64,000 nucleotides of DNA from a virus: the IMG/VR virus record IMGVR_UViG_3300032242_001941, positions 1-64,000 of that record; one strand, 5' to 3'. Shown piece by piece: positions 1-64,000 of the stretch. The notes beneath the pieces are model-generated. The model searched no databases. It was not told the origin of the DNA and saw only the letters and a list, made by a program, of their open reading frames with translations. The position numbers were made by a program, and so were the translations under genes. Numbering within the stretch: the stretch's first letter is position 1; each line of letters begins with the position of its first letter.

Positions 1-1
1 A

Positions 2-658
2 ATCAATCAACAGTGTCCGCAGTTCACAGCCAACGGCACACCGCAATATGCGGCACAACCTGGCGATCAAGAGATTTGCCACATGAACTATGCAGTGATC
101 CATCGTTGTAGTGTCAAGGCTCCTGTGGCAGTATTTGAACACTTGACAGTGGCCGCAATGACAGGTCCTGCAAAACGTAAAGACAACTTCCACCCAGACG
201 CATCAGTTACACCTAACTGTAGTGCTAGTCTAGCTGACTATGCTGTAGTTGGTAAAACACACGATCGCGGACATATGGCTCCAGCCGGTAACAACACACA
301 AAATGATGCTATCATGACGGAGAGTTTTAACTTGTCAAACATGGTTCCACAAGTGGCCAACAACAATCGTGGTATCTGGAAGCAGTTGGAAACATTTGAA
401 CGTCAATGGGCCATGGCCCCAGGAACAGATTTCTACATCATCTCTGGTGGTATTTACGATCCGGGTCACCCTGTTGTTGGCAACGGTCTAGGTATTCCGA
501 CACGCTTGTACAAGATTGTTATTGAAAAGAACAGCCGTAAAGTAGAAGCCTGGTTAATGCCCAATGCTCCACTACCGGTAGCTGATTTGCCTAAATATCA
601 AGTGCCTGTGGCCGCTGTAGAGCAAGCTACCGGCATGCGATTTAATTTAGGCCAGTGA
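2..658 (+). CDS. DNA/RNA non-specific endonuclease (NucA/EndoG family), 5'-truncated by the window
   Basis: DRGHMAP catalytic motif, SF.LSNMVPQ...NRGIWKQLE, IPTRLYK. The frame stays open upstream of 83 to the window edge (INQQCPQF...). Confidence 0.9.
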   Translation: MNQQCPQFTANGTPQYAAQPGDQEICHMNYAVIHRCSVKAPVAVFEHLTVAAMTGPAKRKDNFHPDASVTPNCSASLADYAVVGKTHDRGHMAPAGNNTQNDAIMTESFNLSNMVPQVANNNRGIWKQLETFERQWAMAPGTDFYIISGGIYDPGHPVVGNGLGIPTRLYKIVIEKNSRKVEAWLMPNAPLPVADLPKYQVPVAAVEQATGMRFNLGQ

Positions 659-680
659 CCTGTCCGCTCATAATTACAGT

Positions 681-1814
681 ATGAGCAATTTCTATTGTGC
701 AGCTCCTTGGCGGGGGCTGCATATTAATCCACGTGGTGACATAAAAACTTGTTGTGCCGGCAATCCTAACATGCTGGGCAATCTCAATGACCAAAATATT
801 GAAGAAGTATTACAAGGTGAAAAACTACAGGAAATTCGTAGATCATTGCGCCAAGGCGTAGCCCATGAATATTGTAGTAATTGTGTGAACGCAGAAAAGT
901 TTGGCAATAGCGAGCGAGAATGGCATAACAATATTAATCATGATTTTGACTCTACACAGGCCAGCGATACTGAACACATTCCAACTTTGATTGATGTCAG
1001 ATGGAACACTACCTGTAACCTTAGTTGTAATTATTGCGACCCATCAGCAAGTTCAAAATGGGCAGTATTAAAGAACATTCCATTTAAGTCAGGAACTCGT
1101 CCCTACTACGAACAAGTTTGCGACTACATAAATCAATATCGTCCACACATTCGTGAAGTTGCACTAGTTGGCGGCGAACCACTGTTGTTGCCGGAAAACG
1201 AACGTTTGCTTGATGTTATACCCGAAGATTGCGTAGTAACAGTTATTACCAACATGAGTGTAAATTTTGAAACAAATAAAATATTTAAAAAACTAGCCCA
1301 ACGACGTCGAGTAGGGTGGTCAATGAGCTTTGACAACATTGGTCCACAGTTTGAATATGTTCGTTATGGTGCGGATTGGACGTTACTACAACATAATTTA
1401 ACAATTCTTAAAGAATTATTTGCTCGTGGACATTGGGGCGGCATACACGCTGTCTATAATATGTATAATGCAACTTGTTTATCCAACTTGTTTGACTGGA
1501 CAAAAAGTCAACAGTTGACTGTGCATTTTCAAACATTACATTCTGTACCCTGTTTAGATCCAACAAATCATAATCAGGCTGTGCAGGACCTAGCATTAGC
1601 TGAAGTCAGCAAGGTATTAGCAAGAACAGATCTTACTGACAGCGAACGCAACTTTTTGTTGCAAGTTAAAGAAAGTTATAATCAGCCTGCTACTCAAGAC
1701 AGCAGTAAAGAATTATTAGACTTTGTTGACCTAACAGAATCTACCTATCACCAAGATACACAAGGACAGTTTGCCCGATTATGGCCTGAGATAGATGCAA
1801 TACTATGCAAATAA
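681..1814 (+). CDS. Radical SAM protein with N-terminal SPASM/Twitch-like Cys cluster
   Basis: CNLSCNYC (CxxxCxxC), GGEP, N-terminal C..PW/CC/CxxC. Confidence 0.88.
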   Translation: MSNFYCAAPWRGLHINPRGDIKTCCAGNPNMLGNLNDQNIEEVLQGEKLQEIRRSLRQGVAHEYCSNCVNAEKFGNSEREWHNNINHDFDSTQASDTEHIPTLIDVRWNTTCNLSCNYCDPSASSKWAVLKNIPFKSGTRPYYEQVCDYINQYRPHIREVALVGGEPLLLPENERLLDVIPEDCVVTVITNMSVNFETNKIFKKLAQRRRVGWSMSFDNIGPQFEYVRYGADWTLLQHNLTILKELFARGHWGGIHAVYNMYNATCLSNLFDWTKSQQLTVHFQTLHSVPCLDPTNHNQAVQDLALAEVSKVLARTDLTDSERNFLLQVKESYNQPATQDSSKELLDFVDLTESTYHQDTQGQFARLWPEIDAILCK

Positions 1815-1820
1815 CAGTAT

Positions 1821-3386
1821 ATGAGCAAAGATGAATCAACGTTAGTCAAGGCTCCATATCGTAAGCACTCCTGGACCGACCAACAACTAGAAGAATTTAT
1901 GAAATGTGCTGACCCTATAACAGGCCCACACTATTTTATGGATAATTTTTTCCACATACAGCATCCTACCAAGGGCAAAATGCTGTATCATCCGTTTGAC
2001 TATCAACAACGCCTGATTAATACTTACCACAACTATAGATACTCAATCTCAATGATGCCGCGACAAACTGGTAAGTCAACCAGTGCCGCAGGCTACCTGC
2101 TATGGGTAGCCATGTTCCACCCGGACTCAACCATTCTTATTGCCGCACACAAGTACACAGGCTCGCAAGAGATCATGCAACGTATTCGCTATGCCTATGA
2201 GTTATGCCCGGATCATATCCGTGCAGGTGTTACCAGTTACAACAAAGGTAACTTGGACTTTGAAAACGGATCACGTATAGTTTCAACCACAACAACAGAA
2301 AACACAGGACGCGGTATGAGTATATCACTCTTATACTGTGACGAGTTTGCGTTCGTTCGTCCTGGTATTGCCAAAGAGTTCTGGACCTCTATCAGCCCTA
2401 CATTAGCAACAGGTGGTAAGGCTATTATTACAAGTACACCAAACTCAGACGAAGATCAGTTTGCGTTACTCTGGAAAGGTGCCCTCAAATGTGAAGATGC
2501 TTATGGCAATCCAACAGAAGTTGGTATCAATGGATTTAAATCTTATCGTAGCTACTGGAACGAACACCCAGATCGTGATGAAAAATGGGCCAACGAACAA
2601 CGAGCACAACTAGGTGATGATCGTTTTCGTCGTGAGATGGGCTGCGAATTTATCATCAACGACGAAACACTTATTGCTCCGGCTAAACTGATCGATTTAC
2701 AAGGTCACGAACCCTTGTATAAAACTGGACAGGTACGTTGGTATCAACGTCCCAAGGCAGGCCGCACTTATGTAGTGGCCTTAGATCCTAGTCTAGGTAC
2801 CGGAGGCGACCCGGCCGCTATACAAATTTTTGAAGCCAATACCACAGAACAAATTGGCGAGTGGCGACATAATAAAACTACAATTCCTGAACAGATTAGA
2901 ATCTTAGCCGACATCTGCGCACACATTAACGAAACAGTTAACAGTCCTGAAAATATCTATTTTAGTATAGAAAACAATACCATTGGCGAAGCTGCCTTGA
3001 TCAGTATCGCCGAATGGGGCGAAGAACGCATACAGGGCTATTTTCTCAGTGATACAGCCGGTGGTGGCGGCCGCAGATATCGCAAGGGATTTAATACCAC
3101 ACCCAAGACCAAGCTAGCCGCTTGTAATAAACTAAAAACTTTGATTGAAACTGGACGAATGAAAATACGTAGTACTGGCTTGGTTTCTGAGCTCAAAACC
3201 TTTGTAGCGTCGGGTGTGAGTTATGCGGCTAAACCTGGCGAAACTGATGATTTAGTAATGAGTACAGTACTAGCAGTTAGAATGCTACAATTGCTACAAA
3301 CCTATGATAACGATATCAATAACCAGCTGAGAGATCACGGTGATGTTATTATACCGCCAATGCCCTTCATATCAGTAATGCGCTAA
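1821..3386 (+). CDS. terL: Terminase large subunit (T4 gp17-like)
   Basis: PRQTGKST Walker A, LLYCDEFAF Walker B, ITSTPN, RNase H-like ALDPS...D and DDLVMS. Confidence 0.95.
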   Translation: MSKDESTLVKAPYRKHSWTDQQLEEFMKCADPITGPHYFMDNFFHIQHPTKGKMLYHPFDYQQRLINTYHNYRYSISMMPRQTGKSTSAAGYLLWVAMFHPDSTILIAAHKYTGSQEIMQRIRYAYELCPDHIRAGVTSYNKGNLDFENGSRIVSTTTTENTGRGMSISLLYCDEFAFVRPGIAKEFWTSISPTLATGGKAIITSTPNSDEDQFALLWKGALKCEDAYGNPTEVGINGFKSYRSYWNEHPDRDEKWANEQRAQLGDDRFRREMGCEFIINDETLIAPAKLIDLQGHEPLYKTGQVRWYQRPKAGRTYVVALDPSLGTGGDPAAIQIFEANTTEQIGEWRHNKTTIPEQIRILADICAHINETVNSPENIYFSIENNTIGEAALISIAEWGEERIQGYFLSDTAGGGGRRYRKGFNTTPKTKLAACNKLKTLIETGRMKIRSTGLVSELKTFVASGVSYAAKPGETDDLVMSTVLAVRMLQLLQTYDNDINNQLRDHGDVIIPPMPFISVMR

Positions 3387-3389
3387 ATA
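3384..3389 (+). promoter_or_regulatory. Late-promoter-like TAAATA motif, 7 nt before ATG 3397
   Basis: TAAATA (core of T4 late TATAAATA) recurs just upstream of many starts: 6992, 17251, 26782, 45417, 48566, 50714, 57312, 57396, and on the - strand at 22962-22967 and 52394-52399. Confidence 0.65.
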
Positions 3390-3396
3390 CACTACT

Positions 3397-6300
3397 ATGT
3401 CACAACTTACGCCTGCCCGCAAACTATTTGATCTGCTAGTTAGTAGAGATTTTGATCCAGAAATGCTTGATGTTTCTGGCAAGCCTGCTCCAGATCCTGC
3501 CGAAGCTGAAATATTCAGTTTTGACTTTCGTGCTCAGAGTGGTAAAGATTATGGTACAGTAGTAATCATGCTCAGCAACGAAGGCGACTTAGAAGTGTAT
3601 TGTGCAGACAATGTAGGCAAAACCATGGAAGGTTCTGATAAAACAGAATGGTTTGCTTTTCTTGAGCAATTAAAGAATTTTGCTGTTAGAAATAATCGCA
3701 TGAACTTTGGTATTAAAAATCTCAACCACTTACGATACAGTATGCAAGGTCAGGCTGCAATCAAAGAAGGCCTGTTTGAATCATGGTCTGGCAAAAAAGA
3801 TGTAAGTTATAATGCTGGAGCAACTGAATCACGCCTAATGATCAAACACAAACGTAGTCTTGGTGAGGATGAAGCACGTTTCCGTTATGTAGAAAGTTTG
3901 TTTATTGAAACTGCCGAAGGTGAACGCTACAAGTTACCATTTAAAAATTTAACCGCTGGCAAGGCCATGCTGGAGCATGTACGCAATGGTGGCCGTCCCT
4001 ATGACCCACGTGGGCAACACATTGCAGAAATGGTCACGGAATTAACAGTACTATCAAGATTCCGTCGTGCCAATAACGGTAAGTTGTTAGAAGGCGACAC
4101 AGCACAATTGGTAGAGCAAACCAATGCCTACTATGAAACGTTACAGCACAATCTTAAAAGCCTAACCAGCCCGCGTGGATACGCAGCGTATTTTGAATCT
4201 TGGGCGCCAGCTGATATCACAGAAGAATCAGTTGTAATCGAAGGACTCAAACATTTATTTGTGACACAAAGCATTGATCAACGTATTGAAGATGCACTAC
4301 CGTTGATAGCAAGAATACAACAACAAGGAACAGCAATGAAAGAAGCCAACATATTTGAAACCTGGGCAGACCGCCTGGTAGAAGGAACATGGCAAACACC
4401 AGACACACCAGAAAAACAAGCAGAATTACTTGAGTTAATGAGTACCGACTTGCCTGTTGGTGCTGATGCTACCAATGCCACAGAACAATTATACAATTTG
4501 TTAGGAGATGATCATTTATTTGATCAATTGCAAGAATTAGCCGAGCGCGATGCTAATGCAGATGCACGGCAAGTTATACTTGATCGTATGCAAGAGTTAA
4601 GCAATGATCCAGATGTACGTCGAGTCATTGAACAATTAAACATTGATGCTACTGCTGAAATGAATCCTCCTGAGGCAACTAACCCTGCAGATTTGGAACC
4701 ACAAGACCCGGTTCAAGAAGGTGAACTGGACGATGGTGATTCAATAGGTGGTGACAAGGCAGATGCGTTAATTCGTGATGTTTCAGTGCCACAAAGAGAT
4801 TTAGCCGAAGATTCATTACAATCAATCCGACGTGCTGCCGGACTACTTACAGAAGAAGAAATAAAAGAAAATGTTTTAACTGATGACACAGGTTCAACTT
4901 TCCAACACATACTTGATACATTCAAGCGTGATGTTAAAGATTTTAAAGAAACAGGCGAAGTAAGTAAACATCTACACAATGCTTTATATGATTATTACCG
5001 CGATGATATGCCATACGGAACACATAAAGCTGATGATGGCGACCCACACGAATGGGTAGCAGATCGTTTTGGTAGTGATTTAGGATTGCCTGGCTACGGT
5101 AGTAACAGCCCAGGTGTTCCAGATGAAGACTACGGCATCGAACGTGAAAGCGTTATGCACGGCGACTATGCTGAAGAAAAGAGTAGAATGCGCGAACTAG
5201 CAGGCTTGCCACAAGAAACAGACGAAGGCATCCTCGGTACCGTGGGTGGTGCAATGGGCGGCGGTATGCTTGGAACATTAGCAGGTGGTGCGTTAGGTGG
5301 TGCATTAGGTGGCCCAGCTGGCGCCGCCCTAGGTGCTACTGCTGGCGGAGAAATTGGAAGAGCCGCAGGTGCAGTAGGCGGACAAGAATTAACCAAGGGC
5401 GGTTCTGGTATCATTGAAGATGATAAAAAGGATAAAGACAGCTCAGTGGGTCCAGCGTTAGCTGGTGCTGCACTAGGCGGCGCCGCAGGATATACAGCCG
5501 CAGGTGGCGATGTAATTGGTGATATTGGCAAATTATTCAAAGACACCAACGTGCCCAAACCTACTCCTGCTGAAATAGCCAGCGGAACAAATCCAATGGG
5601 CGATATTGCCGGTTCAGTATTTGAAAAAGATGAAACTGATGAAGGTATTGTAGATACACTCAAAGGCCTGGCTGGAATAAAAAGCACTCCTAAAGAGCCA
5701 GGCGGAATTTTTGCCAACAAAAATCCAACTGTTGGTAGCCAATCTATGCCTGCAATGAGCACAGCTGATCTCTCTAAAACTTTAGACACATCTGTTTCTA
5801 AAACAATGCCAGGCTTTTCTAATTCAATGATTGAAGACGAAATGGACGAAGATGAATTAGGCACAGCTATTGGCGCAGGTCTTGGTGGGGCTGTAGGAGG
5901 TATTCCTGGTGCCGCACTTGGTGGCATTGCTGGACACTACTTAACTAAAGACAAACCAAAAACACCGCCACTTAATGTTAAACCTTCGAGCGGACCATAT
6001 AAACCAAATAGCCAGGAAACTGACGAAGGCTGGAAAGGTCAACTTGCTGGTGGACTAGCTGGCACTGTTGGCGGCGGAATGGCCGGAGCCGCCCTGGGTG
6101 GCCCAATTGGCGCAATGATTGGATCAGCTGCTGGTGGCGGCGCCGGTGGCCTACTTGGTGATAAATTAGGCGGCCCAGAAGAAAATGAAAAAGAAGAAAC
6201 TGACGAAGGTGAACTAGGCACAGCTATTGGCGCAGGCCTTGGCGGAACAGTTGGTGGACTTCCTGGAGCTGCACTAGGTGGCATTGCCGGACACTATCTA

Positions 6301-6564
6301 AGTAAAGACGATGACAAAAAACAAACCAAAGAAGGTGTCCGTGGTGCACTAGCCGGTGGCGCATTGGGCGGAGTTGCTACTCGTTCTGTCAAAGGTGCTG
6401 TAGCTGGTGCTAAGTTAGGCAGTGCTATTCAAGATCGTTTTGCCAAGAAAGATGACTCTAGTCTATTGGCAGGTCAATATGGACACAGTGGCAAAATGCA
6501 AGAAGTTGGTAAAGACACTAGCTTCTTAGATCGTCTCAAAGAACTTTCTGGATTGAAGAAGTAA
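3397..6564 (+). CDS. Large probable virion protein with C-terminal array of glycine-zipper modules separated by acidic ETDEG-like motifs
   Basis: 1055 aa directly after terL, TAAATA upstream, repeated GxxxG segments. Confidence 0.7.
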   Translation: MSQLTPARKLFDLLVSRDFDPEMLDVSGKPAPDPAEAEIFSFDFRAQSGKDYGTVVIMLSNEGDLEVYCADNVGKTMEGSDKTEWFAFLEQLKNFAVRNNRMNFGIKNLNHLRYSMQGQAAIKEGLFESWSGKKDVSYNAGATESRLMIKHKRSLGEDEARFRYVESLFIETAEGERYKLPFKNLTAGKAMLEHVRNGGRPYDPRGQHIAEMVTELTVLSRFRRANNGKLLEGDTAQLVEQTNAYYETLQHNLKSLTSPRGYAAYFESWAPADITEESVVIEGLKHLFVTQSIDQRIEDALPLIARIQQQGTAMKEANIFETWADRLVEGTWQTPDTPEKQAELLELMSTDLPVGADATNATEQLYNLLGDDHLFDQLQELAERDANADARQVILDRMQELSNDPDVRRVIEQLNIDATAEMNPPEATNPADLEPQDPVQEGELDDGDSIGGDKADALIRDVSVPQRDLAEDSLQSIRRAAGLLTEEEIKENVLTDDTGSTFQHILDTFKRDVKDFKETGEVSKHLHNALYDYYRDDMPYGTHKADDGDPHEWVADRFGSDLGLPGYGSNSPGVPDEDYGIERESVMHGDYAEEKSRMRELAGLPQETDEGILGTVGGAMGGGMLGTLAGGALGGALGGPAGAALGATAGGEIGRAAGAVGGQELTKGGSGIIEDDKKDKDSSVGPALAGAALGGAAGYTAAGGDVIGDIGKLFKDTNVPKPTPAEIASGTNPMGDIAGSVFEKDETDEGIVDTLKGLAGIKSTPKEPGGIFANKNPTVGSQSMPAMSTADLSKTLDTSVSKTMPGFSNSMIEDEMDEDELGTAIGAGLGGAVGGIPGAALGGIAGHYLTKDKPKTPPLNVKPSSGPYKPNSQETDEGWKGQLAGGLAGTVGGGMAGAALGGPIGAMIGSAAGGGAGGLLGDKLGGPEENEKEETDEGELGTAIGAGLGGTVGGLPGAALGGIAGHYLSKDDDKKQTKEGVRGALAGGALGGVATRSVKGAVAGAKLGSAIQDRFAKKDDSSLLAGQYGHSGKMQEVGKDTSFLDRLKELSGLKK
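5854..6309 (+). repeat. Intragenic ~99-bp duplication (5854-5952 and 6211-6309)
   Basis: ELGTAIGAGLGGAVGGIPGAALGGIAGHYLTKD vs ELGTAIGAGLGGTVGGLPGAALGGIAGHYLSKD. Confidence 0.9.
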
Positions 6565-6565
6565 A

Positions 6566-6958
6566 ATGAAAACTCTGCGTGAATACATCGATTTGATTGA
6601 TGGCAAGGTCAGCAAAAGCTCACTAAGCGAAGTCGACATTGGCCCAAGCCCAAATTCAACATCGGGTATAGTAAACTCTATAATGAAACTGTTTGCGCCT
6701 GGGGCAACACAATCGCCATTTGGTGACAATCCTAAAAAGTTAGTTGCTGAGATTGATAACGAAGATAACCCTAAATCAAAATCTTTGGTAGATTTTACTG
6801 ATTCAGACAAGTATGATAATTTTGTAGCACCCGACGAGGACGAAGCAGAAGATTACAAAGCAGGCATCAAAGGACACAAAAAGATCAAAGACTCTGATGT
6901 GTATGGTCGTAATGGACCTAGTGATGCTGCTGTGGGTGGGTTAGTTGGACCAAATTGA
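6566..6958 (+). CDS. Hypothetical protein, possibly head-internal
   Basis: 130-aa ORF; N-terminal MKTLREYIDLI resembles T4-like capsid-targeting leaders. Confidence 0.6.
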   Translation: MKTLREYIDLIDGKVSKSSLSEVDIGPSPNSTSGIVNSIMKLFAPGATQSPFGDNPKKLVAEIDNEDNPKSKSLVDFTDSDKYDNFVAPDEDEAEDYKAGIKGHKKIKDSDVYGRNGPSDAAVGGLVGPN

Positions 6959-7001
6959 TAAAGTAATTCTACAATTAGAACAACCGCGTCATAAATAGTA
7001 C

Positions 7002-7030
7002 TTGACGCTAAGGAATTAAGCGTGTACACT
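7002..7030 (+). promoter_or_regulatory. sigma70-like promoter for gp32
   Basis: TTGACG-17 nt-TACACT; overlapped by hairpin 7018-7048 followed by a T tract. Confidence 0.6.
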
Positions 7031-7064
7031 ACACAAGTGAATACGCTTTTTTCTTTTGTATCAC

Positions 7065-7122
7065 AGGCAACCAGAATCTAAAATTTAGATAGGCAACAAC
7101 CATAAACAATTCGAAAGGCAAC
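7065..7122 (+). repeat. Three AGGCAAC repeats in the gp32 leader
   Basis: AGGCAAC at 7065, 7091 and 7116; ATG at 7128. Confidence 0.8.
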
Positions 7123-7127
7123 TTATT

Positions 7128-8111
7128 ATGGCATCTTTAGCAGAAATCCGTGCGAGACTCGCACAATCAGAAGGCAACAACAAAGGCGGCAACTCCACAG
7201 GTGGCGATAATGCAATTTATCCACACTGGAATATGGAGGAAGGCGCTTCCGCAACACTTAGATTCCTCCCAGACGGTAACTCAAAGAACACATTCTTTTG
7301 GCAAGAACGTGCTATGATCCGTTTACCATTTAATGGTATCAAAGGCGAGATGGAATCAAAACAAGTATATGTACAGGTACCTTGTGTAGAAATGTGGGGC
7401 GAAACTTGTCCAGTTCTTACAGAAGTTCGTACTTGGTTCAAAGACAAGGCATTAGAAGAAATGGGTCGTAAGTATTGGAAAAAACGCAGTTACATTTTCC
7501 AAGGCTTTGTTCGCGAAAATCCACTCGGCGATGACAAGACTCCAGAAAATCCAATCCGTCGCTTTATCATTGGCCCTCAGATCTTTACCACCATCAAAGG
7601 TGCGTTAATGGATCCAGAGTTGGAAGAATTGCCAACCGACTACTTGCGTGGCTTGGACTTCCGTATCAGCAAAGGTTCCAAAGGTGGCTTTGCTGACTAC
7701 AATGGCTCTAAGTGGGCTCGTAAAGAAACAGCACTCACAGAAGCTGAACAAGCAGCTGTTGAACAGTATGGCTTGTTTGACTTGAGTACATTTATGCCTA
7801 AGAAACCAGGCGAAGTAGAACTCAAAGTTATCAAAGAAATGTTTGAAGCTAGTGTTGATGGTCAGAGTTATGACACAGAACGTTGGGGTCAGTATTTCCG
7901 CCCAGCAGGTGTTACGGCTCCTGCAGGTTCAAGTGCTCCTGCCGCAGACGAAAGTGCTCCGGCACCAGTAGCTAAAGCCGAGCCAGCGCCTGCTGTAAGT
8001 GACTTCGATGATGAAGAGCCAGCAGTAGCGGCAGCACCAGTTGAAGCCAAACCTTCTACACAAAAAGCAGAAGATATTTTGGCAATGATTCGTGCCCGTC
8101 AAAAGGCGTAA
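7128..8111 (+). CDS. Single-stranded DNA-binding protein (T4 gp32-like)
   Basis: MASLAEIRARL, LRFLPDGN, C.EMWGETCPV, YWKKRSY, acidic/Ala-rich C-terminal tail; upstream of UvsX. Confidence 0.9.
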   Translation: MASLAEIRARLAQSEGNNKGGNSTGGDNAIYPHWNMEEGASATLRFLPDGNSKNTFFWQERAMIRLPFNGIKGEMESKQVYVQVPCVEMWGETCPVLTEVRTWFKDKALEEMGRKYWKKRSYIFQGFVRENPLGDDKTPENPIRRFIIGPQIFTTIKGALMDPELEELPTDYLRGLDFRISKGSKGGFADYNGSKWARKETALTEAEQAAVEQYGLFDLSTFMPKKPGEVELKVIKEMFEASVDGQSYDTERWGQYFRPAGVTAPAGSSAPAADESAPAPVAKAEPAPAVSDFDDEEPAVAAAPVEAKPSTQKAEDILAMIRARQKA

Positions 8112-8128
8112 GCATTTAATCTAAATGG

Positions 8129-8154
8129 TAGCACAAGGGGCAACCCTTGTGTTA
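8129..8154 (+). terminator. GCAA-tetraloop hairpin after gp32 (weak terminator or stabiliser)
   Basis: TAGCACAAGGG-GCAA-CCCTTGTGTTA; poor U-tract. Confidence 0.55.
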
Positions 8155-8184
8155 TTATCATCTTATAAACTATAGAGGCAAAAC

Positions 8185-9252
8185 ATGGGTAAACCATTTG
8201 ACATTAGCAAGTTCCGCAAGGACATCACTAAGAGCATTGACGGTCTTAGTATCGGATTTAACGATCCAACAGATTGGATCAGCACAGGTAACTTTGCCTT
8301 GAACTATCTTATTTCGGGCGACTTTAACAAAGGCATTCCACTTGGCAAGGTAACTGTATTTGCAGGTGAATCTGGAGCAGGTAAGAGTTATATCTGTAGT
8401 GGTAACATTGTAAAACACGCACAAGAGCAAGGAATCTTTGTTATCCTGGTTGACAGTGAGAATGCACTCGATGAAAAGTGGTTACACGCACTAGGCGTAG
8501 ATACCAGTGATAGCAAGTTACTTAAACTTAACATGGCCATGATTGATGACGTTGCTAAAACAATCTCAACATTCATGACTGACTACAAGGCATTACCAGA
8601 TGGCGAGCGTATGAAAGTGTTATTTGTCATTGACTCATTGGGTATGTTGCTAACTCCTACTGATATGAATCAATTCGAAGCAGGCGATTTAAAAGGCGAC
8701 ATGGGTCGTAAACCCAAGGCACTTACAGCACTGGTTCGTAACTGTGTCAACATGTTTGGTAGTTACAACGTAGGCATGGTTTGTACTAATCATACGTATG
8801 CTAGTCAAGACATGTTTGATCCGGACGACAAGATCTCCGGCGGTCAAGGCTTTATCTATGCTTCGAGTATTGTTGTTGCTATGAAGAAAATGAAGCTCAA
8901 AGAAGATGAAGATGGCAACAAGGTAACCGAAGTAAACGGTATCCGTGCAGGTTGTAAGATCATGAAAACACGCTATGCCAAACCCTTTGAAGGCGTACAA
9001 GTTAAGATTCCGTATGCAACAGGTATGAGCCCGTATTCAGGTATGGTAGACTTGGCAGAGAAAAAAGGCCTGCTTAAGAAAGAAGGCAATAGTCTGGTTT
9101 ACACTACATTGGACGGCGAAATTATCAAACAATTCCGTAAAAAATGGGAAGCCAACGATGATGGTTGTCTAGACACAATTATTGCCGAGTTTGGTAAACA
9201 GCCAATTGAGTCAGCAGAACTAAGTACTGAAGACGAAGCCACGGAGGAATAA
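8185..9252 (+). CDS. uvsX: RecA-like recombinase UvsX
   Basis: GESGAGKS Walker A, VDSENALD, VIDSLG, NHTY, SGGQG. Confidence 0.93.
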   Translation: MGKPFDISKFRKDITKSIDGLSIGFNDPTDWISTGNFALNYLISGDFNKGIPLGKVTVFAGESGAGKSYICSGNIVKHAQEQGIFVILVDSENALDEKWLHALGVDTSDSKLLKLNMAMIDDVAKTISTFMTDYKALPDGERMKVLFVIDSLGMLLTPTDMNQFEAGDLKGDMGRKPKALTALVRNCVNMFGSYNVGMVCTNHTYASQDMFDPDDKISGGQGFIYASSIVVAMKKMKLKEDEDGNKVTEVNGIRAGCKIMKTRYAKPFEGVQVKIPYATGMSPYSGMVDLAEKKGLLKKEGNSLVYTTLDGEIIKQFRKKWEANDDGCLDTIIAEFGKQPIESAELSTEDEATEE

Positions 9253-9254
9253 GA

Positions 9255-9503
9255 ATGTCAGTAGAATTAAGTAAAGAGATTTGGGACGAACTCAAGCGTT
9301 ATGTTAATCCACAAGACCGCGACGAAGCTGCAGAAACATTGGTATCAGTTCTTATTGATAACGATTGTGATGCCGCCGACATCAAGAGTGTATTTAAAAC
9401 CGACTCGGGCGTTAAATCAGCACTAGCAAGTTATCTTAAAGATCATGCAGATGAAGAAGAGGATGACGAAGAGTATGATGATGACGAGGATGACGACTAT
9501 TAA
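9255..9503 (+). CDS. Hypothetical protein with acidic tail
   Basis: 82-aa ORF coupled between uvsX and uvsY. Confidence 0.75.
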   Translation: MSVELSKEIWDELKRYVNPQDRDEAAETLVSVLIDNDCDAADIKSVFKTDSGVKSALASYLKDHADEEEDDEEYDDDEDDDY

Positions 9504-9955
9504 TGTGGTATAGTAAAGTTGCGTCAGATCTAGGAGCAATACCTGACTTTATTGCTTATTACGAGCGTGAGCTCGAAGATGCTAAACGCGATGTCAAAGT
9601 TGGTGGTCTTATTGAGAAAAATATCAAAGAGCTTCCAGGGATCACCGAACACAGATTTAATCAACTGCAAGAAATTGAAGCAATTTTAAATCATCTTAAT
9701 ATACAGTTACGCAAAATACGTCGACGACACTTTCAGAAGTATTTAGAAGGGTATGCTCGTGCCCTAACTAGCCGTGATGCTGAAAAGTATGTTGATGGTG
9801 AGGACGAAGTCATTGACTTTGAAACAATTATTAATGAAGTAGCATTACTACGTAATCGCTGGTTGGGCATTATGAAAGGGCTGGATAGCAAAAGTTGGAT
9901 GTCGGGACATATTGTTCGCTTACGCACAGCCGGAATGGAAGATATACAAGTATGA
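9503..9955 (+). CDS. uvsY: Recombination mediator UvsY-like
   Basis: Helical 150 aa with DAEKYVDGEDEV, adjacent to uvsX. Confidence 0.75.
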   Translation: MWYSKVASDLGAIPDFIAYYERELEDAKRDVKVGGLIEKNIKELPGITEHRFNQLQEIEAILNHLNIQLRKIRRRHFQKYLEGYARALTSRDAEKYVDGEDEVIDFETIINEVALLRNRWLGIMKGLDSKSWMSGHIVRLRTAGMEDIQV

Positions 9956-10707
9956 AATTTGAAAAAACCGCAGATAGTCATCAGCACAGCCTTGAGACAT
10001 TAGATCAATTGCTTGCATACAGTGATTTTATGTATAGTATTGCTACCTTGGTAGATCTTGGATGTGGGCTTGGCGACGATCTTAAATGGTGGGCCACACG
10101 TACTACCGATGATGAACCTCCGGTTCCTTTAGACATAAAATGTACCGGCGTAGATCTAATTGATCATCTTCCAGTAACAAAAAGTCACAATAATATATCT
10201 TACCAAAAACGTGATTTTGAAAGTTTTATTGAAGCCCCTGAGAAAGGATTTGACATCTTATGGTGTCACGATAGTTTTCAATTTGCCTTAAACCCAGTGC
10301 AGACTCTTGGTCGTTGGTGGGATATTGCTAGCCCTGGAGGCATGTTATACATTTGTGTTCCCATCACGCAACGCATACATCGTCGTCAATTGGATTATTC
10401 GTTGCCTTCTGGCAGTTATTATCACTATAGCATGGTAAGTCTGATGTACATGTTGGCCACTGCTGGATGGGATTGTCGCAGTGGATTTTTTAAACAATCG
10501 CCTAATGATAATTGGCTACATGCTATAGTGTACAAAAGTGATCAAGAACCCCTAGATCCAAAAACTGCTTCTTGGTACAGGCTGTCCGAACTTAAACTAC
10601 TGCCCGAATCAGCCGACGCTAGTATAAACCTACACGGCTACTTAGAACAGCAAGACCTTATAGTTCCTTGGATTGATCACAGCCTAATGAGTATGGCCGT
10701 ACGATAA
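9952..10707 (+). CDS. Class I SAM-dependent methyltransferase
   Basis: LVDLGCGLG motif I, FDILWCHD, PGGML; start taken at the ATGA overlap with the uvsY stop. Confidence 0.8.
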   Translation: MKFEKTADSHQHSLETLDQLLAYSDFMYSIATLVDLGCGLGDDLKWWATRTTDDEPPVPLDIKCTGVDLIDHLPVTKSHNNISYQKRDFESFIEAPEKGFDILWCHDSFQFALNPVQTLGRWWDIASPGGMLYICVPITQRIHRRQLDYSLPSGSYYHYSMVSLMYMLATAGWDCRSGFFKQSPNDNWLHAIVYKSDQEPLDPKTASWYRLSELKLLPESADASINLHGYLEQQDLIVPWIDHSLMSMAVR

Positions 10708-10715
10708 TGCACTAT

Positions 10716-10742
10716 AAACCCTTGTTTTTACAAGGGTTTTTT
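10716..10742 (+). terminator. Rho-independent terminator
   Basis: AAACCCTTGT-TTTT-ACAAGGGTTT followed by T tract. Confidence 0.8.
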
Positions 10743-10744
10743 AC

Positions 10745-10775
10745 GGTTGACCATTAACGACCTTTTTGTTATAAT
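10745..10775 (+). promoter_or_regulatory. Early sigma70-type promoter
   Basis: GG-TTGACC-17 nt-TATAAT with TG extension. Confidence 0.85.
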
Positions 10776-10826
10776 ATTAGTATAGTAGTAAATTAATCAT
10801 TAAATGAACCTTCGGAAAGGAAGCAA

Positions 10827-11048
10827 ATGAAACCAGAAACACAAGCAAAATTATATGTAGCAAAATTAATAGGCTCAGCATTGATTGGGTCCGCGGTAAT
10901 GATGTTAGCACTCACTTACATCTCACTAAATTACATTGCGATCAGTCTAGTAGTTGTTGGACTTGGATTAATGGTGCTTACATTGTATAGTATGGAAGTA
11001 GATCGTCTTAAAATCCTTGAAAAAACCAGAGAAATCTTAAAGAAATAA
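10827..11048 (+). CDS. Small two-TM membrane protein
   Basis: Two hydrophobic stretches; AAGGA SD. Confidence 0.7.
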   Translation: MKPETQAKLYVAKLIGSALIGSAVMMLALTYISLNYIAISLVVVGLGLMVLTLYSMEVDRLKILEKTREILKK

Positions 11049-11050
11049 GC

Positions 11051-11081
11051 GGTTGACCAGAAATCGCCAATATAGTATAAT
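11051..11081 (+). promoter_or_regulatory. Early sigma70-type promoter
   Basis: GG-TTGACC-17 nt-TATAAT. Confidence 0.85.
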
Positions 11082-11111
11082 AGTTGTATTGTTAATAAAA
11101 AGGAGCTAACC

Positions 11112-12161
11112 TTGAGTACAGTAATTATTAAAAACGGAACATACCGTAATCAACCCGTAAACAATGTGACCTTTAACCTAGTAAAGGGTTACCAAACAGG
11201 AGCCAAAGGAGGCTACGTGACTGTGAAATCAGATGGCTTTTTTGGCCCAGACTTACCAGAAGTAGTTCGTATCAATGTCAACGGCATTGAAGATATAGAA
11301 TTTACTGCTGAGTCAGTTCCTGCAGGTGAATTTGTAGCACCCGTCGCCCATCCGCAGGTTCATGTTCATGCTAAAGTACCAGTGGAAACAGACGAAGAAG
11401 TTATTGCCCGCATCGGTGAACGCTTTGACATCCTCGATCAAATGACCAAGGCCACAATTGCCGGTGACGTCCGTGCTATGATTGTAGTTGGCCCTCCTGG
11501 GGTGGGCAAGAGTTATGGTGTAGAAAAACAGCTAGAGCATAGTGGCTTGTTTGATCAGTTGTCAGGACGTCGTGTCAAGTACGAAGTGATCAAAGGTGCT
11601 ATGACTCCGATTGGTCTCTACTGTACCTTGTACAAGCACAGTGACAAGAACAATGTGATCGTATTTGACGACTGTGATTCGGTGTTCCAAGATGACTTGA
11701 GCTTGAACATTCTTAAGGCTGCATTAGATTCTGGTAAGAAACGTAGAATCTACTGGAATAGTGACTCAGCTATGTTGCGTCGTGAAGGCGTTCCAGATAT
11801 GTTTGACTTCAAAGGTTCGTGTATCTTTATCACCAACCTACAGTTCCAGAATCTTAAAAGCAAGAAGCTGCAAGACCACTTGGAAGCACTACAGAGTCGT
11901 TGTCACTTTATTGACCTGACACTGAACACCTTGCGTGATCGTTTCTTGCGTATCAAGCAGATCTACCTAAAGGGCGAGCTGTTTGCAGACTACGATTTTA
12001 GCCAAGAACAAGGCGATGAGGTTATTGCATTCATGGAAACTAACCAAAATCGACTACGTGAAATAAGCCTGCGTATGGCATTAAAGATTGCAGACTTGAC
12101 CAAAGTGTCTGGTGATAATTGGAAGGCTTTGGCTAGTACAACTTGTATGAAAAATTCTTAA
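11112..12161 (+). CDS. Phage AAA+ ATPase
   Basis: GPPGVGKS Walker A, IVFDDCD Walker B, FITN sensor, ALQSRC arginine finger; TTG start after AGGAG. Confidence 0.85.
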   Translation: MSTVIIKNGTYRNQPVNNVTFNLVKGYQTGAKGGYVTVKSDGFFGPDLPEVVRINVNGIEDIEFTAESVPAGEFVAPVAHPQVHVHAKVPVETDEEVIARIGERFDILDQMTKATIAGDVRAMIVVGPPGVGKSYGVEKQLEHSGLFDQLSGRRVKYEVIKGAMTPIGLYCTLYKHSDKNNVIVFDDCDSVFQDDLSLNILKAALDSGKKRRIYWNSDSAMLRREGVPDMFDFKGSCIFITNLQFQNLKSKKLQDHLEALQSRCHFIDLTLNTLRDRFLRIKQIYLKGELFADYDFSQEQGDEVIAFMETNQNRLREISLRMALKIADLTKVSGDNWKALASTTCMKNS

Positions 12162-12196
12162 TCGGTTATAAAACAGATTAAGTAAACGGTAGCTCC

Positions 12197-12248
12197 TGGG
12201 CAGTGCAAACTGCCCATTTTTGACAGGCCTTTAGGGGCCTGTTTTTTT
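12197..12248 (+). terminator. Tandem hairpin terminators
   Basis: TGGGCAGT-GCAA-ACTGCCCA+T5 and ACAGGCCT-TTAG-GGGCCTGT+T tract. Confidence 0.8.
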
Positions 12249-12275
12249 GATCTTTTGTTTTAAATATGTTATACT
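12247..12275 (+). promoter_or_regulatory. sigma70-type promoter, probably leaderless transcript
   Basis: TTGATC-17-TATACT; ATG 5 nt after the -10 box. Confidence 0.6.
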
Positions 12276-12280
12276 AGCAT

Positions 12281-13144
12281 ATGATCTTGACTATTAGTCT
12301 CTTGGATTTAAAATTACAATTTCAAGTATTGGAAAATCCAATAGCTCAACTATGGCTTGAGCGCATGAGCCAACGGGAGCAGTGGCCATTGGATGATCCT
12401 GAAAGATTTTATGGGTTTAATACGCAAGATAAAGATCAACATATTGCATTGGTAAAAATACAAGAATGTATACAAGGAATTAACTCTTGGAACCCGTTGA
12501 TTACTCGAGATCTAGTTACAGTCCACGATCAAGATACATTAAACTATCTACACAATATTTTTGAACAATGGCATGGATTAATAGATCAACATCCAATACA
12601 TCCAGAATATGGCCCTATACCAAAAGAGGTAAGACAACATTTGGCTAACTTAAATGTCAGCGTTCATAGATGTGAAAGTGCGGCACGTGGTAATCGTCCT
12701 AGATTTGTCTGCACCTGGTTTGGTATGCCAAAGATTAAAACATTATCCGATGATATGTTACAATATGGAACACTTAATCCTAAGTTTGGATCAGTGTGTC
12801 TTAACTATTGCGAAATAGGTAAGACCTTAGAGGACTTGACTCAAGATAGAGATAACTATATAGGACACGATGCATTTAAGCCGTTTAATTTTTATTCGGC
12901 TGATTTTAATGTTAGGCTACACAAAGAAACAGCGGCTTATGCGGCTGAAAAATTACTAAGAATGCAACAATACTATTTAGACCATCAAACATTTTTTTAC
13001 GATCGTGGGTATCCAATATTTCAAGATTCAAGATTGTTGCCTTTAAGATTTCCTGTAGCAGAACTCATTGAAACTATGCCTAGAGAACAACTGCTCGACG
13101 AAATTAAACAAAGACAACGTGTTACGAAAGTTACCATAGAATGA
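12281..13144 (+). CDS. Hypothetical protein
   Basis: 287-aa ORF overlapping the uvsW start (ATGA). Confidence 0.75.
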   Translation: MILTISLLDLKLQFQVLENPIAQLWLERMSQREQWPLDDPERFYGFNTQDKDQHIALVKIQECIQGINSWNPLITRDLVTVHDQDTLNYLHNIFEQWHGLIDQHPIHPEYGPIPKEVRQHLANLNVSVHRCESAARGNRPRFVCTWFGMPKIKTLSDDMLQYGTLNPKFGSVCLNYCEIGKTLEDLTQDRDNYIGHDAFKPFNFYSADFNVRLHKETAAYAAEKLLRMQQYYLDHQTFFYDRGYPIFQDSRLLPLRFPVAELIETMPREQLLDEIKQRQRVTKVTIE

Positions 13145-14601
13145 GAACAGCTACAATTATAATTAAAGACGAAGTGAACATCAAGATCGAGGGATTAGAA
13201 CTCGATGCTCGTCGTGCTTTGGTTACGGCGTTTAAGTATGATGTGCCTGGAGCCCGTTACTTACCCGCAGTGCGCCTTGGTCGTTGGGATGGCAAGGTAA
13301 GCTATTTTCAACTTGGTGGTAGCACTTATGTAAACTTGCTACCAGAAATCATTCCCATACTGGAAAAGTTCAACTATGATATTGAACTGGATGACCAAAG
13401 AGATTACTCGGTTAATTTTGCGTTTGAGCAGGTAACAGAGTCAACATTCGGTCATGTGCTATGGCCTAAGGGTCACCCAATGGAAGGGCAACCAATGGCA
13501 CTACGTGATTATCAAGTTGAGATTATTAATAACTTCCTTGAGAATCCACAATGTATCCAGGAGATTGCCACAGGTGCAGGCAAGACCGTTATCACTGCTG
13601 CACTCAGTAATGCTGTAGCACCCTATGGCCGTACCATTGTTATTGTGCCCAACAAGAGTCTAGTGACACAGACAGAAAAAGATTACATCAATATGGAACA
13701 GGATGTAGGTGTTTACTTTGGTGATCGTAAAGAATGGGGACGTCAACATACCATTTGTACTTGGCAAAGCCTAAATGTCCTGTTAAAGAATACCAAAAAT
13801 AGTGTAGGCGATGTTACCATTGGTGAGTTCCTGGAAGATGTTGTCTGCGTTATTGTTGACGAAGTACACATGGCCAAAGCTGATGCACTTAAGAGCTTGC
13901 TTACAGGCGTGATGAGCCGTATTCCACTACGTTGGGGGCTAACAGGAACTATTCCCAAAGAACCATTTGAGTTTCAGGCTCTAAAGTGCAGTCTTGGACC
14001 TGTAATCGGTCGACTCAGTGCTAGCGAACTGCAAAGCCAGGGCGTACTGGCACAGTGCCACGTGAACATTGTGCAGTTGGTTGACCACGCAGAATTTGCC
14101 AACTACCAAAGTGAGTTGAAATTCCTATTGGAAGAACCCGATAGGTTAGACACTATTGCCAATTTAATTCGACAAGTTAACCTAACAGGTAATACCCTGG
14201 TGCTAGTTGATCGTATTGCCGCTGGGCAAGGTATTATAGAACGCCTAGGTGATAACGCAGTCATGGTATCGGGTGCAACCAAAGCAAAGGCAAGACAAGA
14301 TGAATATGACGAAGTTGCAGAGGCCACAGGAAAAATTATTGTGGCTACCTACGGTGTTGCTGCTGTTGGTATTAATATACCCCGTATCTTTAATCTTGTT
14401 CTTGTTGAACCTGGTAAATCTTTTGTCCGGGTCATCCAAAGCATTGGAAGAGGAATACGCAAAGCAGAGGACAAGGACCACGTACAAATCTGGGACGTAA
14501 CTAGTACCTGTAAGTTTGCCAAACGACATTTGACCAAACGTAAACAGTTCTATAAAGAAGCCAATTATCCTTTTACGCAGGAAAAACTAGAATGGAAATA
14601 A
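13141..14601 (+). CDS. uvsW: SF2 DNA helicase UvsW-like
   Basis: LRDYQ, ATGAGKT, DEVH, GLTGT, QSIGRGIR. Confidence 0.92.
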   Translation: MRTATIIIKDEVNIKIEGLELDARRALVTAFKYDVPGARYLPAVRLGRWDGKVSYFQLGGSTYVNLLPEIIPILEKFNYDIELDDQRDYSVNFAFEQVTESTFGHVLWPKGHPMEGQPMALRDYQVEIINNFLENPQCIQEIATGAGKTVITAALSNAVAPYGRTIVIVPNKSLVTQTEKDYINMEQDVGVYFGDRKEWGRQHTICTWQSLNVLLKNTKNSVGDVTIGEFLEDVVCVIVDEVHMAKADALKSLLTGVMSRIPLRWGLTGTIPKEPFEFQALKCSLGPVIGRLSASELQSQGVLAQCHVNIVQLVDHAEFANYQSELKFLLEEPDRLDTIANLIRQVNLTGNTLVLVDRIAAGQGIIERLGDNAVMVSGATKAKARQDEYDEVAEATGKIIVATYGVAAVGINIPRIFNLVLVEPGKSFVRVIQSIGRGIRKAEDKDHVQIWDVTSTCKFAKRHLTKRKQFYKEANYPFTQEKLEWK

Positions 14602-14604
14602 AGG

Positions 14605-14632
14605 TTGCATGTATTACAAAATATGTTATAAT
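14605..14632 (+). promoter_or_regulatory. sigma70-type promoter, probably leaderless transcript
   Basis: TTGCAT-16-TATAAT with TG extension; ATG at 14639. Confidence 0.65.
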
Positions 14633-14638
14633 AAACAC

Positions 14639-15139
14639 ATGAGAATATTAACACTTGATAACAAGCCATTTGATTTAGATCATTTACCTGAAGAAGTAGA
14701 TGATATGCGGTTTTCCATATTTGATAATAGCGATCCTAAAGACCCAGATTATCATTATATTCCATTAATTTTTTTAGAAAGTTTTACGTCACCTGCCCTA
14801 GTTCTACGTATAGGTGATCACAGAATTAAAATGCCTGTGGATTGGCAAATTTTAATTGGCGAACCTGACTTAGGCGACCTGGAAGTATTACCGTTGACAA
14901 GTATCAACGATCGTGGGTTTAAGGCATTTCAATTTAATCCGTTAAGTAGTTTTAGGCCTAGTTTTTTAGATATAGAAATTATTGACGTGTATCAAGAAGT
15001 TACTTGGTATGCTCCTAAACTTAAAAATGGTCAGATGTTGTGCGTACCATTAGGCGAAGGCAAGCAACCTGACTGTGTATATTTTGTCAAGGACATTAGT
15101 CGTAACTGTGAAATAGTTGATTATAATCGGGCCTGGTAG
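14639..15139 (+). CDS. Hypothetical protein
   Basis: ORF; start reassigned to the ATG downstream of the promoter (MRILTLDN). Confidence 0.75.
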   Translation: MRILTLDNKPFDLDHLPEEVDDMRFSIFDNSDPKDPDYHYIPLIFLESFTSPALVLRIGDHRIKMPVDWQILIGEPDLGDLEVLPLTSINDRGFKAFQFNPLSSFRPSFLDIEIIDVYQEVTWYAPKLKNGQMLCVPLGEGKQPDCVYFVKDISRNCEIVDYNRAW

Positions 15140-15600
15140 TGGATAAACTTAGTATCAACAACGAAATGACGCAGTTTGATCGTAAGAACAGAGACTTCTA
15201 CGATGAGTTAACTGCTGACGAAAAGAAAAAGTTCAGTAACTTCTTAATGATTCGTTATGGATCAAGTGTGCTGGCCAGCGGGTCTGACAGAGATAGACTA
15301 ATACAAGAATATTATCTTCAGAGTTGTAATGAAAATTTAAACAAACATTTTTTTGCTATCAATCGACATCCTAAATTACAGTGGTTATGTGCTACAACTG
15401 TTAGTCCAGGAGATGGCATCAAGCGACATCAGTGGATTGCTCCTAAGAAAAAAGAACCCGGTGCTGGAAGTATTAAAAAACAGTTAGCCGAGTTGTATCC
15501 GCATCTCAAGGATGACGAGTTAGAGTTAATGGCCAAAATTAATACCAAAAAAGACATAGACACATACCTTAAACAACTAGGACAAGAAACAAAAAAATGA
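15139..15600 (+). CDS. Probable clamp-loader small subunit (gp62-like)
   Basis: Size and pattern (FSNFLMIRY...HPKLQW...WI..KKK) resemble gp62-family proteins; replication cluster. Confidence 0.5.
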   Translation: MDKLSINNEMTQFDRKNRDFYDELTADEKKKFSNFLMIRYGSSVLASGSDRDRLIQEYYLQSCNENLNKHFFAINRHPKLQWLCATTVSPGDGIKRHQWIAPKKKEPGAGSIKKQLAELYPHLKDDELELMAKINTKKDIDTYLKQLGQETKK

Positions 15601-16271
15601 AGTATACCTGTCAGTATTGTAAGAAAGACTTTATTAAAGAGTCTAGTCTTGCGGTGCATTCTTGCGAACCGCGTCGTCGTCGCCAAGAAAAAGATGAAGC
15701 AGGTGTGCGCCTGGGCTTCCAGGCATACATCAAGTTCTATGAGCTTACCCAAGGGTCGGCTAAGTTAAAAACATTTGATGATTTTGCTGACAGTCCTTAC
15801 TACAAGGCCTTTGTAAAGTTTGGTCGCTATTGTGTGGATATCCGTGCTATTAATCCAGCACGTTTTGTTGAGTGGGTATTGAAACAAAACAAAAAAATTG
15901 ACCATTGGGCTAAAGATACAGTCTATACAGAATACTTGACAGACTACTTGCGTGTAGAAAATGTCAATGATGCGCTAGCCCGTGCCATGGAATTTGGCAT
16001 TGACTGGGCAGAAACATCCGGGCACCCGGCAGAAGATTGCTTACGTTACGGTAATACCAATGCCATGGTCTATGCTGTGAGTGCTGGTCGTATTAGCCCT
16101 TGGATCATTTATAACAGTGAGTCGGGGCAGAAGTTCCTGTCAGAATTGGACACTACACAGATAGCTATGATATGGTCCTACATTGACGCAGACTTTTGGA
16201 TGCGTAAGTTCAAAGACTATCCTGCAGATCAAGAGTATGCCAAGGATATGTTACAGAAAGCAGGTTGGTAA
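15597..16271 (+). CDS. Hypothetical protein with N-terminal zinc finger
   Basis: YTCQYCKKDF...HSC. Confidence 0.75.
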   Translation: MKYTCQYCKKDFIKESSLAVHSCEPRRRRQEKDEAGVRLGFQAYIKFYELTQGSAKLKTFDDFADSPYYKAFVKFGRYCVDIRAINPARFVEWVLKQNKKIDHWAKDTVYTEYLTDYLRVENVNDALARAMEFGIDWAETSGHPAEDCLRYGNTNAMVYAVSAGRISPWIIYNSESGQKFLSELDTTQIAMIWSYIDADFWMRKFKDYPADQEYAKDMLQKAGW

Positions 16272-16849
16272 TGAGTGCAGATATTGATATTGACTTTGCC
16301 GATAGAGATCAATTGTTACAGTTGATTCGTGCTACCCCAGCAAGGCAGATGCATCAAGGGCAGGTACGCAGGCATAACAGTGGTGTGTATGTTACTGACA
16401 TTCCCTATGATCCTGTAAATGAATGTGCTGCAATTGACTACGAAACTGCCGAACAACTAGGCTATTTTAAAATTGACTTATTGAATATGTCAGTTTATCA
16501 ACTAATTAAAACGCCAGAGCATTATAAAGAAATGATCGCTAAAGAACCGCCTTGGGAACGACTATGGACAGATTCAGACTGGGCTAAACAGTTAGTTCAC
16601 GTAGGAAACTATACTGAATTATTGAAGACTATGAAACCCAATTCAATACCCAGGATGGCTGCATTTATCAGTATTATTCGTCCCGGCAAAGCACACTTAC
16701 AAAATCGGCCTTGGGTAGAAGTGTTTGAATCAGTCTGGGATGGTGACGATTCACGAGGATTTGTGTTCAAACAAAGTCATGCTATAAGTTATGCAGCCCT
16801 AGTAGCATTACATATGAATCTACTTAATCAAGCCGACGCACAAGAGTAA
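16271..16849 (+). CDS. Miniature DNA polymerase III alpha (DnaE)-like protein
   Basis: DIDIDF, HNSGVYV, GYFKIDLL, IIRPG, FKQSHAISYA match C-family polymerase motifs in order. Confidence 0.8.
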   Translation: MSADIDIDFADRDQLLQLIRATPARQMHQGQVRRHNSGVYVTDIPYDPVNECAAIDYETAEQLGYFKIDLLNMSVYQLIKTPEHYKEMIAKEPPWERLWTDSDWAKQLVHVGNYTELLKTMKPNSIPRMAAFISIIRPGKAHLQNRPWVEVFESVWDGDDSRGFVFKQSHAISYAALVALHMNLLNQADAQE

Positions 16850-17201
16850 TAGATTTTCTTTTTGATTTTTTACGGCTCATTTCGCTAAGACTGCAAACTG
16901 GCCCGTGCAGTATTTCAAGATCTTTATTGGTAAAAGTACGCAGATAGGGTTTAAATAAATCCCACTCTGTTTTAAGAAATATATTAATGGGTACAGTTCT
17001 ATTACTTTCCCACCACCAAATGTTTGCCAGTTCTAAAAACTTTTGTTTAATTTCTACGTTTTGTATAGCACCAAAGTCGTAGATAGTAGTAATGTAATCA
17101 TCTTGATTTTGTATGATTCCCACGTATTCTGTAGTGGCGCAGACACACAAGGTTATAAATGGGTACTTTTCTGCTAGTTTTTCAAAAAAATCATTAGTCA
17201 T
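16824..17201 (-). CDS. Hypothetical protein
   Basis: ORF MTNDFFEKL...; TAAATA upstream on the - strand. Confidence 0.75.
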   Translation of the reverse strand: MTNDFFEKLAEKYPFITLCVCATTEYVGIIQNQDDYITTIYDFGAIQNVEIKQKFLELANIWWWESNRTVPINIFLKTEWDLFKPYLRTFTNKDLEILHGPVCSLSEMSRKKSKRKSITLVRRLD

Positions 17202-17262
17202 ATCGTGTGAATATTTACCAAAACGTTTTCCAATCAAAATCTAAAGGCGCTAAATATACTGT

Positions 17263-18414
17263 ATGTATTCCACCCAAGTCTATCTCTATCAACAGCTAAC
17301 ACGAGTATTGTTAATGGATACTTTGGATGGCGAAACTTTTATCTATAGGTATGATCCTGTGTACGCAAAACAATTAACCATAAACAAGGGCGTTGATAAT
17401 GTGCTCTTATTCGAGTTTATAAATCAAGAAGAAAAGCCAGTTAACATTACCGGTAACACTTTCTTTTTTCGTGTGATCAGCACTGCGGGTGATGAATTAC
17501 TATTAGAAAAACCCATGGTTATTTTAAATGCTGCGACTGGTCGCGCCAAGGTGCAATTTAGTGGTAGCGAGTTGCTAGAAGTACTAGCACAGCCAGCCAA
17601 CTACAGTATTCAACGTACACAACCTGCAGGTGGCTACAGCGACGCTGTATTTGTTAACGCACAAGCAGGCGCTCGTGCTCCGGTAAACATTGTGGACAGC
17701 ATATTGCCACAACACGTACCCAGTGCGCCGTTGACCATACCAACTAACAAGTTATCAGCACAAGCTTCATATGATGGCGCTACCTGGGGACAAGCCCCAA
17801 CCAATGCATTTTGGTCTGGCAATCCCAACGGTGGCAACTATTGGAATAGTTTTTTAAACACAGAATTTTTCAGTAGTTTTATTGAACCAGCAAATGCGGT
17901 TACCACAGTGCAGATGACCTTGGATGGCTACACAGGAACAATCAAAGCCCAAGCAGCGGAAAACTATCAAAGTATTTGGTACAACGTAACTGAATCTACA
18001 ACATACTACAACGAAACTCGTACAATCTATATGAACATCATGGGATGGCATCCTATACTCAGAATATGTTTTAATAACAGTGTCTTTGCTGTACCGGATC
18101 AACCCGGAACACCGGCGATTGCCTATGCAATTACAGAAAATGGTGTAGTTACTGGTATTAATGTTATCAACGGTGGAAGTGGTTATTTGGCTCCTCCAAA
18201 GATCAATATTGTTGGCGATGGATCCGGCGCTACGGCTGTGGCCACAATATCCGGTGGAGTAGTTGACAACATCGAAGTGACCAACGGTGGTTCGGGTTAT
18301 TGGTACTTGCCCAATGCCGGAATGGGTGCTGGATTATATCCAAATGCTCCTAACCAGACTGGAGCCGCTGTTCTAATCAGTACCGGTTACGTAATCGATT
18401 TGCTCTACAGATAA
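17263..18414 (+). CDS. Probable virion structural (tail/baseplate-associated) protein
   Basis: Repeated I.V.NGGSGY motifs typical of phage tail proteins; TAAATA at 17251. Confidence 0.65.
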   Translation: MYSTQVYLYQQLTRVLLMDTLDGETFIYRYDPVYAKQLTINKGVDNVLLFEFINQEEKPVNITGNTFFFRVISTAGDELLLEKPMVILNAATGRAKVQFSGSELLEVLAQPANYSIQRTQPAGGYSDAVFVNAQAGARAPVNIVDSILPQHVPSAPLTIPTNKLSAQASYDGATWGQAPTNAFWSGNPNGGNYWNSFLNTEFFSSFIEPANAVTTVQMTLDGYTGTIKAQAAENYQSIWYNVTESTTYYNETRTIYMNIMGWHPILRICFNNSVFAVPDQPGTPAIAYAITENGVVTGINVINGGSGYLAPPKINIVGDGSGATAVATISGGVVDNIEVTNGGSGYWYLPNAGMGAGLYPNAPNQTGAAVLISTGYVIDLLYR

Positions 18415-18426
18415 CACCAAACATTC

Positions 18427-18455
18427 TTGATTTCACACAAACAATCTGCTATAAT
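18427..18455 (+). promoter_or_regulatory. sigma70-type promoter for primase, probably leaderless
   Basis: TTGATT-17-TATAAT; ATG at 18461. Confidence 0.7.
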
Positions 18456-18460
18456 ATAGT

Positions 18461-19420
18461 ATGATTGATGTGGTCTCCTTTTTACCTGCTAAACGAAAAC
18501 AAACAGCCAGTGGCTGGATAAGTTTCAACGCACCTTGTTGCATTCATCGCGGCGACACGCAAGACAAGCGACAGCGTGGCGGTATTAAACCTGGCACTGA
18601 CGGATCTTGGAGTTATCACTGTTTCAACTGTGGATATACTGCTAGTTTTGTCCTAGGACGTAACTTAACTTACAAGGCTCGGCAACTTCTTAAATGGTTA
18701 GATGTACCTGCGGAAGAAATTGAACGCATAAATCTTGAAAGTTTAAAACAAAAAAGTATTGAAGGCCTCCTGGGCGAACGACAAGAAATAGTACAACGAT
18801 TATATGCAATTGAATTTGAAGATCGAGACTTACCTGCAGAAACAAAAGAGTTAAATGACCTGGCTGTGGAATATTTGCAAGGTAGGGCAATACCACTAGA
18901 CTATCCATTTTTATATAAAACAATGCCACGTCGTGGCATTGTAATTCCGTTTACGCACAACAATCAAGTGGTAGGGCACACTACAAGATTTTTAGACGAC
19001 CGCACACCTAGATATATTCAAGATATACAGCCAGGTTATGTATTTGGTACAGACTTGCAAGGCGCAGATTGGCAAACAGTCATTGTAGTCGAAGGTGTGT
19101 TTGATGCCTTAAGCATTAACGGCTTGGCAGTCTTACACGCAGAGATCAATGATGCACAGGTTAAATTAATACGTAGTCTAGGCCGCAACGTTATAGTAGT
19201 ACCAGATCAAGACGAAGCTGGTATGCGGTTAGTGGATCGTGCAGTAGAATTAGGCTGGGCTGTTAGTATGCCCGAGTGGCCTGAGGGCATTAAGGATGTA
19301 AATGATGCAGTAATTCGTTTGGGTAAGTTGGCTACATTGATAACTATAATGCAAGCCCGAGAAACTAGCAAGATCAAAATAGAACTAAGGAAAAAACAAC
19401 TTGTTAAAAGACTACGGTAA
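18461..19420 (+). CDS. DNA primase (gp61-like)
   Basis: Zn-binding PCC...YHCFNCG; TOPRIM VVEGVFDA, PDQDEAG, KDVND. Confidence 0.9.
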   Translation: MIDVVSFLPAKRKQTASGWISFNAPCCIHRGDTQDKRQRGGIKPGTDGSWSYHCFNCGYTASFVLGRNLTYKARQLLKWLDVPAEEIERINLESLKQKSIEGLLGERQEIVQRLYAIEFEDRDLPAETKELNDLAVEYLQGRAIPLDYPFLYKTMPRRGIVIPFTHNNQVVGHTTRFLDDRTPRYIQDIQPGYVFGTDLQGADWQTVIVVEGVFDALSINGLAVLHAEINDAQVKLIRSLGRNVIVVPDQDEAGMRLVDRAVELGWAVSMPEWPEGIKDVNDAVIRLGKLATLITIMQARETSKIKIELRKKQLVKRLR

Positions 19421-20510
19421 TTGGTGCCCTGACATCTATCACAACTTGTTTGTTGACCGCTACAATGACGATTCAATACGTGTTGCTCCGTGTTGTCAAG
19501 CAACCGCGTCTGTCGAATCAATTGATACTTTTAACTTTGAATCTAATCCATATTTAAATAAATTAAGAGAGCAATTTAAAAATAATGAACGACCGACGGA
19601 ATGTCAAGCCTGTTGGGTTGCCGAAGATGTAGGCCATCAAAGTCGTCGTCAACTTCGAATTGAAGGAGATTCAGCAATTGATAAAATTGACCATGATGTA
19701 GTGCTTACAGGATTAGATCATTCAGCTACTTGGGCGTGTAATCTTGCTTGCATCATGTGCGGACCGATTAACAGCAGTACCTGGGCCAAGGAGCTGGCAT
19801 TTACCAAACAACAATTGATTGAATTAGGTAGATATTTACAAAAAACAAACAGATTTGTTGACGTACTTGATTTATCAAATATTACCAAAGTTTATTTCAA
19901 TGGCGGCGAACCATTATTGAACAACGAACATTTAACTCTATTACAAACATTAGATAAACAAGATCTTTTAAAAAATGTTGATTTAAGCTATACTAGTAAT
20001 GGTACCATTAGCCCTTCACAACAGGTCAAAGACCTGTGGAATAAGGCTCGGTCGGTAGGATTATGTTTTAGTATTGATGCTACCAACGATGCGTTTAACT
20101 ATGTAAGGCACCCAGGAGATTGGAACGTGGCCAGTAATAACATAACAAAGCTAATACACTCCTCTGACAAATTAAACATTTCAATCAATATAACTGTGGG
20201 TAATTATAATGTGTTAGAAGTCATTGATGTGTATAATTGGTTTCAAACAATCTTACCCAATACTCCAAAATCATTTTATCCGCAATTTGTCAATTGGCCA
20301 CATTTTAACCTAGAACATTTGCCATTGTCGGTTAAACACAGAGTAATTGAGGAATTAAAAGGTATTGAAATTCTCAGTGGAATTGTGAATTATATCAACT
20401 CTACCATGGATTCACCGGTGTCAGACCATTGGATAAACGTTCTTAATCAAATTGACTCTCGTCGAGGAACAAATTGGAAGGAATCTTTAAAAATTGGAAA
20501 ATATTATTAA
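19401..20510 (+). CDS. Radical SAM protein (SPASM/Twitch-like N-terminus)
   Basis: CNLACIMC, GGEP, PCC, CQAC. Confidence 0.88.
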   Translation: MLKDYGNWCPDIYHNLFVDRYNDDSIRVAPCCQATASVESIDTFNFESNPYLNKLREQFKNNERPTECQACWVAEDVGHQSRRQLRIEGDSAIDKIDHDVVLTGLDHSATWACNLACIMCGPINSSTWAKELAFTKQQLIELGRYLQKTNRFVDVLDLSNITKVYFNGGEPLLNNEHLTLLQTLDKQDLLKNVDLSYTSNGTISPSQQVKDLWNKARSVGLCFSIDATNDAFNYVRHPGDWNVASNNITKLIHSSDKLNISINITVGNYNVLEVIDVYNWFQTILPNTPKSFYPQFVNWPHFNLEHLPLSVKHRVIEELKGIEILSGIVNYINSTMDSPVSDHWINVLNQIDSRRGTNWKESLKIGKYY

Positions 20511-20539
20511 AAGGAATTTATTTTGTTAAAAGACTACGG
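19401..20539 (+). repeat. 17-bp direct repeat TTGTTAAAAGACTACGG at 19401-19417 and 20523-20539
   Basis: Exact match; both copies start a gene (MLKDYG). Confidence 0.95.
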
Positions 20540-21932
20540 GCTTGATGTCCAACGACTATTCTTAGAAATGATGTTGCAAGACGCAGAGTCTTATGTGCGT
20601 GTGCAGAACATTTATAATCCAGAAAACTTTGATCGCAGCCTACGTCCGGTAGCTGAGTTCATTGCTACACACAGTAATGAATATAAAACATTACCGGGTA
20701 CAGAGCAGATTCGAGCCGCAACAGGTGTAGAGTTAAAACATATTCCTGATTTAAATGAGGGTCATTTTGAGTGGTTCATGACCGAGTTTGAAGGCTTTAC
20801 TCGTAGACAAGAACTAGAACGAGCAATTTTAAAATCAGCAGACTTGTTGGAGAAGGGCGAGTATGATCCTGTAGAAAAACTGATCAAAGATGCGGTGCAG
20901 ATCAGTTTGACCAAAGATATGGGTACAGATTATTTTGCAGATCCAAGACTTCGTATTGACAAATACTTCAACTCGGGTGGACAAGTAAGCACAGGATGGC
21001 CACAAATGGACAAGATCTTGTACGGCGGATTTAGTCGTGGGGAACTTAACATTTTTGCTGGCGGATCTGGGTCGGGTAAGAGTTTGGTTATGATGAACAT
21101 AGCACTAAGTTGGCTACAAGCAGGACTCAGTGGTGTGTATATTAGTTTAGAACTTTCAGAAGAACTATGTGCCCTGCGTACGGATGCCATGTTGGCAGGA
21201 ATGAGTACCAAAGAGATTCGCAAGGATATTGATCAAACTGAACTTAAGGTTAAACTGGTAAGCAAGAAAGCTGGACAGTATCGTATCAAAGCACTGCCAG
21301 CACAGAGCAATATCAATGACATTCGCAGTTACATCAAGGAAGTGCAAGTGCAAACAGGTATTAAGGTAGACTTTATCATGTGCGATTACTTGGACCTGTT
21401 GATGCCGGTCAGTGCCAAGGTCAGTCCCAATGACCTGTTTGTCAAAGACAAGTACGTTTCAGAAGAGTTGCGTAACTTGGCCAAAGAACTTAATGTGTTG
21501 TTTGTTACAGCATCGCAGTTGAATCGTAGTGCGGTAGAAGAAATTGAATTTGACCATAGTCATATTAGTGGTGGTATTTCAAAGATTAATACTGCGGATA
21601 ATGTGTTTGGTATCTTTACAAGTCGTGCTATGCGCGAACGTGGCAAGTATCAGATTCAGTGTATGAAGTCGCGCTCTAGTACAGGTGTTGGTATGAAGAT
21701 TGATTTAGATTACAACATCGAAACTATGCGTATCACAGACCCAGGCGAAGAAGCCGGTCCTGTTAATTCGTTTGCCAAAGGCAATTTGTTAGACAGTATC
21801 AAAGCCAAAAGCACAATGATTAATGGAACAGAATCAGTAAATCCAGCCGATAGAGAAGAAACTGTTAAGATTACCGCAGATGTGCAAAGTGCCAAACTAA
21901 AGCAGTTATTGGGACAAATTAAACAATCTTAA
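20523..21932 (+). CDS. Replicative DNA helicase (gp41/DnaB-like)
   Basis: GGSGSGKS, ISLELSE, DYLDL, TASQLNR, KSR. Confidence 0.93.
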   Translation: MLKDYGLDVQRLFLEMMLQDAESYVRVQNIYNPENFDRSLRPVAEFIATHSNEYKTLPGTEQIRAATGVELKHIPDLNEGHFEWFMTEFEGFTRRQELERAILKSADLLEKGEYDPVEKLIKDAVQISLTKDMGTDYFADPRLRIDKYFNSGGQVSTGWPQMDKILYGGFSRGELNIFAGGSGSGKSLVMMNIALSWLQAGLSGVYISLELSEELCALRTDAMLAGMSTKEIRKDIDQTELKVKLVSKKAGQYRIKALPAQSNINDIRSYIKEVQVQTGIKVDFIMCDYLDLLMPVSAKVSPNDLFVKDKYVSEELRNLAKELNVLFVTASQLNRSAVEEIEFDHSHISGGISKINTADNVFGIFTSRAMRERGKYQIQCMKSRSSTGVGMKIDLDYNIETMRITDPGEEAGPVNSFAKGNLLDSIKAKSTMINGTESVNPADREETVKITADVQSAKLKQLLGQIKQS

Positions 21933-22957
21933 TCAGTTAAAATTCTTGCAATTTCTGGCAGGTAATTTTTAATGTCAATGCGTTTAGCAAGATCCTGTGC
22001 TTGTATTTTATTTTTATATTCAGCAAGATCAATTTCGTCTCCGGTTATACTTGCCCATGGAGCCGCAAAAGAATTTTCAGATAGTAGTTCCTTTAATTCT
22101 ACCGGCATTGCAGTCAAACTTAACCAGTTTGGATAATTTACAATATTATGATTGTATCTAAGACCTTGTTGAGTAAACCAATTAACAGTTTGATCATGAT
22201 AAAAGATGTTTAACGAGCTTATAGTGTATGATATACTAATATTTTTAGTAATCTTTTGATAGTCCGCAATATTTTTAATTACTTGATCCCACTTTGCCGG
22301 CCATCTTAGATATTCAAACACAGGACCAATTCCATCAACACTTATACAAATATTTAAATCTGTGAATTTTGATAACAGATCTAATTGTGTTTGTTTTAAA
22401 TTAATACTGCCGTTGGTTATAATTGATACAAAACAATCGGTATTTTTATGTTCTACAAGTTTTTCCAATATGGTAAATGTTTTTGGATCAAAAAATGGTT
22501 CGCCGCCTAGTAGGCTAATACGTCGAGCAGAAGAATAATTAATATCTGTTTCCTCTAAATTAATTTCGGTTAAATTTATTGGTGTTGCACCCATTTTTCT
22601 TTCAACCTCTGCCCACTTAGTTGAAGCCATACTTCCGCAGGACACACAGGCCTGATTACAAAGATTGCTTGTGGTTATTTGATAAATTACAGGGGTAATT
22701 TGAGTTGTAGCACAATTGTATCTTATTAAATGTAGATCACGATCAAGTTTATAGTCTAGGAATTCATTTTCCAGTTGTCTTCTACTTTTTTGACCAATTG
22801 ATTCTACGGTCCAACATCTTGAACAAGCTGGTGATTTAGTTCCGGCCAATAGATCAATTTTTAATTGATTTACATTGGTATCTTTGGGTAATAAGCAGCA
22901 GGGAGTGTTGGCAGGTAGTTCTGTACTATACCAAGGCAAAACGCAAAATGTATCCAT
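21929..22957 (-). CDS. Radical SAM protein (SPASM/Twitch-like N-terminus)
   Basis: MDTFCVLPW, PCC, CSRC, CNQACVSC, GGEP; TAAATA 4 nt before the ATG. Confidence 0.88.
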   Translation of the reverse strand: MDTFCVLPWYSTELPANTPCCLLPKDTNVNQLKIDLLAGTKSPACSRCWTVESIGQKSRRQLENEFLDYKLDRDLHLIRYNCATTQITPVIYQITTSNLCNQACVSCGSMASTKWAEVERKMGATPINLTEINLEETDINYSSARRISLLGGEPFFDPKTFTILEKLVEHKNTDCFVSIITNGSINLKQTQLDLLSKFTDLNICISVDGIGPVFEYLRWPAKWDQVIKNIADYQKITKNISISYTISSLNIFYHDQTVNWFTQQGLRYNHNIVNYPNWLSLTAMPVELKELLSENSFAAPWASITGDEIDLAEYKNKIQAQDLAKRIDIKNYLPEIARILTD

Positions 22958-23019
22958 CTCGTATTTAAGGATAGTATGTGCTATAATTAAATAAATAATA
23001 AAAAGGTTCTGGACCCAAA

Positions 23020-23268
23020 ATGCAAAAGAAAACTCGTAGTTTATTAGAAGAATTGGACTCAATGTACATTGAGCGAGATCAGCGCCATGTTATTGAAAAC
23101 CGCGCCGCTAATGTCATTGCCAGTGCTATACGCTTGTTAGAGCAGATTGATGAAAGTTATAATCTTGAAGACGCCCAGAATCTCCAACGCAAATTGCTCA
23201 ACGCTATTAATCAACGTGATCCCGGCAAGTTTACCCGCACAGTGAGACGTACCGATGCAAATTCATGA
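23020..23268 (+). CDS. Hypothetical protein
   Basis: 82-aa ORF preceded by TAAATA. Confidence 0.75.
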   Translation: MQKKTRSLLEELDSMYIERDQRHVIENRAANVIASAIRLLEQIDESYNLEDAQNLQRKLLNAINQRDPGKFTRTVRRTDANS

Positions 23269-24346
23269 AATAACAGAATCTCGAGTTAAAGAAGGATTCC
23301 TTGGAGATCTTGGCGGTGTTGCTAAGGGAGTTGGCAAGAATATTTTTACAGCCGCGGGCGGTGGTGACCTTGGTCCAGGTAATGCTGCCAAAAGTGCCGC
23401 CGGAAGTGCTGCTGGATTAGCCGCACAAGGGTATGGACCTAATTATCAAAAACCCAGTGAAAAATGGCAAGACAAGTATAAACAAATCTCAACGGATCCA
23501 ACAATTAAACAGTATGCGGCCAGCATAGCTCAAGGCTGGATTAAAAATTCTGGTAATTTAATTCCTGCAAGTGCCGGCGCCCAAGGATCTAATATTACTG
23601 CTCAACTATTGCCAATTTTAACAAGCGCCGGCAAAAGAAATAAAAATACACTGTCGACAACACAAATTGGTCAAATTTTAGCTAAAGGTGCTCCGACTAT
23701 CTGGAAAAATACTATAGATAAATCTAAAGCAATTTCAGAATTAGCCAAGCAATTGGCTGCACAAGGCATTACCGTCCAGGAACTTCCTGGTGCTGGAGCG
23801 ACCACTGCAACCACACCAGCAACAAAACCAATAACAAAATATTCCTATAATAAACCTGGACAAATGAGTTCAGAATTAGCCGGAAGTAAAACTGGACAGA
23901 ATATGCAGAAAATGTTTGGAGCACCCAAAGGTGGCATCCAAGACATGCAGTCTGATCTTAATGAAACAATATCTCCAGCTGCCGAACAGTATAAACAAGC
24001 CTTTATTCAATACACTGATCAACAATTTGCAACCAAAGTGCCTAACACTGGCGAAACTATAACTATGGATATGGTTCGCGCTCATCAACAAGGCCTGGGT
24101 GCGGAACTAACAAAGGCCCTGGATCAAATTGTTCAAACTCAAGGAACCTCTGCACAGGCTGCTGCCATTGAAAACTATGCCAAATTAGCAGTAGCCGGAG
24201 TTCAAGCCGAGGCACAGCGTTCAAAAAATCAATACGGTACTCAACAAACTAGCCTTGGGATTGGTTCTCGAGACCTTGCTAGTCTCAAAGCTCTAGCTCA
24301 AACACCGGCTGGTAAAGAGATGTTAATAAAACAATTGGGCCTTTAA
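23255..24346 (+). CDS. Probable head-internal/virion protein
   Basis: MQIHEITE..VKEG leader (hydrophobic-x-E prohead-protease-type sites); Ala/Gln/Gly-rich. Confidence 0.55.
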   Translation: MQIHEITESRVKEGFLGDLGGVAKGVGKNIFTAAGGGDLGPGNAAKSAAGSAAGLAAQGYGPNYQKPSEKWQDKYKQISTDPTIKQYAASIAQGWIKNSGNLIPASAGAQGSNITAQLLPILTSAGKRNKNTLSTTQIGQILAKGAPTIWKNTIDKSKAISELAKQLAAQGITVQELPGAGATTATTPATKPITKYSYNKPGQMSSELAGSKTGQNMQKMFGAPKGGIQDMQSDLNETISPAAEQYKQAFIQYTDQQFATKVPNTGETITMDMVRAHQQGLGAELTKALDQIVQTQGTSAQAAAIENYAKLAVAGVQAEAQRSKNQYGTQQTSLGIGSRDLASLKALAQTPAGKEMLIKQLGL

Positions 24347-24347
24347 T

Positions 24348-26243
24348 ATGAAAATTTTTGAAGGCGGCAACGTATTCAAGGATGCCAACGGTCGCGCACT
24401 TACTCAACGTATCAATCAGACTGATGTAAAAACAACATTAGCCTGGTTAGAAGAATTAGTTCCTGGGATTGACCTGCAAAATAACACACTTGGATCTACA
24501 GGAATCAAAGACACATCCGGCGATTTGGATATTGCTGTAGATGCAAATGCAGTAACCAAGGATCAATTAGAGCACAGGCTCAAACAATGGGCTACCAGTC
24601 ATGGATTCAAACCCGAAGACTATGTAAAGAAATCCGGTACTGCGGTACACTTTCTTACACCAATCAACGGCCGTCCTGATCTGGGTTATGTGCAATCAGA
24701 CTTTATGTTTCTTAACAATGTACCTTGGTCAAAGTTTGTACTTGGTGCCATGCCAGCTGACAGCAAGTATAAAGGGCGCGAACGTAATGTCCTAATGAAC
24801 TCAATTGCCAAGTCAATGGGCTACAAATTAAACCAAATTGCTGGCATTGCTGACCGTACCACCAACAAACTTATTACTGATGATCCAGATCGGGTAGCAA
24901 AGTTATTATTAAACAAAACTGCTACACGTCAAGACCTGGCCAGCGTAGAAACAATACTACAAGCACTTAGCACAGATCCCAAACGAGAAGCTAAATTAGC
25001 AGACTTTAAACAGCACATGGAACGTGAGGGCTTGCCTTTCTTGGAAGATACAATGGAAAGCGCAGAGATTCCTTTGGTCACTGGATATACCGAAGTCAAC
25101 TTCTTAGCTAAACTACGTGATCGTATTGTTAACCAAGGCATGCGTCCCCTGATTGAAACTACCTTAATGGAAGCCGAAGCACGTATTCCGCACATTGAAG
25201 ACCTGGTGTTTGATCGAGGCACACGCGGTGTTGAAGAAGCCATGAGTATAATAAACCATGCCGCCGAGGACACACGCAAACACACTACAGTTAAATGGGA
25301 CGGCAAGCCAGCTATTATCTGGGGGCGTGACGAGAACGGTAATTTTGTTTTAACTGACAAGTCCGGGTTTGGTGCCAAAGGATATGCGGGACGTGCCACC
25401 AGCATGCAACAACTAGCTGGCATTATGCAAGCCCGTGGCGGTGAGCGAGGCGAACTGATCGGCATCTATGAGAAGTTGTGGCCCTTGTTAGAAGCCGCAA
25501 CTCCGCCAAACTTTAAAGGCTACATCCAAGGCGATTTGCTTTATACCGAAACTCCACCAGAAATATCTGGAGCATATAACTTTAAACCCAACTTTGTAGA
25601 ATATCGTATTCCGGCCGCTAGCCGTCTTGGCCAAGCAATTGGCTCGAGTGAAGTAGGCATTGCTGCACACACTCGTTATAAAACTGCCGATGCACAGCCA
25701 GAACCTATACATCATATTAACTTGAATAAAGTTCCAGGACTACTAATTGTTGAACCCACAGTCAAAGACATTAAGAACGTTACACCCAATAAAAAATTAG
25801 TTCAACAACTACGTCAACTAGTTACTCAACATGGTGCCGCAATCAACGGCTTGTTTAATCCTAGTGAACTCAGAACAGCACAGCTCAGCGATTTGCCTGC
25901 ACTATGCAAGCGTTATGTCAATTCAAGAATTACTACAGATTACGAAAACTTGTTGCCAGATTTTGGCGCTTGGCTACAAAAGTCAGTAACTCCACGCAAG
26001 TATAACAACATTGTAGAATACCTACAAAGTCCCAGAAGCAATATGGATGGCATCACAGCGGCATTCAGTGCTTTTATGCTACTACACGAAATTAAAACAG
26101 ATATGCTGGCCCAGCTAGATCGTCAAGAGCCTGGGCACGAAGGCTGGGTACTGGCTACCCCTGCAGGCCGTGCTAAACTAGTCAATAGATTTGGGTTTAG
26201 TGCTGGAAATCGCATTCTAAACAACCCTAATTTGGCTACCTAG
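24348..26243 (+). CDS. Two-domain protein: Pol-beta-type nucleotidyltransferase plus ATP-dependent ligase-like domain
   Basis: LGST..KDTSGDLDIAVD; TVKWDG, IQGDLLY, HEGWV, AKLVNR. Confidence 0.7.
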   Translation: MKIFEGGNVFKDANGRALTQRINQTDVKTTLAWLEELVPGIDLQNNTLGSTGIKDTSGDLDIAVDANAVTKDQLEHRLKQWATSHGFKPEDYVKKSGTAVHFLTPINGRPDLGYVQSDFMFLNNVPWSKFVLGAMPADSKYKGRERNVLMNSIAKSMGYKLNQIAGIADRTTNKLITDDPDRVAKLLLNKTATRQDLASVETILQALSTDPKREAKLADFKQHMEREGLPFLEDTMESAEIPLVTGYTEVNFLAKLRDRIVNQGMRPLIETTLMEAEARIPHIEDLVFDRGTRGVEEAMSIINHAAEDTRKHTTVKWDGKPAIIWGRDENGNFVLTDKSGFGAKGYAGRATSMQQLAGIMQARGGERGELIGIYEKLWPLLEAATPPNFKGYIQGDLLYTETPPEISGAYNFKPNFVEYRIPAASRLGQAIGSSEVGIAAHTRYKTADAQPEPIHHINLNKVPGLLIVEPTVKDIKNVTPNKKLVQQLRQLVTQHGAAINGLFNPSELRTAQLSDLPALCKRYVNSRITTDYENLLPDFGAWLQKSVTPRKYNNIVEYLQSPRSNMDGITAAFSAFMLLHEIKTDMLAQLDRQEPGHEGWVLATPAGRAKLVNRFGFSAGNRILNNPNLAT

Positions 26244-26313
26244 CTCTCTTTTTTTACCCCAAATGGTAAATACAAGCAGACCCATTGAGGTCACATATTA
26301 AGGAGATTTAAAA

Positions 26314-26715
26314 ATGGCTTATATTACTAAAGTTTCTGGTGGATCACAACCAGTATTCAACCTAGACGTATTAAACGGTAACGTTCCACAAACAGCTAAC
26401 ATTGCTGCTCAGGGTCCTTTCAACCCAGCAGGTCCTAAGTTAGACTTCTACACTTTCACAGCTAACGCAACAATGGCTAGCCAAGGTGGTGTAAATCAGT
26501 TTGTTTCTAACGTATTGCAAGCTCTGCAACAGACAACTACAGTTGCTATCGCTCAAGTTGGTCCTGGACCAACGACGTTGAGTGTTGCTACATACCCAGT
26601 TGGCGCATTTGCTAACGTTGCTTTGGCTTTGGCTGCTGCACAGTCAGCAAACGGCACAATCGGTATCAGCTCTGCTGTTGGTTCTGCAACATTCACAAAC
26701 TTAGCTGATCTATAA
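26314..26715 (+). CDS. Probable abundant virion protein
   Basis: Strong AAGGAG SD, TAAATA upstream, highly biased codons, terminator downstream. Confidence 0.65.
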   Translation: MAYITKVSGGSQPVFNLDVLNGNVPQTANIAAQGPFNPAGPKLDFYTFTANATMASQGGVNQFVSNVLQALQQTTTVAIAQVGPGPTTLSVATYPVGAFANVALALAAAQSANGTIGISSAVGSATFTNLADL

Positions 26716-26738
26716 TCGGTTACGTTTGTAACCACACT

Positions 26739-26761
26739 AAACCTGCTTAGGCAGGTTTTTT
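26739..26761 (+). terminator. Rho-independent terminator
   Basis: AAACCTGC-TTAG-GCAGGTTT+TTT. Confidence 0.8.
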
Positions 26762-26792
26762 GTTGACTTGTTTTTTGTAGTTAAATACTAGT

Positions 26793-27047
26793 ATGGCCGC
26801 AAACAAAATTACAGAAGTAACCATATACGAAAGTCCCGACGGTGGGCGCACTGTGTATGCTCGTCGACCAGGTAGTAGCAAAAGAGAATTATACAGTCAA
26901 GACCCTAAGTTACAATTAGAACTTGCAGAACTAGAACGTGAAAAACGTTGGGTTGATATATTTGGAGCACGTAAAACAAATCAAGAACTTGACCGTCTGT
27001 GTGAGCAGGTAGAAATACTTTACCAACTAAGTCAACGAGAACAATGA
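26793..27047 (+). CDS. Hypothetical protein (IYESPDGG motif)
   Basis: ORF; TAAATA 5 nt upstream. Confidence 0.75.
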   Translation: MAANKITEVTIYESPDGGRTVYARRPGSSKRELYSQDPKLQLELAELEREKRWVDIFGARKTNQELDRLCEQVEILYQLSQREQ

Positions 27048-27472
27048 AATACGTTTGCCAAACTCGATTTGATATTACAGCCACAGGTGTCACAGGACAC
27101 TACAAATCTGCACGTATTCCTTTTCTAGATCGAGCAGGGCAAACTATTAAAAACGAAGAATCCTGGAACCGTAGCCGTAATCAACAACGCAATTGGGAAA
27201 CACTTACACAAATTTTAAGCCTGCGTACACAGTTATTTTTGTTAACAGATCCTGTACAAGACCTAACCGGCACACGATGGATGTTTGAATTTGAAACTGA
27301 ATCTGATGGCATATACGGACCCGATTCTGATCCTGTGTTAATTTTAAGATCTGATGCCAACGGCGTTCCTATGTTACGTGAGCTCAACAACGACCCAGAT
27401 ATTGAAAATGTCTTGGTCACAGAGGGTGCTCAGCAGAATATTTGGTTTGCACCTATTTCCATAAATAATTGA
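27044..27472 (+). CDS. Hypothetical protein
   Basis: Coupled ORF, 142 aa. Confidence 0.75.
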   Translation: MKYVCQTRFDITATGVTGHYKSARIPFLDRAGQTIKNEESWNRSRNQQRNWETLTQILSLRTQLFLLTDPVQDLTGTRWMFEFETESDGIYGPDSDPVLILRSDANGVPMLRELNNDPDIENVLVTEGAQQNIWFAPISINN

Positions 27473-27485
27473 TGGAGATTAAATT

Positions 27486-27752
27486 ATGACTGTTGAAGCC
27501 ACAGATATTGAAAAGAAAAGCCTAGAAGCTCACGTTGAATTATGTGCTGAACGTTATAATGCGTTAGAAGACAAAATGGAAACTATGAGTAAAAATATTT
27601 CTCATCTTTGCGTTATGGTTGCAGAAGTTAAATCAAGTGTTAGTAAATTAAATGAAAAGAATACTGATAGGCTAATCACTTGGGGTATTGGAATCATTGG
27701 ATTCCTTACTGCTTCTACCGTCTATCTTATTTCCCATTACGTAATTAAATGA
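27486..27752 (+). CDS. Coiled-coil protein with C-terminal TM helix
   Basis: GGAG SD; heptad region then LITWGIGIIGFLTASTVYLI. Confidence 0.7.
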   Translation: MTVEATDIEKKSLEAHVELCAERYNALEDKMETMSKNISHLCVMVAEVKSSVSKLNEKNTDRLITWGIGIIGFLTASTVYLISHYVIK

Positions 27753-28246
27753 ATACAACCCAGGAATTCAAACAATTATTCCACCAAGAATTTCGCGACA
27801 TTATGCCCAACACTATTTGGCAAAATGACTCAGGCGAATACGAAGTATTTGGACACTATCGCATACACGCAGAACGCCCGGGATATAGAGTATTTTGTAG
27901 CGCCACCGACGTGGGTGTGTTTAGTAGCACCCGTACAGCACTTAGCTGGTGTATAGCTGATAAACATCGTGCCTACAACACTGCTAGAGAACTATTAACC
28001 ATAGATACTAAACTAGCCGCACTAACACAAGATATCAGTGCTAGAGCCGCAGTAGGCGATCGTAGTCAAAATCCACAGTTGCGTGAGACTATTTTAACCA
28101 AGTTAGAAACCAAGATTATACAGAAAAAACTACTGGAAAATCAATTGTCCAAATGTGTAAACTGGGCTAAATATATTCAACAACGAGGATTTGATAATGA
28201 AACTCAACGAACTGGCCGTAGTCAGCCCAACAAAACAAGCCGCTAA
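27749..28246 (+). CDS. Hypothetical protein
   Basis: Coupled ORF, 165 aa. Confidence 0.7.
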   Translation: MNTTQEFKQLFHQEFRDIMPNTIWQNDSGEYEVFGHYRIHAERPGYRVFCSATDVGVFSSTRTALSWCIADKHRAYNTARELLTIDTKLAALTQDISARAAVGDRSQNPQLRETILTKLETKIIQKKLLENQLSKCVNWAKYIQQRGFDNETQRTGRSQPNKTSR

Positions 28247-29057
28247 AGTATTCGAAAGTTACTTTGGTAACAGCATTCGATTTGATCAAGTTACACCAGC
28301 ACAAGCTCGTGGCATGCTCAAACGTGTCCGTAATTTAATTGCTGAACACCGCAGAACTCCAGGTTTTCACAGCAGTGAACACAATCCAAGTTATTTGAAA
28401 TTGGTCATGATGGAGCAGGCCTTGGCAACCCAAGCTGTAGCTCCTGTTGGCAGCGCACCAATGGATCCACAGAAACAAGCTGGTTTGATGGCTGCACAAG
28501 TCCAACAAAATCAAAAAGCAAAACAAGATCAACTTACAGCATTAAAAAAACAAAGAGCCGATCTTGACAAACAAATAGCTCAAGCTCAACAAACATTAAA
28601 TAATCCAACTATGGCCATGGCTGAAAGTCGCCTTGCTCGCCGTTTGCGCGAAGCTAGTGAAATTCAACAAGCTCAGGTTGTATTGGCTGCACAAGACATG
28701 GTCGACCAGGTTCAAAAAATGAGTGAACAAGTTAGTGCTATGCAGTTTAAAGACTTGCCGGCATTGGTTGATCAAATTAAAAATGAAGTTGGTGTTGACC
28801 AAGCTACTCAATTCAATGGTGATGCAAGTGCTGCATTGAGTGGTCTGTTGCAAAACCTAGGCGGTGCCAAACAACAACTAGAAGCTTCTCTTGGTGTAGT
28901 TACAGGACAAGCTCCACAAGTTCCGGGCGAGGATATGACCGCTACAGATATGGGTGCTGAATTGCCAGCTGAATTGCCTGCTCCGGGCGAAGAAGAAGTT
29001 ACTGACACCGAGACGGAAATTGAGCCCATTGCTGGTCTAGGACGTGAACGTAGATAA
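28197..29057 (+). CDS. Probable head/prohead-core protein
   Basis: MKLNEL leader, LREASE motif, coiled coil, acidic tail; GAGG SD. Confidence 0.55.
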   Translation: MKLNELAVVSPTKQAAKVFESYFGNSIRFDQVTPAQARGMLKRVRNLIAEHRRTPGFHSSEHNPSYLKLVMMEQALATQAVAPVGSAPMDPQKQAGLMAAQVQQNQKAKQDQLTALKKQRADLDKQIAQAQQTLNNPTMAMAESRLARRLREASEIQQAQVVLAAQDMVDQVQKMSEQVSAMQFKDLPALVDQIKNEVGVDQATQFNGDASAALSGLLQNLGGAKQQLEASLGVVTGQAPQVPGEDMTATDMGAELPAELPAPGEEEVTDTETEIEPIAGLGRERR

Positions 29058-29392
29058 TGTTAATCCGCGAAGTTGCAGATCATAATACACAAAGACTGGC
29101 TGCATTAAGCCAGTTTTTGCTTGGCCGAAGCAATGACGAGTCTGCCAAAAAACAAATTAGTCAGCAGGCCTTTATTGACCTGGCTAAAAGTTTGGGTGTA
29201 AATGTTACCCTAGAAAATCTAGGCGATCTGATTAGTCAAGAACCACTTAGCAATATCTTAGAACCACTTGACCCTAATAGTGGTGTAGTTCGATTCAAAG
29301 GCAACACCGAAGCCGAAACCGGAATGAGTGTAGACCAAGCTAGAGCCGTGGTGGATTCTAATGCCAAAGCGGCAATGAAACGCCGTCAATAA
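29057..29392 (+). CDS. Hypothetical (probable virion) protein
   Basis: MLIREV leader; coupled ORF. Confidence 0.65.
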   Translation: MLIREVADHNTQRLAALSQFLLGRSNDESAKKQISQQAFIDLAKSLGVNVTLENLGDLISQEPLSNILEPLDPNSGVVRFKGNTEAETGMSVDQARAVVDSNAKAAMKRRQ

Positions 29393-29401
29393 CCAAAACT
29401 G

Positions 29402-29430
29402 TTGTAAATAATTAGATAGCATGTTATAAT
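29402..29430 (+). promoter_or_regulatory. sigma70-type promoter for iscU-iscA
   Basis: TTGTAA-17-TATAAT with TG extension; overlapping TAAATA. Confidence 0.6.
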
Positions 29431-29447
29431 ATACAAAGGAGTATACA

Positions 29448-29819
29448 ATGGCCTATTCAGAAAAAGTAATCGATCATTATGAAAATCCACGCAATGTGGG
29501 CAAAATGGAAATAGACGACACAGTGGGAACAGGTATGGTTGGAGCTCCTGCCTGCGGTGATGTAATGAAGTTGCAAATTCGAGTTGAAGATGGGATTATA
29601 ACAGATGCAAAATTCAAAACTTATGGTTGTGGGTCGGCGATCGCTTCATCGTCACTTGTCACAGAATGGGTCAAGGGCAAAACGCTGGACGAGGCTGGAT
29701 CAATTAAGAATTCTCAAATTGCAGAGGAACTCGCACTCCCGCCGGTTAAGATCCATTGTAGTATCCTTGCGGAAGACGCTATTAAGGCTGCAGTAGCAGA
29801 TTACAGAAGCAAGCATTAA
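29448..29819 (+). CDS. iscU: Fe-S cluster scaffold IscU
   Basis: [42 protein letters not shown]. Confidence 0.97.
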
Positions 29820-30139
29820 TGATACAAGTAACTGAAACAGCCAATAAAAAAATAGTGGCTAATTTAACCAAGCGTGGCCGAGGCCTGGGCATTCGTCTTG
29901 GCGTTAGAACCACAGGTTGCTCAGGACTTGCTTATGTGTTGGAATACATTGACGCAGTAAATCCAGAAGATATTGCATTTGAACAAGATGGTTTTGTCAT
30001 TGTGGTTGATCCTAAAAGTAGTGTATATTTAGATGGGCTTGAGGTAGACTATGTGCGCCAAGGACTCAACGAAGGTTTTGAATTTAACAACCCTATGGAA
30101 AAGGACCGTTGCGGTTGTGGCGAGTCATTTAGGATTTAA
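29819..30139 (+). CDS. iscA: A-type Fe-S carrier IscA
   Basis: [16 protein letters not shown]. Confidence 0.95.
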
Positions 30140-30150
30140 GAAAGAAAAAA

Positions 30151-30864
30151 TTGTATAACCCAAAATTTCAGTACCATGAATTAAGTCGTACCAGTGAAGA
30201 AGGCAAACGTTTATACTCTACTCCAGATGGTAGCAAGGTGCCCAGTGTAACAACTATCCTGGACAAAACTAAACCGGCTGAATCACGAGCCGCCCTGGAG
30301 CAATGGCGTAAAAATGTTGGCCATGCTAAGGCGCAACAAATCACCACAGAAGCCGCTAACCGCGGAACTAGAATGCATACCTACCTGGAACATTATGTAA
30401 AAAATAATGAACTAAAAGAGCCCGGGTCAAATCCATTTGGCTGGGCAAGTCATGCCATGGCACAAACAGTTATTGAAGACGGTCTGGTTAACGTAGATGA
30501 GTTTTGGGGTGTGGAGATTCCCTTATACTTTCCCAAGCTGTATGCAGGAACTACAGACTGTGTTGGCATACATAAAAAAGCTGAAAGTATCTTGGACTTT
30601 AAACAGACCAATAAACCCAAACGAGCAGAATGGATCACCGACTATTATCTACAACTTGTGGCTTATGCCTTGGCCCACAACGAAGTATATGGAACCAACA
30701 TACGCAAAGGTGTGGTGCTAATGTGTGTCAAGCCACCGGTAGACGAAATGGGGCGTCCGTTAGAGCGTCCAAAATACCAAGAATTTATTTTAAAACCCGA
30801 GGATTTTGACTACTGGGCAGATGCCTGGTGGCGTCGTTTAGAGCAGTACTACCTACTGGCCTAA
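30151..30864 (+). CDS. PD-(D/E)XK exonuclease (Cas4-like fold, no Fe-S cysteines)
   Basis: PSVTTIL, RGT.MH, YAGTTDC, ILDFKQT, LQLVAYA. Confidence 0.85.
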   Translation: MYNPKFQYHELSRTSEEGKRLYSTPDGSKVPSVTTILDKTKPAESRAALEQWRKNVGHAKAQQITTEAANRGTRMHTYLEHYVKNNELKEPGSNPFGWASHAMAQTVIEDGLVNVDEFWGVEIPLYFPKLYAGTTDCVGIHKKAESILDFKQTNKPKRAEWITDYYLQLVAYALAHNEVYGTNIRKGVVLMCVKPPVDEMGRPLERPKYQEFILKPEDFDYWADAWWRRLEQYYLLA

Positions 30865-30901
30865 CCAGCTAAATACTGGATAGAATTCAAGGAAGACTAA
30901 A

Positions 30902-31396
30902 TTGGCTATTGTACAAATCTCTCAAATTACTAATCGTAAAGGATTAGCAGAAAATTTACCACAGTTAGCTGGTGCAGAATTGGGCTGGTCTACTGACACA
31001 CGTCAGTTATGGATTGGCAATGGCACACTAGCAGATGGTGCACCAGTCATTGGCAACACTGAGATTCTCACTGAATTTAGCGTAATCCCAAAACCAACAC
31101 CGACGGCAGTTACATTGGCAAACAATACAACTACACCAACTACTGCATTTACCCTTGACACCACAGCAGTAACATTTTCTTACACAATTGCTAGAAATAA
31201 TACTTATCGTACCGGTACAATTATGATAGCCGGGGTAGAAAACCCATTGCAATTTAATGATACTTCGATACAAAATGCCAGCACTGGCATTGTATTGAGT
31301 GCAACTTATTTAAATGGTCTAATTCAAGTACAGTATACCAGCACCAACACCGGCGTCAGCGCCCAATTAAAATACCTAGTTACAGTTTCAGCTTAA
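30902..31396 (+). CDS. Probable virion structural protein
   Basis: LPQLAGAELGWSTDTRQLWIGNG tail-fibre-type N-terminal motif; Thr-rich. Confidence 0.65.
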   Translation: MAIVQISQITNRKGLAENLPQLAGAELGWSTDTRQLWIGNGTLADGAPVIGNTEILTEFSVIPKPTPTAVTLANNTTTPTTAFTLDTTAVTFSYTIARNNTYRTGTIMIAGVENPLQFNDTSIQNASTGIVLSATYLNGLIQVQYTSTNTGVSAQLKYLVTVSA

Positions 31397-31809
31397 TGTG
31401 GCCCGTAACCTTTGATGTCAGGCTGGCCAGCTGGAACCAGTTACGGGATCATGTTCACTCTCTTCCTTTAGAAATAGCACTTGTTGAAATTAATCGTTGG
31501 TGGTTCGCAACGCCTTGGCGCCCGTACTACCTACACTGGGATGACCAGCCAAACTGGCCAGATCCCTGGCAACTTTTGAGCGACGACGTCTATTGTGATC
31601 TTGCAAGAGCTCTTGGAATCCTGTATACTATAAGTCTACTGGATCGTGCGGATATGGTGGATGCAGAGCTGGTTTTAACAGATGATGGCAGTAATTTAGT
31701 CCTAGTAGCAAAAGAAAAATATATACTTAATTGGAGCCCAGACACTGTCGTAAATACCTACCAAGAAGTAAAAATCCGCCGGCGGTTAAAGCAATATCAA
31801 ATTAAATAG
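31396..31809 (+). CDS. Hypothetical protein
   Basis: Coupled ORF, WPDPWQLL..D.YC motif. Confidence 0.75.
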   Translation: MWPVTFDVRLASWNQLRDHVHSLPLEIALVEINRWWFATPWRPYYLHWDDQPNWPDPWQLLSDDVYCDLARALGILYTISLLDRADMVDAELVLTDDGSNLVLVAKEKYILNWSPDTVVNTYQEVKIRRRLKQYQIK

Positions 31810-31840
31810 CAGTAAAAAATTAAAACAGAACGAGAGTTAG

Positions 31841-34159
31841 ATGACGCAAATTACAGTAGTTAAAAGAAGCGGAGTAAAAGAGCCACTACAGATTGACAAG
31901 TGGCAGGCACAGGTCGCTAAGGTATGTCAAGGCATTGCTGATGTTAGTCAGTCAATGATAGAAATAAAAGCACAGTTACATTTTTACGATGGAATTACCA
32001 CACAAGAGATTGATGGCATTACACTCAGAGCCATTGTGGATCTTATTGATATAGAATCAAATCCAGACGTTGGGCACACTAATTACCAATATGTAGCAGG
32101 CAAGCAACGCTTATCGATGTTGCGTAAAGATGTCTACGGCAACTACGAAGTTCCACACTTGTATGAAATTGTAAAGAAAAACGTGGCCACGGGTCTTTAT
32201 ACAGCAGAACTTCTTGAGTGGTACACTGAAGAAGACTGGAACCGAATGAATGAGATGCTGGACCACGACAAGGACGAGTTGTATTCATATGCCGCGATTG
32301 AACAACTGATCGAAAAGTATTTGGTACGCAATCGTGCCACAAAGGAAATATATGAAACTCCCCAAATTCGTTATATCATTGCAGCCGCGACTGTGTTCCA
32401 TAAGGAAGAACCTAATGCAGCCCGCATGCGTTACATCAAAGAGTATTATAATTGTGCTAGTGATGGCCTGTTTACTCTTGCGACTCCTGTTCTGGCTGGA
32501 CTGGGAACACCAACAAAGCAATTTAGCAGTTGTGTGCTTATACGTAGTGATGACAATCTGGATAGTATTTTTGCCTCAGGGGAAATGATGGCCAAGTATG
32601 CGGCCAAACGTGCCGGCATTGGGTTAGAGATTGGGCGTTTACGCCCACTTGGTGCTCCCATTCGTGGTGGCGAAGTTATGCACACAGGAATGATTCCATT
32701 TTTAAAGAAATGGTTTGGAGATTTAAGAAGTTGTTCACAAGGAGGTATCCGCAATGCAAGTGCTACCGTATTTTATCCTATTTGGCACTATCAGTTTGAT
32801 GATCTTATTGTGCTTAAAAATAACCAGGGAACTGAAGAAACACGAGTAAGATTTATGGACTATGGCGTTGTTCTTAATGCCTTATTTTGGCGTCGTTTCA
32901 AGAATAAAGAAACGATTACTTTCTTTGATCCTAACGAAGTTCCAGACTTGTATGAAGCTTTTTACAAGAATACTGAATTATTTGAAGAGCTTTATGTAAA
33001 ATATGAAAAGCGTAAGGACTTACGCAAAAAAGTAATGAACGCCGAAGATGTATTCAAAGGCGGCATATTAAAAGAGCGCACTGACACAGGACGTATCTAC
33101 CTTGTGTTTATTGACAATGTTCAGAGTCAAGGTCCATTTGATCCTGAATTCCATACCATTTATCAGAGTAACTTGTGCTGTGAAATTCTATTACCTACTA
33201 AGTCTTTTAAGCGTCTCGATGATGATGCTGGTCGTATTGCGTTATGCACTCTGGGAAGTATTAACTGGGGAGCATTCCGCAATCCTGAAGATATGCGTCG
33301 TGCTTGCCGCATCCTACAGCGTAGTCTTTGTAATATACTTGACTACCAAGATTTTCTTTCTATTCAGTCACAGTTAAGCAATCAGGAAATACAGCCCTTG
33401 GGTATTGGCATTACTAATCTGGCTTATTGGCATGCCAAGCGCGGTCTACAGTACGGCGAGCGAGATGCCTTACAAGAAGTTAAGTCATGGATGGAGCATC
33501 AGGCCTACTACTTGACAGAAGCAACAGTAGAGCTTGCTAAAGAGCGTGGACCCTGTAGTCATAGTGGCCTAACACGTTATGGCCAAGGTAAATTTCCTTG
33601 GGAGCTTCGTGCCCGGGCCGTTGACGAGCTGGCAAACTTTAAACCCGAACTAGATTGGGAAACACTTCGTGAGAAAATGAAAACCTATGGTGTTCGCAAT
33701 GCTACCTTGATGGCTGTAGCGCCTGTTGAAAGTAGTAGTGTTGTAATTAACAGCACCAACGGTATTGAAATGCCCATGAGCCTGATTACCGTTAAAGAAT
33801 CAAAAGCTGGGTCGTTAATTCAAGTTGCACCAGAGTACAACAAGTTAAAGAATAAGTATCAGTTAATGTGGGAACAAAAAGATTGTGATGGTTACATTAA
33901 AACAGCGGCGGTTATCGCGGCTTATGTAGATCAAAGTATTAGTACTAACACGTTTTATAATCCAGCACACTTTAGTGACCGTAAAGTGCCTACTACCCTG
34001 ATTGCCAAGAACTTGATGCAGGCACATCGTTGGGGTCTTAAGACGTTTTATTATAGCCTCATAAACAAGCAAGGCAGTAAAGGTCAAGATGAACCAGAAA
34101 CAAAGCTAGAAGTAGTAGACTTTGATGATCAAGAAGATTGTGAAAGTTGCAAACTTTAA
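31841..34159 (+). CDS. nrdA: Ribonucleotide reductase class Ia alpha subunit
   Basis: ATP cone (VVKRSG), QFSSC, SNLCCEI, LKTFYY, C-terminal CESCKL. Confidence 0.97.
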   Translation: MTQITVVKRSGVKEPLQIDKWQAQVAKVCQGIADVSQSMIEIKAQLHFYDGITTQEIDGITLRAIVDLIDIESNPDVGHTNYQYVAGKQRLSMLRKDVYGNYEVPHLYEIVKKNVATGLYTAELLEWYTEEDWNRMNEMLDHDKDELYSYAAIEQLIEKYLVRNRATKEIYETPQIRYIIAAATVFHKEEPNAARMRYIKEYYNCASDGLFTLATPVLAGLGTPTKQFSSCVLIRSDDNLDSIFASGEMMAKYAAKRAGIGLEIGRLRPLGAPIRGGEVMHTGMIPFLKKWFGDLRSCSQGGIRNASATVFYPIWHYQFDDLIVLKNNQGTEETRVRFMDYGVVLNALFWRRFKNKETITFFDPNEVPDLYEAFYKNTELFEELYVKYEKRKDLRKKVMNAEDVFKGGILKERTDTGRIYLVFIDNVQSQGPFDPEFHTIYQSNLCCEILLPTKSFKRLDDDAGRIALCTLGSINWGAFRNPEDMRRACRILQRSLCNILDYQDFLSIQSQLSNQEIQPLGIGITNLAYWHAKRGLQYGERDALQEVKSWMEHQAYYLTEATVELAKERGPCSHSGLTRYGQGKFPWELRARAVDELANFKPELDWETLREKMKTYGVRNATLMAVAPVESSSVVINSTNGIEMPMSLITVKESKAGSLIQVAPEYNKLKNKYQLMWEQKDCDGYIKTAAVIAAYVDQSISTNTFYNPAHFSDRKVPTTLIAKNLMQAHRWGLKTFYYSLINKQGSKGQDEPETKLEVVDFDDQEDCESCKL

Positions 34160-34171
34160 TAAAGGAAAAAT

Positions 34172-34510
34172 ATGAAATTCAAATTACTTATTGTGCTGGC
34201 TTTTCTAATCCCAGCATTTGGATTTGCACAGAGCACACAAAACAACGGTAAGGCCGCTGTAAAAGACAATGGCAACACCAGCCTCCGCGGCTCGTATGGC
34301 AATACCGATCTACAAGGCTCCTATGGCAACACTGATATCAAAGGATCCTATGGTAATACTGATCTACAAGGATCATATGGTAATACCGATATCAAGGGCT
34401 CCTATGGCAATACTACTAATACCGTCAGCGTCGGCGGTAATGGAAATAACGGCAATGCACCAACAAAGATAATAATCAATCTTACCATCGAGATGCCGGC
34501 TACCAAATAA
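34172..34510 (+). CDS. Secreted small protein with 9-aa tandem repeats
   Basis: Signal peptide (MKFKLLIVLAFLIPAFGFA); GSYGNTD(LQ/IK) repeats; AAGGA SD. Confidence 0.75.
   Translation: MKFKLLIVLAFLIPAFGFAQSTQNNGKAAVKDNGNTSLRGSYGNTDLQGSYGNTDIKGSYGNTDLQGSYGNTDIKGSYGNTTNTVSVGGNGNNGNAPTKIIINLTIEMPATK
34289..34414 (+). repeat. 27-bp tandem repeat, about 4.7 copies
   Basis: GGxTCxTATGGYAAYACYGATxTxxAR units at 34289, 34316, 34343, 34370, 34397. Confidence 0.9.
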
Positions 34511-34623
34511 AATCGAAAGAAAACAAAATGATTAAAAATATATTACTGGAGAGTATTAAAAGAAACCGCTATACACAATAGAAATGTATGGAATGATGTA
34601 ACACTAACAAAAGAAGATCGATT

Positions 34624-35724
34624 ATGAGCCAAGCACAATACAACTTAAAAACAAAAACAGACTACCTGCATCGCAAGATGTTCTTGGACCCGGCAGGTCC
34701 TGTTACTATCCAACGCTTTGAAGAAGTCAAATACAACAAGATTGTCAAGTTTGAACAAGAAGCTCGTGGATTCTTCTGGGTACCAGAAGAGATCAGTTTA
34801 ACCAAAGATGCCAACGACTTCAAAGAAGCCACAGATACAGTGCGTCATATCTTTACCAGTAACCTGCTACGCCAAACTGCATTGGACAGTTTACAAGGTC
34901 GTGGTCCCACACAAGTGTTTACACCAGTGTGCTCAATTCCCGAACTTGAATCACTCATGTTCAACTGGGGTTTTTTTGAAACCAATATCCACAGTCGCAG
35001 TTACAGTCATATCATCCGCAATATTTACAACGTGCCCAAGGATGCGTTCAACACAATCCACGACACTAAAGAAATAGTCGAAATGGCATCAACTGTGGGC
35101 AACTACTACGACGAACTACACCGAGTTAACTGCCGTAAAGAATTAGGCGAAACAGTGACCGAGGAAGAACACATCCGTGCTATCTGGATGGCCTTGCATG
35201 CTAGTTATGCACTAGAAGCATTCCGCTTTATGGTTAGCTTTGCTACAAGTCTTGCAATGGTAGAGAATCGTATCTTTATTGGTAACGGCAACATTATCAG
35301 TCTAATCCTGCAGGATGAAATCTTACACAAGGACTGGACCGCCTGGATAATTAACCAAGTGGTCAAGGAAGATTCACGTTTTGCCCAAACTCGTGTTGAT
35401 TGCGAAGCAGAAGTATACGCATTGTATATGGATGTTATTCGTGAAGAAAAACAATGGGCCGATTACCTATTCAACAAAGGACCTGTGATTGGTCTCAATG
35501 CCAACATTCTTAAAGACTTTGTTGACTACACAGCAGTAGGCGCACTCAAAGAAGTGGGTATCAAGTATCAAACTCCTGCTCCTAAGACAACACCTATTCC
35601 ATGGTTCAACAAGCACGTTAACACATCAAACAAACAAACTGCACTGCAAGAGTCTGAATCGACTAATTATGTTATAGGCGCAATGAGTGATTTGTTAGAC
35701 TACGACGCATTACCCGACTTATAA
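34624..35724 (+). CDS. nrdB: Ribonucleotide reductase class Ia beta subunit
   Basis: FFWVPEE, LDSLQGR, ETNIHSRSY, EAFRF, DEILH. Confidence 0.97.
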   Translation: MSQAQYNLKTKTDYLHRKMFLDPAGPVTIQRFEEVKYNKIVKFEQEARGFFWVPEEISLTKDANDFKEATDTVRHIFTSNLLRQTALDSLQGRGPTQVFTPVCSIPELESLMFNWGFFETNIHSRSYSHIIRNIYNVPKDAFNTIHDTKEIVEMASTVGNYYDELHRVNCRKELGETVTEEEHIRAIWMALHASYALEAFRFMVSFATSLAMVENRIFIGNGNIISLILQDEILHKDWTAWIINQVVKEDSRFAQTRVDCEAEVYALYMDVIREEKQWADYLFNKGPVIGLNANILKDFVDYTAVGALKEVGIKYQTPAPKTTPIPWFNKHVNTSNKQTALQESESTNYVIGAMSDLLDYDALPDL

Positions 35725-35741
35725 TAATAAAGGAAACTAGA

Positions 35742-35969
35742 ATGACTAAAGCTGTAGTATGGAGCAAAGACTCCTGCCCATTTTGCGTTCAAGCAAAGGC
35801 GTTATTAAAACAAAAGGGTATTGAATTTGAAGAACGCAATATTAATACCGACTGGACCCGAGAGCAGTTATTAGAAGCAGTACCCAACGCAAGAACATTG
35901 CCGCAGATATTTTTAGACGATAAATTAGTAGGCGGATTTACAGAACTCCGTAAACATTTACAAGGATAA
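35742..35969 (+). CDS. Glutaredoxin
   Basis: CPFC, TLPQIF, VGGF. Confidence 0.95.
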   Translation: MTKAVVWSKDSCPFCVQAKALLKQKGIEFEERNINTDWTREQLLEAVPNARTLPQIFLDDKLVGGFTELRKHLQG

Positions 35970-35970
35970 T

Positions 35971-36273
35971 ATGAATATTGAATTAGATGAAGTTTACACA
36001 CTTAAAATTTCCAATGGTGACGAAATTGTAGCCAGAATTACCGCAGAAGATGACACAACCTACACAGTAACCAAGCCATTAACAGTTGTTCCAGGACCAC
36101 AAGGAATTAATATGATGAACAGTTTGTTTACCGCAAATCCTGACAAAAATGTGACTATAAATAAACAACAAGTGTCAATTATTGCACCTAGTCGCGATGA
36201 AGTGTGTGATAGTTATATTGAAGCTACCACTGGTATAAAGCCAGTGCGTAACAGTAAAATTTTAATGGGCTAA
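35971..36273 (+). CDS. Hypothetical protein (Sm-like beta fold suspected)
   Basis: TLKISNGDEIVAR...Y..ATTGI pattern common in T4-like phages. Confidence 0.7.
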   Translation: MNIELDEVYTLKISNGDEIVARITAEDDTTYTVTKPLTVVPGPQGINMMNSLFTANPDKNVTINKQQVSIIAPSRDEVCDSYIEATTGIKPVRNSKILMG

Positions 36274-36274
36274 A

Positions 36275-36565
36275 ATGGGTAAAGCAGTACAGCGTGTAGG
36301 TGATCCAAATACAGCAGGCGGTGTCATTCAAAACGGTGACCCCTCGGTATTGGTCAACGGACGTGCTGTAGCAATTCGAGGTGTATCAGTGAGTCCTCAT
36401 CCGTGTTGCGGAAGAAGGGGTTGTCCGCCAATACATTGTAATGCTAGAACACAAACTAATGAATCTACTGTATTTGTTAACGGTATTCCCTTGATTTTTA
36501 CCGATGACATCGACACCTGCGGGCATCCAAGAGCTGGCGGCAGTCCAGATGTGGTTATAGGATAA
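36275..36565 (+). CDS. PAAR-repeat baseplate spike tip protein
   Basis: AVQRVGD, SVLVNGRAVA, TVFVNGIP, TCGH, GSPDV. Confidence 0.88.
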   Translation: MGKAVQRVGDPNTAGGVIQNGDPSVLVNGRAVAIRGVSVSPHPCCGRRGCPPIHCNARTQTNESTVFVNGIPLIFTDDIDTCGHPRAGGSPDVVIG

Positions 36566-36567
36566 CC

Positions 36568-37662
36568 ATGGCACATACTTCAACTTGCGGCGCACCGCCG
36601 CCATCATCAAGTAGCTTTTTAACACCGCTACAACTTAACGCAGCCGCCGGATTGTTACAGAATCGCGGTCTTAATGTCAACGCAGAATTTGTTGCGGCAT
36701 TGGATGCTTACAATAATCTTCCTTTGATAACGTATTGGACCGAGGTAATTCTCAGCGACGGCGGCGCAAATGTTTCCCCTGCTAGCATTACCACAGTGTT
36801 TACCTTGGGCGCCGATGTGTGTGCGCCACTAAGTGACTCGGTACCGTCAGCGCCTACTGCATATCCTACATTAAGTAGTTCGTATGCACCATGGCTTGGA
36901 ATCTATTCTTCACAGAGTGGCGCACCGTGGCCAAACTCGCAAAATTCAGATCCGCGCCCACATCCGGGCTTTTCAGGGTTGTTATCTAAGGTAGCGTGGT
37001 TATACCTAGGCATGGGAGATCTAACAAAATTTGCACAAGTGTTGGCAATATGTAATAGCTTTGAAACACAGACAAATATATTTGTAAACACCGCTGTAAA
37101 TTCACAAAATTATCTTGGAAACACATTCACCAATACAAACAGTATGATCACTGGTGAAAATACTACAATAAATCTGGCAACAGAAGCGTTCGGTACAGAT
37201 TTGGCAAATACTGGATCAGTCATTGATTTAAATGATTTAGGTAATTTAGGAAGTCCGCTAGCATTAATGCGACAAATTTATAAACATACCAATGGCATCT
37301 TTATAAGTCCAGCAGTATCTTTAGCATTTATCAATGTCGGGATTTCTCAAGAAGTAGTCATAAATTTACAAGATCCTAACTATACTATAACCGACTCAAT
37401 ACAAAAATTGATGTATCGGGCCATGACACAAATTACTGGAGATGACCTTGCACAAGTTTTACGTGCAATGAGTGTAACCACTGTAGGAATTGAAACCATG
37501 GCTGATTTATTGAATCCTGTAAAATTATTTCCAAATAGTTTTCAAAGTTTAACCGTTCCCACTGCCAATGGCCCCATGGCAATATATACCAATGCCAGCG
37601 GATCAGTAAACACCGGTTTGAAAACTGAGTTACCACCCTATGCTATAAGTAGTCTTGTATGA
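36568..37662 (+). CDS. Probable baseplate/tail structural protein
   Basis: 364 aa following PAAR; Thr/Asn/Ser-rich. Confidence 0.55.
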   Translation: MAHTSTCGAPPPSSSSFLTPLQLNAAAGLLQNRGLNVNAEFVAALDAYNNLPLITYWTEVILSDGGANVSPASITTVFTLGADVCAPLSDSVPSAPTAYPTLSSSYAPWLGIYSSQSGAPWPNSQNSDPRPHPGFSGLLSKVAWLYLGMGDLTKFAQVLAICNSFETQTNIFVNTAVNSQNYLGNTFTNTNSMITGENTTINLATEAFGTDLANTGSVIDLNDLGNLGSPLALMRQIYKHTNGIFISPAVSLAFINVGISQEVVINLQDPNYTITDSIQKLMYRAMTQITGDDLAQVLRAMSVTTVGIETMADLLNPVKLFPNSFQSLTVPTANGPMAIYTNASGSVNTGLKTELPPYAISSLV

Positions 37663-40088
37663 TTGCACTAGATAGACTACAACAAATAATCCCAGCTGAT
37701 CAGGCCCTGGCCAACAAGGCATTGTCGGTCAGTTTACAAGGACTTTCGGGACACAGTACCACGACTTCACCAAGTTTGGCCACAGCAATACCCAATCAGG
37801 AAACCACCAAAAATCTTCCACTCATGTCGGCACTGACAGTAGCAGTTCCATCCAGCGTGGCCGACTACTTGGTCAATACCTATCCAGAAGGAACAGGTCA
37901 ATACAATACATTATTAATAATTGATCTATTAGGAACTCCTAGCGGACAACGAACACCGATACCCAAATTACTTGATACTGTAGCAACAATAAATGCAATG
38001 GGCGTTGAGACATTAACCGAAATATACAGTCGAATGATCAACGACATCAATGGTGTGTATAATGTAGAAATTCCAGCAGTTCCAGCGGATCCGACCACAG
38101 GCGATCCCGGAAGCCCTGCAATATTTTATGTAGATGTTCCAGGTGGCCCGGCTGCAGGAATTTACCCAACCCAACAAGCGGCGTTCAACGAGTTGATTGC
38201 AGTTGGCCGAGCTGAAATATTGAGATTATCAGCCACAAGCGCAGGACAACAAGCGCATCAAGATTTTATCGACATATCCAATCAATTAATAAAAGAACAG
38301 TATCAACAGTCCAGAGCTTTTGTAGATTTTAGATATCTTCAGGCCAATGATAAAATGTCAATATACGGATTTGTTTATAGTTTGCCTCAGTATGGATTAG
38401 ACACTATACAATATGATGTAGCATGGTATTTAGAACAGTTATCTGTTCTTTCTATAGCACCCGATCAATTTACCGCACAGGCAGTTCTTGCCTGTATGCG
38501 CGAAGGTCGAAACAATGCTACACTCAGTAAGGCCGGAATTGGTACCAACAGTAGTATTCCAAGTGTACCCACACCCACACCGCCTCAGGCAACCTTACTG
38601 CCCTCAAAATACACAGCTGGTGAAGCTGCAAGTTTATTAAATGTATCTGGATCTTCAAACACATCGGCGACCACATGGGTAAGTCCACCTGATGATTCAA
38701 GTATTGGAACATTTGCTATTAGTGTACCAATTGCTCCAGTTCAGCTAACAGCCACAGCGCCCGATGGCAATGTGCGTTATACCGTATCAAGTGGCTCGTT
38801 GCCGACCGGATTAACACTTGGATTGACCACAGGTCTAATCACAGGCACCCCAACTTCTTTAGGCACAGCGGTTCCTTTTGTGGTTGTTGCAAGCTCACTT
38901 TCTAGTCAAGATTCATCTCGTCGGTTCACTTGGACAGTCAATCCTTACACAATTACATGGACAAGTCCATCGCCCAATTCGAGTATTGGAACATTCAATC
39001 AAGATTCCCCAATTACTCCAGTTCAGTTAACAGCCACATCACCTGATGGAAATATTTTGTACAGTATAACCAGTGGGTATCTGCCCACCGGATTAGTACT
39101 TGGGACCACCACAGGACAGATCACAGGCACACCAACTTATCTTGGAACTAATATTAACTTTACGGTTAGTGCAAAATCATATTCTGGAGTAGGTACTCCA
39201 GTGACACGTACATTTAATTGGTCAGTAGTTCCTGTGACCACATGGGCAAGCCCGCCTGATGGTTCAAGTATCGGAACATTCAATCAAAATTCTGCAATTA
39301 CTCCAGTTCAGCTAACAGCCACAGCAACAAGTGGAACAGTACAGTACACCATAACCAGTGGATCCTTACCAACCGGATTAACACTTGGGTTGACCACAGG
39401 ACAGATCACAGGCACACCAACTCAACTTGGAACCAACACCAGCTTTACAGTTCGTGCCGTTTCAAGTTTTGGCGGAGTACCGGTGACTCGGACATACAAT
39501 TGGACAGTAGTTCCAGTGACCACATGGGCAAGTCCGCCCAACGGTTCAAGTATTGGAACATTTACTACCAATACAACAATTACTCCAGTCCAGTTAACAG
39601 CCACAACCACTGGTGGAACAGTACAGTACACCATAACCGGTGGATCTTTACCAACAGGATTGACACTTGGAACCACCACTGGACAAATTACAGGCACCCC
39701 GACGGAGGTCGGCACCGCCGTCGACTTTACTGTTAGTGCAGTATCAGATTTAGGTGGAGCACCGGTGACTCGGTCATTTAAATGGACTGTGTTGCCTGTT
39801 ACAACATGGGCAAGTCCAACAGCTGGCTCAAGCATTGGAACATTCAAACGAAACGTAGCAATCACTCCAGTTCAATTAACAGCCACAACCACAGGTGGAA
39901 CCGTACAATATACTCTAACAAATTTCAGTGGATCGTTACCTGCCGGACTAACACTTGGATTGACTACAGGTCAAATCACAGGCACACCGACTCAACTTGG
40001 CTTTAATGTTAGTTTCACTGTCAGCGCGGTATCAAGTGCAGGCGGCACAGCAGAAACTCGTTCATTTACCTGGACTGTTACTGTTTAA
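37659..40088 (+). CDS. Virion protein with five C-terminal Ig-like (putative Ig/He_PIG-type) repeats
   Basis: Repeats of ...YTITSGSLPTGLTLG.TTGQITGTPT...FTV.A. Confidence 0.8.
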   Translation: MIALDRLQQIIPADQALANKALSVSLQGLSGHSTTTSPSLATAIPNQETTKNLPLMSALTVAVPSSVADYLVNTYPEGTGQYNTLLIIDLLGTPSGQRTPIPKLLDTVATINAMGVETLTEIYSRMINDINGVYNVEIPAVPADPTTGDPGSPAIFYVDVPGGPAAGIYPTQQAAFNELIAVGRAEILRLSATSAGQQAHQDFIDISNQLIKEQYQQSRAFVDFRYLQANDKMSIYGFVYSLPQYGLDTIQYDVAWYLEQLSVLSIAPDQFTAQAVLACMREGRNNATLSKAGIGTNSSIPSVPTPTPPQATLLPSKYTAGEAASLLNVSGSSNTSATTWVSPPDDSSIGTFAISVPIAPVQLTATAPDGNVRYTVSSGSLPTGLTLGLTTGLITGTPTSLGTAVPFVVVASSLSSQDSSRRFTWTVNPYTITWTSPSPNSSIGTFNQDSPITPVQLTATSPDGNILYSITSGYLPTGLVLGTTTGQITGTPTYLGTNINFTVSAKSYSGVGTPVTRTFNWSVVPVTTWASPPDGSSIGTFNQNSAITPVQLTATATSGTVQYTITSGSLPTGLTLGLTTGQITGTPTQLGTNTSFTVRAVSSFGGVPVTRTYNWTVVPVTTWASPPNGSSIGTFTTNTTITPVQLTATTTGGTVQYTITGGSLPTGLTLGTTTGQITGTPTEVGTAVDFTVSAVSDLGGAPVTRSFKWTVLPVTTWASPTAGSSIGTFKRNVAITPVQLTATTTGGTVQYTLTNFSGSLPAGLTLGLTTGQITGTPTQLGFNVSFTVSAVSSAGGTAETRSFTWTVTV
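38670..40085 (+). repeat. Five tandem ~282-bp (94-aa) repeats
   Basis: Units start at 38670, 38952, 39237, 39519 and 39801. Confidence 0.92.
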
Positions 40089-40126
40089 TTAAAGTTTAGT
40101 TTGTTGTAAAAACGCCACATCCAAAA

Positions 40127-40157
40127 GGTTGACCCAAAATGGCTCTTTTGTTATACT
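40127..40157 (+). promoter_or_regulatory. Early sigma70-type promoter
   Basis: GG-TTGACC-17-TATACT. Confidence 0.85.
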
Positions 40158-40186
40158 AGCATTATAGTGATAATAACGGAGCGGAT

Positions 40187-40456
40187 ATGTTTGAAACAGT
40201 TGTAGACCAATTAGTTAAAGTTACTCTTACTAATGAACCAGTTAAAACTGAGTTCTATAACGGCACCTTGTTTGTCCGTAAAATCACCGAAAGTCAAGCT
40301 CGTAGCGTGTTCCACAGACTGTCAGCTACCTTGGGTGCAGGCACAGTCCAAGTAAGCCCAATCGGTGATACTGGTGAATATGCCTTTGATTTTGTTGCAA
40401 AAACCCCACAGTCAGAACCTGAAGATTTTAGCCCGTTTGCCACTGTAAACAGCTAG
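40187..40456 (+). CDS. Hypothetical early protein
   Basis: GGAG SD, own promoter. Confidence 0.75.
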   Translation: MFETVVDQLVKVTLTNEPVKTEFYNGTLFVRKITESQARSVFHRLSATLGAGTVQVSPIGDTGEYAFDFVAKTPQSEPEDFSPFATVNS

Positions 40457-40486
40457 GTTGACTCAAAATGCCCGATTTGTTATAAT
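40456..40486 (+). promoter_or_regulatory. Early sigma70-type promoter
   Basis: GG-TTGACT-17-TATAAT. Confidence 0.85.
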
Positions 40487-40515
40487 AGTTGTATAGTTAA
40501 TAATAAGGAGCAGAC

Positions 40516-40908
40516 ATGAAACTAGTAATCCAAACTCAAAATCAAGAGAACTACGGTGCCCATGATTGGGACGGTACAGGTGCCTGTCCTCAGCATTGGA
40601 AGTTTAAAGGCGGCTCCGAATTTATGATCGAAGGTGTTCCTGCCGGTGTGGACCTTGACCAAGTTGTTGACTTGGTTCGCGGCGAAATTGTCGAAGACGG
40701 TGAATACTATCGTGTTGACATTGTGGGCTACGGTCTAGAAGCAGATGACTACCTAAGCTGGTTTGAGAAGAGTCAACTGGAATATGATGGTAGTATTGCT
40801 CACCCAGAGCCAAGATTTCAGTACAGCGATCTTAAGGCAGTATATGATCGTGAATATTCCGAGTGGGCCGCTGATGCCGATGCACAGGCCTATGGGGAGA
40901 TGGCGTAA
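40516..40908 (+). CDS. Hypothetical early protein
   Basis: ENYGAHDWDG.G.CPQHWKFKGG; AAGGAG SD. Confidence 0.8.
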   Translation: MKLVIQTQNQENYGAHDWDGTGACPQHWKFKGGSEFMIEGVPAGVDLDQVVDLVRGEIVEDGEYYRVDIVGYGLEADDYLSWFEKSQLEYDGSIAHPEPRFQYSDLKAVYDREYSEWAADADAQAYGEMA

Positions 40909-41048
40909 TGGGTTTTTATAAAAATATTGAAGTAGAAATCCAAGAATGGCAAGCTCGTGGCCGTAGCATTGAAGAGACCTACATCTACTTCAAAGACTAT
41001 GCAACCTATGATGATGTAGTGCGTATTTTTGCTAAGGAAACTGTATAA
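40908..41048 (+). CDS. Small hypothetical protein (46 aa, not in ORF track)
   Basis: MGFYKNIEVEIQEWQARG...; TAATG coupling at both ends. Confidence 0.65.
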   Translation: MGFYKNIEVEIQEWQARGRSIEETYIYFKDYATYDDVVRIFAKETV

Positions 41049-41227
41049 TGGAAAAGAAATCTTTGTTCAACATTCGTTATACTATCAAGCCCGAAGATAT
41101 AATGCCCTTTGTGTCGGGCCTACACCAAGTACAGGCCGACATGATTGAGACTGTGGTTGTTCGTAAAGAACGTGAAGGTTTTCCAGAAGCTTCTGCAGTG
41201 ATTCAGTATATCATGGAGCTAAAGTGA
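41048..41227 (+). CDS. Small hypothetical protein (59 aa, not in ORF track)
   Basis: MEKKSLFNIRY...IMELK; AAGGA SD; coupled. Confidence 0.65.
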   Translation: MEKKSLFNIRYTIKPEDIMPFVSGLHQVQADMIETVVVRKEREGFPEASAVIQYIMELK

Positions 41228-41385
41228 AACAACCATCTTTTCGTCGGTGGTGTCAAGAAAAATGGTTTGAGCACAAGGATGAGCTTGAGTCCTATGGTCA
41301 GCCATTGGATCATACTGCCCAACAATATTTTGAACGATATAAATTTTGGTTAAAACGTGAATATCGCCATCAGCAAACTAACTAA
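41224..41385 (+). CDS. Small hypothetical protein (53 aa, not in ORF track)
   Basis: GTG start after GGAG; FRRWCQEKW...YKFWLKREY. Confidence 0.65.
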   Translation: MKQPSFRRWCQEKWFEHKDELESYGQPLDHTAQQYFERYKFWLKREYRHQQTN

Positions 41386-41641
41386 GGCCATTGCCGTTGG
41401 TCTTATATTAACCGGGTGCGCTACCAAGCCGCCCGCAACCGTTGACCGTGCGGATATGGTCAGTTGGAAAAACGATTGCGGGCGAGCTCAACAACAGGTT
41501 GAATACTTGCAGTCCAAAATTGATGCTTATCGCGAATACTACAAGGATCATCCTATTACCATAGACGATCGTCGCTACATGGGTCAACTTAAAAATAACA
41601 TTTGGTCCTTAAGGTCATCATGCTCCGGTCTACAGCAATAA
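41357..41641 (+). CDS. Lipoprotein
   Basis: Lipobox LTGC. Confidence 0.7.
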   Translation: MNIAISKLTKAIAVGLILTGCATKPPATVDRADMVSWKNDCGRAQQQVEYLQSKIDAYREYYKDHPITIDDRRYMGQLKNNIWSLRSSCSGLQQ

Positions 41642-42183
41642 TTCTAGCCTTGGTTGCTCCGGGTCTAGCACAGGCTGATTGCTATGTGCGTTCAGCCATG
41701 ACCAGCCAAACTCGTGCCAGCATAACCAATATCACCGACGTGCAACCCTTGGTAGTGCCCATAAATTACACACAAAATAAATGTTTTGTTACCTACAGAG
41801 CTCAGGTCAATAATGAGTGGGTCACTGTAGAAGGCACCAGCGTAGGACCAAAAACTCAGAGTGAGGAAGAGCTGTGTCGCGGTGCCATGGATCAAGGTCG
41901 TACTCAAATACTCAGCAGGGCCAATGGCGCAAACATGTCAGTAGAGACCAACATGGTCTGTGATGACCGCCCTGAAATCCGTGTTCGAAATGTTAGTATA
42001 GGGGAATTAGTACGCGAAAGCGAAGTGCGTCCGCACCCAAACTTCCCCAAACCATTTCGGTATAGAACCGCCCAGTGTCGTTGGTTTATTGAACCAGAAC
42101 CGCGTAATGCAGATCTGCTACAACGGCAAGGTATTATTTGTCTTTCGCATGGATCAACTTGGCGGGTGATTGACAAATGGTAG
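41620..42183 (+). CDS. Secreted Cys-containing protein
   Basis: Signal peptide ending AQA-D; several Cys. Confidence 0.7.
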   Translation: MLRSTAIILALVAPGLAQADCYVRSAMTSQTRASITNITDVQPLVVPINYTQNKCFVTYRAQVNNEWVTVEGTSVGPKTQSEEELCRGAMDQGRTQILSRANGANMSVETNMVCDDRPEIRVRNVSIGELVRESEVRPHPNFPKPFRYRTAQCRWFIEPEPRNADLLQRQGIICLSHGSTWRVIDKW

Positions 42184-42198
42184 GAATTATGTTATACT
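42170..42198 (+). promoter_or_regulatory. sigma70-type promoter
   Basis: TTGACA-17-TATACT with TG extension. Confidence 0.8.
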
Positions 42199-42229
42199 TT
42201 AAAAATCGTAACCTAAAGAGGTGTATTAA

Positions 42230-42973
42230 ATGAAAAAGTTATTAATCGTATCAGCAGTAGCCAGTATCTTGAGTGCCTGTGGCACTAGCGGAACTAATTA
42301 TAGTGCTATGTATTCGGCTCAAAATCAGGTGCAAGTAGCACAGATGTCATCGGCCATTGAGCAGGCGCCGCAGTGGATGAGCAAGTTGCCCAAGGCACCC
42401 GGATTTATCTTTGAAAACGGCACAGCTACCAGCAGTGACTTTGCCTTTGCTGACATCAAGGCCAAGACCATTGCCTACAGTAAAATTTGCACAGGTGCTG
42501 GTGGCAAGATCCGTAGCCAAGTCAAAATGTATAAAGCCGACAATGGTGATACTGGCACTGAGATGAGTGAAATGGCCTTGCGAAGTATGTGTGCAGATAT
42601 TGACATTACCGGTGTAGAAACTGTGGAAATGAAACATGTAAGCGAAGGTAACCGTATTAGAACTTATGTGCTGGTAGCATTGCCAACCACAGGTCGCATC
42701 AACAAAGATGTCAAGCAGTCCGCTAAAGAAGCCTTCAAAGAGTTGGACGAAATTACCGGTAACAAACCAGTAGGTGAAACATCTGGCAAAGCACCAACTG
42801 AAATTATCCCGGTTGCTCCACAGAAGGGTGCCGAGGTTAAGGTAACTCAACCAGATGGCACTACGTCAACTCTTAACTTGATGCCGGTGGATAATGCTGA
42901 ATACAAGGCACGTCGCGAAGAAGCATTGAAGAAACCCGGTGCAGTTATCGGACAAGTTTCAATAGCTAACTGA
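42230..42973 (+). CDS. Lipoprotein (LPP20-like)
   Basis: Lipobox LSAC; APQWM, G.ATS.D..FA..KA. Confidence 0.7.
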   Translation: MKKLLIVSAVASILSACGTSGTNYSAMYSAQNQVQVAQMSSAIEQAPQWMSKLPKAPGFIFENGTATSSDFAFADIKAKTIAYSKICTGAGGKIRSQVKMYKADNGDTGTEMSEMALRSMCADIDITGVETVEMKHVSEGNRIRTYVLVALPTTGRINKDVKQSAKEAFKELDEITGNKPVGETSGKAPTEIIPVAPQKGAEVKVTQPDGTTSTLNLMPVDNAEYKARREEALKKPGAVIGQVSIAN

Positions 42974-42985
42974 TCGAGTAAATAA

Positions 42986-44365
42986 ATGGACACCATAGAC
43001 TTCACCGGTGAACAATTTGAAGAGATTAAAGTGGCCGCAGACTGGATACGAGACTTAGAAAGTAGCGATAGCCGGTTACACAAGGAATCAGTAATTGAGA
43101 AGGCCCTAATGGCGGCCAAGCTAGGGTCCTCAAATGCTCAATGTTTCTTGTTCAACTGCTATCAGGCCTACAACCCCTATTATGTGTTTGGGGTTAAAAA
43201 AGTTCCAGAGACCAAAGGATTAGAACACAAGCCCAATCCTTGGCCAAAGTTTTGGGCCATGCTAGAAGGTCTGCGTACTCGTAGTCTAACCGGTCACAAT
43301 GCCAAGACTGCTATTGAGTTTATGTCGGAGCAGTTTGATAGTGTAGAGTGGAATAATCTTGCTCGTAGAGTTATTATCAAAGACCTACGTTGTGGTATCA
43401 GCGAAAAGACTCTAAACAAGGTACTGGGCAATACTGAATGGAAGATTCCGGTGTTTACTTGCCAGTTAGCCACAGACAGTGAAAAGCACACAGCTAAGAT
43501 GACTGGTATCAAACGCCTTGAACAAAAGTTGGATGGTGTGCGTGTGCTGGCCGTAATTACCAAGACTACAGTTAATCTATATTCACGCAACGGCAAGCCA
43601 TTTGATAACTTTCCACATATTGTTGAGTCCTTGGAAGATATTAAAAATAAGTTTGCTAAACTATTTCAGTCCTGCCCAAATGGATTTGTACTAGATGGTG
43701 AGATTATTGGGGAAAGTTTCCAAGCCTTAATGAAACAGGCACAACGCAAGACCGATATTAAAACAGATGGTATGACTTATAGTGTGTTTGATTGGCTTCC
43801 GCTAGTAGACTTTGAGCGTGGATTTTGGAATGCCCAACAACATAAACGTTTTCACATCTTGGAAGAATATCGTGCGGTATTTGAATCAACTGACTGTGTT
43901 CGTGCAATGGTTGGAATTGATGTTGACTTGGCCACAGCCGAAGGACATGACGTCATGCGTCGCTATGCCGAGGACGCAGTTGAAGCAGGTTTTGAAGGCA
44001 TTATGATCAAAGACTTGGGTGCTCCATATGAGTGTAGACGTAGTACGTTCTGGATGAAGTGGAAGCCCACTATTACTGTAGACTTAAATATTGTTGGTTT
44101 TGAAGAAGGCACTGGTCGCAATGCAGGTCGGTTGGGTGCTATAATATGTGAAGGAGTTGATAATGATCGTCGTATTCGTGTTAATGTGGGCAGTGGCCTT
44201 TCCGATGCTAATCGTGATGAATATTGGAGTGCCAGAGATCAATTACTTGGCGATGTTATTGAGGTTGAAGCAGACGCAGTAACACAAAACCAAGACGGGA
44301 CTTACAGTTTAAGGTTTCCTCGTTTTGTTCGTTTTCGTGGATTTGAACCTGGAGAAAAGTTATGA
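42986..44365 (+). CDS. ATP-dependent DNA ligase
   Basis: EQKLDGVR, LDGEI, FD, EGIMIK, WMKWK, SLRFPRF. Confidence 0.95.
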   Translation: MDTIDFTGEQFEEIKVAADWIRDLESSDSRLHKESVIEKALMAAKLGSSNAQCFLFNCYQAYNPYYVFGVKKVPETKGLEHKPNPWPKFWAMLEGLRTRSLTGHNAKTAIEFMSEQFDSVEWNNLARRVIIKDLRCGISEKTLNKVLGNTEWKIPVFTCQLATDSEKHTAKMTGIKRLEQKLDGVRVLAVITKTTVNLYSRNGKPFDNFPHIVESLEDIKNKFAKLFQSCPNGFVLDGEIIGESFQALMKQAQRKTDIKTDGMTYSVFDWLPLVDFERGFWNAQQHKRFHILEEYRAVFESTDCVRAMVGIDVDLATAEGHDVMRRYAEDAVEAGFEGIMIKDLGAPYECRRSTFWMKWKPTITVDLNIVGFEEGTGRNAGRLGAIICEGVDNDRRIRVNVGSGLSDANRDEYWSARDQLLGDVIEVEADAVTQNQDGTYSLRFPRFVRFRGFEPGEKL

Positions 44366-44478
44366 CGGATTGGTTTATGGAACAGACTTGGTTAATCGAA
44401 GGCCTAGTTACAATGAGTGCAGCCGCAATGGTGGCCACTGTGGTTTATTTTTGGATAGAACATTTTAGAGGCGACTAA
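44362..44478 (+). CDS. Small membrane protein (38 aa, not in ORF track)
   Basis: MTDWFMEQTWLIEGLVTMSAAAMVATVVYFWIEHFRGD; coupled at both ends. Confidence 0.55.
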   Translation: MTDWFMEQTWLIEGLVTMSAAAMVATVVYFWIEHFRGD

Positions 44479-44678
44479 TGTCTAATTATACTGTTAGCGA
44501 TATTAAATTAGCTCAACCCAATACCACTACATTTTTTTGTAACGGGGATGAAATATTGCGATTCAGCAACAAGGGCTTTTGGGTTCGCGGAAAGAAGATC
44601 GACCAGGATGACCGCGAAGCGGAAATAGTGTATAATAGTTTCAAAGAATGGTTAGCTTGGCAACAACTCAACAAATAA
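44478..44678 (+). CDS. Hypothetical protein
   Basis: Coupled ORF, GAGG SD. Confidence 0.65.
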   Translation: MSNYTVSDIKLAQPNTTTFFCNGDEILRFSNKGFWVRGKKIDQDDREAEIVYNSFKEWLAWQQLNK

Positions 44679-44690
44679 AGGAACATAGTA

Positions 44691-44897
44691 ATGCAGGTTA
44701 GAAAAACAGAAGATGGCAAAGTATATGCCTTATGCGGCTGTGGTCGTAGCCCAACGGGTGACTGCTGTGGTTGGCACTCGCTTACAGAAGAAGCATACAA
44801 GGCAAAAAAAGATGAATACGATCTAGCAAAGTATCGTGAATCGGCTGAAGAACTTTGGTTTAGTGGTGGGTCTTGTACTGGCGGTAAGCCCGAATAG
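44691..44897 (+). CDS. CDGSH-like iron-sulfur-binding small protein
   Basis: ALCGCGRSPTGDCCGWH resembles the CxCxxS...CDGSH motif. Confidence 0.6.
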   Translation: MQVRKTEDGKVYALCGCGRSPTGDCCGWHSLTEEAYKAKKDEYDLAKYRESAEELWFSGGSCTGGKPE

Positions 44898-44899
44898 TA

Positions 44900-45088
44900 A
44901 TGGAATATATTCTTTGGATTATTGCTATAGCATTTGGCTACTTAATGGGTCGATTCAGTGCTCCTCAAGATCTGTCTAACACCAACGAGCATTTAGAAGC
45001 AGTAAACAAAAAACTACAAGAAGATGTTGCGTATTATAAAAAATTAACACGCAAGCTCGTAGAAGAAAACAAAGAACTCAGACGTTAA
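44900..45088 (+). CDS. Small TM plus coiled-coil protein
   Basis: N-terminal hydrophobic helix. Confidence 0.65.
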   Translation: MEYILWIIAIAFGYLMGRFSAPQDLSNTNEHLEAVNKKLQEDVAYYKKLTRKLVEENKELRR

Positions 45089-45198
45089 TGACTGAATTAG
45101 AAATTGACATTACTATTGTATTGGCAATCTATCTTGCTATAAACTTAGGAATACTCTGGCTGGTCCATATACTTACACGGAAATATAACGACAAATGA
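45088..45198 (+). CDS. Small membrane protein (36 aa, not in ORF track)
   Basis: MTELEIDITIVLAIYLAINLGILWLVHILTRKYNDK; coupled at both ends. Confidence 0.5.
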   Translation: MTELEIDITIVLAIYLAINLGILWLVHILTRKYNDK

Positions 45199-45419
45199 AC
45201 CCTATTACATTACTTACTAACGGCCTTAATGACTTATGGTTTTGGACCTACAGTATCATTGCCGGTTGGGGACTAACCTTTACTATAATTGTAGTAGCAT
45301 TGGTATTGGTAGTGATTCGCACAATCAATTTACAACGTCGAGTCGACCGTCTAGAACAACGCCTTGTACATGCCGAAAGAGACTATAACTTGTCAGTCAA
45401 TGCCTGGAAATCCAAATAA
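45195..45419 (+). CDS. Small TM plus coiled-coil protein
   Basis: Hydrophobic helix then RRVDRLEQRL. Confidence 0.65.
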   Translation: MNPITLLTNGLNDLWFWTYSIIAGWGLTFTIIVVALVLVVIRTINLQRRVDRLEQRLVHAERDYNLSVNAWKSK

Positions 45420-45429
45420 ATATTAAACT

Positions 45430-46899
45430 ATGCTGTTTGGATATTTAACTTTATTTACTGCACTGATATTATCATTATCGGCGGCAGTCTACTCTATACT
45501 TGGGTTAACGGCCATCTTTGCCGCGGCCTTTTGGCCTATTGTGGTGCTTGGCGGCAGTCTTGAAATTGGCAAGATTGTAACAACCTTGTGGTTACACAAG
45601 TATTGGACACGAGCTGAACTACAATATAAACTTTATCTATGTAGTGCTGTGGTTATTCTCATGGTCCTGACCAGCATGGGGGTATTTGGTTTCTTAAGTA
45701 AAGCACACTTGGACCAAGCAGTGCCGTCGGGGGATATACAAGCGCAAGTACAAATATTTGACGACAAAATCCAAACACAAAAAGACAATATTAAAACAGC
45801 CAGGGCGGCCTTGACGCAGATGGATACGGCTGTAGATCAAACCATGGGCCGTAGCCTGGATGAAAAAGGTGCCGACAAAGCAGTTGCTATTCGTCGTAGT
45901 CAAGCTCGTGAGCGCACCGCCCTGCAAAACGATATTGCAAAAGCGCAAACAGAAATTACCCGGTTACAAGAACAACGGGCTCCTATTGCCAGTCAAGCTC
46001 GCCAGGTAGAAGCCGAAGTTGGACCTATCAAATATATTGCCGCATTGATCTACGGCGATAATCCTGAAGCCAATGTGCTAGAAAAGGCAGTTCGTTGGGT
46101 TATTATTCTTATTGTTATTGTATTTGATCCCTTGGCGCTTACGCTATTGTTAGCCGCTACCAAAACCTTTGAATGGGAACGTGGTATTAATATCTTTGTT
46201 CCTAAAAACAAAGATGAAGAAGAACTTATTGTTCCTGTCAAAGAGGAATCTGAACCCGAGGATGATATTCCAATATTTGATCGTGAAGAAATTCCTTTAG
46301 AAGAAGAACTTGAGCCGGAGCAGGGACTACACCCACTTGCACATATTGAAATACCCGAAATCCATCCAGATGATCGACTGCATCTTTTGTCTAAAAGATT
46401 TTTTATGTCAGGACATCCGGGCGTAGATGAAAGAACGTTTCATGCATTGCATCAAGAAGGCGAAATAGATTGTTTACCTTGGCACAAAGCAGAGCACATC
46501 AATTCTTTGCCAATCAGTGCCGACGAACGTCAACAATTACTTGACCGTTTTGTAAACATTCCTGCACATGTTACCACGGATCAATTTGGTCTAGAAGCAG
46601 ATAATGTAGACAATAAAATAACCGGGGAAGTTCGTGGATTTGGAACACAGTTCCCGGCTAGTGCCAATAAAGGTGATATGTTTTTGCGTGTTGATCGATT
46701 GCCCAGTGCCTTGTATAAATTCAATGGCAATATCTGGATTGAAGTAGATAAAACCTTAAGCGATCAACATGCCTATGATGATGCCTATATTGATCACCTT
46801 ATTGAAAAAATTGACACCGGAGAATACGATCCAGAGTTGTTGAGTAATGCCGAGCGTGACAGTATTGAAAGACGATTACAGAATACACGACACGTATAA
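45430..46899 (+). CDS. Multi-pass membrane protein with coiled-coil domain
   Basis: Three N-terminal TMs, coiled coil, IVFDPLA TM, acidic cytoplasmic tail. Confidence 0.8.
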   Translation: MLFGYLTLFTALILSLSAAVYSILGLTAIFAAAFWPIVVLGGSLEIGKIVTTLWLHKYWTRAELQYKLYLCSAVVILMVLTSMGVFGFLSKAHLDQAVPSGDIQAQVQIFDDKIQTQKDNIKTARAALTQMDTAVDQTMGRSLDEKGADKAVAIRRSQARERTALQNDIAKAQTEITRLQEQRAPIASQARQVEAEVGPIKYIAALIYGDNPEANVLEKAVRWVIILIVIVFDPLALTLLLAATKTFEWERGINIFVPKNKDEEELIVPVKEESEPEDDIPIFDREEIPLEEELEPEQGLHPLAHIEIPEIHPDDRLHLLSKRFFMSGHPGVDERTFHALHQEGEIDCLPWHKAEHINSLPISADERQQLLDRFVNIPAHVTTDQFGLEADNVDNKITGEVRGFGTQFPASANKGDMFLRVDRLPSALYKFNGNIWIEVDKTLSDQHAYDDAYIDHLIEKIDTGEYDPELLSNAERDSIERRLQNTRHV

Positions 46900-48095
46900 T
46901 GGAACCAACTATTGAACATTGTAGTTTTTGTGATAAACACAAGGATCGTGTTGGCAAATTAATTGTAAGTCATAAAGTAGCTATTTGTAATGAATGCGTG
47001 GATCTTTGTGGCAGTTTGCTCAAAGACAAAACGGTAATTCAAAAAAAATCAGAACCACCTACCGTCTTAGATCCTAGAGACATAAGAGATTATCTGGATC
47101 TGCACGTGGTTGGACAAGACGAGGCTAAAGTTGTTCTCAGCGTGGCCATTGCCAATCATTATAAACGTATCAGTCGTAATGATACAACTATTACCAAAGC
47201 CAACATACTCATGATTGGACCCACGGGCACAGGAAAAACACTTATGGCTCGTAGTGTAGCCCAGTATCTTGACGTACCTTTTGTAATTGCTGATGCCACT
47301 TGTTTAACTGAAGCTGGCTATGTAGGCGATGATGTAGAAAGTATGATTACAAGACTATACACCGCTGCCGACGGCAATGTTGAACGTTGCCAACGTGGTA
47401 TTGTGTTCCTAGACGAAATTGACAAGATTGCTAGAAAAAGTGAAAGTGCCACAGTGTCACGTGATGTATCGGGCGAAGGTGTTCAACAGGCCTTGTTAAA
47501 ATTAGTTGAAGGCACAAGGTGTCGTATTCCTGCACAAGGAACTAAAAAAAATAACAATACAGAAACAGTAGAGATTGACACTACCAACATATTGTTTATT
47601 GTAGGTGGTGCCTTTGTGGGTATGGATCGTATCGTAAAAAATCGTGTACAAGGTACAGCTATGGGATTTGGCGCAGAAATTACATCACCTGACACTGAAG
47701 CAACTGATCCAGTGACTCCAGAAGATTTGGTCCGGTACGGAATGATTCCTGAGTTTGTGGGTAGATTTAGCAGTTATGTAAATTTACACGCTTTAAATAA
47801 AACTCAATTGATTAGTATACTGACTGAAATACAGGGAAATTTTGTGGGTCAATATCAATGGTTATTTGATCAGGATAGCGTGGCCTTAGAATTTGACTCT
47901 GAAAGTTTAGATTTAATAGCAGAACGAACACTAAAGACACGAACAGGAGCCCGCGGCCTACACAGCGAACTAGAGCGTGTGCTGTTACCACACATGTTTG
48001 ATCTTCCTAGGTATCGTAAACAAGATATAGTCCAGGTCACAATCAATAAAACCCAGGTAAATACTCCTATGACACTAATACAAGAAAATTTATGA
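46899..48095 (+). CDS. clpX: ClpX ATPase
   Basis: CSFC..CNEC zinc-binding domain, [44 protein letters not shown] loop, TGARGL. Confidence 0.95.
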
Positions 48096-48313
48096 GAGAG
48101 TACAAAAGATCAGTTTACATTACCGATGGCAATGTAGAAAAGGCTCTGCGTAAATTTAAGAAAAAAATACAGGAATCTGGCTTATTGGAAGAACTCCGTG
48201 AGCGGGAAACCTACGAAAAACCAACTACCGAACGTAAGCGTAAGAAAGGTGCAGCCCGAGCACGTCTACGCAAACAAATCCGCAGTCAACAACTTCCAAA
48301 AAAACTCTACTAG
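48092..48313 (+). CDS. rpsU: Ribosomal protein bS21
   Basis: [12 protein letters not shown]...[17 protein letters not shown]-type pattern. Confidence 0.92.
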
Positions 48314-48314
48314 T

Positions 48315-48557
48315 GTGTTTATAGAATTTAAAGTAACAACAGAAAATCCGTTGTTTCTTACTTCACACATCCTACATATGGCCGAAGCAGAAATTAAGAA
48401 TTGGGCCCAGGTAAACGAGATACCTTACACTTACAAATATTATAAAAATACTTTCAGGGTAGCATTTAACGAAGAAAAACATTATACTGTTTTTCGTTTA
48501 ACCTGGGCAATAGATTTGCCCCATATTGAATATAAACTTATTGACAGGAAGTGGTAA
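48315..48557 (+). CDS. Small hypothetical protein
   Basis: GTG start just after rpsU; ends VAF.....TVFRLTW. Confidence 0.6.
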   Translation: MFIEFKVTTENPLFLTSHILHMAEAEIKNWAQVNEIPYTYKYYKNTFRVAFNEEKHYTVFRLTWAIDLPHIEYKLIDRKW

Positions 48558-48571
48558 ATCTGTTATAAATA
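48541..48571 (+). promoter_or_regulatory. Composite sigma70 / late promoter
   Basis: TTGACA-17-TATAAA overlapping TATAAATA. Confidence 0.7.
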
Positions 48572-48574
48572 AAC

Positions 48575-48635
48575 ATGTAGATGCCCAGCTGGGGTCTATA
48601 TTAAAACTTGCTTATTTTTAAGGAGAATTTATATG
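48575..48635 (+). promoter_or_regulatory. ROSE-like RNA thermometer leader, copy 1, ahead of an 8-codon ORF
   Basis: 5' hairpin ATGTAGA...TCTATAT, then CTTGCTT pairing with AAGGAG (bulged G); ATG 48633. Confidence 0.65.
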
Positions 48636-48703
48636 TCAAAGCACACCTTTCTGACCTAGCGTCAACTCCCCTTACAATTTAAACATTCAACCACTCTTAG
48701 TTG

Positions 48704-48732
48704 TTGACACAATCACCTATGTGTGTTATAAT
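48704..48732 (+). promoter_or_regulatory. sigma70 consensus promoter for groES-groEL
   Basis: TTGACA-17-TATAAT with TG extension. Confidence 0.85.
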
Positions 48733-48774
48733 CTATTGTTGTGGTATTATCATTTACATTTAAAAGGAGTATTA

Positions 48775-49062
48775 ATGAATCTAAAACCTACTAGAGATCG
48801 TATTGTTATACGTTTACTCGAAGCAGAAACTCAAACTAAATCTGGAATCTTTATCCCAGATGCCGCAGTTGAAAAACCAAACCAGGGCGAAGTATTGGCC
48901 ACAGGTGGCGGCCGCATCACAGAAGACGGCACCGTGATCCCAATGGAAGTTAAAACTGGTGATCGTGTACTGTTTGGCAAACACGCTGGCACACCGATCA
49001 AAGTTGACGGCGAAGAATATCACATCCTCAAAGAAGATGATGTAATGGCAATTGTAGAATAA
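48775..49062 (+). CDS. groES: Co-chaperonin GroES
   Basis: LKPTRDRIV, TKSGIFIPD, G.VLA.G.G, VLFGK..G, ILKEDDVMAIVE; AAGGAG SD. Confidence 0.96.
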   Translation: MNLKPTRDRIVIRLLEAETQTKSGIFIPDAAVEKPNQGEVLATGGGRITEDGTVIPMEVKTGDRVLFGKHAGTPIKVDGEEYHILKEDDVMAIVE

Positions 49063-50703
<1,641 letters not shown>

Positions 50704-50719
50704 TTTAGCGTTATAAATA

Positions 50720-50787
50720 ATAGTGTGGATGCCGATGGTCGGGTCCACACTATATGTCACTTGCTTAATTTAAAGGAGAAAACAATG
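50720..50787 (+). promoter_or_regulatory. ROSE-like RNA thermometer leader, copy 2, ahead of hsp20
   Basis: ATAGTGTGGA...TCCACACTAT hairpin, then CTTGCTT/AAGGAG; TATAAATA at 50712; ATG 50785. Confidence 0.75.
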
Positions 50788-51231
50788 ACAAGACTCACAA
50801 CTCTGGACCTTAGTCCATTCTATCGTAACTCAATCGGTGTAGACAAATTATTTGATCGTATGATGCATCAAATTGATACAGCGGCCGCATCAACTACAAA
50901 CTATCCACCTTACAACATTGTAAAAACTGGCGAGAACACCTACGAAATTCAAGTAGCCGTTGCTGGATTTACCGAAGGTGAAGTTACTGTAAACGTCAAT
51001 GAAGGTCAATTAATCATCTCAGGTGAAAAGCTGTCTACAGATTTGCCCGAAGGACACATATATGAACACCAAGGCATCAGTGCTCGTCGTTTTATACGCA
51101 CATTTACCTTGGCCGACTATGTAGAAGTAACCGATGCTCAAAGTCAGGATGGTATTCTGACTGTTAGCTTAGAGCGTCAAGTTCCTGAGGCACTTCTGCC
51201 GAAGACTATTGCGATCACTTACACAAAATAG
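50785..51231 (+). CDS. Small heat-shock protein (IbpA/Hsp20)
   Basis: NYPPYNI, AVAGF, HQGISARRF.RTFTLA, DGILTVSLER.VPE. Confidence 0.95.
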   Translation: MTRLTTLDLSPFYRNSIGVDKLFDRMMHQIDTAAASTTNYPPYNIVKTGENTYEIQVAVAGFTEGEVTVNVNEGQLIISGEKLSTDLPEGHIYEHQGISARRFIRTFTLADYVEVTDAQSQDGILTVSLERQVPEALLPKTIAITYTK

Positions 51232-51290
51232 TATAATATAGTAAATACAGTGGAGGGCACAGTGCTCTCCACTACAATAAAGGATTGGAT

Positions 51291-51599
51291 ATGTCACAAG
51301 CAGGAACTGTAACAAAAACACAAATTAATCAAGGTCTTGCCGAACCTCCTATGTTTAAAATTATCTATCTTAATGATAATGCCACACCAATGGAATTTGT
51401 AATTGATACGTTAATGGATTCATTTAATTATAGTTCAGAAACAGCTGAAAAAATTACCATGGACATTCACGAAGCCGGAAGTGCTGTGGTTGCTGTATTG
51501 CCTTATGAAATTGCCGAACAAAAAGGTATTGAAGTTACAGTGCAAGCCCGAAACAACAACTATCCTTTACAAGTCAAGCTAGAACCCGAAACAATTTAA
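51291..51599 (+). CDS. clpS: ClpS adaptor
   Basis: PPMFKIIYLNDNATPMEFV, IHEAGSAVV, YEIAEQK, YPL; own promoter 51209-51237. Confidence 0.92.
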   Translation: MSQAGTVTKTQINQGLAEPPMFKIIYLNDNATPMEFVIDTLMDSFNYSSETAEKITMDIHEAGSAVVAVLPYEIAEQKGIEVTVQARNNNYPLQVKLEPETI

Positions 51600-52387
51600 A
51601 AGTCAATTTCAATTCGACGAGGATAAAACACTCGCTGACACCAGTCGGTGTTGCCACGTCCCCTAGGATTGGAAATATATCTTATTCCTCCTAGGTTTTG
51701 ATCTACAGGCCTGTGATAGTGTCCAAAGCACCAGGTATGAATTTTTTGTTCAGTATCCTCGTCAATGGTGCGAGAAATATGACTGTTCCCCATGCCGTTA
51801 AATCTCCAGGTGTTGGCCAGATCAGGATCGTGTGCAATAACCCATGGTGCAGGAACGGTGTGACTAACCACAACAATGGCACCCACTTCCATATGGGTTT
51901 GTAATTTACGAACACTGTTCATCATATAAGATGCATCGTTGTAGGCCACGCCCATGATGTTTGTGGCGGTTGAATTATCAATACCAAAATGATCTTGTGT
52001 ATGTTGTATGCTAGCATCTACGCTTATGCTAGAATCAAAATCGTAGGTCCACCAAGCGTTGGTACCTAACAGAGCTACTCCGTTGACTATGATCACATTA
52101 TCCTGCATATAAACCACATTTTTTATAGATTTGATATCTTTAGCAAGGGCTCGATAACTAGCACCCAAATCGTCAAGATAATCTTTATGTTCTTCGTTAC
52201 CGTCGATATAAAAAACACCTCCAGGATAACATTGACCAAGGTGAGCCAGGGTGTCTAATAAACGTTGCCGGTCACGGGCTACATCACCGGCTACTACACA
52301 GTAAGGAGCCGTGGCTTGACTAGACCAATCAAAGTCGTTCCAAGTTTCAACGTGGAGGTCAGAAATTAAATCAAAAGCAAAAGTCAT
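51596..52387 (-). CDS. Calcineurin-like metallophosphoesterase
   Basis: SDLH, AGD, GNEEH, VSH.VP, FGHYH, NPRG. Confidence 0.88.
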   Translation of the reverse strand: MTFAFDLISDLHVETWNDFDWSSQATAPYCVVAGDVARDRQRLLDTLAHLGQCYPGGVFYIDGNEEHKDYLDDLGASYRALAKDIKSIKNVVYMQDNVIIVNGVALLGTNAWWTYDFDSSISVDASIQHTQDHFGIDNSTATNIMGVAYNDASYMMNSVRKLQTHMEVGAIVVVSHTVPAPWVIAHDPDLANTWRFNGMGNSHISRTIDEDTEQKIHTWCFGHYHRPVDQNLGGIRYISNPRGRGNTDWCQRVFYPRRIEIDF

Positions 52388-52411
52388 GATAACTATTTAC
52401 AAGGATCGCAT

Positions 52412-52762
52412 ATGAACATAATATTTAAAACCAATGCAACAAATATAGATGAAAAATATACAGTTTTAGACTTAGATACCTTTAGTTTACCTGACGGATC
52501 TTTACATACTGCCTGTTGTGTAGTTGAAAACATACCCGTTGCTGAATTTCCAATAATCACCCGGTTAAAAGAATTACACGTTAATCTTATAAGTAATTAT
52601 GGTAAACGCAATTGGAACTATTGCGAACAGGCCATTGAGCAACTTATGGGCAAATGGGGAGGCGAAGTAGACTCATTTTATCAAGAGTTAAACGCCCGTA
52701 TACAAAAACTTAAAACCCAAAATTTAGACGATTCCTGGAGCCCTGTTATACCAAAAGCCTAA
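52412..52762 (+). CDS. Stand-alone homologue of the cyclase C-terminal region
   Basis: Aligns by eye with the last ~120 aa of 57640..59691. Confidence 0.7.
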   Translation: MNIIFKTNATNIDEKYTVLDLDTFSLPDGSLHTACCVVENIPVAEFPIITRLKELHVNLISNYGKRNWNYCEQAIEQLMGKWGGEVDSFYQELNARIQKLKTQNLDDSWSPVIPKA

Positions 52763-52820
52763 ACAACAATCTTAAGATAAATACCCACATAATAATAAGA
52801 CTCTAAAAAAGGAGCTGGGT

Positions 52821-53102
52821 ATGAATGAAGTTTTTAAGATCATTGGAGATCTAGGATTTCCAGTAGCAGCCGCACTTGCAGGCGGTTATTTTGTATATCT
52901 CACAATCAAACTGTTATTAGCTGGCGTACTGTCAGCTGTTAAACAGATGGCTGGAATTATCACAGCCTTAGACAATCGTGTTAAAACTATGAATCACGAC
53001 GTTATCCGCATTGATACCGTTGTGAGTAATGCTTTGGGCTTACGCCCAGACGTAGAGCGCATAAGCCGCGCAGACGGTAAAAACGATGCAAGGAGAGACT
53101 GA
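52821..53102 (+). CDS. Small membrane protein, paralogue of 53665
   Basis: II.DLGFP TM then DNRVKTMNHDVIRID; AAGGAG SD. Confidence 0.8.
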   Translation: MNEVFKIIGDLGFPVAAALAGGYFVYLTIKLLLAGVLSAVKQMAGIITALDNRVKTMNHDVIRIDTVVSNALGLRPDVERISRADGKNDARRD

Positions 53103-53368
53103 TGTGGACTCGTGAAGAACGTCGTTGGGCAATAATGAATCGCAAAGAGTATATTGAACGTAATATGGCTATTTGTGATGAAGAAATTAAAACAAGAAAA
53201 CTTCAAAAGTTTCTAGGAGCTAAAACAATGGATTTTGATATTGAATATTTGGTCATACGCTTGCATGACATAGCCAGAGAAGTAGAACAACGTATTGGAT
53301 TTGGTGAATTAAGCAAAGACATTCGCAAGTGCGCTGATCGTTTAAGTAATATCAATAAGCCCGTATAA
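53102..53368 (+). CDS. Hypothetical protein (internal start at 53228 possible)
   Basis: Coupled ORF; AGGAG precedes the in-frame ATG at 53228. Confidence 0.55.
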   Translation: MWTREERRWAIMNRKEYIERNMAICDEEIKTRKLQKFLGAKTMDFDIEYLVIRLHDIAREVEQRIGFGELSKDIRKCADRLSNINKPV

Positions 53369-53562
53369 TGAAATACTACGACTACGAATGGGATTTAGAA
53401 CCTAATAGAATTTTATTAGATTCAGAACTTAACGTAAATGCACTAGGTTGGCAAACCGGCGACTATTTCAAAGTTTCTACTGTCAATGGTCGTGCTATGT
53501 TAGTCAAAGTAGATCCGTTAGAAAAATTCTTAAGAGATGGAGTTAGCAATGAAAAAACATAA
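53368..53562 (+). CDS. Hypothetical protein
   Basis: Coupled ORF; LGWQTGDYF resembles an AbrB-like beta pattern. Confidence 0.65.
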   Translation: MKYYDYEWDLEPNRILLDSELNVNALGWQTGDYFKVSTVNGRAMLVKVDPLEKFLRDGVSNEKT

Positions 53563-53665
53563 TCCATATAAATTACCACCGCATCAAATTTGGACTGATT
53601 GGGATCTAGCCAAGTTTGCTCTGATAGCATTTGTGGTCGGCATTGCGGTAGGAGCAATATTATAA
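53549..53665 (+). CDS. Small membrane protein (38 aa, not in ORF track)
   Basis: MKKHNPYKLPPHQIWTDWDLAKFALIAFVVGIAVGAIL; GGAG SD. Confidence 0.6.
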   Translation: MKKHNPYKLPPHQIWTDWDLAKFALIAFVVGIAVGAIL

Positions 53666-53949
53666 TGGGCGGCCTAGCAGAAATTATCAGCAAGTACGGA
53701 TTCCCAATGGTCATGGCAGTTGGCATGGGCTTTATCATACGCATGGTCTGGGAATGGTGTACCAAGGAAATCAAACCAGTTATCAATGATGCCAACGCAG
53801 TTCTTATTGGTCTTATTGATCGCATCCGTATGTTGGACAATGATTTGATTCGGTTGAATCAAAAAGTTAATACTGTGTTGCATCTACGTGGCAAAAGTAT
53901 TGATCACGAGCGTGTAGAAGCTGAACAACAGATCAACGAAAAATCGTAA
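53665..53949 (+). CDS. Small membrane protein, paralogue of 52821
   Basis: IISKYGFP TM then DRIRMLDNDLIRLN; AGGAG SD. Confidence 0.8.
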   Translation: MGGLAEIISKYGFPMVMAVGMGFIIRMVWEWCTKEIKPVINDANAVLIGLIDRIRMLDNDLIRLNQKVNTVLHLRGKSIDHERVEAEQQINEKS

Positions 53950-54002
53950 TACCGCCACTTAATATCTGTAAAAAACTATTAAATAATAGTAGGAGCTAGA
54001 GT

Positions 54003-54494
54003 ATGAAAAAAATAATAATAATAACTCTCTTAGCTTCTGCGCCTGCGTTTGTCACGGCTGCAGAACTACAACACTATTTTAGTAGCCCGGCCTTTAGCGG
54101 CGTTGGATACAGTAGCCATGTCTTGACTTTACAACAGCTAGAAACTCAACAAAAAGAAAAAAATAAATTGGCCGCAGATGCTATTGCAGCCAAAGCAGCC
54201 GCAGATGCTGCAAATACTCCACAGGCTAGATTTTTAGCCAACATTGAAAGTAGAGTCTATGCTCAACTAGCCAAACAAATTACCGATAGTTTGTTTGGTA
54301 CAGACGGTGTGCCTAGTTGTAAAGCAGTAAATCCTTACAGTCAGTGCGGATCTGTAAACATAGCGGGCAATGATATCACTTGGCGCCTGGGCGACCCAGC
54401 AAACGCCAGCGAAAAAGGCATGTTAGTAATCAACATTGCTGGTGCCACCGGCAACGTTCAAATGATGGTGCCATCTGGAACCTTTGCTTTTTAA
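54003..54494 (+). CDS. csgF: Curli assembly protein CsgF-like
   Basis: Signal peptide then ELQHYFSSPAFSG.G (cf. CsgF F.F.NP.FGG) and F..NIESR.YAQLAKQI...LFG. Confidence 0.75.
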   Translation: MKKIIIITLLASAPAFVTAAELQHYFSSPAFSGVGYSSHVLTLQQLETQQKEKNKLAADAIAAKAAADAANTPQARFLANIESRVYAQLAKQITDSLFGTDGVPSCKAVNPYSQCGSVNIAGNDITWRLGDPANASEKGMLVINIAGATGNVQMMVPSGTFAF

Positions 54495-54503
54495 GAAAAA
54501 TAT

Positions 54504-55319
54504 ATGAAACATACCGTAATTTCCTTGCTTGCAATTGCTTTATTAGGTGGATGTGCCATTGGCAGTGGTATCCGCGAACAGCTGACAAACAAGCAGTTTG
54601 ACGAACCAGTGATAGAAAAAAGTATTGTATTAGCACAGCCAAAAAATCAACTAGCACCACCGGCAGATGGACCTATTGCTGTGGCTGTGTACGGATTCCA
54701 AGATAAAACAGGGCAACGCAAAAGTCAACTTGCTGTGGCCAGTTTAAGCAGTGCTGTAACACAAGGCGGCGAAAGTTACTTGATTAAAGCCTTACAAGAT
54801 GTAGGCGATGGCCGCTGGTTCACTGTGGTAGAAAGAGTTGGGCTAGACAACCTAATCAAAGAACGACAAATGATTCGCCAGGGTCGCGAACAGTATCAAG
54901 GACGTGATGCTAAACCGTTACCGCCAATGGTATTTGCCGGAATGATTGTGGAAGGTGCTATTGTGGGCTATGATTCAAATACTCTTACAGGTGGCGCCGG
55001 TATGCGTATCTTTGGTATTGGCGGCCAAACACAGTATCAAAGTGATACAGTCACGATTAGTTTGAGAACAGTCAGTGTTCTTACTGGAGAAGTATTGACC
55101 ACAGTTACAGTTACAAAAACTGTGTTGAGTTACATGGATAAATTTACAGTATTGAGATTTATCAATGACGGAACTAACTCCTTAGAATCAGAAATAGGAG
55201 GTAGTATAAACGAAAGTATTAACCGAGCAACAAGCGCAGCCATACAAGCCGCAGTGGTTGATACGATTCGTGAAGGTGCTCGTAAAGGACACTGGAATTT
55301 TAAAGAAGTAAAAAAATAA
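54504..55319 (+). CDS. csgG: Curli secretion pore CsgG-like lipoprotein
   Basis: Lipobox LGGC, VAVYGFQDKTGQRK, SSAVTQG, WF.VVER.GLDNL.KERQ.IR, GYDSN..TGG.G. Confidence 0.92.
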   Translation: MKHTVISLLAIALLGGCAIGSGIREQLTNKQFDEPVIEKSIVLAQPKNQLAPPADGPIAVAVYGFQDKTGQRKSQLAVASLSSAVTQGGESYLIKALQDVGDGRWFTVVERVGLDNLIKERQMIRQGREQYQGRDAKPLPPMVFAGMIVEGAIVGYDSNTLTGGAGMRIFGIGGQTQYQSDTVTISLRTVSVLTGEVLTTVTVTKTVLSYMDKFTVLRFINDGTNSLESEIGGSINESINRATSAAIQAAVVDTIREGARKGHWNFKEVKK

Positions 55320-55369
55320 CAATAAAAAATAGGAGCTTAGATTGGGGATAACCCAACTTTGAACAAACA

Positions 55370-56167
55370 ATGAAAACAAACAAATTAAATACAGCCTATA
55401 CAATATTTGCTGTGTTGGCATTTGTTTCATTAAATGCAGCCGCACAAAATGCGGCCACTGGACCTAACAAGGTTTACCTGGAACAGATTGGTAGCACTAA
55501 TACCATCACAGTTCAACAGGTTGGCGGCACTAACAATGTTGGCGGCACCGGCGGCAATGTAACAGTAGATACCAATGGCGTAACTACTTTTACACCCGAT
55601 GCCCCTGGCAGTACTAACTATGCTACAATCACGGGTGCTAACAATGTGGTTGGACTTAGTCAGACTGGTAGTAACAACACGGCTCAGTACAATATCACTG
55701 GCAGTAACAATACCTATAACAGTACTGTGGCTGGCAATAACAATCAAACTCGTTTGATCATGGGTGGTGCCAATGCCACAGCCAATTACAATACTGTAAC
55801 AGAAACAGTTACTGGCAGTAATAACTTGATATTACAAAACGTTCAAGGCAGTAATGTGGTCAGTGGTATTGGAATTGTTGGCAGTACCAACCAAGTGACT
55901 ACTGATTTATTAAGTAACCGCGGAAGTTCTAATATACAAATCACTGGCAGTACCAACGTGATCAATGCTGAACAGACGGGCGGTGCTGGTGCCAATGGGC
56001 ACATATTGATTAATAATGTGATAGGCGACTATAACAGTATTACCACCCAGCAACAGGGTTCTATTGATACAACAATCGATCTTAAGACCACAGGTAGTTT
56101 CAATACCGTCACGGTACGGTCCAGCGACTCGGCCATTGTCAATTCAAGAACTGCTGTAGCAAGGTAA
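55370..56167 (+). CDS. Curlin-like repeat protein
   Basis: Signal peptide; repeated (Q/I)xGxxN strands; Asn/Thr/Gly-rich. Confidence 0.75.
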   Translation: MKTNKLNTAYTIFAVLAFVSLNAAAQNAATGPNKVYLEQIGSTNTITVQQVGGTNNVGGTGGNVTVDTNGVTTFTPDAPGSTNYATITGANNVVGLSQTGSNNTAQYNITGSNNTYNSTVAGNNNQTRLIMGGANATANYNTVTETVTGSNNLILQNVQGSNVVSGIGIVGSTNQVTTDLLSNRGSSNIQITGSTNVINAEQTGGAGANGHILINNVIGDYNSITTQQQGSIDTTIDLKTTGSFNTVTVRSSDSAIVNSRTAVAR

Positions 56168-56168
56168 T

Positions 56169-57269
56169 ATGCAGAAACTAATCACAGCCCTTTGCGTTAT
56201 GGTTGTATGTAACGCCTGGGCTGGCATTGGCACGGTTTCAGAACACAAAGGTACAGCCTGCGAGATCACACGAGACAAAAATAAATTATCTGGGCACAAA
56301 GATGCCATAGTTGAAAGTATGGACACATATACCACCGGTGCATGTGTCAGCAACATTACATTTAAAGATGACACAAAGGTTCGCATAACTGAGAACAGTC
56401 GCTTGCTTATTGATGATTTTGTATTTGATCCCAAGGCCAGCGATGCCGGCAAACTGGCTCTTAAAGTGAGCGCAGGCACTGTGCGCTATGCGTCGGGCCA
56501 GATTGCTAAAAATAGTCCACAAAAAGTAAATATTCAAACGCCAACAGCCACAGTGGCAGTTCGTGGTACTGATTTTACCATGACCGTTGACGAAGCTGGA
56601 CAAAGTCTGATAATGTTAATACCTAGTTGTAAAGATATCAACGAAGTTAAACAATATGAATTAGAAGAGAATAGATGCAAAGTTGGACGTATCGAAGTAA
56701 GCACTCTTGCTGGGTCAGTGGTCTTAGACCAAGCATTTGAAGCAACCTATGTTATGAGTGCTCTAATGGCACCAACTCCACCTATTGTTGTCAACACTGT
56801 TGAAAGTAAAATTAATAATAATCTTATTATTGTTAAACCTGTTGAAGTTCAACGAGCTATTAAAGAAGCAACAAAAACCAAACAAGAACAAGAACTTGAC
56901 GACATCGAAGCCGACGCGGCTCGACGACTAGCACAGGCTGTGGCCAAATCCGCCGAAGCCATTGAGGAAGCTCGTGTTTCCAAGTTTGTTGACCTTGCCA
57001 AACGGTCTGGGTGTAATTCTGCTACCAGTGTCTGTGTGATATGGGATAGACCGTCTGAAACAGAAATGATCAGTCGTGGACGTGGTATTGCATTCCGCCT
57101 AACAGAAAATGAGCATTATGCCGAAGTCAAGACACTTGGGTATGTATCCAACACCACAATTAACATTACACATAATGATATGCCATCATCGATCACTATC
57201 GGCGATGGCTCTCCTGGTGGAACTATTGTAACTATTAAACAAAACAATGGAGTATTAAAGTCTAAGTAG
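56169..57269 (+). CDS. Secreted FecR-domain protein
   Basis: Signal peptide; ITF.DDT.V.ITENS.L.IDDFVFDP, G.VRY.SG.IAK, TPTATVAVRGTDF. Confidence 0.85.
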   Translation: MQKLITALCVMVVCNAWAGIGTVSEHKGTACEITRDKNKLSGHKDAIVESMDTYTTGACVSNITFKDDTKVRITENSRLLIDDFVFDPKASDAGKLALKVSAGTVRYASGQIAKNSPQKVNIQTPTATVAVRGTDFTMTVDEAGQSLIMLIPSCKDINEVKQYELEENRCKVGRIEVSTLAGSVVLDQAFEATYVMSALMAPTPPIVVNTVESKINNNLIIVKPVEVQRAIKEATKTKQEQELDDIEADAARRLAQAVAKSAEAIEEARVSKFVDLAKRSGCNSATSVCVIWDRPSETEMISRGRGIAFRLTENEHYAEVKTLGYVSNTTINITHNDMPSSITIGDGSPGGTIVTIKQNNGVLKSK

Positions 57270-57364
57270 CCCAAGAGTGTATACGTAGTTTATTTTTTAA
57301 TGGGCAGTACTTAAATACTATGCAGGCATATTATAACTATAACAAGCCGGCTACGCAGGATTTT

Positions 57365-57393
57365 ATACCCACTTTACAGTGGGTATTTTTTTT
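57365..57393 (+). terminator. Rho-independent terminator
   Basis: ATACCCACT-TTAC-AGTGGGTAT+T7. Confidence 0.85.
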
Positions 57394-57422
57394 GTTAAAT
57401 ACTAGTCATACCGGAGATACAA

Positions 57423-57647
57423 ATGACTGACTTTTTTAAACCCGATCCAAGAATTACTGACCCTGCACTAAGAGATTTAGAAAAAAAAGTGCATTGGCTT
57501 ATGTCACAAATTTATGCCGGAAGCTGGGCGCAGATGTGTAGTGATGCAGGGCTCGATTGTAATACCGTGTATAATACATTTCCAGATAATTTTGATATAA
57601 ACAATATTAGACCAGACGCAGAAGAAGTTCAAAATAACGATGCTTAA
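57423..57647 (+). CDS. Hypothetical protein
   Basis: GGAG SD; overlaps the cyclase start. Confidence 0.65.
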   Translation: MTDFFKPDPRITDPALRDLEKKVHWLMSQIYAGSWAQMCSDAGLDCNTVYNTFPDNFDINNIRPDAEEVQNNDA

Positions 57648-59691
57648 AAAAATCTTAACAAGTCCGTGGACTGCTCTATTGACGCTGGCCTTAGTAGTGG
57701 GGTTACGGGTAGCAGACCCTACATTTGTTGAAAGCGTTCGTCTACGCTATTTTGATACGCTTATAACTAGTAAGCCTGCAGAAGTTATAGGTGTTAGTGT
57801 TGTAAACATTGATGAAAAGGCATTAGAAAAATATGGACAATTTCCTTTCTCCCGCGATCAGTACGCTGCCATCGTCCGGGATTTATATCGCCGCAATGCT
57901 GGTCTTGTTGTTTTTAACATCCTTACTCCTGATCGCGATCGCATGGGGCATGATGCAGAATACATCCAAGCCCTTCGCCAGTATCCAACAATTCTCCCTA
58001 ACATTGGGTCGCAAACTTCTCGTAATACTCCAAAAGCTCCTGGCTCAGTAGTCATAGGCCCATTTGGTCTAGATGCCTTTGTTACCTATCCTGGTATTAT
58101 TGCTAACCAACCTGCTATTGAAAATGCCGCAGTCGGTGTTGGTATTGTAAATACCTTGCCAGAAGTAGACGGTGTCGTTCGTCGCATGCCAATGGTAGTA
58201 GCATATGATGGCAAGTTGTACCCGAGCCTTGCTATGGAAACACTTCGAGTAGCTGGCGCCGACACCACTTTCCAAGTGAAGATCAACGAAACAGGCGTTG
58301 AGAAAATGCGCATTCCAAAGTTTGGAGCTATTACAACAGATTCATTGAGCCGTATTTGGGTTGACTGGTCACTGGTACCAAGTAAATATGGTTTAACGGA
58401 CTTGCCAAAAGATTTTGAAGGTGAAATTGTTATTGTTGGTGTATCAGCACAAGGACTTGCAAACCCTGTAGCTACAAGCCTTGGCGAAATGCTACCACAA
58501 GATTTACAAGCAAGTGTATTGGGTACTGTAATTGCCAATAGAGATCGTCCGGCAATTACTCGCCCAGATTGGGCCGATGGTGCAGAAATTGTATTTGTCG
58601 TTACGGCAGGTATTGTATTGTTATTTTTATCAAGGTGGGTTTATGTTGGACTTTGTTCATCTGTTTTTATACTCGGCGGGAGTATATTGCTGTCTCGTTG
58701 GGCTTATGGAAATTACGCTTGGCTTGTGGACGCGACTATTCCAGTCGTTGGCCTTGGCCTTGTGCTTCTTCATGCTTATGGTGTTAAGTTCGTAAGTGAG
58801 TTTTTACAAAAGCAAGCAATCAAGAAACAGTTTGCTGGCTACTGCTCCAAAGAAGTAGTGGAGCTATTGCAAAAAGATCCAGACCTAATCAAACGCGGTG
58901 TGCGCAAAGATGTCAGTGTCATGTTCTCAGACCTACGTGGCTTTACTCCTATCGGTGAACACTATGGTGATGATGTTGCTGGACTTGGAAAATATATGAA
59001 CGGTTATATGGATAGCATTAGTTGTCCTATTCTAGATAACAAAGGTATGATTATTAAGTATGTAGGTGATGCATCGATGCACATACACGGCGCTCCTATT
59101 GAAGATCCTAATCACGCACATACTATTGTTAAGGTAGGACTTGAGATGTTAGATGCTGTGGATGAATACACTAAACTAATGGAAGCACAAGGATTACCTC
59201 CTGCCGCAATGGGTTGGGGTTGTAACTCAGGTATTGGCTTTATTGGTGAAATGGGAAGCACAGATAGACACAGCTATGACATCTTAGGTGACATGGTTTC
59301 AACAGCTGCACGACTAGAAGCACGTTGTAAGGCCTATGGTGTGTTATGTATTATTGGTGCTGAAACATACAATAGAACTCGAGACGATTTCTTTTACTTG
59401 TTACTAGACAACTTGCAACCAAAAGGCAAAACAGTAGCAGACTTAATCTATACAGTATTACGTACTAAAGGTGTAGACTACAGTAAAGATAAGGCACAAC
59501 ACGAAAAAATGCATGACTTGTACCGAGCTAAAAAGTTTGATGAAGCCGCCGCTATGTGTACTAAAATGAAAGGCACCTTTGGCGGGCAGATGGACAAGTA
59601 CTACAAGATATGGATTGAACGTTGCGAGTTTATGAAAGAACAAAATTTACCAGATAACTGGAATGGCGAATTTGTGGCACACGAAAAATAG
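57640..59691 (+). CDS. CHASE2-domain class III adenylate/guanylate cyclase
   Basis: N-terminal TM, IDEKAL..YGQFPFSR and DGVVRR.P (CHASE2), three TMs, FSDLRGFT, KYVGDA, GEMGS..R..Y..LGD.V..AARLE. Confidence 0.93.
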   Translation: MLKKILTSPWTALLTLALVVGLRVADPTFVESVRLRYFDTLITSKPAEVIGVSVVNIDEKALEKYGQFPFSRDQYAAIVRDLYRRNAGLVVFNILTPDRDRMGHDAEYIQALRQYPTILPNIGSQTSRNTPKAPGSVVIGPFGLDAFVTYPGIIANQPAIENAAVGVGIVNTLPEVDGVVRRMPMVVAYDGKLYPSLAMETLRVAGADTTFQVKINETGVEKMRIPKFGAITTDSLSRIWVDWSLVPSKYGLTDLPKDFEGEIVIVGVSAQGLANPVATSLGEMLPQDLQASVLGTVIANRDRPAITRPDWADGAEIVFVVTAGIVLLFLSRWVYVGLCSSVFILGGSILLSRWAYGNYAWLVDATIPVVGLGLVLLHAYGVKFVSEFLQKQAIKKQFAGYCSKEVVELLQKDPDLIKRGVRKDVSVMFSDLRGFTPIGEHYGDDVAGLGKYMNGYMDSISCPILDNKGMIIKYVGDASMHIHGAPIEDPNHAHTIVKVGLEMLDAVDEYTKLMEAQGLPPAAMGWGCNSGIGFIGEMGSTDRHSYDILGDMVSTAARLEARCKAYGVLCIIGAETYNRTRDDFFYLLLDNLQPKGKTVADLIYTVLRTKGVDYSKDKAQHEKMHDLYRAKKFDEAAAMCTKMKGTFGGQMDKYYKIWIERCEFMKEQNLPDNWNGEFVAHEK

Positions 59692-59743
59692 CCCTATAGT
59701 TAAACTTTAGAGGGGTTGTAAAAAGGTCATAATTAATGTTTAT

Positions 59744-60268
59744 ATGACCCGCACTATTCACAAATATCAATTACATCCATTTTGGGATGATGAATACAAA
59801 CATTTATCCTATGTTCATGAATCATTTAATGATCCTGAATTAACTAACACTTGGTTGGCCCAGGGTTATCCTGATCAATTTACCGGCGACATGTGTGATA
59901 TGCGCAGTCCACAACCCACGTGGAATCAACGATTTGTGGACATCTTTCGAGGGCAAGGGTGGCGAGACGTTGGTACCAGTTATTATCGAATGAATACTGG
60001 TACAGTATTACCTACTCACAGTGACTTATACCTAAAATACATCGAACTTTTTAACTTACGAGGTCGCGAACATACCATACGCCGTGCTATAATATTTTTA
60101 GAAGATTGGCAACCGGGCCACTATGCTGAATATCGAAATATTGCCTATGTGAATTGGCGAGCCGGTGCCACAATTGAATGGACATATGATACTCCACACA
60201 TGGCAGCTAATTTAGGATTAACTCCAAGATACACTTTACAAATAACAGGACACATAGATGGTCAATAG
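59744..60268 (+). CDS. 2OG-Fe(II) oxygenase/cupin-like protein
   Basis: LPTHSD (HxD), distal PHMAAN, RYTLQITG. Confidence 0.7.
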   Translation: MTRTIHKYQLHPFWDDEYKHLSYVHESFNDPELTNTWLAQGYPDQFTGDMCDMRSPQPTWNQRFVDIFRGQGWRDVGTSYYRMNTGTVLPTHSDLYLKYIELFNLRGREHTIRRAIIFLEDWQPGHYAEYRNIAYVNWRAGATIEWTYDTPHMAANLGLTPRYTLQITGHIDGQ

Positions 60269-61181
60269 TCGCAATGAATGGGATCCGTTAGAAGCTATTA
60301 TTGTAGGTAGTGCTACCAATGCTAATTGGCCAATGACTGATCCAGTGTTTGCTGAAGAAGCTAGGAATAGCCTGTGGACCAAAACACCGGCACCCGGTGG
60401 CCCAGTGCCGCAGTTTATCGTTGATGAAGCTAATCGCGAATTAGACATCTTGTCAGAAACCCTAGTTCGATATGGCGCTACAGTTTATCGTCCTCGACCA
60501 ATGGATTTTGTTAAACGCCAAGGCATGTACAACTATTGTCCAAGAGATCGACTACTAGTGGCCGGCGATACTGTAGTTGACTGCAACATGATGTATCCGT
60601 GTCGCAATCAGGAAATTGAAAATTATTATAGATTACTTGCAGATGCTTGTAACACATATACTATGCCTAGAGACCAAGATATGACCCTGGATGCCGCAAA
60701 CATTTGTCGACTTGGAGATACTTGGTTATTTTTACAATCAGCATCGGGTAGTATTTCTGCGTACTATTGGTTAAAGTCAAAATTCCCTAAAATTACAATT
60801 GAGCTGTGTAACTTTTACGCAGGTGTCCATATTGATTCTACTATTACTCCTTTGCGTGAAGGACTAGTCATGTTAAATGCCGGACGTGTTACTGAAGATA
60901 ACTGTCCACAAGCATTTCAAGATTGGGAAAAAATTTGGGTCACAGAAAACATGATTGTAGCACAAGACTTTTATCAATATCCTTATGCGTCAAAATGGAT
61001 AGCTATGAATATGTTGGTCTTGGATCCAGAAACTGTAATCATAGATGCCGCACAAACAGAGCTAATTACTATACTGAAGTCCCGAGGAATTGATTCAATT
61101 CCCTTGACACTAAGCCATAGTAGAACACTAGGCGGCGGATTTCATTGTGTAACCTTGGATACTCGTAGACGTCATGCATAA
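60258..61181 (+). CDS. Amidinotransferase (glycine / inosamine-phosphate amidinotransferase family)
   Basis: NEWDPLE.IIVG, CPRD, DAAN, HID, LGGGFHCVTLD (Cys-His-Asp triad). Confidence 0.9.
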   Translation: MVNSRNEWDPLEAIIVGSATNANWPMTDPVFAEEARNSLWTKTPAPGGPVPQFIVDEANRELDILSETLVRYGATVYRPRPMDFVKRQGMYNYCPRDRLLVAGDTVVDCNMMYPCRNQEIENYYRLLADACNTYTMPRDQDMTLDAANICRLGDTWLFLQSASGSISAYYWLKSKFPKITIELCNFYAGVHIDSTITPLREGLVMLNAGRVTEDNCPQAFQDWEKIWVTENMIVAQDFYQYPYASKWIAMNMLVLDPETVIIDAAQTELITILKSRGIDSIPLTLSHSRTLGGGFHCVTLDTRRRHA

Positions 61182-61737
61182 AATAAAAGAAAAAATTAGT
61201 TGGGTATTATCAGATTCTGTAGTATTAGATCCTACACAGGATATCGAAGAACTTAAACGAGTTGGTGCATTTTGGGGAAGTTGGCGCACCTGGAGAGCCT
61301 GTCAAACAGACAACGTAATCTGTCACGATCAGATCAAGGCCGACGAGTTGATACAACGAGAATTTCAAAAGTCCTGTAATTTTTACATACCAGAATCGGT
61401 TAATGCTAGTATTAATCGACCCGAGGGTGTAAAAGTGTATGCTGGAGAATTTGTACATAATGTAATAAAGCAAGAAGAAATTGTGGCCATGCATTTGGCT
61501 GCAACCACCAGTGATATTGTTATAATGCTAGGATGGGATCTTACTACACTTGAGGCCAATGCAGATCGTTTGCAGGCCAATCAAGCACAGCATCATCGTA
61601 ATTTGGTGCAACAGGCCTTTATAACTTACAACCAGATTCAATGGGTCATAGTAGATCATGCAGGTCCAATTGATCCAAATTTAACTGATTTGGACAATGT
61701 AGTCACCGATACTTTGGCTACAGTTTTACACTTATAA
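61174..61737 (+). CDS. Hypothetical protein
   Basis: Coupled ORF, 187 aa. Confidence 0.7.
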   Translation: MHKIKEKISWVLSDSVVLDPTQDIEELKRVGAFWGSWRTWRACQTDNVICHDQIKADELIQREFQKSCNFYIPESVNASINRPEGVKVYAGEFVHNVIKQEEIVAMHLAATTSDIVIMLGWDLTTLEANADRLQANQAQHHRNLVQQAFITYNQIQWVIVDHAGPIDPNLTDLDNVVTDTLATVLHL

Positions 61738-61739
61738 CC

Positions 61740-61768
61740 TTGACAATTAATACATATTGCCGTATAAT
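61740..61768 (+). promoter_or_regulatory. Perfect sigma70 consensus promoter, probably leaderless transcript
   Basis: TTGACA-17-TATAAT; ATG at 61775. Confidence 0.85.
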
Positions 61769-61774
61769 AGCAGT

Positions 61775-62080
61775 ATGACTAAGAAAACTGGCAATTATAC
61801 TGCTCCTGACAAATCAGACTTGCATAGATGGTATGTTTATACACATACCGATCCGGCAACTGGAGAAATTGTTTATGTAGGCGAAGGTACTGGTCAGCGA
61901 TTTTCAGCCGTTAACACTCGAGCAAGCGACCATTCTTGGTTTCTTAAAGAAGTAATACATGACAAACGGCTAGACTGTTTTCAGATTGTTGAATCACGGT
62001 TAACTAAAGAAGAAGCAAGAGCACTAGAGTATCAACTAATTACCAAATATAAACCAAAATTTAATAAAGCGATGAAATGA
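61775..62080 (+). CDS. GIY-YIG nuclease-like protein
   Basis: WYVY...IVYVGEG...R, A.ALE.QLI...KPKFN. Confidence 0.75.
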   Translation: MTKKTGNYTAPDKSDLHRWYVYTHTDPATGEIVYVGEGTGQRFSAVNTRASDHSWFLKEVIHDKRLDCFQIVESRLTKEEARALEYQLITKYKPKFNKAMK

Positions 62081-63102
62081 TTAAACGTATTGGTTTTTGT
62101 TGCAAATGGCTCAATGATCCGTCTGAATGTGGCGGCATGAAGGTCAATGCAGTGGATCGGGACCTTAACGGGCGTTCAACTACCATGCGTTGGTTGCGTG
62201 AGCACCCTGCAGAAGCCGAACAGCGCCAGTGGGACATCATGAATCACAACACCGCTGCCGCTGTCAAGTTGATCGAGCGTGTGGCCACATTACCGCCTGA
62301 ACGTCGCATGGTGAGGTTAGGCAGTGAAATGCTACAGGGCTATACTGAACCGTCATGGATTGACTGGTGGCAACAGACTGATGTGCAGAATCATTTGGAA
62401 AAGATTTTTGCTCCTATAGGCGAAACTGCTCGTAGATTGGATGTGCGACTGAGTTTTCATCCTGGACAGTTTTGTGTGTTGGCCAGTGAGAATCCTGGCA
62501 TTGTGGGAAGATCTATACAGGAGTTTGAATATCATGCAGATATGGCCAGGTGGATGGGTTATGGCAAATCATTTCAGGACTTTAAGATCAACGTCCACAT
62601 ATCGGGTAAACGCGGTCCCGAAGGTTTACGAGACGCCTACAGCAAACTCTCACCCGAAGCCCGTAACTGTATTACTATTGAAAACGAAGAAAATTCTTGG
62701 GGGTTAAATGATTGTCTTACCATTTCTGATATTGTGCCTGTTGTGCTCGATATTCATCATTACTGGATCCGTGAGGGAGCCTACATCCTACCTGGAGACG
62801 ACCGTGTTAAAAGAGTTGTTGACAGTTGGCGCGGTGTTCGTCCTGCTATGCATTACAGTGTCAGCAGGGAAGATATACTTGTCGGACACAATGCCAACCA
62901 AGCACCTGACTATCCGGCACTTCTGGTAGCGGGTTATAAGAAACAGAAACTAAGAGCACACTCAGACTTTTACTGGAATCAATCTGTAACTGACTGGGCC
63001 TTGAGTTTCTGGGAACAGTTTGATATACAGTGCGAGTCAAAGGGCAAGAACTTGGCCAGTGCTCAGGTCTATGCTCGTGCGGTAGAGTTGAATTTGGTTT
63101 AA
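62077..63102 (+). CDS. uvsE: UV-damage endonuclease UvsE/UvdE
   Basis: RIGFCC, RLSFHPGQF.VL.S, INVHISG, IENEE, VLDIHH, MHYS, AHSDF, CESKGK. Confidence 0.92.
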   Translation: MIKRIGFCCKWLNDPSECGGMKVNAVDRDLNGRSTTMRWLREHPAEAEQRQWDIMNHNTAAAVKLIERVATLPPERRMVRLGSEMLQGYTEPSWIDWWQQTDVQNHLEKIFAPIGETARRLDVRLSFHPGQFCVLASENPGIVGRSIQEFEYHADMARWMGYGKSFQDFKINVHISGKRGPEGLRDAYSKLSPEARNCITIENEENSWGLNDCLTISDIVPVVLDIHHYWIREGAYILPGDDRVKRVVDSWRGVRPAMHYSVSREDILVGHNANQAPDYPALLVAGYKKQKLRAHSDFYWNQSVTDWALSFWEQFDIQCESKGKNLASAQVYARAVELNLV

Positions 63103-63335
63103 TGGAGCAGTTAAAACTTTGGCCACCGCCTGAGTGGACAGAATGCGTAGTTACATGGGATTCGATATTAGAATCAAAAGAAGTTCATCCTCAAGAGTTA
63201 TATGATTGGTGCGATGGTCACCCTAGCCCAAGTAGATATCACGTACACGGTTGGCGATCAACTTACGGATTTGCGTTTAGATTTGAGAATCCGCATGATG
63301 CAATCTTGTTTAAATTAATTTGGAAATGTGAGTGA
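63102..63335 (+). CDS. Small hypothetical protein
   Basis: TAATG coupling; ends FRFENPHDAILFKLIW. Confidence 0.65.
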   Translation: MEQLKLWPPPEWTECVVTWDSILESKEVHPQELYDWCDGHPSPSRYHVHGWRSTYGFAFRFENPHDAILFKLIWKCE

Positions 63336-64000
63336 ATGCCAAAAATTTTATACATAATCGAGCCAACAGTTGATTTTAACCTGACTGAACCAACATCTGT
63401 ACTGTTAACTCATTGCAACGACAAGTTAATACACGACAAGTATCATACATCTCTCGGCGATTTAACACGTCAAGAAATATGTTCTATTGTTGATCAATTT
63501 GATTCGATATCATTTGTTGAAAATGGATTTGATAAAAGTTCAACTATCTATAAAGAAACATTAATTTTGTTAAATTTTTTACAGCATCGTCATACTGTAG
63601 TAAATTTTACTAAAGATAATGTAATTAACTTTATCAATGACCAAGATCTTGTTCAGCGTCCTGACACGCCAGTATTATGGGTCTTTGGGTGCAGTCATAG
63701 TCATGGAGTTGGTCTAGACAGTTTTGAGCAATGCTACAGCAGTATAGTGAGTAAACAATTAAACTTACCATTAAAATCAATCACTCAACCTGGTAGTTCA
63801 TTGGGTTGGAGTTTCAGGCACATGATGCAGGCCAATATACGATCCGACGATTTAGTAATTTGGCAGTTGACTACGCCTGAAAGATTTACAAAAGCAGTAG
63901 ACTTTACCGGGAAATGCAAAGAGATATTGCTAAAAAATGCCAGTGTAGAAGAAGTTTTATTTTGGTCTGACTTGCAACTATTTTATAATCATGTAAATTA
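63336..64000 (+). CDS. SGNH-hydrolase-like protein, 3'-truncated by the window
   Basis: Open frame from ATG 63336 to the window end; VFGCSHSHG, PGSS, VIWQLT..ERF. Confidence 0.65.
   Translation, partial: MPKILYIIEPTVDFNLTEPTSVLLTHCNDKLIHDKYHTSLGDLTRQEICSIVDQFDSISFVENGFDKSSTIYKETLILLNFLQHRHTVVNFTKDNVINFINDQDLVQRPDTPVLWVFGCSHSHGVGLDSFEQCYSSIVSKQLNLPLKSITQPGSSLGWSFRHMMQANIRSDDLVIWQLTTPERFTKAVDFTGKCKEILLKNASVEEVLFWSDLQLFYNHVN

Follow-up and report, generated by a model that had tools for sequence, protein, structure and literature searches.

What a phage might gain from curli genes joined to a membrane-bound adenylate cyclase is the question raised by the 64,000 nucleotides analysed here (the window), positions 1 to 64,000 of IMG/VR virus record IMGVR_UViG_3300032242_001941. 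Between 52.8 and 59.7 kb the window encodes together two paralogous, bitopic small membrane proteins (A and B), CsgF, the lipoprotein CsgG, one CsgA-like curlin, an exported protein of FecR/PupR fold and a class III adenylate cyclase with a CHASE2 domain; adjoining this block are a metallophosphoesterase gene and a free-standing copy of the last ~105 residues of the cyclase. An earlier, sequence-only reading had listed these genes, whose identities and positions are confirmed by Pfam, PHROG and structure matches, and had seen in them a trans-envelope signalling circuit rather than curli. The region is phage DNA: the same window carries terminase, virion, helicase and RNR genes, and a related 372-kb record, which shows terminal repeats, has a completeness rating of 100%. 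The phage itself is an uncultured, PA5oct/Atu_ph07-like jumbo phage of about 350 kb, with a terminase closest to those of PA5oct (about 52% identity), Phosso (48.5%) and Atu_ph07 (52.7%).

The core of the block has been published before, together with FecR and the cyclase: the whole of it was described by Wittmers et al. (2022; PMC9599517) as a viral type VIII secretion system (T8SS) region that includes FecR and an adenylate cyclase. Pelagibacter phage HTVC008M (gp011-gp019) and Methylophilales phage Melnitz (gp97-gp104) have this gene set annotated in identical order (two small proteins, CsgF, CsgG, curlin, FecR, cyclase), and identities between window and Melnitz are 45–49% for CsgG, 43% for the cyclase, 45% for FecR, 54% for A and 47% for B. 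On balance, and with somewhat better than even confidence, we favour an explanation in which the window holds the jumbo-phage version of this 'viral curli (type VIII secretion) region', intact but rearranged, and in which the block would combine fibre export with an envelope sensor making cAMP. Specific to the window are its PA5oct/Atu_ph07-like jumbo host phage, where the pelagiphages bearing the region are of Kyanoviridae type or podoviruses, the want of a second curlin gene, a translocated small-membrane-protein block and a derived cyclase active site. Unlike the pelagiphage region, the window also has its A/B block split by two small ORFs and an additional cyclase-tail paralogue, while in comparison with most jumbo relatives its A/B block, accompanied by a phosphoesterase gene, lies on the opposite side of the module.

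The curli genes are well supported, and all of them, like every feature below except the phosphoesterase, lie on the plus strand. The CsgF-like protein (54003..54494) has a signal peptide and matches PF10614 at 31 bits (cut-off 25.8), while CsgG (54504..55319), an outer-membrane lipoprotein channel with the lipobox L-G-G-C and Cys17, matches PF03783 (166 bits), NF011731 (167 bits) and the structures of E. coli CsgG (E 2e-45). The gene that follows (55370..56167) encodes a fibre subunit built of curlin repeats, CsgA-like and preceded by a signal peptide; a Pfam search of its own sequence returned no match, whereas a profile of 38 orthologues matches only the CsgA structure 8c50 (E 1.5e-7), and the Melnitz orthologue exceeds the Curlin_rpt cut-off with 26 bits. 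The sequence repeats with a period of 11/22 residues, and the AF2 model (pLDDT 82.7) folds as a beta-solenoid, with 8c50 again the best structural match (VIA Z 19.7 over 205 aligned residues, rmsd 8.8). The earlier view that the block is 'less like curli' is not supported: this true CsgA-like subunit occurs in the window as well as in 76 of 80 relatives, and most of them have another curlin-repeat protein too, encoded between the FecR and cyclase genes and missing from the window. Since window and relatives carry a CsgA-like curlin, we read the system as one of secretion and assembly, not as a pore alone. Two absences count against the favoured explanation: the window has a single curlin gene and no separate CsgB-like nucleator, and CsgE is absent from the block along with CsgC and CsgD, with no CsgE match in family-profile searches. 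Alphaproteobacterial T8SS operons (those of Sphingomonas sp. NY01 p2 and Azospirillum sp. TSA2s p2, for example) share with the window the order csgF, csgG (47–53% identical in CsgG), curlin-repeat genes and likewise lack CsgE, CsgC and CsgD; unlike the window, they have no FecR, CHASE2 cyclase or A/B genes nearby.

The secreted FecR/PupR-fold protein (56169..57269; PF04773, 42.5 bits) consists of a signal peptide, the FecR domain, a long helix and a small C-terminal beta domain, the last bearing weak motif similarity to curlin (hhalign 9%). Its AF2 model has a pLDDT of 76.5, and residues 49-219 resemble the PupR cell-surface signalling domain 6ovm (VIA-align Z 14.4, 135 residues, rmsd 2.9) and 6ovk (Foldseek E 3.8e-5); the protein is kept full length in 37 relatives at 54–65% identity. 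FecR/PupR anti-sigma regulators share this periplasmic fold, but the phage protein has neither their cytoplasmic anti-sigma domain nor a membrane anchor, its signal peptide running straight into the FecR domain, and a Pfam domain search of the region gave no ECF sigma factor and no TonB-dependent transducer; we therefore reject its interpretation as an iron regulator. A counterpart is found in Alphaproteobacteria, where a FecR-domain gene stands immediately upstream of a CHASE2 cyclase gene on plasmids of Ruegeria, Shinella and Paracoccus and, by coordinates, in at least 11 bacterial replicons. Such a pair is described in S. meliloti (smc02177 with cyaD1; PMC5498481), and the Burkholderia BiofilmReg operon pairs a FecR-domain protein with a CHASE2 histidine kinase (PMC5192318). 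Phage and bacteria alike have the gene for an exported FecR-domain protein upstream of one for a CHASE2 membrane sensor; the alphaproteobacterial sensor is a class III cyclase and shares the helical tail at the C-terminus of the phage enzyme. The suggestion that the two phage proteins look like a periplasm-to-cytoplasm sensor pair is supported by this adjacency and shared gene order in Alphaproteobacteria. The systems differ in that the bacterial pairs do not lie beside T8SS genes, that the FecR proteins of phage and bacteria align in the FecR domain only, that most phages have a curlin-repeat gene between FecR and cyclase, and that some bacterial pairs have cNMP-binding effector genes nearby, which the phage lacks.

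The CHASE2 class III adenylate cyclase (57640..59691; PF05226, 124.6 bits; PF00211, Guanylate_cyc, 51.1 bits) comprises a TM segment, a periplasmic CHASE2 domain, three TM segments, a catalytic domain and a helical tail, with hydrophobic segments at residues 12-30 and 311-385. D431, K473, D477 and R558 are conserved, but the active site is derived, with Asp547 and Ser554 in place of the Ser/Thr and Asn of relatives; Melnitz shares both substitutions, in contrast to HTVC008M and bacteria. Replacement of the class III transition-state Asn by Ser554 counts against the predicted activity and product. Of 120 close homologues, 119 keep the catalytic motifs unchanged, D547 and S554 included, and judging from the alignment the active site appears to be under selection.

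The genes of the block keep company in two phage clades that are distant from each other. Among 80 related loci of the jumbo clade, csgF directly precedes csgG in all 80, curlin is found in 76, the remaining four ending too soon to show the gene, and FecR in 72, every miss again being a locus that ends too soon; the cyclase is present in 42 of the 43 loci with at least 9 kb downstream. A further 80 loci of pelagimyophage type gave FecR and cyclase in 15/15 loci each, and A or B upstream of csgF in all 69 loci with enough upstream sequence. Cyclase and curli genes, whose independent assortment would have spoken against the circuit, thus occur together in 42/43 and 15/15 loci of the two clades, and the window genes are supported as one conserved, envelope-located module.

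The two flanking genes behave otherwise. The free-standing cyclase-tail paralogue (52412..52762), spanning the last catalytic-domain strands and the helical tail, is real, its residues 9-113 aligning with cyclase residues ~577-680 (hhalign 98.1%, E 1e-13, 100 columns; BLASTP E 4e-7); just 7 of the 80 related loci have it, immediately before csgF, and in the related genomes G003, G004 and G007 the sole match is the cyclase's own tail. It is a lineage-specific accessory and not core. The metallophosphoesterase (51596..52387, minus strand; phrog_1649, E 2e-23) shows D-x-H, GD and GHxH motifs and falls under the cut-offs of Pfam Metallophos_2 (18.6 bits against 27) and, by far, TIGR03729 (49.5 against 148); a sequence search of the PDB found no relative, and family and structure searches give no assignment to cyclic nucleotides. 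It lies close to the module in 9 of 80 jumbo loci and in none of the 80 pelagimyophage-type loci; in whole genomes it is near the module in G003 and G007, 37 kb off in G005 and absent from G004, a complete (100%) relative bearing the module. We conclude that it is a lineage-specific neighbour with no regular linkage to the curli genes, and its proposed role as the hydrolase of the circuit finds no support.

Under the favoured explanation, the host Sec and Lol pathways would place CsgG-CsgF in the outer membrane of the infected cell, where secreted curlin would polymerise into amyloid fibres and alter the cell surface, possibly excluding other phages or aggregating cells. The FecR-fold protein and CHASE2 domain, a periplasmic sensor pair presumably taken over from Alphaproteobacteria, would make cAMP in response to some cue in the envelope, perhaps the state in which curlin export finds itself. 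Host receptors would have to read the cAMP, since no cNMP-binding protein is recognisable among those of the phage; a phage-encoded read-out is not supported, as no cNMP-binding domain was found in the record or in five related jumbo genomes. Phosphoesterase and tail copy would be accessories of this phage lineage, and the latter may modulate the cyclase.

A pure signalling circuit we consider unlikely. In it, a signal from outside would enter or be sensed through the CsgG/CsgF pore and pass by way of FecR to CHASE2, the cyclase would make cAMP and the phosphoesterase would reset the system, which would tune lysis or defence to superinfection or host density. The PupR cell-surface-signalling fold, the bacterial FecR-CHASE2 pairing and the phosphoesterase beside the A/B block in the window and nine relatives all speak for it; so does S. 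meliloti, whose CHASE2 cyclases perceive an external signal only with the help of NsrA, a protein of the outer membrane. It leaves aside the curlin fibre genes, which are constant members and usually in two copies, and it needs a phosphoesterase that is so often absent or distant and without cNMP-specific family match, and a cNMP effector that the phage genomes lack. The conserved envelope module, the sensor pair and the cyclase-curli association are thus supported, whereas the hydrolase, a phage-encoded read-out and the departure from curli are not.

Two further proposals concern the channel. An uptake pore, which without its CsgE gate would let nutrients or cofactors into the infected cell, is suggested by the absence of CsgE and by smaller CsgG residues in the window at the positions aligned with what we take to be the E. 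coli constriction loop; yet CsgF, the channel cap, and curlin are always present, and the alphaproteobacterial operons carry curlins without CsgE, so that this alternative (raised in PMC7029224 and PMC9599517) seems the most improbable. Hardly more probable is the lysis-timing role proposed for Melnitz (Buchholz et al. 2022; PMC9004378), in which CsgG(F) would be a gated channel, secretin or pinholin-like, that on opening depolarises the envelope or makes it permeable, with A and B as holin/antiholin-like partners. A and B are indeed of holin-like build, short, with an N-terminal TM segment and coiled coil, but they match no holin family, only weakly YvrJ; CsgG in the outer membrane cannot depolarise the inner one, Pfam and PHROG searches found no lysin gene in the block, and the curlin, FecR and cyclase genes are left unexplained.

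The small genes complete the description. Protein A (52821..53102; hydrophobic stretch at residues 11-50, then coiled coil) and its paralogue B (53665..53949) both match phrog_18771 (E 8e-32, and E 4e-26 over residues 27-110), as expected of the paralogous TM pair first noticed; the mechanical ORF for B starts at 53599 (TTG), and the ATG at 53665, which fits the family alignment, is most likely its start. A/B pairs also precede csgF in Melnitz and HTVC008M, and among 50,697 isolate phage records A/B occur only in the six true phage records that also have CsgG. The small proteins of the viral T8SS region were named 'HK' in PMC9599517; no kinase domain was found in 25 A/B family members, 12 of which give weak YvrJ matches. 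Between A and B lie an 88-aa ORF (53102..53368), probably an insertion, with homologues in only 2–3 related loci, and a 64-aa ORF (53368..53562), a conserved companion whose homologues occupy the same A–B interval in 24 related loci; neither matches the family libraries. A 74-aa ORF overlapping the cyclase start (57423..57647) has no match in 80 related loci or any family library. A terminator-like hairpin (57365..57396; 9-bp stem and T run, a consensus match only) separates the FecR gene from the cyclase unit, at the position that in relatives is occupied by the second curlin-repeat gene.

The block at about 52.8-59.7 kb of the window matches the viral type VIII (curli) secretion system (T8SS) region described by Wittmers et al. 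2022 (PMC9599517), in which the whole set comprises one or two 'histidine kinases', CsgF, CsgG, CsgA/B, FecR, a second CsgA/B and AC. This gene set is present in the published order, minus the second CsgA/B, and the block is annotated in matching order in HTVC008M and Melnitz. The published set was found in pelagiphage podoviruses and myoviruses and was reported to be expressed in marine metatranscriptomes and to be of alphaproteobacterial origin; neither CHASE2 nor a phosphodiesterase is mentioned in PMC9599517, and in two other papers (Zaragoza-Solas et al. 2020, PMC7029224; Buchholz et al. 2022, PMC9004378) the discussion is confined to CsgF and CsgG. We found no literature on the occurrence of the block in jumbo phages. 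As judged from its sequence, the block in the window is of an already published kind, but in a new phage lineage and with some rearrangement.

The window covers the initial 64 kb of a 111.6-kb IMG/VR record; with completeness rated at 32%, the whole genome would measure about 350 kb. It also contains genes for a terminase, a virion protein, helicases, a ribonucleotide reductase and a ligase, and the terminase is closest to those of the jumbo phages PA5oct, Phosso and Atu_ph07 (about 48-53% identity). The presence of the block in this distant jumbo-phage lineage as well suggests that it has moved between phage families. Curli systems carried by phages are common in aquatic viromes; no native curli system exists in the published SAR11 and OM43 hosts, and the module is predicted to equip infected cells with a secretion apparatus and an enzyme that makes a second messenger.

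The genes listed for the module in the sequence-only reading were all recovered, and every gene of the region lies on the + strand except that for the metallophosphoesterase (51596-52387, - strand). Assignment of the secretion genes is clearest for csgG (54504-55319), the product of which is full-length, matches PF03783 with 166 bits and E. coli CsgG structures with E 2e-45, and has a visible outer-membrane lipoprotein lipobox, LGGC. When residues ~70-85 are aligned to E. coli CsgG, Gln, Ser and Leu stand opposite the constriction loop, the residues of which are Tyr, Asn and Phe in E. coli, and the phage loop is one residue longer. The csgF product (54003-54494) matches PF10614 with 31 bits (cut-off 25.8) and gave no sequence match in the PDB. 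No family match to the CsgE gate, the CsgC inhibitor or the CsgD regulator was obtained among any of the region ORFs, and alphaproteobacterial T8SS loci likewise lack all three.

The Asn/Gly/Thr-rich protein encoded at 55370-56167 is a secreted curlin-repeat subunit, an assignment carried by its family profile and its fold. Searched alone it has no Pfam match and no match to Curlin_rpt; a profile of 38 orthologues matches solely the CsgA structure 8c50 (E 1.5e-7), and Curlin_rpt is reached by orthologues, among which that of Melnitz lies above the cut-off. The AF2 model (pLDDT 82.7, pTM 0.81) is a two-sheet beta-solenoid with a repeat period of 11/22 residues. Its top structural match by VIA-align is again CsgA 8c50 (Z 19.7; next row 15.7); Foldseek found nothing significant in the PDB (best E 0.25), such that CsgA was recovered by VIA-align only.

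The FecR-domain protein (56169-57269) has a signal peptide (residues 1-19) running straight into a beta-rich FecR domain that folds like the periplasmic signalling domain of PupR (VIA-align Z 14.4, rmsd 2.9 over 135 residues; Foldseek E 3.8e-5). The similarity is confined to the periplasmic part of PupR. A FecR-type anti-sigma factor was considered and rejected, the protein having no N-terminal anti-sigma domain and no transmembrane helix or other membrane anchor. Hence the published label 'iron regulator FecR' appears to need correction, and the protein appears to be an exported partner of the kind typical of CHASE2 sensors. C-terminal to the FecR domain are a long helix and then a small beta domain, for which no fold match was obtained, the list of structural matches being filled by the helix. 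The end motif IGDGSPGGN.V.IKQN resembles a curlin strand, yet hhalign aligned only 14 columns with 9% probability, and no member of the FecR family matches Curlin_rpt; a C-terminal curlin repeat was accordingly not established. A terminator-like hairpin (57365-57396, + strand) and a 74-aa ORF (57423-57647) separate this gene from that of the cyclase.

The 'histidine kinase' label also appears to need correction. The two paralogous small membrane proteins that bear it, A (52821-53102) and B (53599/53665-53949), flank two small ORFs (53102-53368 and 53368-53562), and both match phrog_18771, a family of bitopic membrane proteins of 84-149 aa. None of 25 family members matches the HisKA or HATPase_c kinase domains, even at E up to 10; weak YvrJ matches are given by 12 of them, and the family profile returned nothing significant from the PDB. 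Judged by sequence, A and B appear to be small membrane proteins that lack any kinase domain.

The predicted cyclase (57640-59691) has a CHASE2 sensor domain (PF05226) at residues 15-325 and hydrophobic segments at 12-30 and 311-385, giving the standard topology in which CHASE2 lies between an N-terminal transmembrane segment and a block of transmembrane helices, followed by a cytoplasmic output domain. The residues of a class III adenylate cyclase are present, namely metal-binding Asp431 and Asp477, substrate-binding Lys473 and Asp547 and the transition-state Arg558. At two positions, Asp547 and Ser554, it differs from 134 of 140 aligned representatives: the former position is Ser or Thr in the other representatives, and at the latter, four residues before the Arg, the transition-state Asn found in 131/140 is replaced by Ser. 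In mammalian cyclases, replacing this Asn by Ser slows turnover. Asp547 and Ser554 are both invariant in 119/120 close homologues, which argues that the cyclase is under selection; the pair is shared with Melnitz, and neither with HTVC008M nor with a Ruegeria cyclase. Within the aligned homologues, this active site sets apart a clade comprising the jumbo phages and Melnitz. In public metagenome protein sets, more than 7,800 representatives of cyclase clusters (90% identity) were found at E <= 1e-20. Cyclases 70-80% identical to that of the phage also occur on two contigs of 3-8 kb binned into Chitinophagaceae and Bifidobacterium metagenome-assembled genomes, most likely phage contigs that were mis-binned. 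The 116-aa protein at 52412-52762 duplicates the C-terminal ~105 residues of the cyclase (hhalign 98.1%, E 1e-13), and is free-standing in only seven related loci.

Conservation of the module was assessed in 80 jumbo-clade loci from IMG/VR (CsgG 67-76% identical, contigs up to 372 kb) and in a second set of 80 pelagimyophage loci found with the CsgG of HTVC008M. In the jumbo clade, csgF adjoins csgG in all 80 loci, and curlin is present in 76 and FecR in 72, all misses being in loci that end too soon; a cyclase gene is carried by 42 of the 43 loci with at least 9 kb downstream. FecR and cyclase are found in 15/15 pelagimyophage loci that extend far enough, and A or B in 69/69. Of 50,697 isolate phage records, protein A is confined to six, all of which also encode CsgG: four Melnitz strains and two HTVC008M records; a seventh CsgG match, in a 1.5-kb unannotated Salmonella record, is taken to be host DNA. 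The rearrangement concerns A and B: in the usual jumbo-clade order, the A gene, a 64-aa ORF and the B gene lie past the 3' end of the cyclase gene and run in the opposite direction, whereas in the window this block is inverted and lies upstream of csgF.

The phosphoesterase behaves differently from the curli and cyclase genes. Considered as a candidate cyclic-nucleotide phosphodiesterase, it matches no cNMP-specific family; it has generic phosphoesterase matches only (phrog_1649, with Metallophos_2 and TIGR03729 both below their cut-offs) and no sequence match in the PDB. Its gene lies beside the A gene in nine jumbo-clade loci; of the whole related genomes, two have it near the module, one has it at a distance of 37 kb and one that is 100% complete lacks it, and all 80 pelagimyophage loci are devoid of both this gene and the tail copy. 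Together, the locus surveys and whole-genome positions show that cyclase and curli genes co-assort, as the sequence-only reading had expected, and that the phosphoesterase, proposed there as a member of the same circuit, does not. Phosphoesterase and tail copy are lineage-specific, and the window helps to tell a constant core (A, B, CsgF, CsgG, curlin, FecR and cyclase) from accessories, which include a second curlin.

Nearly all jumbo-clade relatives have a gene for a second secreted protein with curlin-like repeats, beginning at the FecR stop codon. A separate CsgB-type nucleator gene was sought beside the major subunit in the window, which has one curlin gene, and the second gene of the relatives was not found in the 111-kb record, which represents only ~32% of the genome. 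In the relatives (L003:13321-15003, L042:13340-14995, L010:12704-13819 and similar loci) the protein is 370-640 aa long, with an N-terminal part that is not curlin-like and, further along, repeats that are 38-57% identical to the window curlin across short stretches. It may serve as a nucleator or as cargo attached to the fibre.

Bacterial gene context, drawn from a plasmid and chromid collection and so from a biased sample, separates the module into two parts. The best matches of the FecR protein in this collection are alphaproteobacterial FecR-domain proteins, and in Ruegeria, Shinella and Paracoccus the FecR-domain gene is immediately upstream of an adenylate cyclase gene in the same orientation. 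The CHASE2 domain was confirmed in the Ruegeria cyclase, and matches of the Shinella and Paracoccus genes to the phage CHASE2 cyclase cover 93-96% of the latter. Going by coordinates, a CHASE2-cyclase match lies within ~2 kb of at least 11 among the 30 FecR matches listed. The same pairing is known for S. meliloti smc02177 with cyaD1 (PMC5498481), and a Burkholderia and Pseudomonas operon pairs FecR with a CHASE2 histidine kinase (PMC5192318). These bacterial FecR-CHASE2 loci have no csgG, and the closest plasmid CsgG genes (47-53% identity) sit in csgF-csgG-curlin operons with neither FecR nor cyclase. Hence the phage block appears to combine two units of alphaproteobacterial type. Around the Shinella and Paracoccus plasmid pairs there is a TPR or hypothetical gene upstream and a DUF3307 gene downstream.

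The sequence-only reading had interpreted the module as an envelope-spanning signalling circuit rather than a system for fibre export. This is plausible for the FecR-cyclase half; it leaves out the fibre-export half, and the phosphoesterase is no member. A further reading, which we consider improbable, casts the FecR-fold protein and the CHASE2 cyclase as monitors of the curlin export carried out by the phage system itself: they would detect either how much unpolymerised subunit is present in the periplasm or the state of the CsgG channel, with a cyclic nucleotide as the output signal. The jumbo/Melnitz clade would have rebuilt the pocket (Ser/Thr to Asp547, Asn to Ser554) such that kinetics or product differ from those of the bacterial ancestors, and in a few phages the tail copy would act in trans on the cyclase dimer. 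The two bacterial pairs in Shinella and Paracoccus have cNMP-binding effector genes nearby, whereas no cNMP-binding domain (PF00027) was found in the 111.6-kb record or in five related jumbo genomes. The effectors are a cNMP-binding patatin phospholipase and a cNMP-binding protein whose gene adjoins an NHLP bacteriocin export system.

Directly 3' of the cyclase, three overlapping genes (59744-61737) have no Pfam match at E <= 0.1; just one has a near-module homologue, in a single locus, and they are therefore not members of the block. On the other side, hsp20 and clpS genes (50725-51599 in the window) precede csgG by ~2-5 kb in 47-49 of the 80 jumbo-clade loci, making the chaperone/protease cluster and the amyloid-export block syntenic neighbours. 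Sigma-70-like sites are not enriched in the stretch, nor is the T4-type late promoter TATAAATA, which is absent from the module and occurs three times in the window against ~4.5 expected; two of these three exact motifs (48564-48571 and 50712-50719) immediately precede the chaperonin and hsp20 genes.

What the first reader, a model, noticed from the sequence alone, without database searches (positions are those of the whole stretch)
52412..52762. Stand-alone paralogue of the cyclase C-terminal domain
The 116-aa ORF aligns by eye with the end of the cyclase: IIF...DEKYTVLDLDTF vs IIG...RDDFFYLLLDNL, and NYGKRNWNYCEQAIEQLMGKWGGEVDSFYQELNARIQKLKTQNLDDSWSPV vs LYRAKKFDEAAAMCTKMKGTFGGQMDKYYKIWIERCEFMKEQNLPDNWNGE. 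It lacks the catalytic core and is divergently paired with the phosphoesterase (24-bp gap). It may be a dominant-negative regulator or adaptor of the phage or host cyclase (inference).
Basis: partly seen in the sequence, partly recalled or inferred. Interest (0 to 1): 0.7.

Follow-up and report, generated by a model that had tools for sequence, protein, structure and literature searches.

The report
Free-standing cyclase tail protein in phage
A small, well-conserved protein of a giant marine or freshwater phage descends from the last ~115 residues of an adenylate/guanylate cyclase, but related phages with no cyclase keep it too, so it is probably not simply a regulator of the phage's own cyclase.

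Summary
ORF 52412-52762 (+) encodes a real 116-aa protein. It belongs to a large family of stand-alone phage proteins of about 100-130 aa (413 close homologues; 294 clusters at 50% identity; dN/dS 0.10-0.22). The family profile matches the extreme C-terminus of CHASE2 class III cyclases and nothing else: all 69 longer hits are such cyclases (E down to 5e-10 in 5.8 billion proteins). hhalign gives E 1.7e-14, pairing ORF residues 3-115 with cyclase 570-680. The match spans the last strand-helix-hairpin of the catalytic domain and a three-helix, TPR-like tail. Bacterial cyclases carry the same tail (hhalign E 2.6e-11), so the fragment came from a cyclase, not the reverse.

The gene's constant neighbour is hsp20-clpS (83 of 84 loci). 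The phosphoesterase is adjacent in 56 of 84. Three 93-99% complete phage genomes have the ORF but no cyclase domain, and phage Melnitz has the cyclase without the ORF.

Best reading: a domesticated, non-catalytic cyclase end-piece acting as a protein-binding module whose partner is not, or not only, the phage cyclase. The mechanism is inferred, not shown. The scan noted this same stretch in overlapping windows of the same genome, not on other DNA.

The parts
52412..52762 (+). Stand-alone 116-aa protein (P0001), member of an unnamed phage family derived from a cyclase C-terminus
   Evidence: ORF and translation. 413 close homologues, nearly all 116 aa. 294 clusters at 50% identity. dN/dS 0.10-0.22. 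Profile match to cyclase ends.
52418..52537 (+). ORF residues 3-42: counterpart of the last strand, short helix and beta-hairpin of the cyclase catalytic domain. The KGK turn is not conserved.
   Evidence: hhalign pairs ORF 3-38 with cyclase 570-608. AF2 model has strands 14-25 and 31-42. Solved cyclase domains align to cyclase model residues up to about 210, i.e. residue 610.
52538..52759 (+). ORF residues 43-116: three helices, TPR-like, counterpart of the cyclase tail. H56, Y63, Y90, R96 and W109 are shared with the cyclase.
   Evidence: C-half hhalign E 7e-12. Helices 43-64, 68-78 and 85-101. Cyclase helices 615-629, 633-642 and 646-665. Shared invariant residues.
57640..59691 (+). CHASE2 class III adenylate/guanylate cyclase (P0002, 683 aa)
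   Evidence: Pfam CHASE2 E 6.7e-36 and Guanylate_cyc E 1.5e-13. phrog_35576. 43% identical to the Melnitz cyclase.
59347..59688 (+). Cyclase residues 570-683, the stretch homologous to the stand-alone ORF
   Evidence: Tail pLDDT 83-96 in the AF2 model.
51285..51599 (+). clpS, the constant upstream neighbour of the ORF across the phage lineage
   Evidence: NCBIfam ClpS E 2.6e-22. clpS lies upstream in 83 of 84 loci. The clpS stop overlaps the ORF start in L067.
51596..52387 (-). Divergent metallophosphoesterase, a frequent but not constant neighbour
   Evidence: phrog_1649 E 2.2e-23. TIGR03729 49.5 bits, below its cut-off. Adjacent in 56 of 84 loci.
54003..57269 (+). csgF-like, csgG, curlin-repeat and FecR-domain genes. 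With the cyclase they form a known, mobile phage module.
   Evidence: Same module annotated in Melnitz. Described in PMC9599517 and PMC9004378. Present in only 9-11 of 36 loci that have at least 9 kb downstream.

Best explanation
Shown: ORF 52412-52762 is a real, cytoplasmic, non-catalytic protein under purifying selection. It descends from the last ~115 residues of a class III (CHASE2-type) nucleotidyl cyclase. That stretch comprises the final strand, short helix and beta-hairpin of the catalytic domain, plus a three-helix, single-TPR-like tail that bacterial cyclases also carry at their very C-terminus. It is a positionally conserved gene of a lineage of ~330-350 kb T4-like phages and lies just after hsp20-clpS. 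The curli-FecR-cyclase module downstream is accessory and comes and goes.

Inferred: having lost everything needed for catalysis, the protein keeps only the surface of the cyclase end-piece. It most likely acts as a small protein-binding module that mimics this end-piece. It would engage whatever normally contacts that end-piece: another cyclase subunit, or a partner of the tail. Because cyclase-less phages keep it intact, that target is probably a host protein, for instance a host class III cyclase or its partner, or a phage protein other than the cyclase. The phage cyclase would be at most one client. The very conserved N-terminal strand (M-x-I-I-F-G/K) is not self-structured in the model. 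It is a candidate for strand addition to a partner's sheet.
For: Reality and selection.

Homology to cyclase ends only. All 69 longer hits are CHASE2 plus Guanylate_cyc proteins of about 680 aa, E down to 5.2e-10. hhalign gives E 1.7e-14. Both halves are collinear. The own record gives two hits only. The Melnitz cyclase tail is hit at E 4.9e-13.

Direction of descent. The family profile against the C-termini of 17 Verrucomicrobiae cyclases gives prob 97.3%, E 2.6e-11, 115 columns. BLASTP alignments of those cyclases with the phage cyclase run to the last residue of both proteins. The ORF's N-terminal 40 residues align to a part of the universal catalytic fold, which solved structures cover up to residue ~610.

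Secondary structure follows the same order in both models.

Independence from the phage cyclase: and the remnant in L005/L006.

Synteny. The ORF family forms one clan with 97/87 support. The nearest clusters in the ESM Atlas are 88-98% viral.
Against: No interaction was tested. No multimer prediction or model coordinates were available, so the binding role is inference from loss of catalytic parts plus conservation. Most of the conserved residues shared with the cyclase could be fold-core rather than surface. The AF2 model is only moderate (pLDDT 72; residues 1-9 below 50). TPR likeness rests on the sequence pattern and on VIA Z values of 6.5 or less, which is within noise. The hosts are unknown, so whether they have class III cyclases is untested. 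The cyclase-less records are 93-99% complete, not closed genomes.
Confidence: 0.5

Rival explanations
1. One reading: a dedicated dominant-negative regulator or adaptor of the phage's own CHASE2 cyclase, which pairs with the cyclase through the shared end-piece.
For: The homology is restricted to the cyclase end. The ORF lies 5 kb upstream of the cyclase here. It lies directly upstream of csgF, within 300 bp, in 16 of 75 loci, at the head of the curli-FecR-cyclase module.
Against: Three 93-99% complete genomes have the ORF and no PF00211 domain. The ORF is intact where the cyclase has been deleted to a 68-residue remnant. Melnitz has the tailed cyclase and no stand-alone copy. Only 9 of 36 loci with at least 9 kb downstream carry a cyclase. 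The ORF family is not nested among the phage cyclase tails.
Confidence: 0.17
2. A neofunctionalised small TPR-like protein that works with the phage proteostasis cluster (DnaK/GroEL/Hsp20/ClpS/ClpX), for instance as a co-chaperone or adaptor. In this model its cyclase ancestry is irrelevant to its present role.
For: hsp20-clpS lie immediately upstream in 83 of 84 loci. In L067 the clpS stop codon overlaps the ORF start, suggesting one operon. The weak fold matches are to TPR co-chaperone-like helices.
Against: Synteny in a conserved phage backbone does not show a functional link. Other genes are freely inserted between clpS and the ORF: the phosphoesterase on the opposite strand, or a cytidylyltransferase-like plus an exonuclease-like gene. 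The fold matches are within noise. The shared conserved polar residues (H, Y, R, W) argue that the ancestral surface or fold is retained.
Confidence: 0.18
3. A partner or regulator of the divergently transcribed metallophosphoesterase, for instance in a cyclic-nucleotide phosphodiesterase pair.
For: The two genes are 24 bp apart and head to head here, and adjacent in 56 of 84 loci. Some calcineurin-like phosphoesterases are cAMP phosphodiesterases (general knowledge).
Against: The phosphoesterase is missing in 28 of 84 loci that still have the ORF. It matches only generic phosphoesterase models, below their cut-offs. L005 has a 620-bp insertion between the two genes.
Confidence: 0.05
4. A non-functional leftover of a partial gene duplication, or a chance similarity.
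For: The pairwise identity is low (26% over 57 aa).
Against: The database-wide profile E-value is 5e-10, and every longer hit is a cyclase. There are 294 diverged clusters with conserved start, length and motifs. dN/dS is 0.10-0.22.
Confidence: 0.02

Closest known systems
C-terminal end-piece of bacterial and phage class III cyclases of the CHASE2 type (last hairpin of PF00211 plus an unnamed ~75-residue tail ending W-x-G-x...K)
   Same: The profile match is collinear over the whole ORF: E 1.7e-14 to phage cyclases and E 2.6e-11 to Verrucomicrobiae cyclases. The order of two strands and three helices is the same. The conserved H, Y, (F/Y)Y, R and W-x-G positions are shared.
   Different: The ORF stands alone and has no CHASE2 sensor, membrane helices or catalytic core. 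The KGK turn of the hairpin is not conserved. It has its own hallmarks (N-W-x-x-C-E-x-A, G-x-W-N/G-G-E-L-D-S-F-Y). It forms a separate clan and evolves faster than the cyclase tails.
Phage curli (T8SS)-FecR-adenylate cyclase gene cluster of pelagiphages and Methylophilales phage Melnitz (PMC9599517, PMC9004378)
   Same: The window carries the same module (csgF, csgG, curlin repeat, FecR, CHASE2 cyclase), with the cyclase 43% identical to that of Melnitz.
   Different: Those papers do not mention a stand-alone tail protein. Melnitz and HTVC008M lack it, and the HTVC008M cyclase ends right after the hairpin with no tail.
Single tetratricopeptide-like (TPR) motifs used as protein-binding units
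   Same: The bacterial tail shows the TPR-like pattern Y-x-x-G-x-x-x-Y...A-x-x-x-F...P-x-D followed by a capping helix. The best, though weak, fold matches of helices 47-105 are TPR proteins such as SRP72, P58IPK, NrfG and BamD.
   Different: No Pfam TPR model matches. VIA Z is 6.5 or less, within the range seen for unrelated helical models. The helices are fused to a beta-hairpin.

Membership tests
Class III nucleotidyl cyclase catalytic domain (Pfam PF00211) | Match to the family model over the catalytic core, with the two metal-binding Asp residues, the substrate-specifying Lys/Asp and the Asn/Arg transition-state pair | tested here: not met
   P0001 gives no Pfam hit, and no PF00211 hit appears among the 48 family members. 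The ORF aligns only to cyclase residues 570-608, downstream of all these residues.
Class III nucleotidyl cyclase catalytic domain (Pfam PF00211) | Conserved K-G-K turn of the last hairpin, which contacts the phosphates | tested here: not met
   K595 and G596 are invariant in the cyclases. The equivalent turn in the ORF family varies in length and sequence.
Cyclase C-terminal end-piece (hairpin plus tail) of CHASE2-type cyclases | Significant collinear profile similarity over the terminal ~115 residues | tested here: met
   hhalign E 1.7e-14 against phage cyclases and E 2.6e-11 against bacterial cyclases. hmmsearch E 5.2e-10 database-wide, with every longer hit a cyclase.
Cyclase C-terminal end-piece (hairpin plus tail) of CHASE2-type cyclases | Same secondary-structure order: strand, strand, then three helices | tested here: met
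   The ORF model has E14-25, E31-42, H43-64, H68-78 and H85-101. The cyclase model has E586-592, E601-606, H615-629, H633-642 and H646-665. The two models could not be superposed because no coordinates were available.
Cyclase C-terminal end-piece (hairpin plus tail) of CHASE2-type cyclases | Covalently attached to a cyclase catalytic domain | tested here: not met
   All 150 listed representatives are 67-144 aa. The ORF starts at the position of cyclase residue ~568.
TPR repeat proteins | Match to a TPR sequence model, or a clear fold match | tested here: inconclusive
   No Pfam TPR hit. VIA-wide best Z is 6.5 over 57 residues, within noise. The TPR-like residue pattern is seen by eye in the bacterial tails.
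Anti-phage defence or counter-defence families in PADLOC | Match to a PADLOC model | tested here: not met
   P0001 and the phosphoesterase give no hit. Only the cyclase core resembles PycC, E 1.9e-11.

The most novel reading that the evidence does not exclude
The protein is a phage-made decoy of the C-terminal module of host class III cyclases. By docking onto a host cyclase subunit, or onto the partner of its tail, it would switch off or redirect host cyclic-nucleotide signalling during infection. This could include cyclase-based anti-phage signalling of the Pycsar kind. It would explain why cyclase-less phages keep the gene.
Probability: 0.1. Interest if true: 0.8.

Novelty: new variant of a known kind. 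Interest (0 to 1): 0.45.

Why it matters
The tail that follows the catalytic domain in many bacterial class III cyclases has no described function and no counterpart in the solved cyclase structures compared here. The phage protein is a natural experiment: evolution cut that end-piece out and kept it under selection for a long time in hundreds of diverged phage lineages, with or without a cyclase. Finding its binding partner would show what the tail does in the enzymes. It could also reveal a new way for phages to interfere with cyclic-nucleotide signalling. In addition, the work gives an evolutionary origin to a large family of 'hypothetical proteins' of abundant aquatic jumbo phages that no Pfam model covers.

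Tried and rejected
- Foldseek of the ORF model against the PDB found no match at E 0.001 or better. VIA-wide gave only generic helical or TPR-like rows, Z 6.5 or less.
- Pfam, PHROGs, NCBIfam and PADLOC gave no hit for the ORF. The profile search of PDB sequences gave nothing below E 0.48.
- megablast of 10 kb against the phage collection found no match. tblastn of the ORF against phages gave only E 3-7 hits, four of which fall on the Melnitz cyclase tail.
Gene contexts were taken from IMG/VR loci instead.
- Alignments A2 and A4 were too diverse for pattern scans in two calls.
- Consensus promoter and terminator scans were not above chance. No TATAAATA late-promoter motif lies near the ORF.
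- Sequencing runs: no RNA holder was listed, so there is no evidence on expression either way.
- A split-cyclase idea was considered, with the ORF supplying a missing end to a truncated cyclase. It was rejected: the HTVC008M cyclase lacks only the helical tail, keeps its hairpin, and that phage has no ORF homologue.
- The phosphoesterase as a specific cAMP phosphodiesterase was not supported. It matches only generic models, below their cut-offs.
- Literature searches found no report of a stand-alone cyclase tail protein.

Full report
**The thing itself.** The window is almost entirely + strand and phage-like. ORF 52412-52762 (+) encodes 116 aa (P0001) and has an AAGGA motif 6 nt before the ATG. 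A metallophosphoesterase gene (51596-52387, - strand; phrog_1649 E 2.2e-23) starts 24 bp away, head to head. The cyclase (57640-59691, P0002, 683 aa) has CHASE2 (E 6.7e-36) and Guanylate_cyc (E 1.5e-13) domains. It is 43% identical to the cyclase of Methylophilales phage Melnitz and 35% to that of Pelagibacter phage HTVC008M, both T4-like Kyanoviridae. Between the ORF and the cyclase lie two paralogous small membrane proteins (phrog_18771), then csgF-like, csgG, curlin-repeat and FecR genes. The csgF-to-cyclase part of this arrangement is annotated in Melnitz and described in the literature (PMC9004378; PMC9599517).

**Is the ORF a gene?** Yes.
- The word-indexed search found 413 homologues, nearly all 116 aa, on contigs up to 348 kb.
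- A full HMMER scan of 1.84 billion representatives found 294 clusters at 50% identity. All 150 listed are 67-144 aa, mostly around 115-125 aa.
- Members down to 30% identity share a fixed start (M-x-I-I-F-G/K) and a common set of motifs.
- Where dS is not saturated, dN/dS among close relatives is 0.10-0.22.
- The nearest ESM Atlas clusters are 88-98% viral.
- No Pfam, PHROG, NCBIfam or PADLOC model covers the family.

**Is it homologous to the cyclase end?** Yes, strongly.
- Pairwise BLASTP gives 33.5 bits, E 1e-6.
- The family profile searched against proteins of 231-2000 aa returned 69 hits. Every one carries CHASE2 plus Guanylate_cyc domains, most are full length at about 680 aa, and E goes down to 5.2e-10 for a database of 5.8 billion.
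- hhalign of the family (A2) against 24 phage cyclases (A3) gives prob 98.3%, E 1.7e-14, pairing ORF 3-115 with cyclase 570-680.
- The C half alone gives E 7e-12. The N half alone gives a weak E 5.8e-4, but at exactly the collinear place.
- In the window's own record the profile hits only the ORF and the cyclase end. In Melnitz it hits only the cyclase end, E 4.9e-13.

**What the homologous piece is.**
- An AF2 model of cyclase 401-683 (pLDDT 77; tail blocks 83-96) has strand 570-573, helix 574-580, hairpin 586-592/601-606, and helices 615-629, 633-642 and 646-665.
- Solved cyclase domains (P. aeruginosa CyaB 3r5g at Z 20.7, Spirulina CyaC, Cya2 and others) align to model residues about 18-210, that is up to residue ~610.
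- ORF residues 3-42 therefore correspond to the last ~40 residues of the universal catalytic fold. Residues 43-116 correspond to a tail that the solved cyclase structures compared here do not contain.
- The ORF's own model (pLDDT 72) has strands 14-25 and 31-42 and helices 43-64, 68-78 and 85-101, the same order. Residues 1-9 are of low confidence.
- All catalytic residues lie upstream of residue 570, and the KGK turn is not conserved in the ORF family. The protein cannot be a cyclase.

**Direction of descent.**
- Bacterial cyclases carry the same tail. In a sample of 61 genomes of the class around G016 (Verrucomicrobiae), many cyclases align with P0002 up to residues 676-683.
- BLASTP alignments of 18 of them with P0002 401-683 run, for most, to within 0-9 residues of the bacterial C-terminus.
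- A profile of 17 such bacterial ends matches the phage stand-alone family at prob 97.3%, E 2.6e-11, over 115 columns including the hairpin.
- The bacterial tail has a TPR-like pattern followed by a helix and P-P-x-x-W-x-G-V...K.
- So the end-piece is an old part of bacterial cyclases, and the stand-alone gene is derived from a cyclase, not the reverse.
- In a maximum-likelihood tree of 78 ends, the ORF family is one clan (97/87) and the phage cyclase tails, all but one long-branched row (P0459), form another (98/95). The ORF clan has much longer terminal branches. This fits one old excision followed by faster evolution. The tree is short (124 columns) and its root is not established.
- L102 and its genome G017 are flagged unpublished. 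They entered only (a weak hit and one of two outgroup rows). No conclusion rests on them. The bacterial-tail claim rests, which use G016 and other genomes.

**Context across phages.** I fetched 88 IMG/VR loci with an ORF homologue at 35-74% identity; some are near-duplicates.
- clpS lies upstream in 83 of 84 loci that have enough upstream sequence, and hsp20 lies next to it in nearly every locus.
- The phosphoesterase is adjacent and divergent in 56 of 84.
- Of 36 loci with at least 9 kb downstream, 9 carry a cyclase and 11 carry csgG.
- csgF follows within 300 bp in 16 of 75.
- Where the phosphoesterase is missing, the gap holds a cytidylyltransferase-like and an exonuclease-like gene, other genes, or nothing. 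In L067 the clpS stop overlaps the ORF start.

Whole-record searches gave these results.

| Record | Completeness | ORF homologue | Cyclase |
|---|---|---|---|
| G004 | 100%, terminal repeats | yes | yes |
| G001 | 93% | yes | no match to P0002 or PF00211 |
| G007 | 95% | yes | no match to P0002 or PF00211 |
| G008 | 99% | yes | no match to P0002 or PF00211 |

- In G001, G007 and G008 the only similarity to the cyclase is the ORF itself.
- In L005 and L006 a 122-aa ORF keeps the first 68 residues of the cyclase at 91% identity. The rest of the module is gone and the stand-alone ORF is intact.
- Conversely, Melnitz has the tailed cyclase and no stand-alone copy.
- The HTVC008M cyclase stops right after the hairpin, and that phage has no copy either.
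- The ORF is thus part of the conserved backbone, and the curli-FecR-cyclase module is an accessory island next to it.

**How it most likely works.** Shown: descent from the cyclase end-piece, loss of all catalytic parts, long-term purifying selection, and independence from the presence of a phage cyclase. Inferred: the product is a small binding module that presents the surface of a cyclase end-piece. Its partner would be a host class III cyclase or tail-binding protein, or a phage protein other than the cyclase, with the phage cyclase at most one client. The N-terminal strand is invariant but not self-structured in the model. In the enzyme it sits in the catalytic domain's sheet. It is a candidate for strand addition to a partner.

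I could not test any interaction. I therefore rate the mechanism at about 0.3, the descent and gene status at about 0.9, and the combined statement at 0.5. Rivals:
- Dedicated regulator of the phage cyclase, 0.17.
- Proteostasis-linked TPR-like adaptor, 0.18.
- Phosphoesterase partner, 0.05.
- Relic or chance similarity, 0.02.

**Novelty and verdict.** The curli-FecR-cyclase module is published. The stand-alone end-piece family is not mentioned in the papers found. I rate it a new variant of a known kind: a domesticated, non-catalytic fragment of a class III cyclase. Interest is moderate at 0.45. The evolutionary finding is clean and the puzzle is testable, but no function has been demonstrated.

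Noticed in passing
window 59287-59313 (cyclase residues 550-558): The phage cyclase reads G-D-M-V-S-T-A-A-R where class III cyclases usually have G-D-x-V-N-x-A-x-R. The transition-state Asn is Ser here, and S554 is nearly invariant across the 24 aligned phage cyclases. HTVC008M and the Verrucomicrobiae enzymes keep Asn. The activity or specificity of this phage clade's enzyme may differ.
   Followed up: partly
L005:6895-7263 and L006:4012-4215: A 122-aa ORF begins with the first 68 residues of the cyclase at 91% identity, and the curli-FecR-cyclase module is missing. This looks like a recent deletion scar.
   Followed up: partly
window 52821-53102 and 53599-53949: Two paralogous small membrane proteins (phrog_18771, E 7.6e-32 and 4.1e-26) travel with the curli-cyclase module. 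In L033, L040, L045, L057 and L062 they lie inverted downstream of the cyclase, and they are absent from the cyclase-less loci.
   Followed up: partly
L105:2932-4767 (Pelagibacter phage HTVC008M): The HTVC008M CHASE2 cyclase (611 aa) ends a few residues after the K-V-K-G-K hairpin and has no helical tail. The tail is therefore dispensable in at least one phage enzyme.
   Followed up: yes
L092-L100 (genome contigs): Cyclases 44-70% identical to the phage enzyme sit on short contigs of MAGs labelled Chitinophagaceae, Rhodobacteraceae, Marivivens, Pirellulales, Verrucomicrobiaceae and Algoriphagus. This spread of labels suggests phage contigs binned into bacterial MAGs rather than bacterial genes.
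   Followed up: no
L067:9702-10357: The clpS stop codon overlaps the start of the ORF homologue (9702-10004 and 10001-10357). This suggests translational coupling in the lineage that has no gene inserted between them.
   Followed up: no
window 45430-51599: A dense host-like proteostasis block precedes the ORF: clpX, a bS21-like small protein, groES, groEL, hsp20 and clpS. Related phages also have dnaK just upstream of hsp20 (L089, L037, L055).
   Followed up: no
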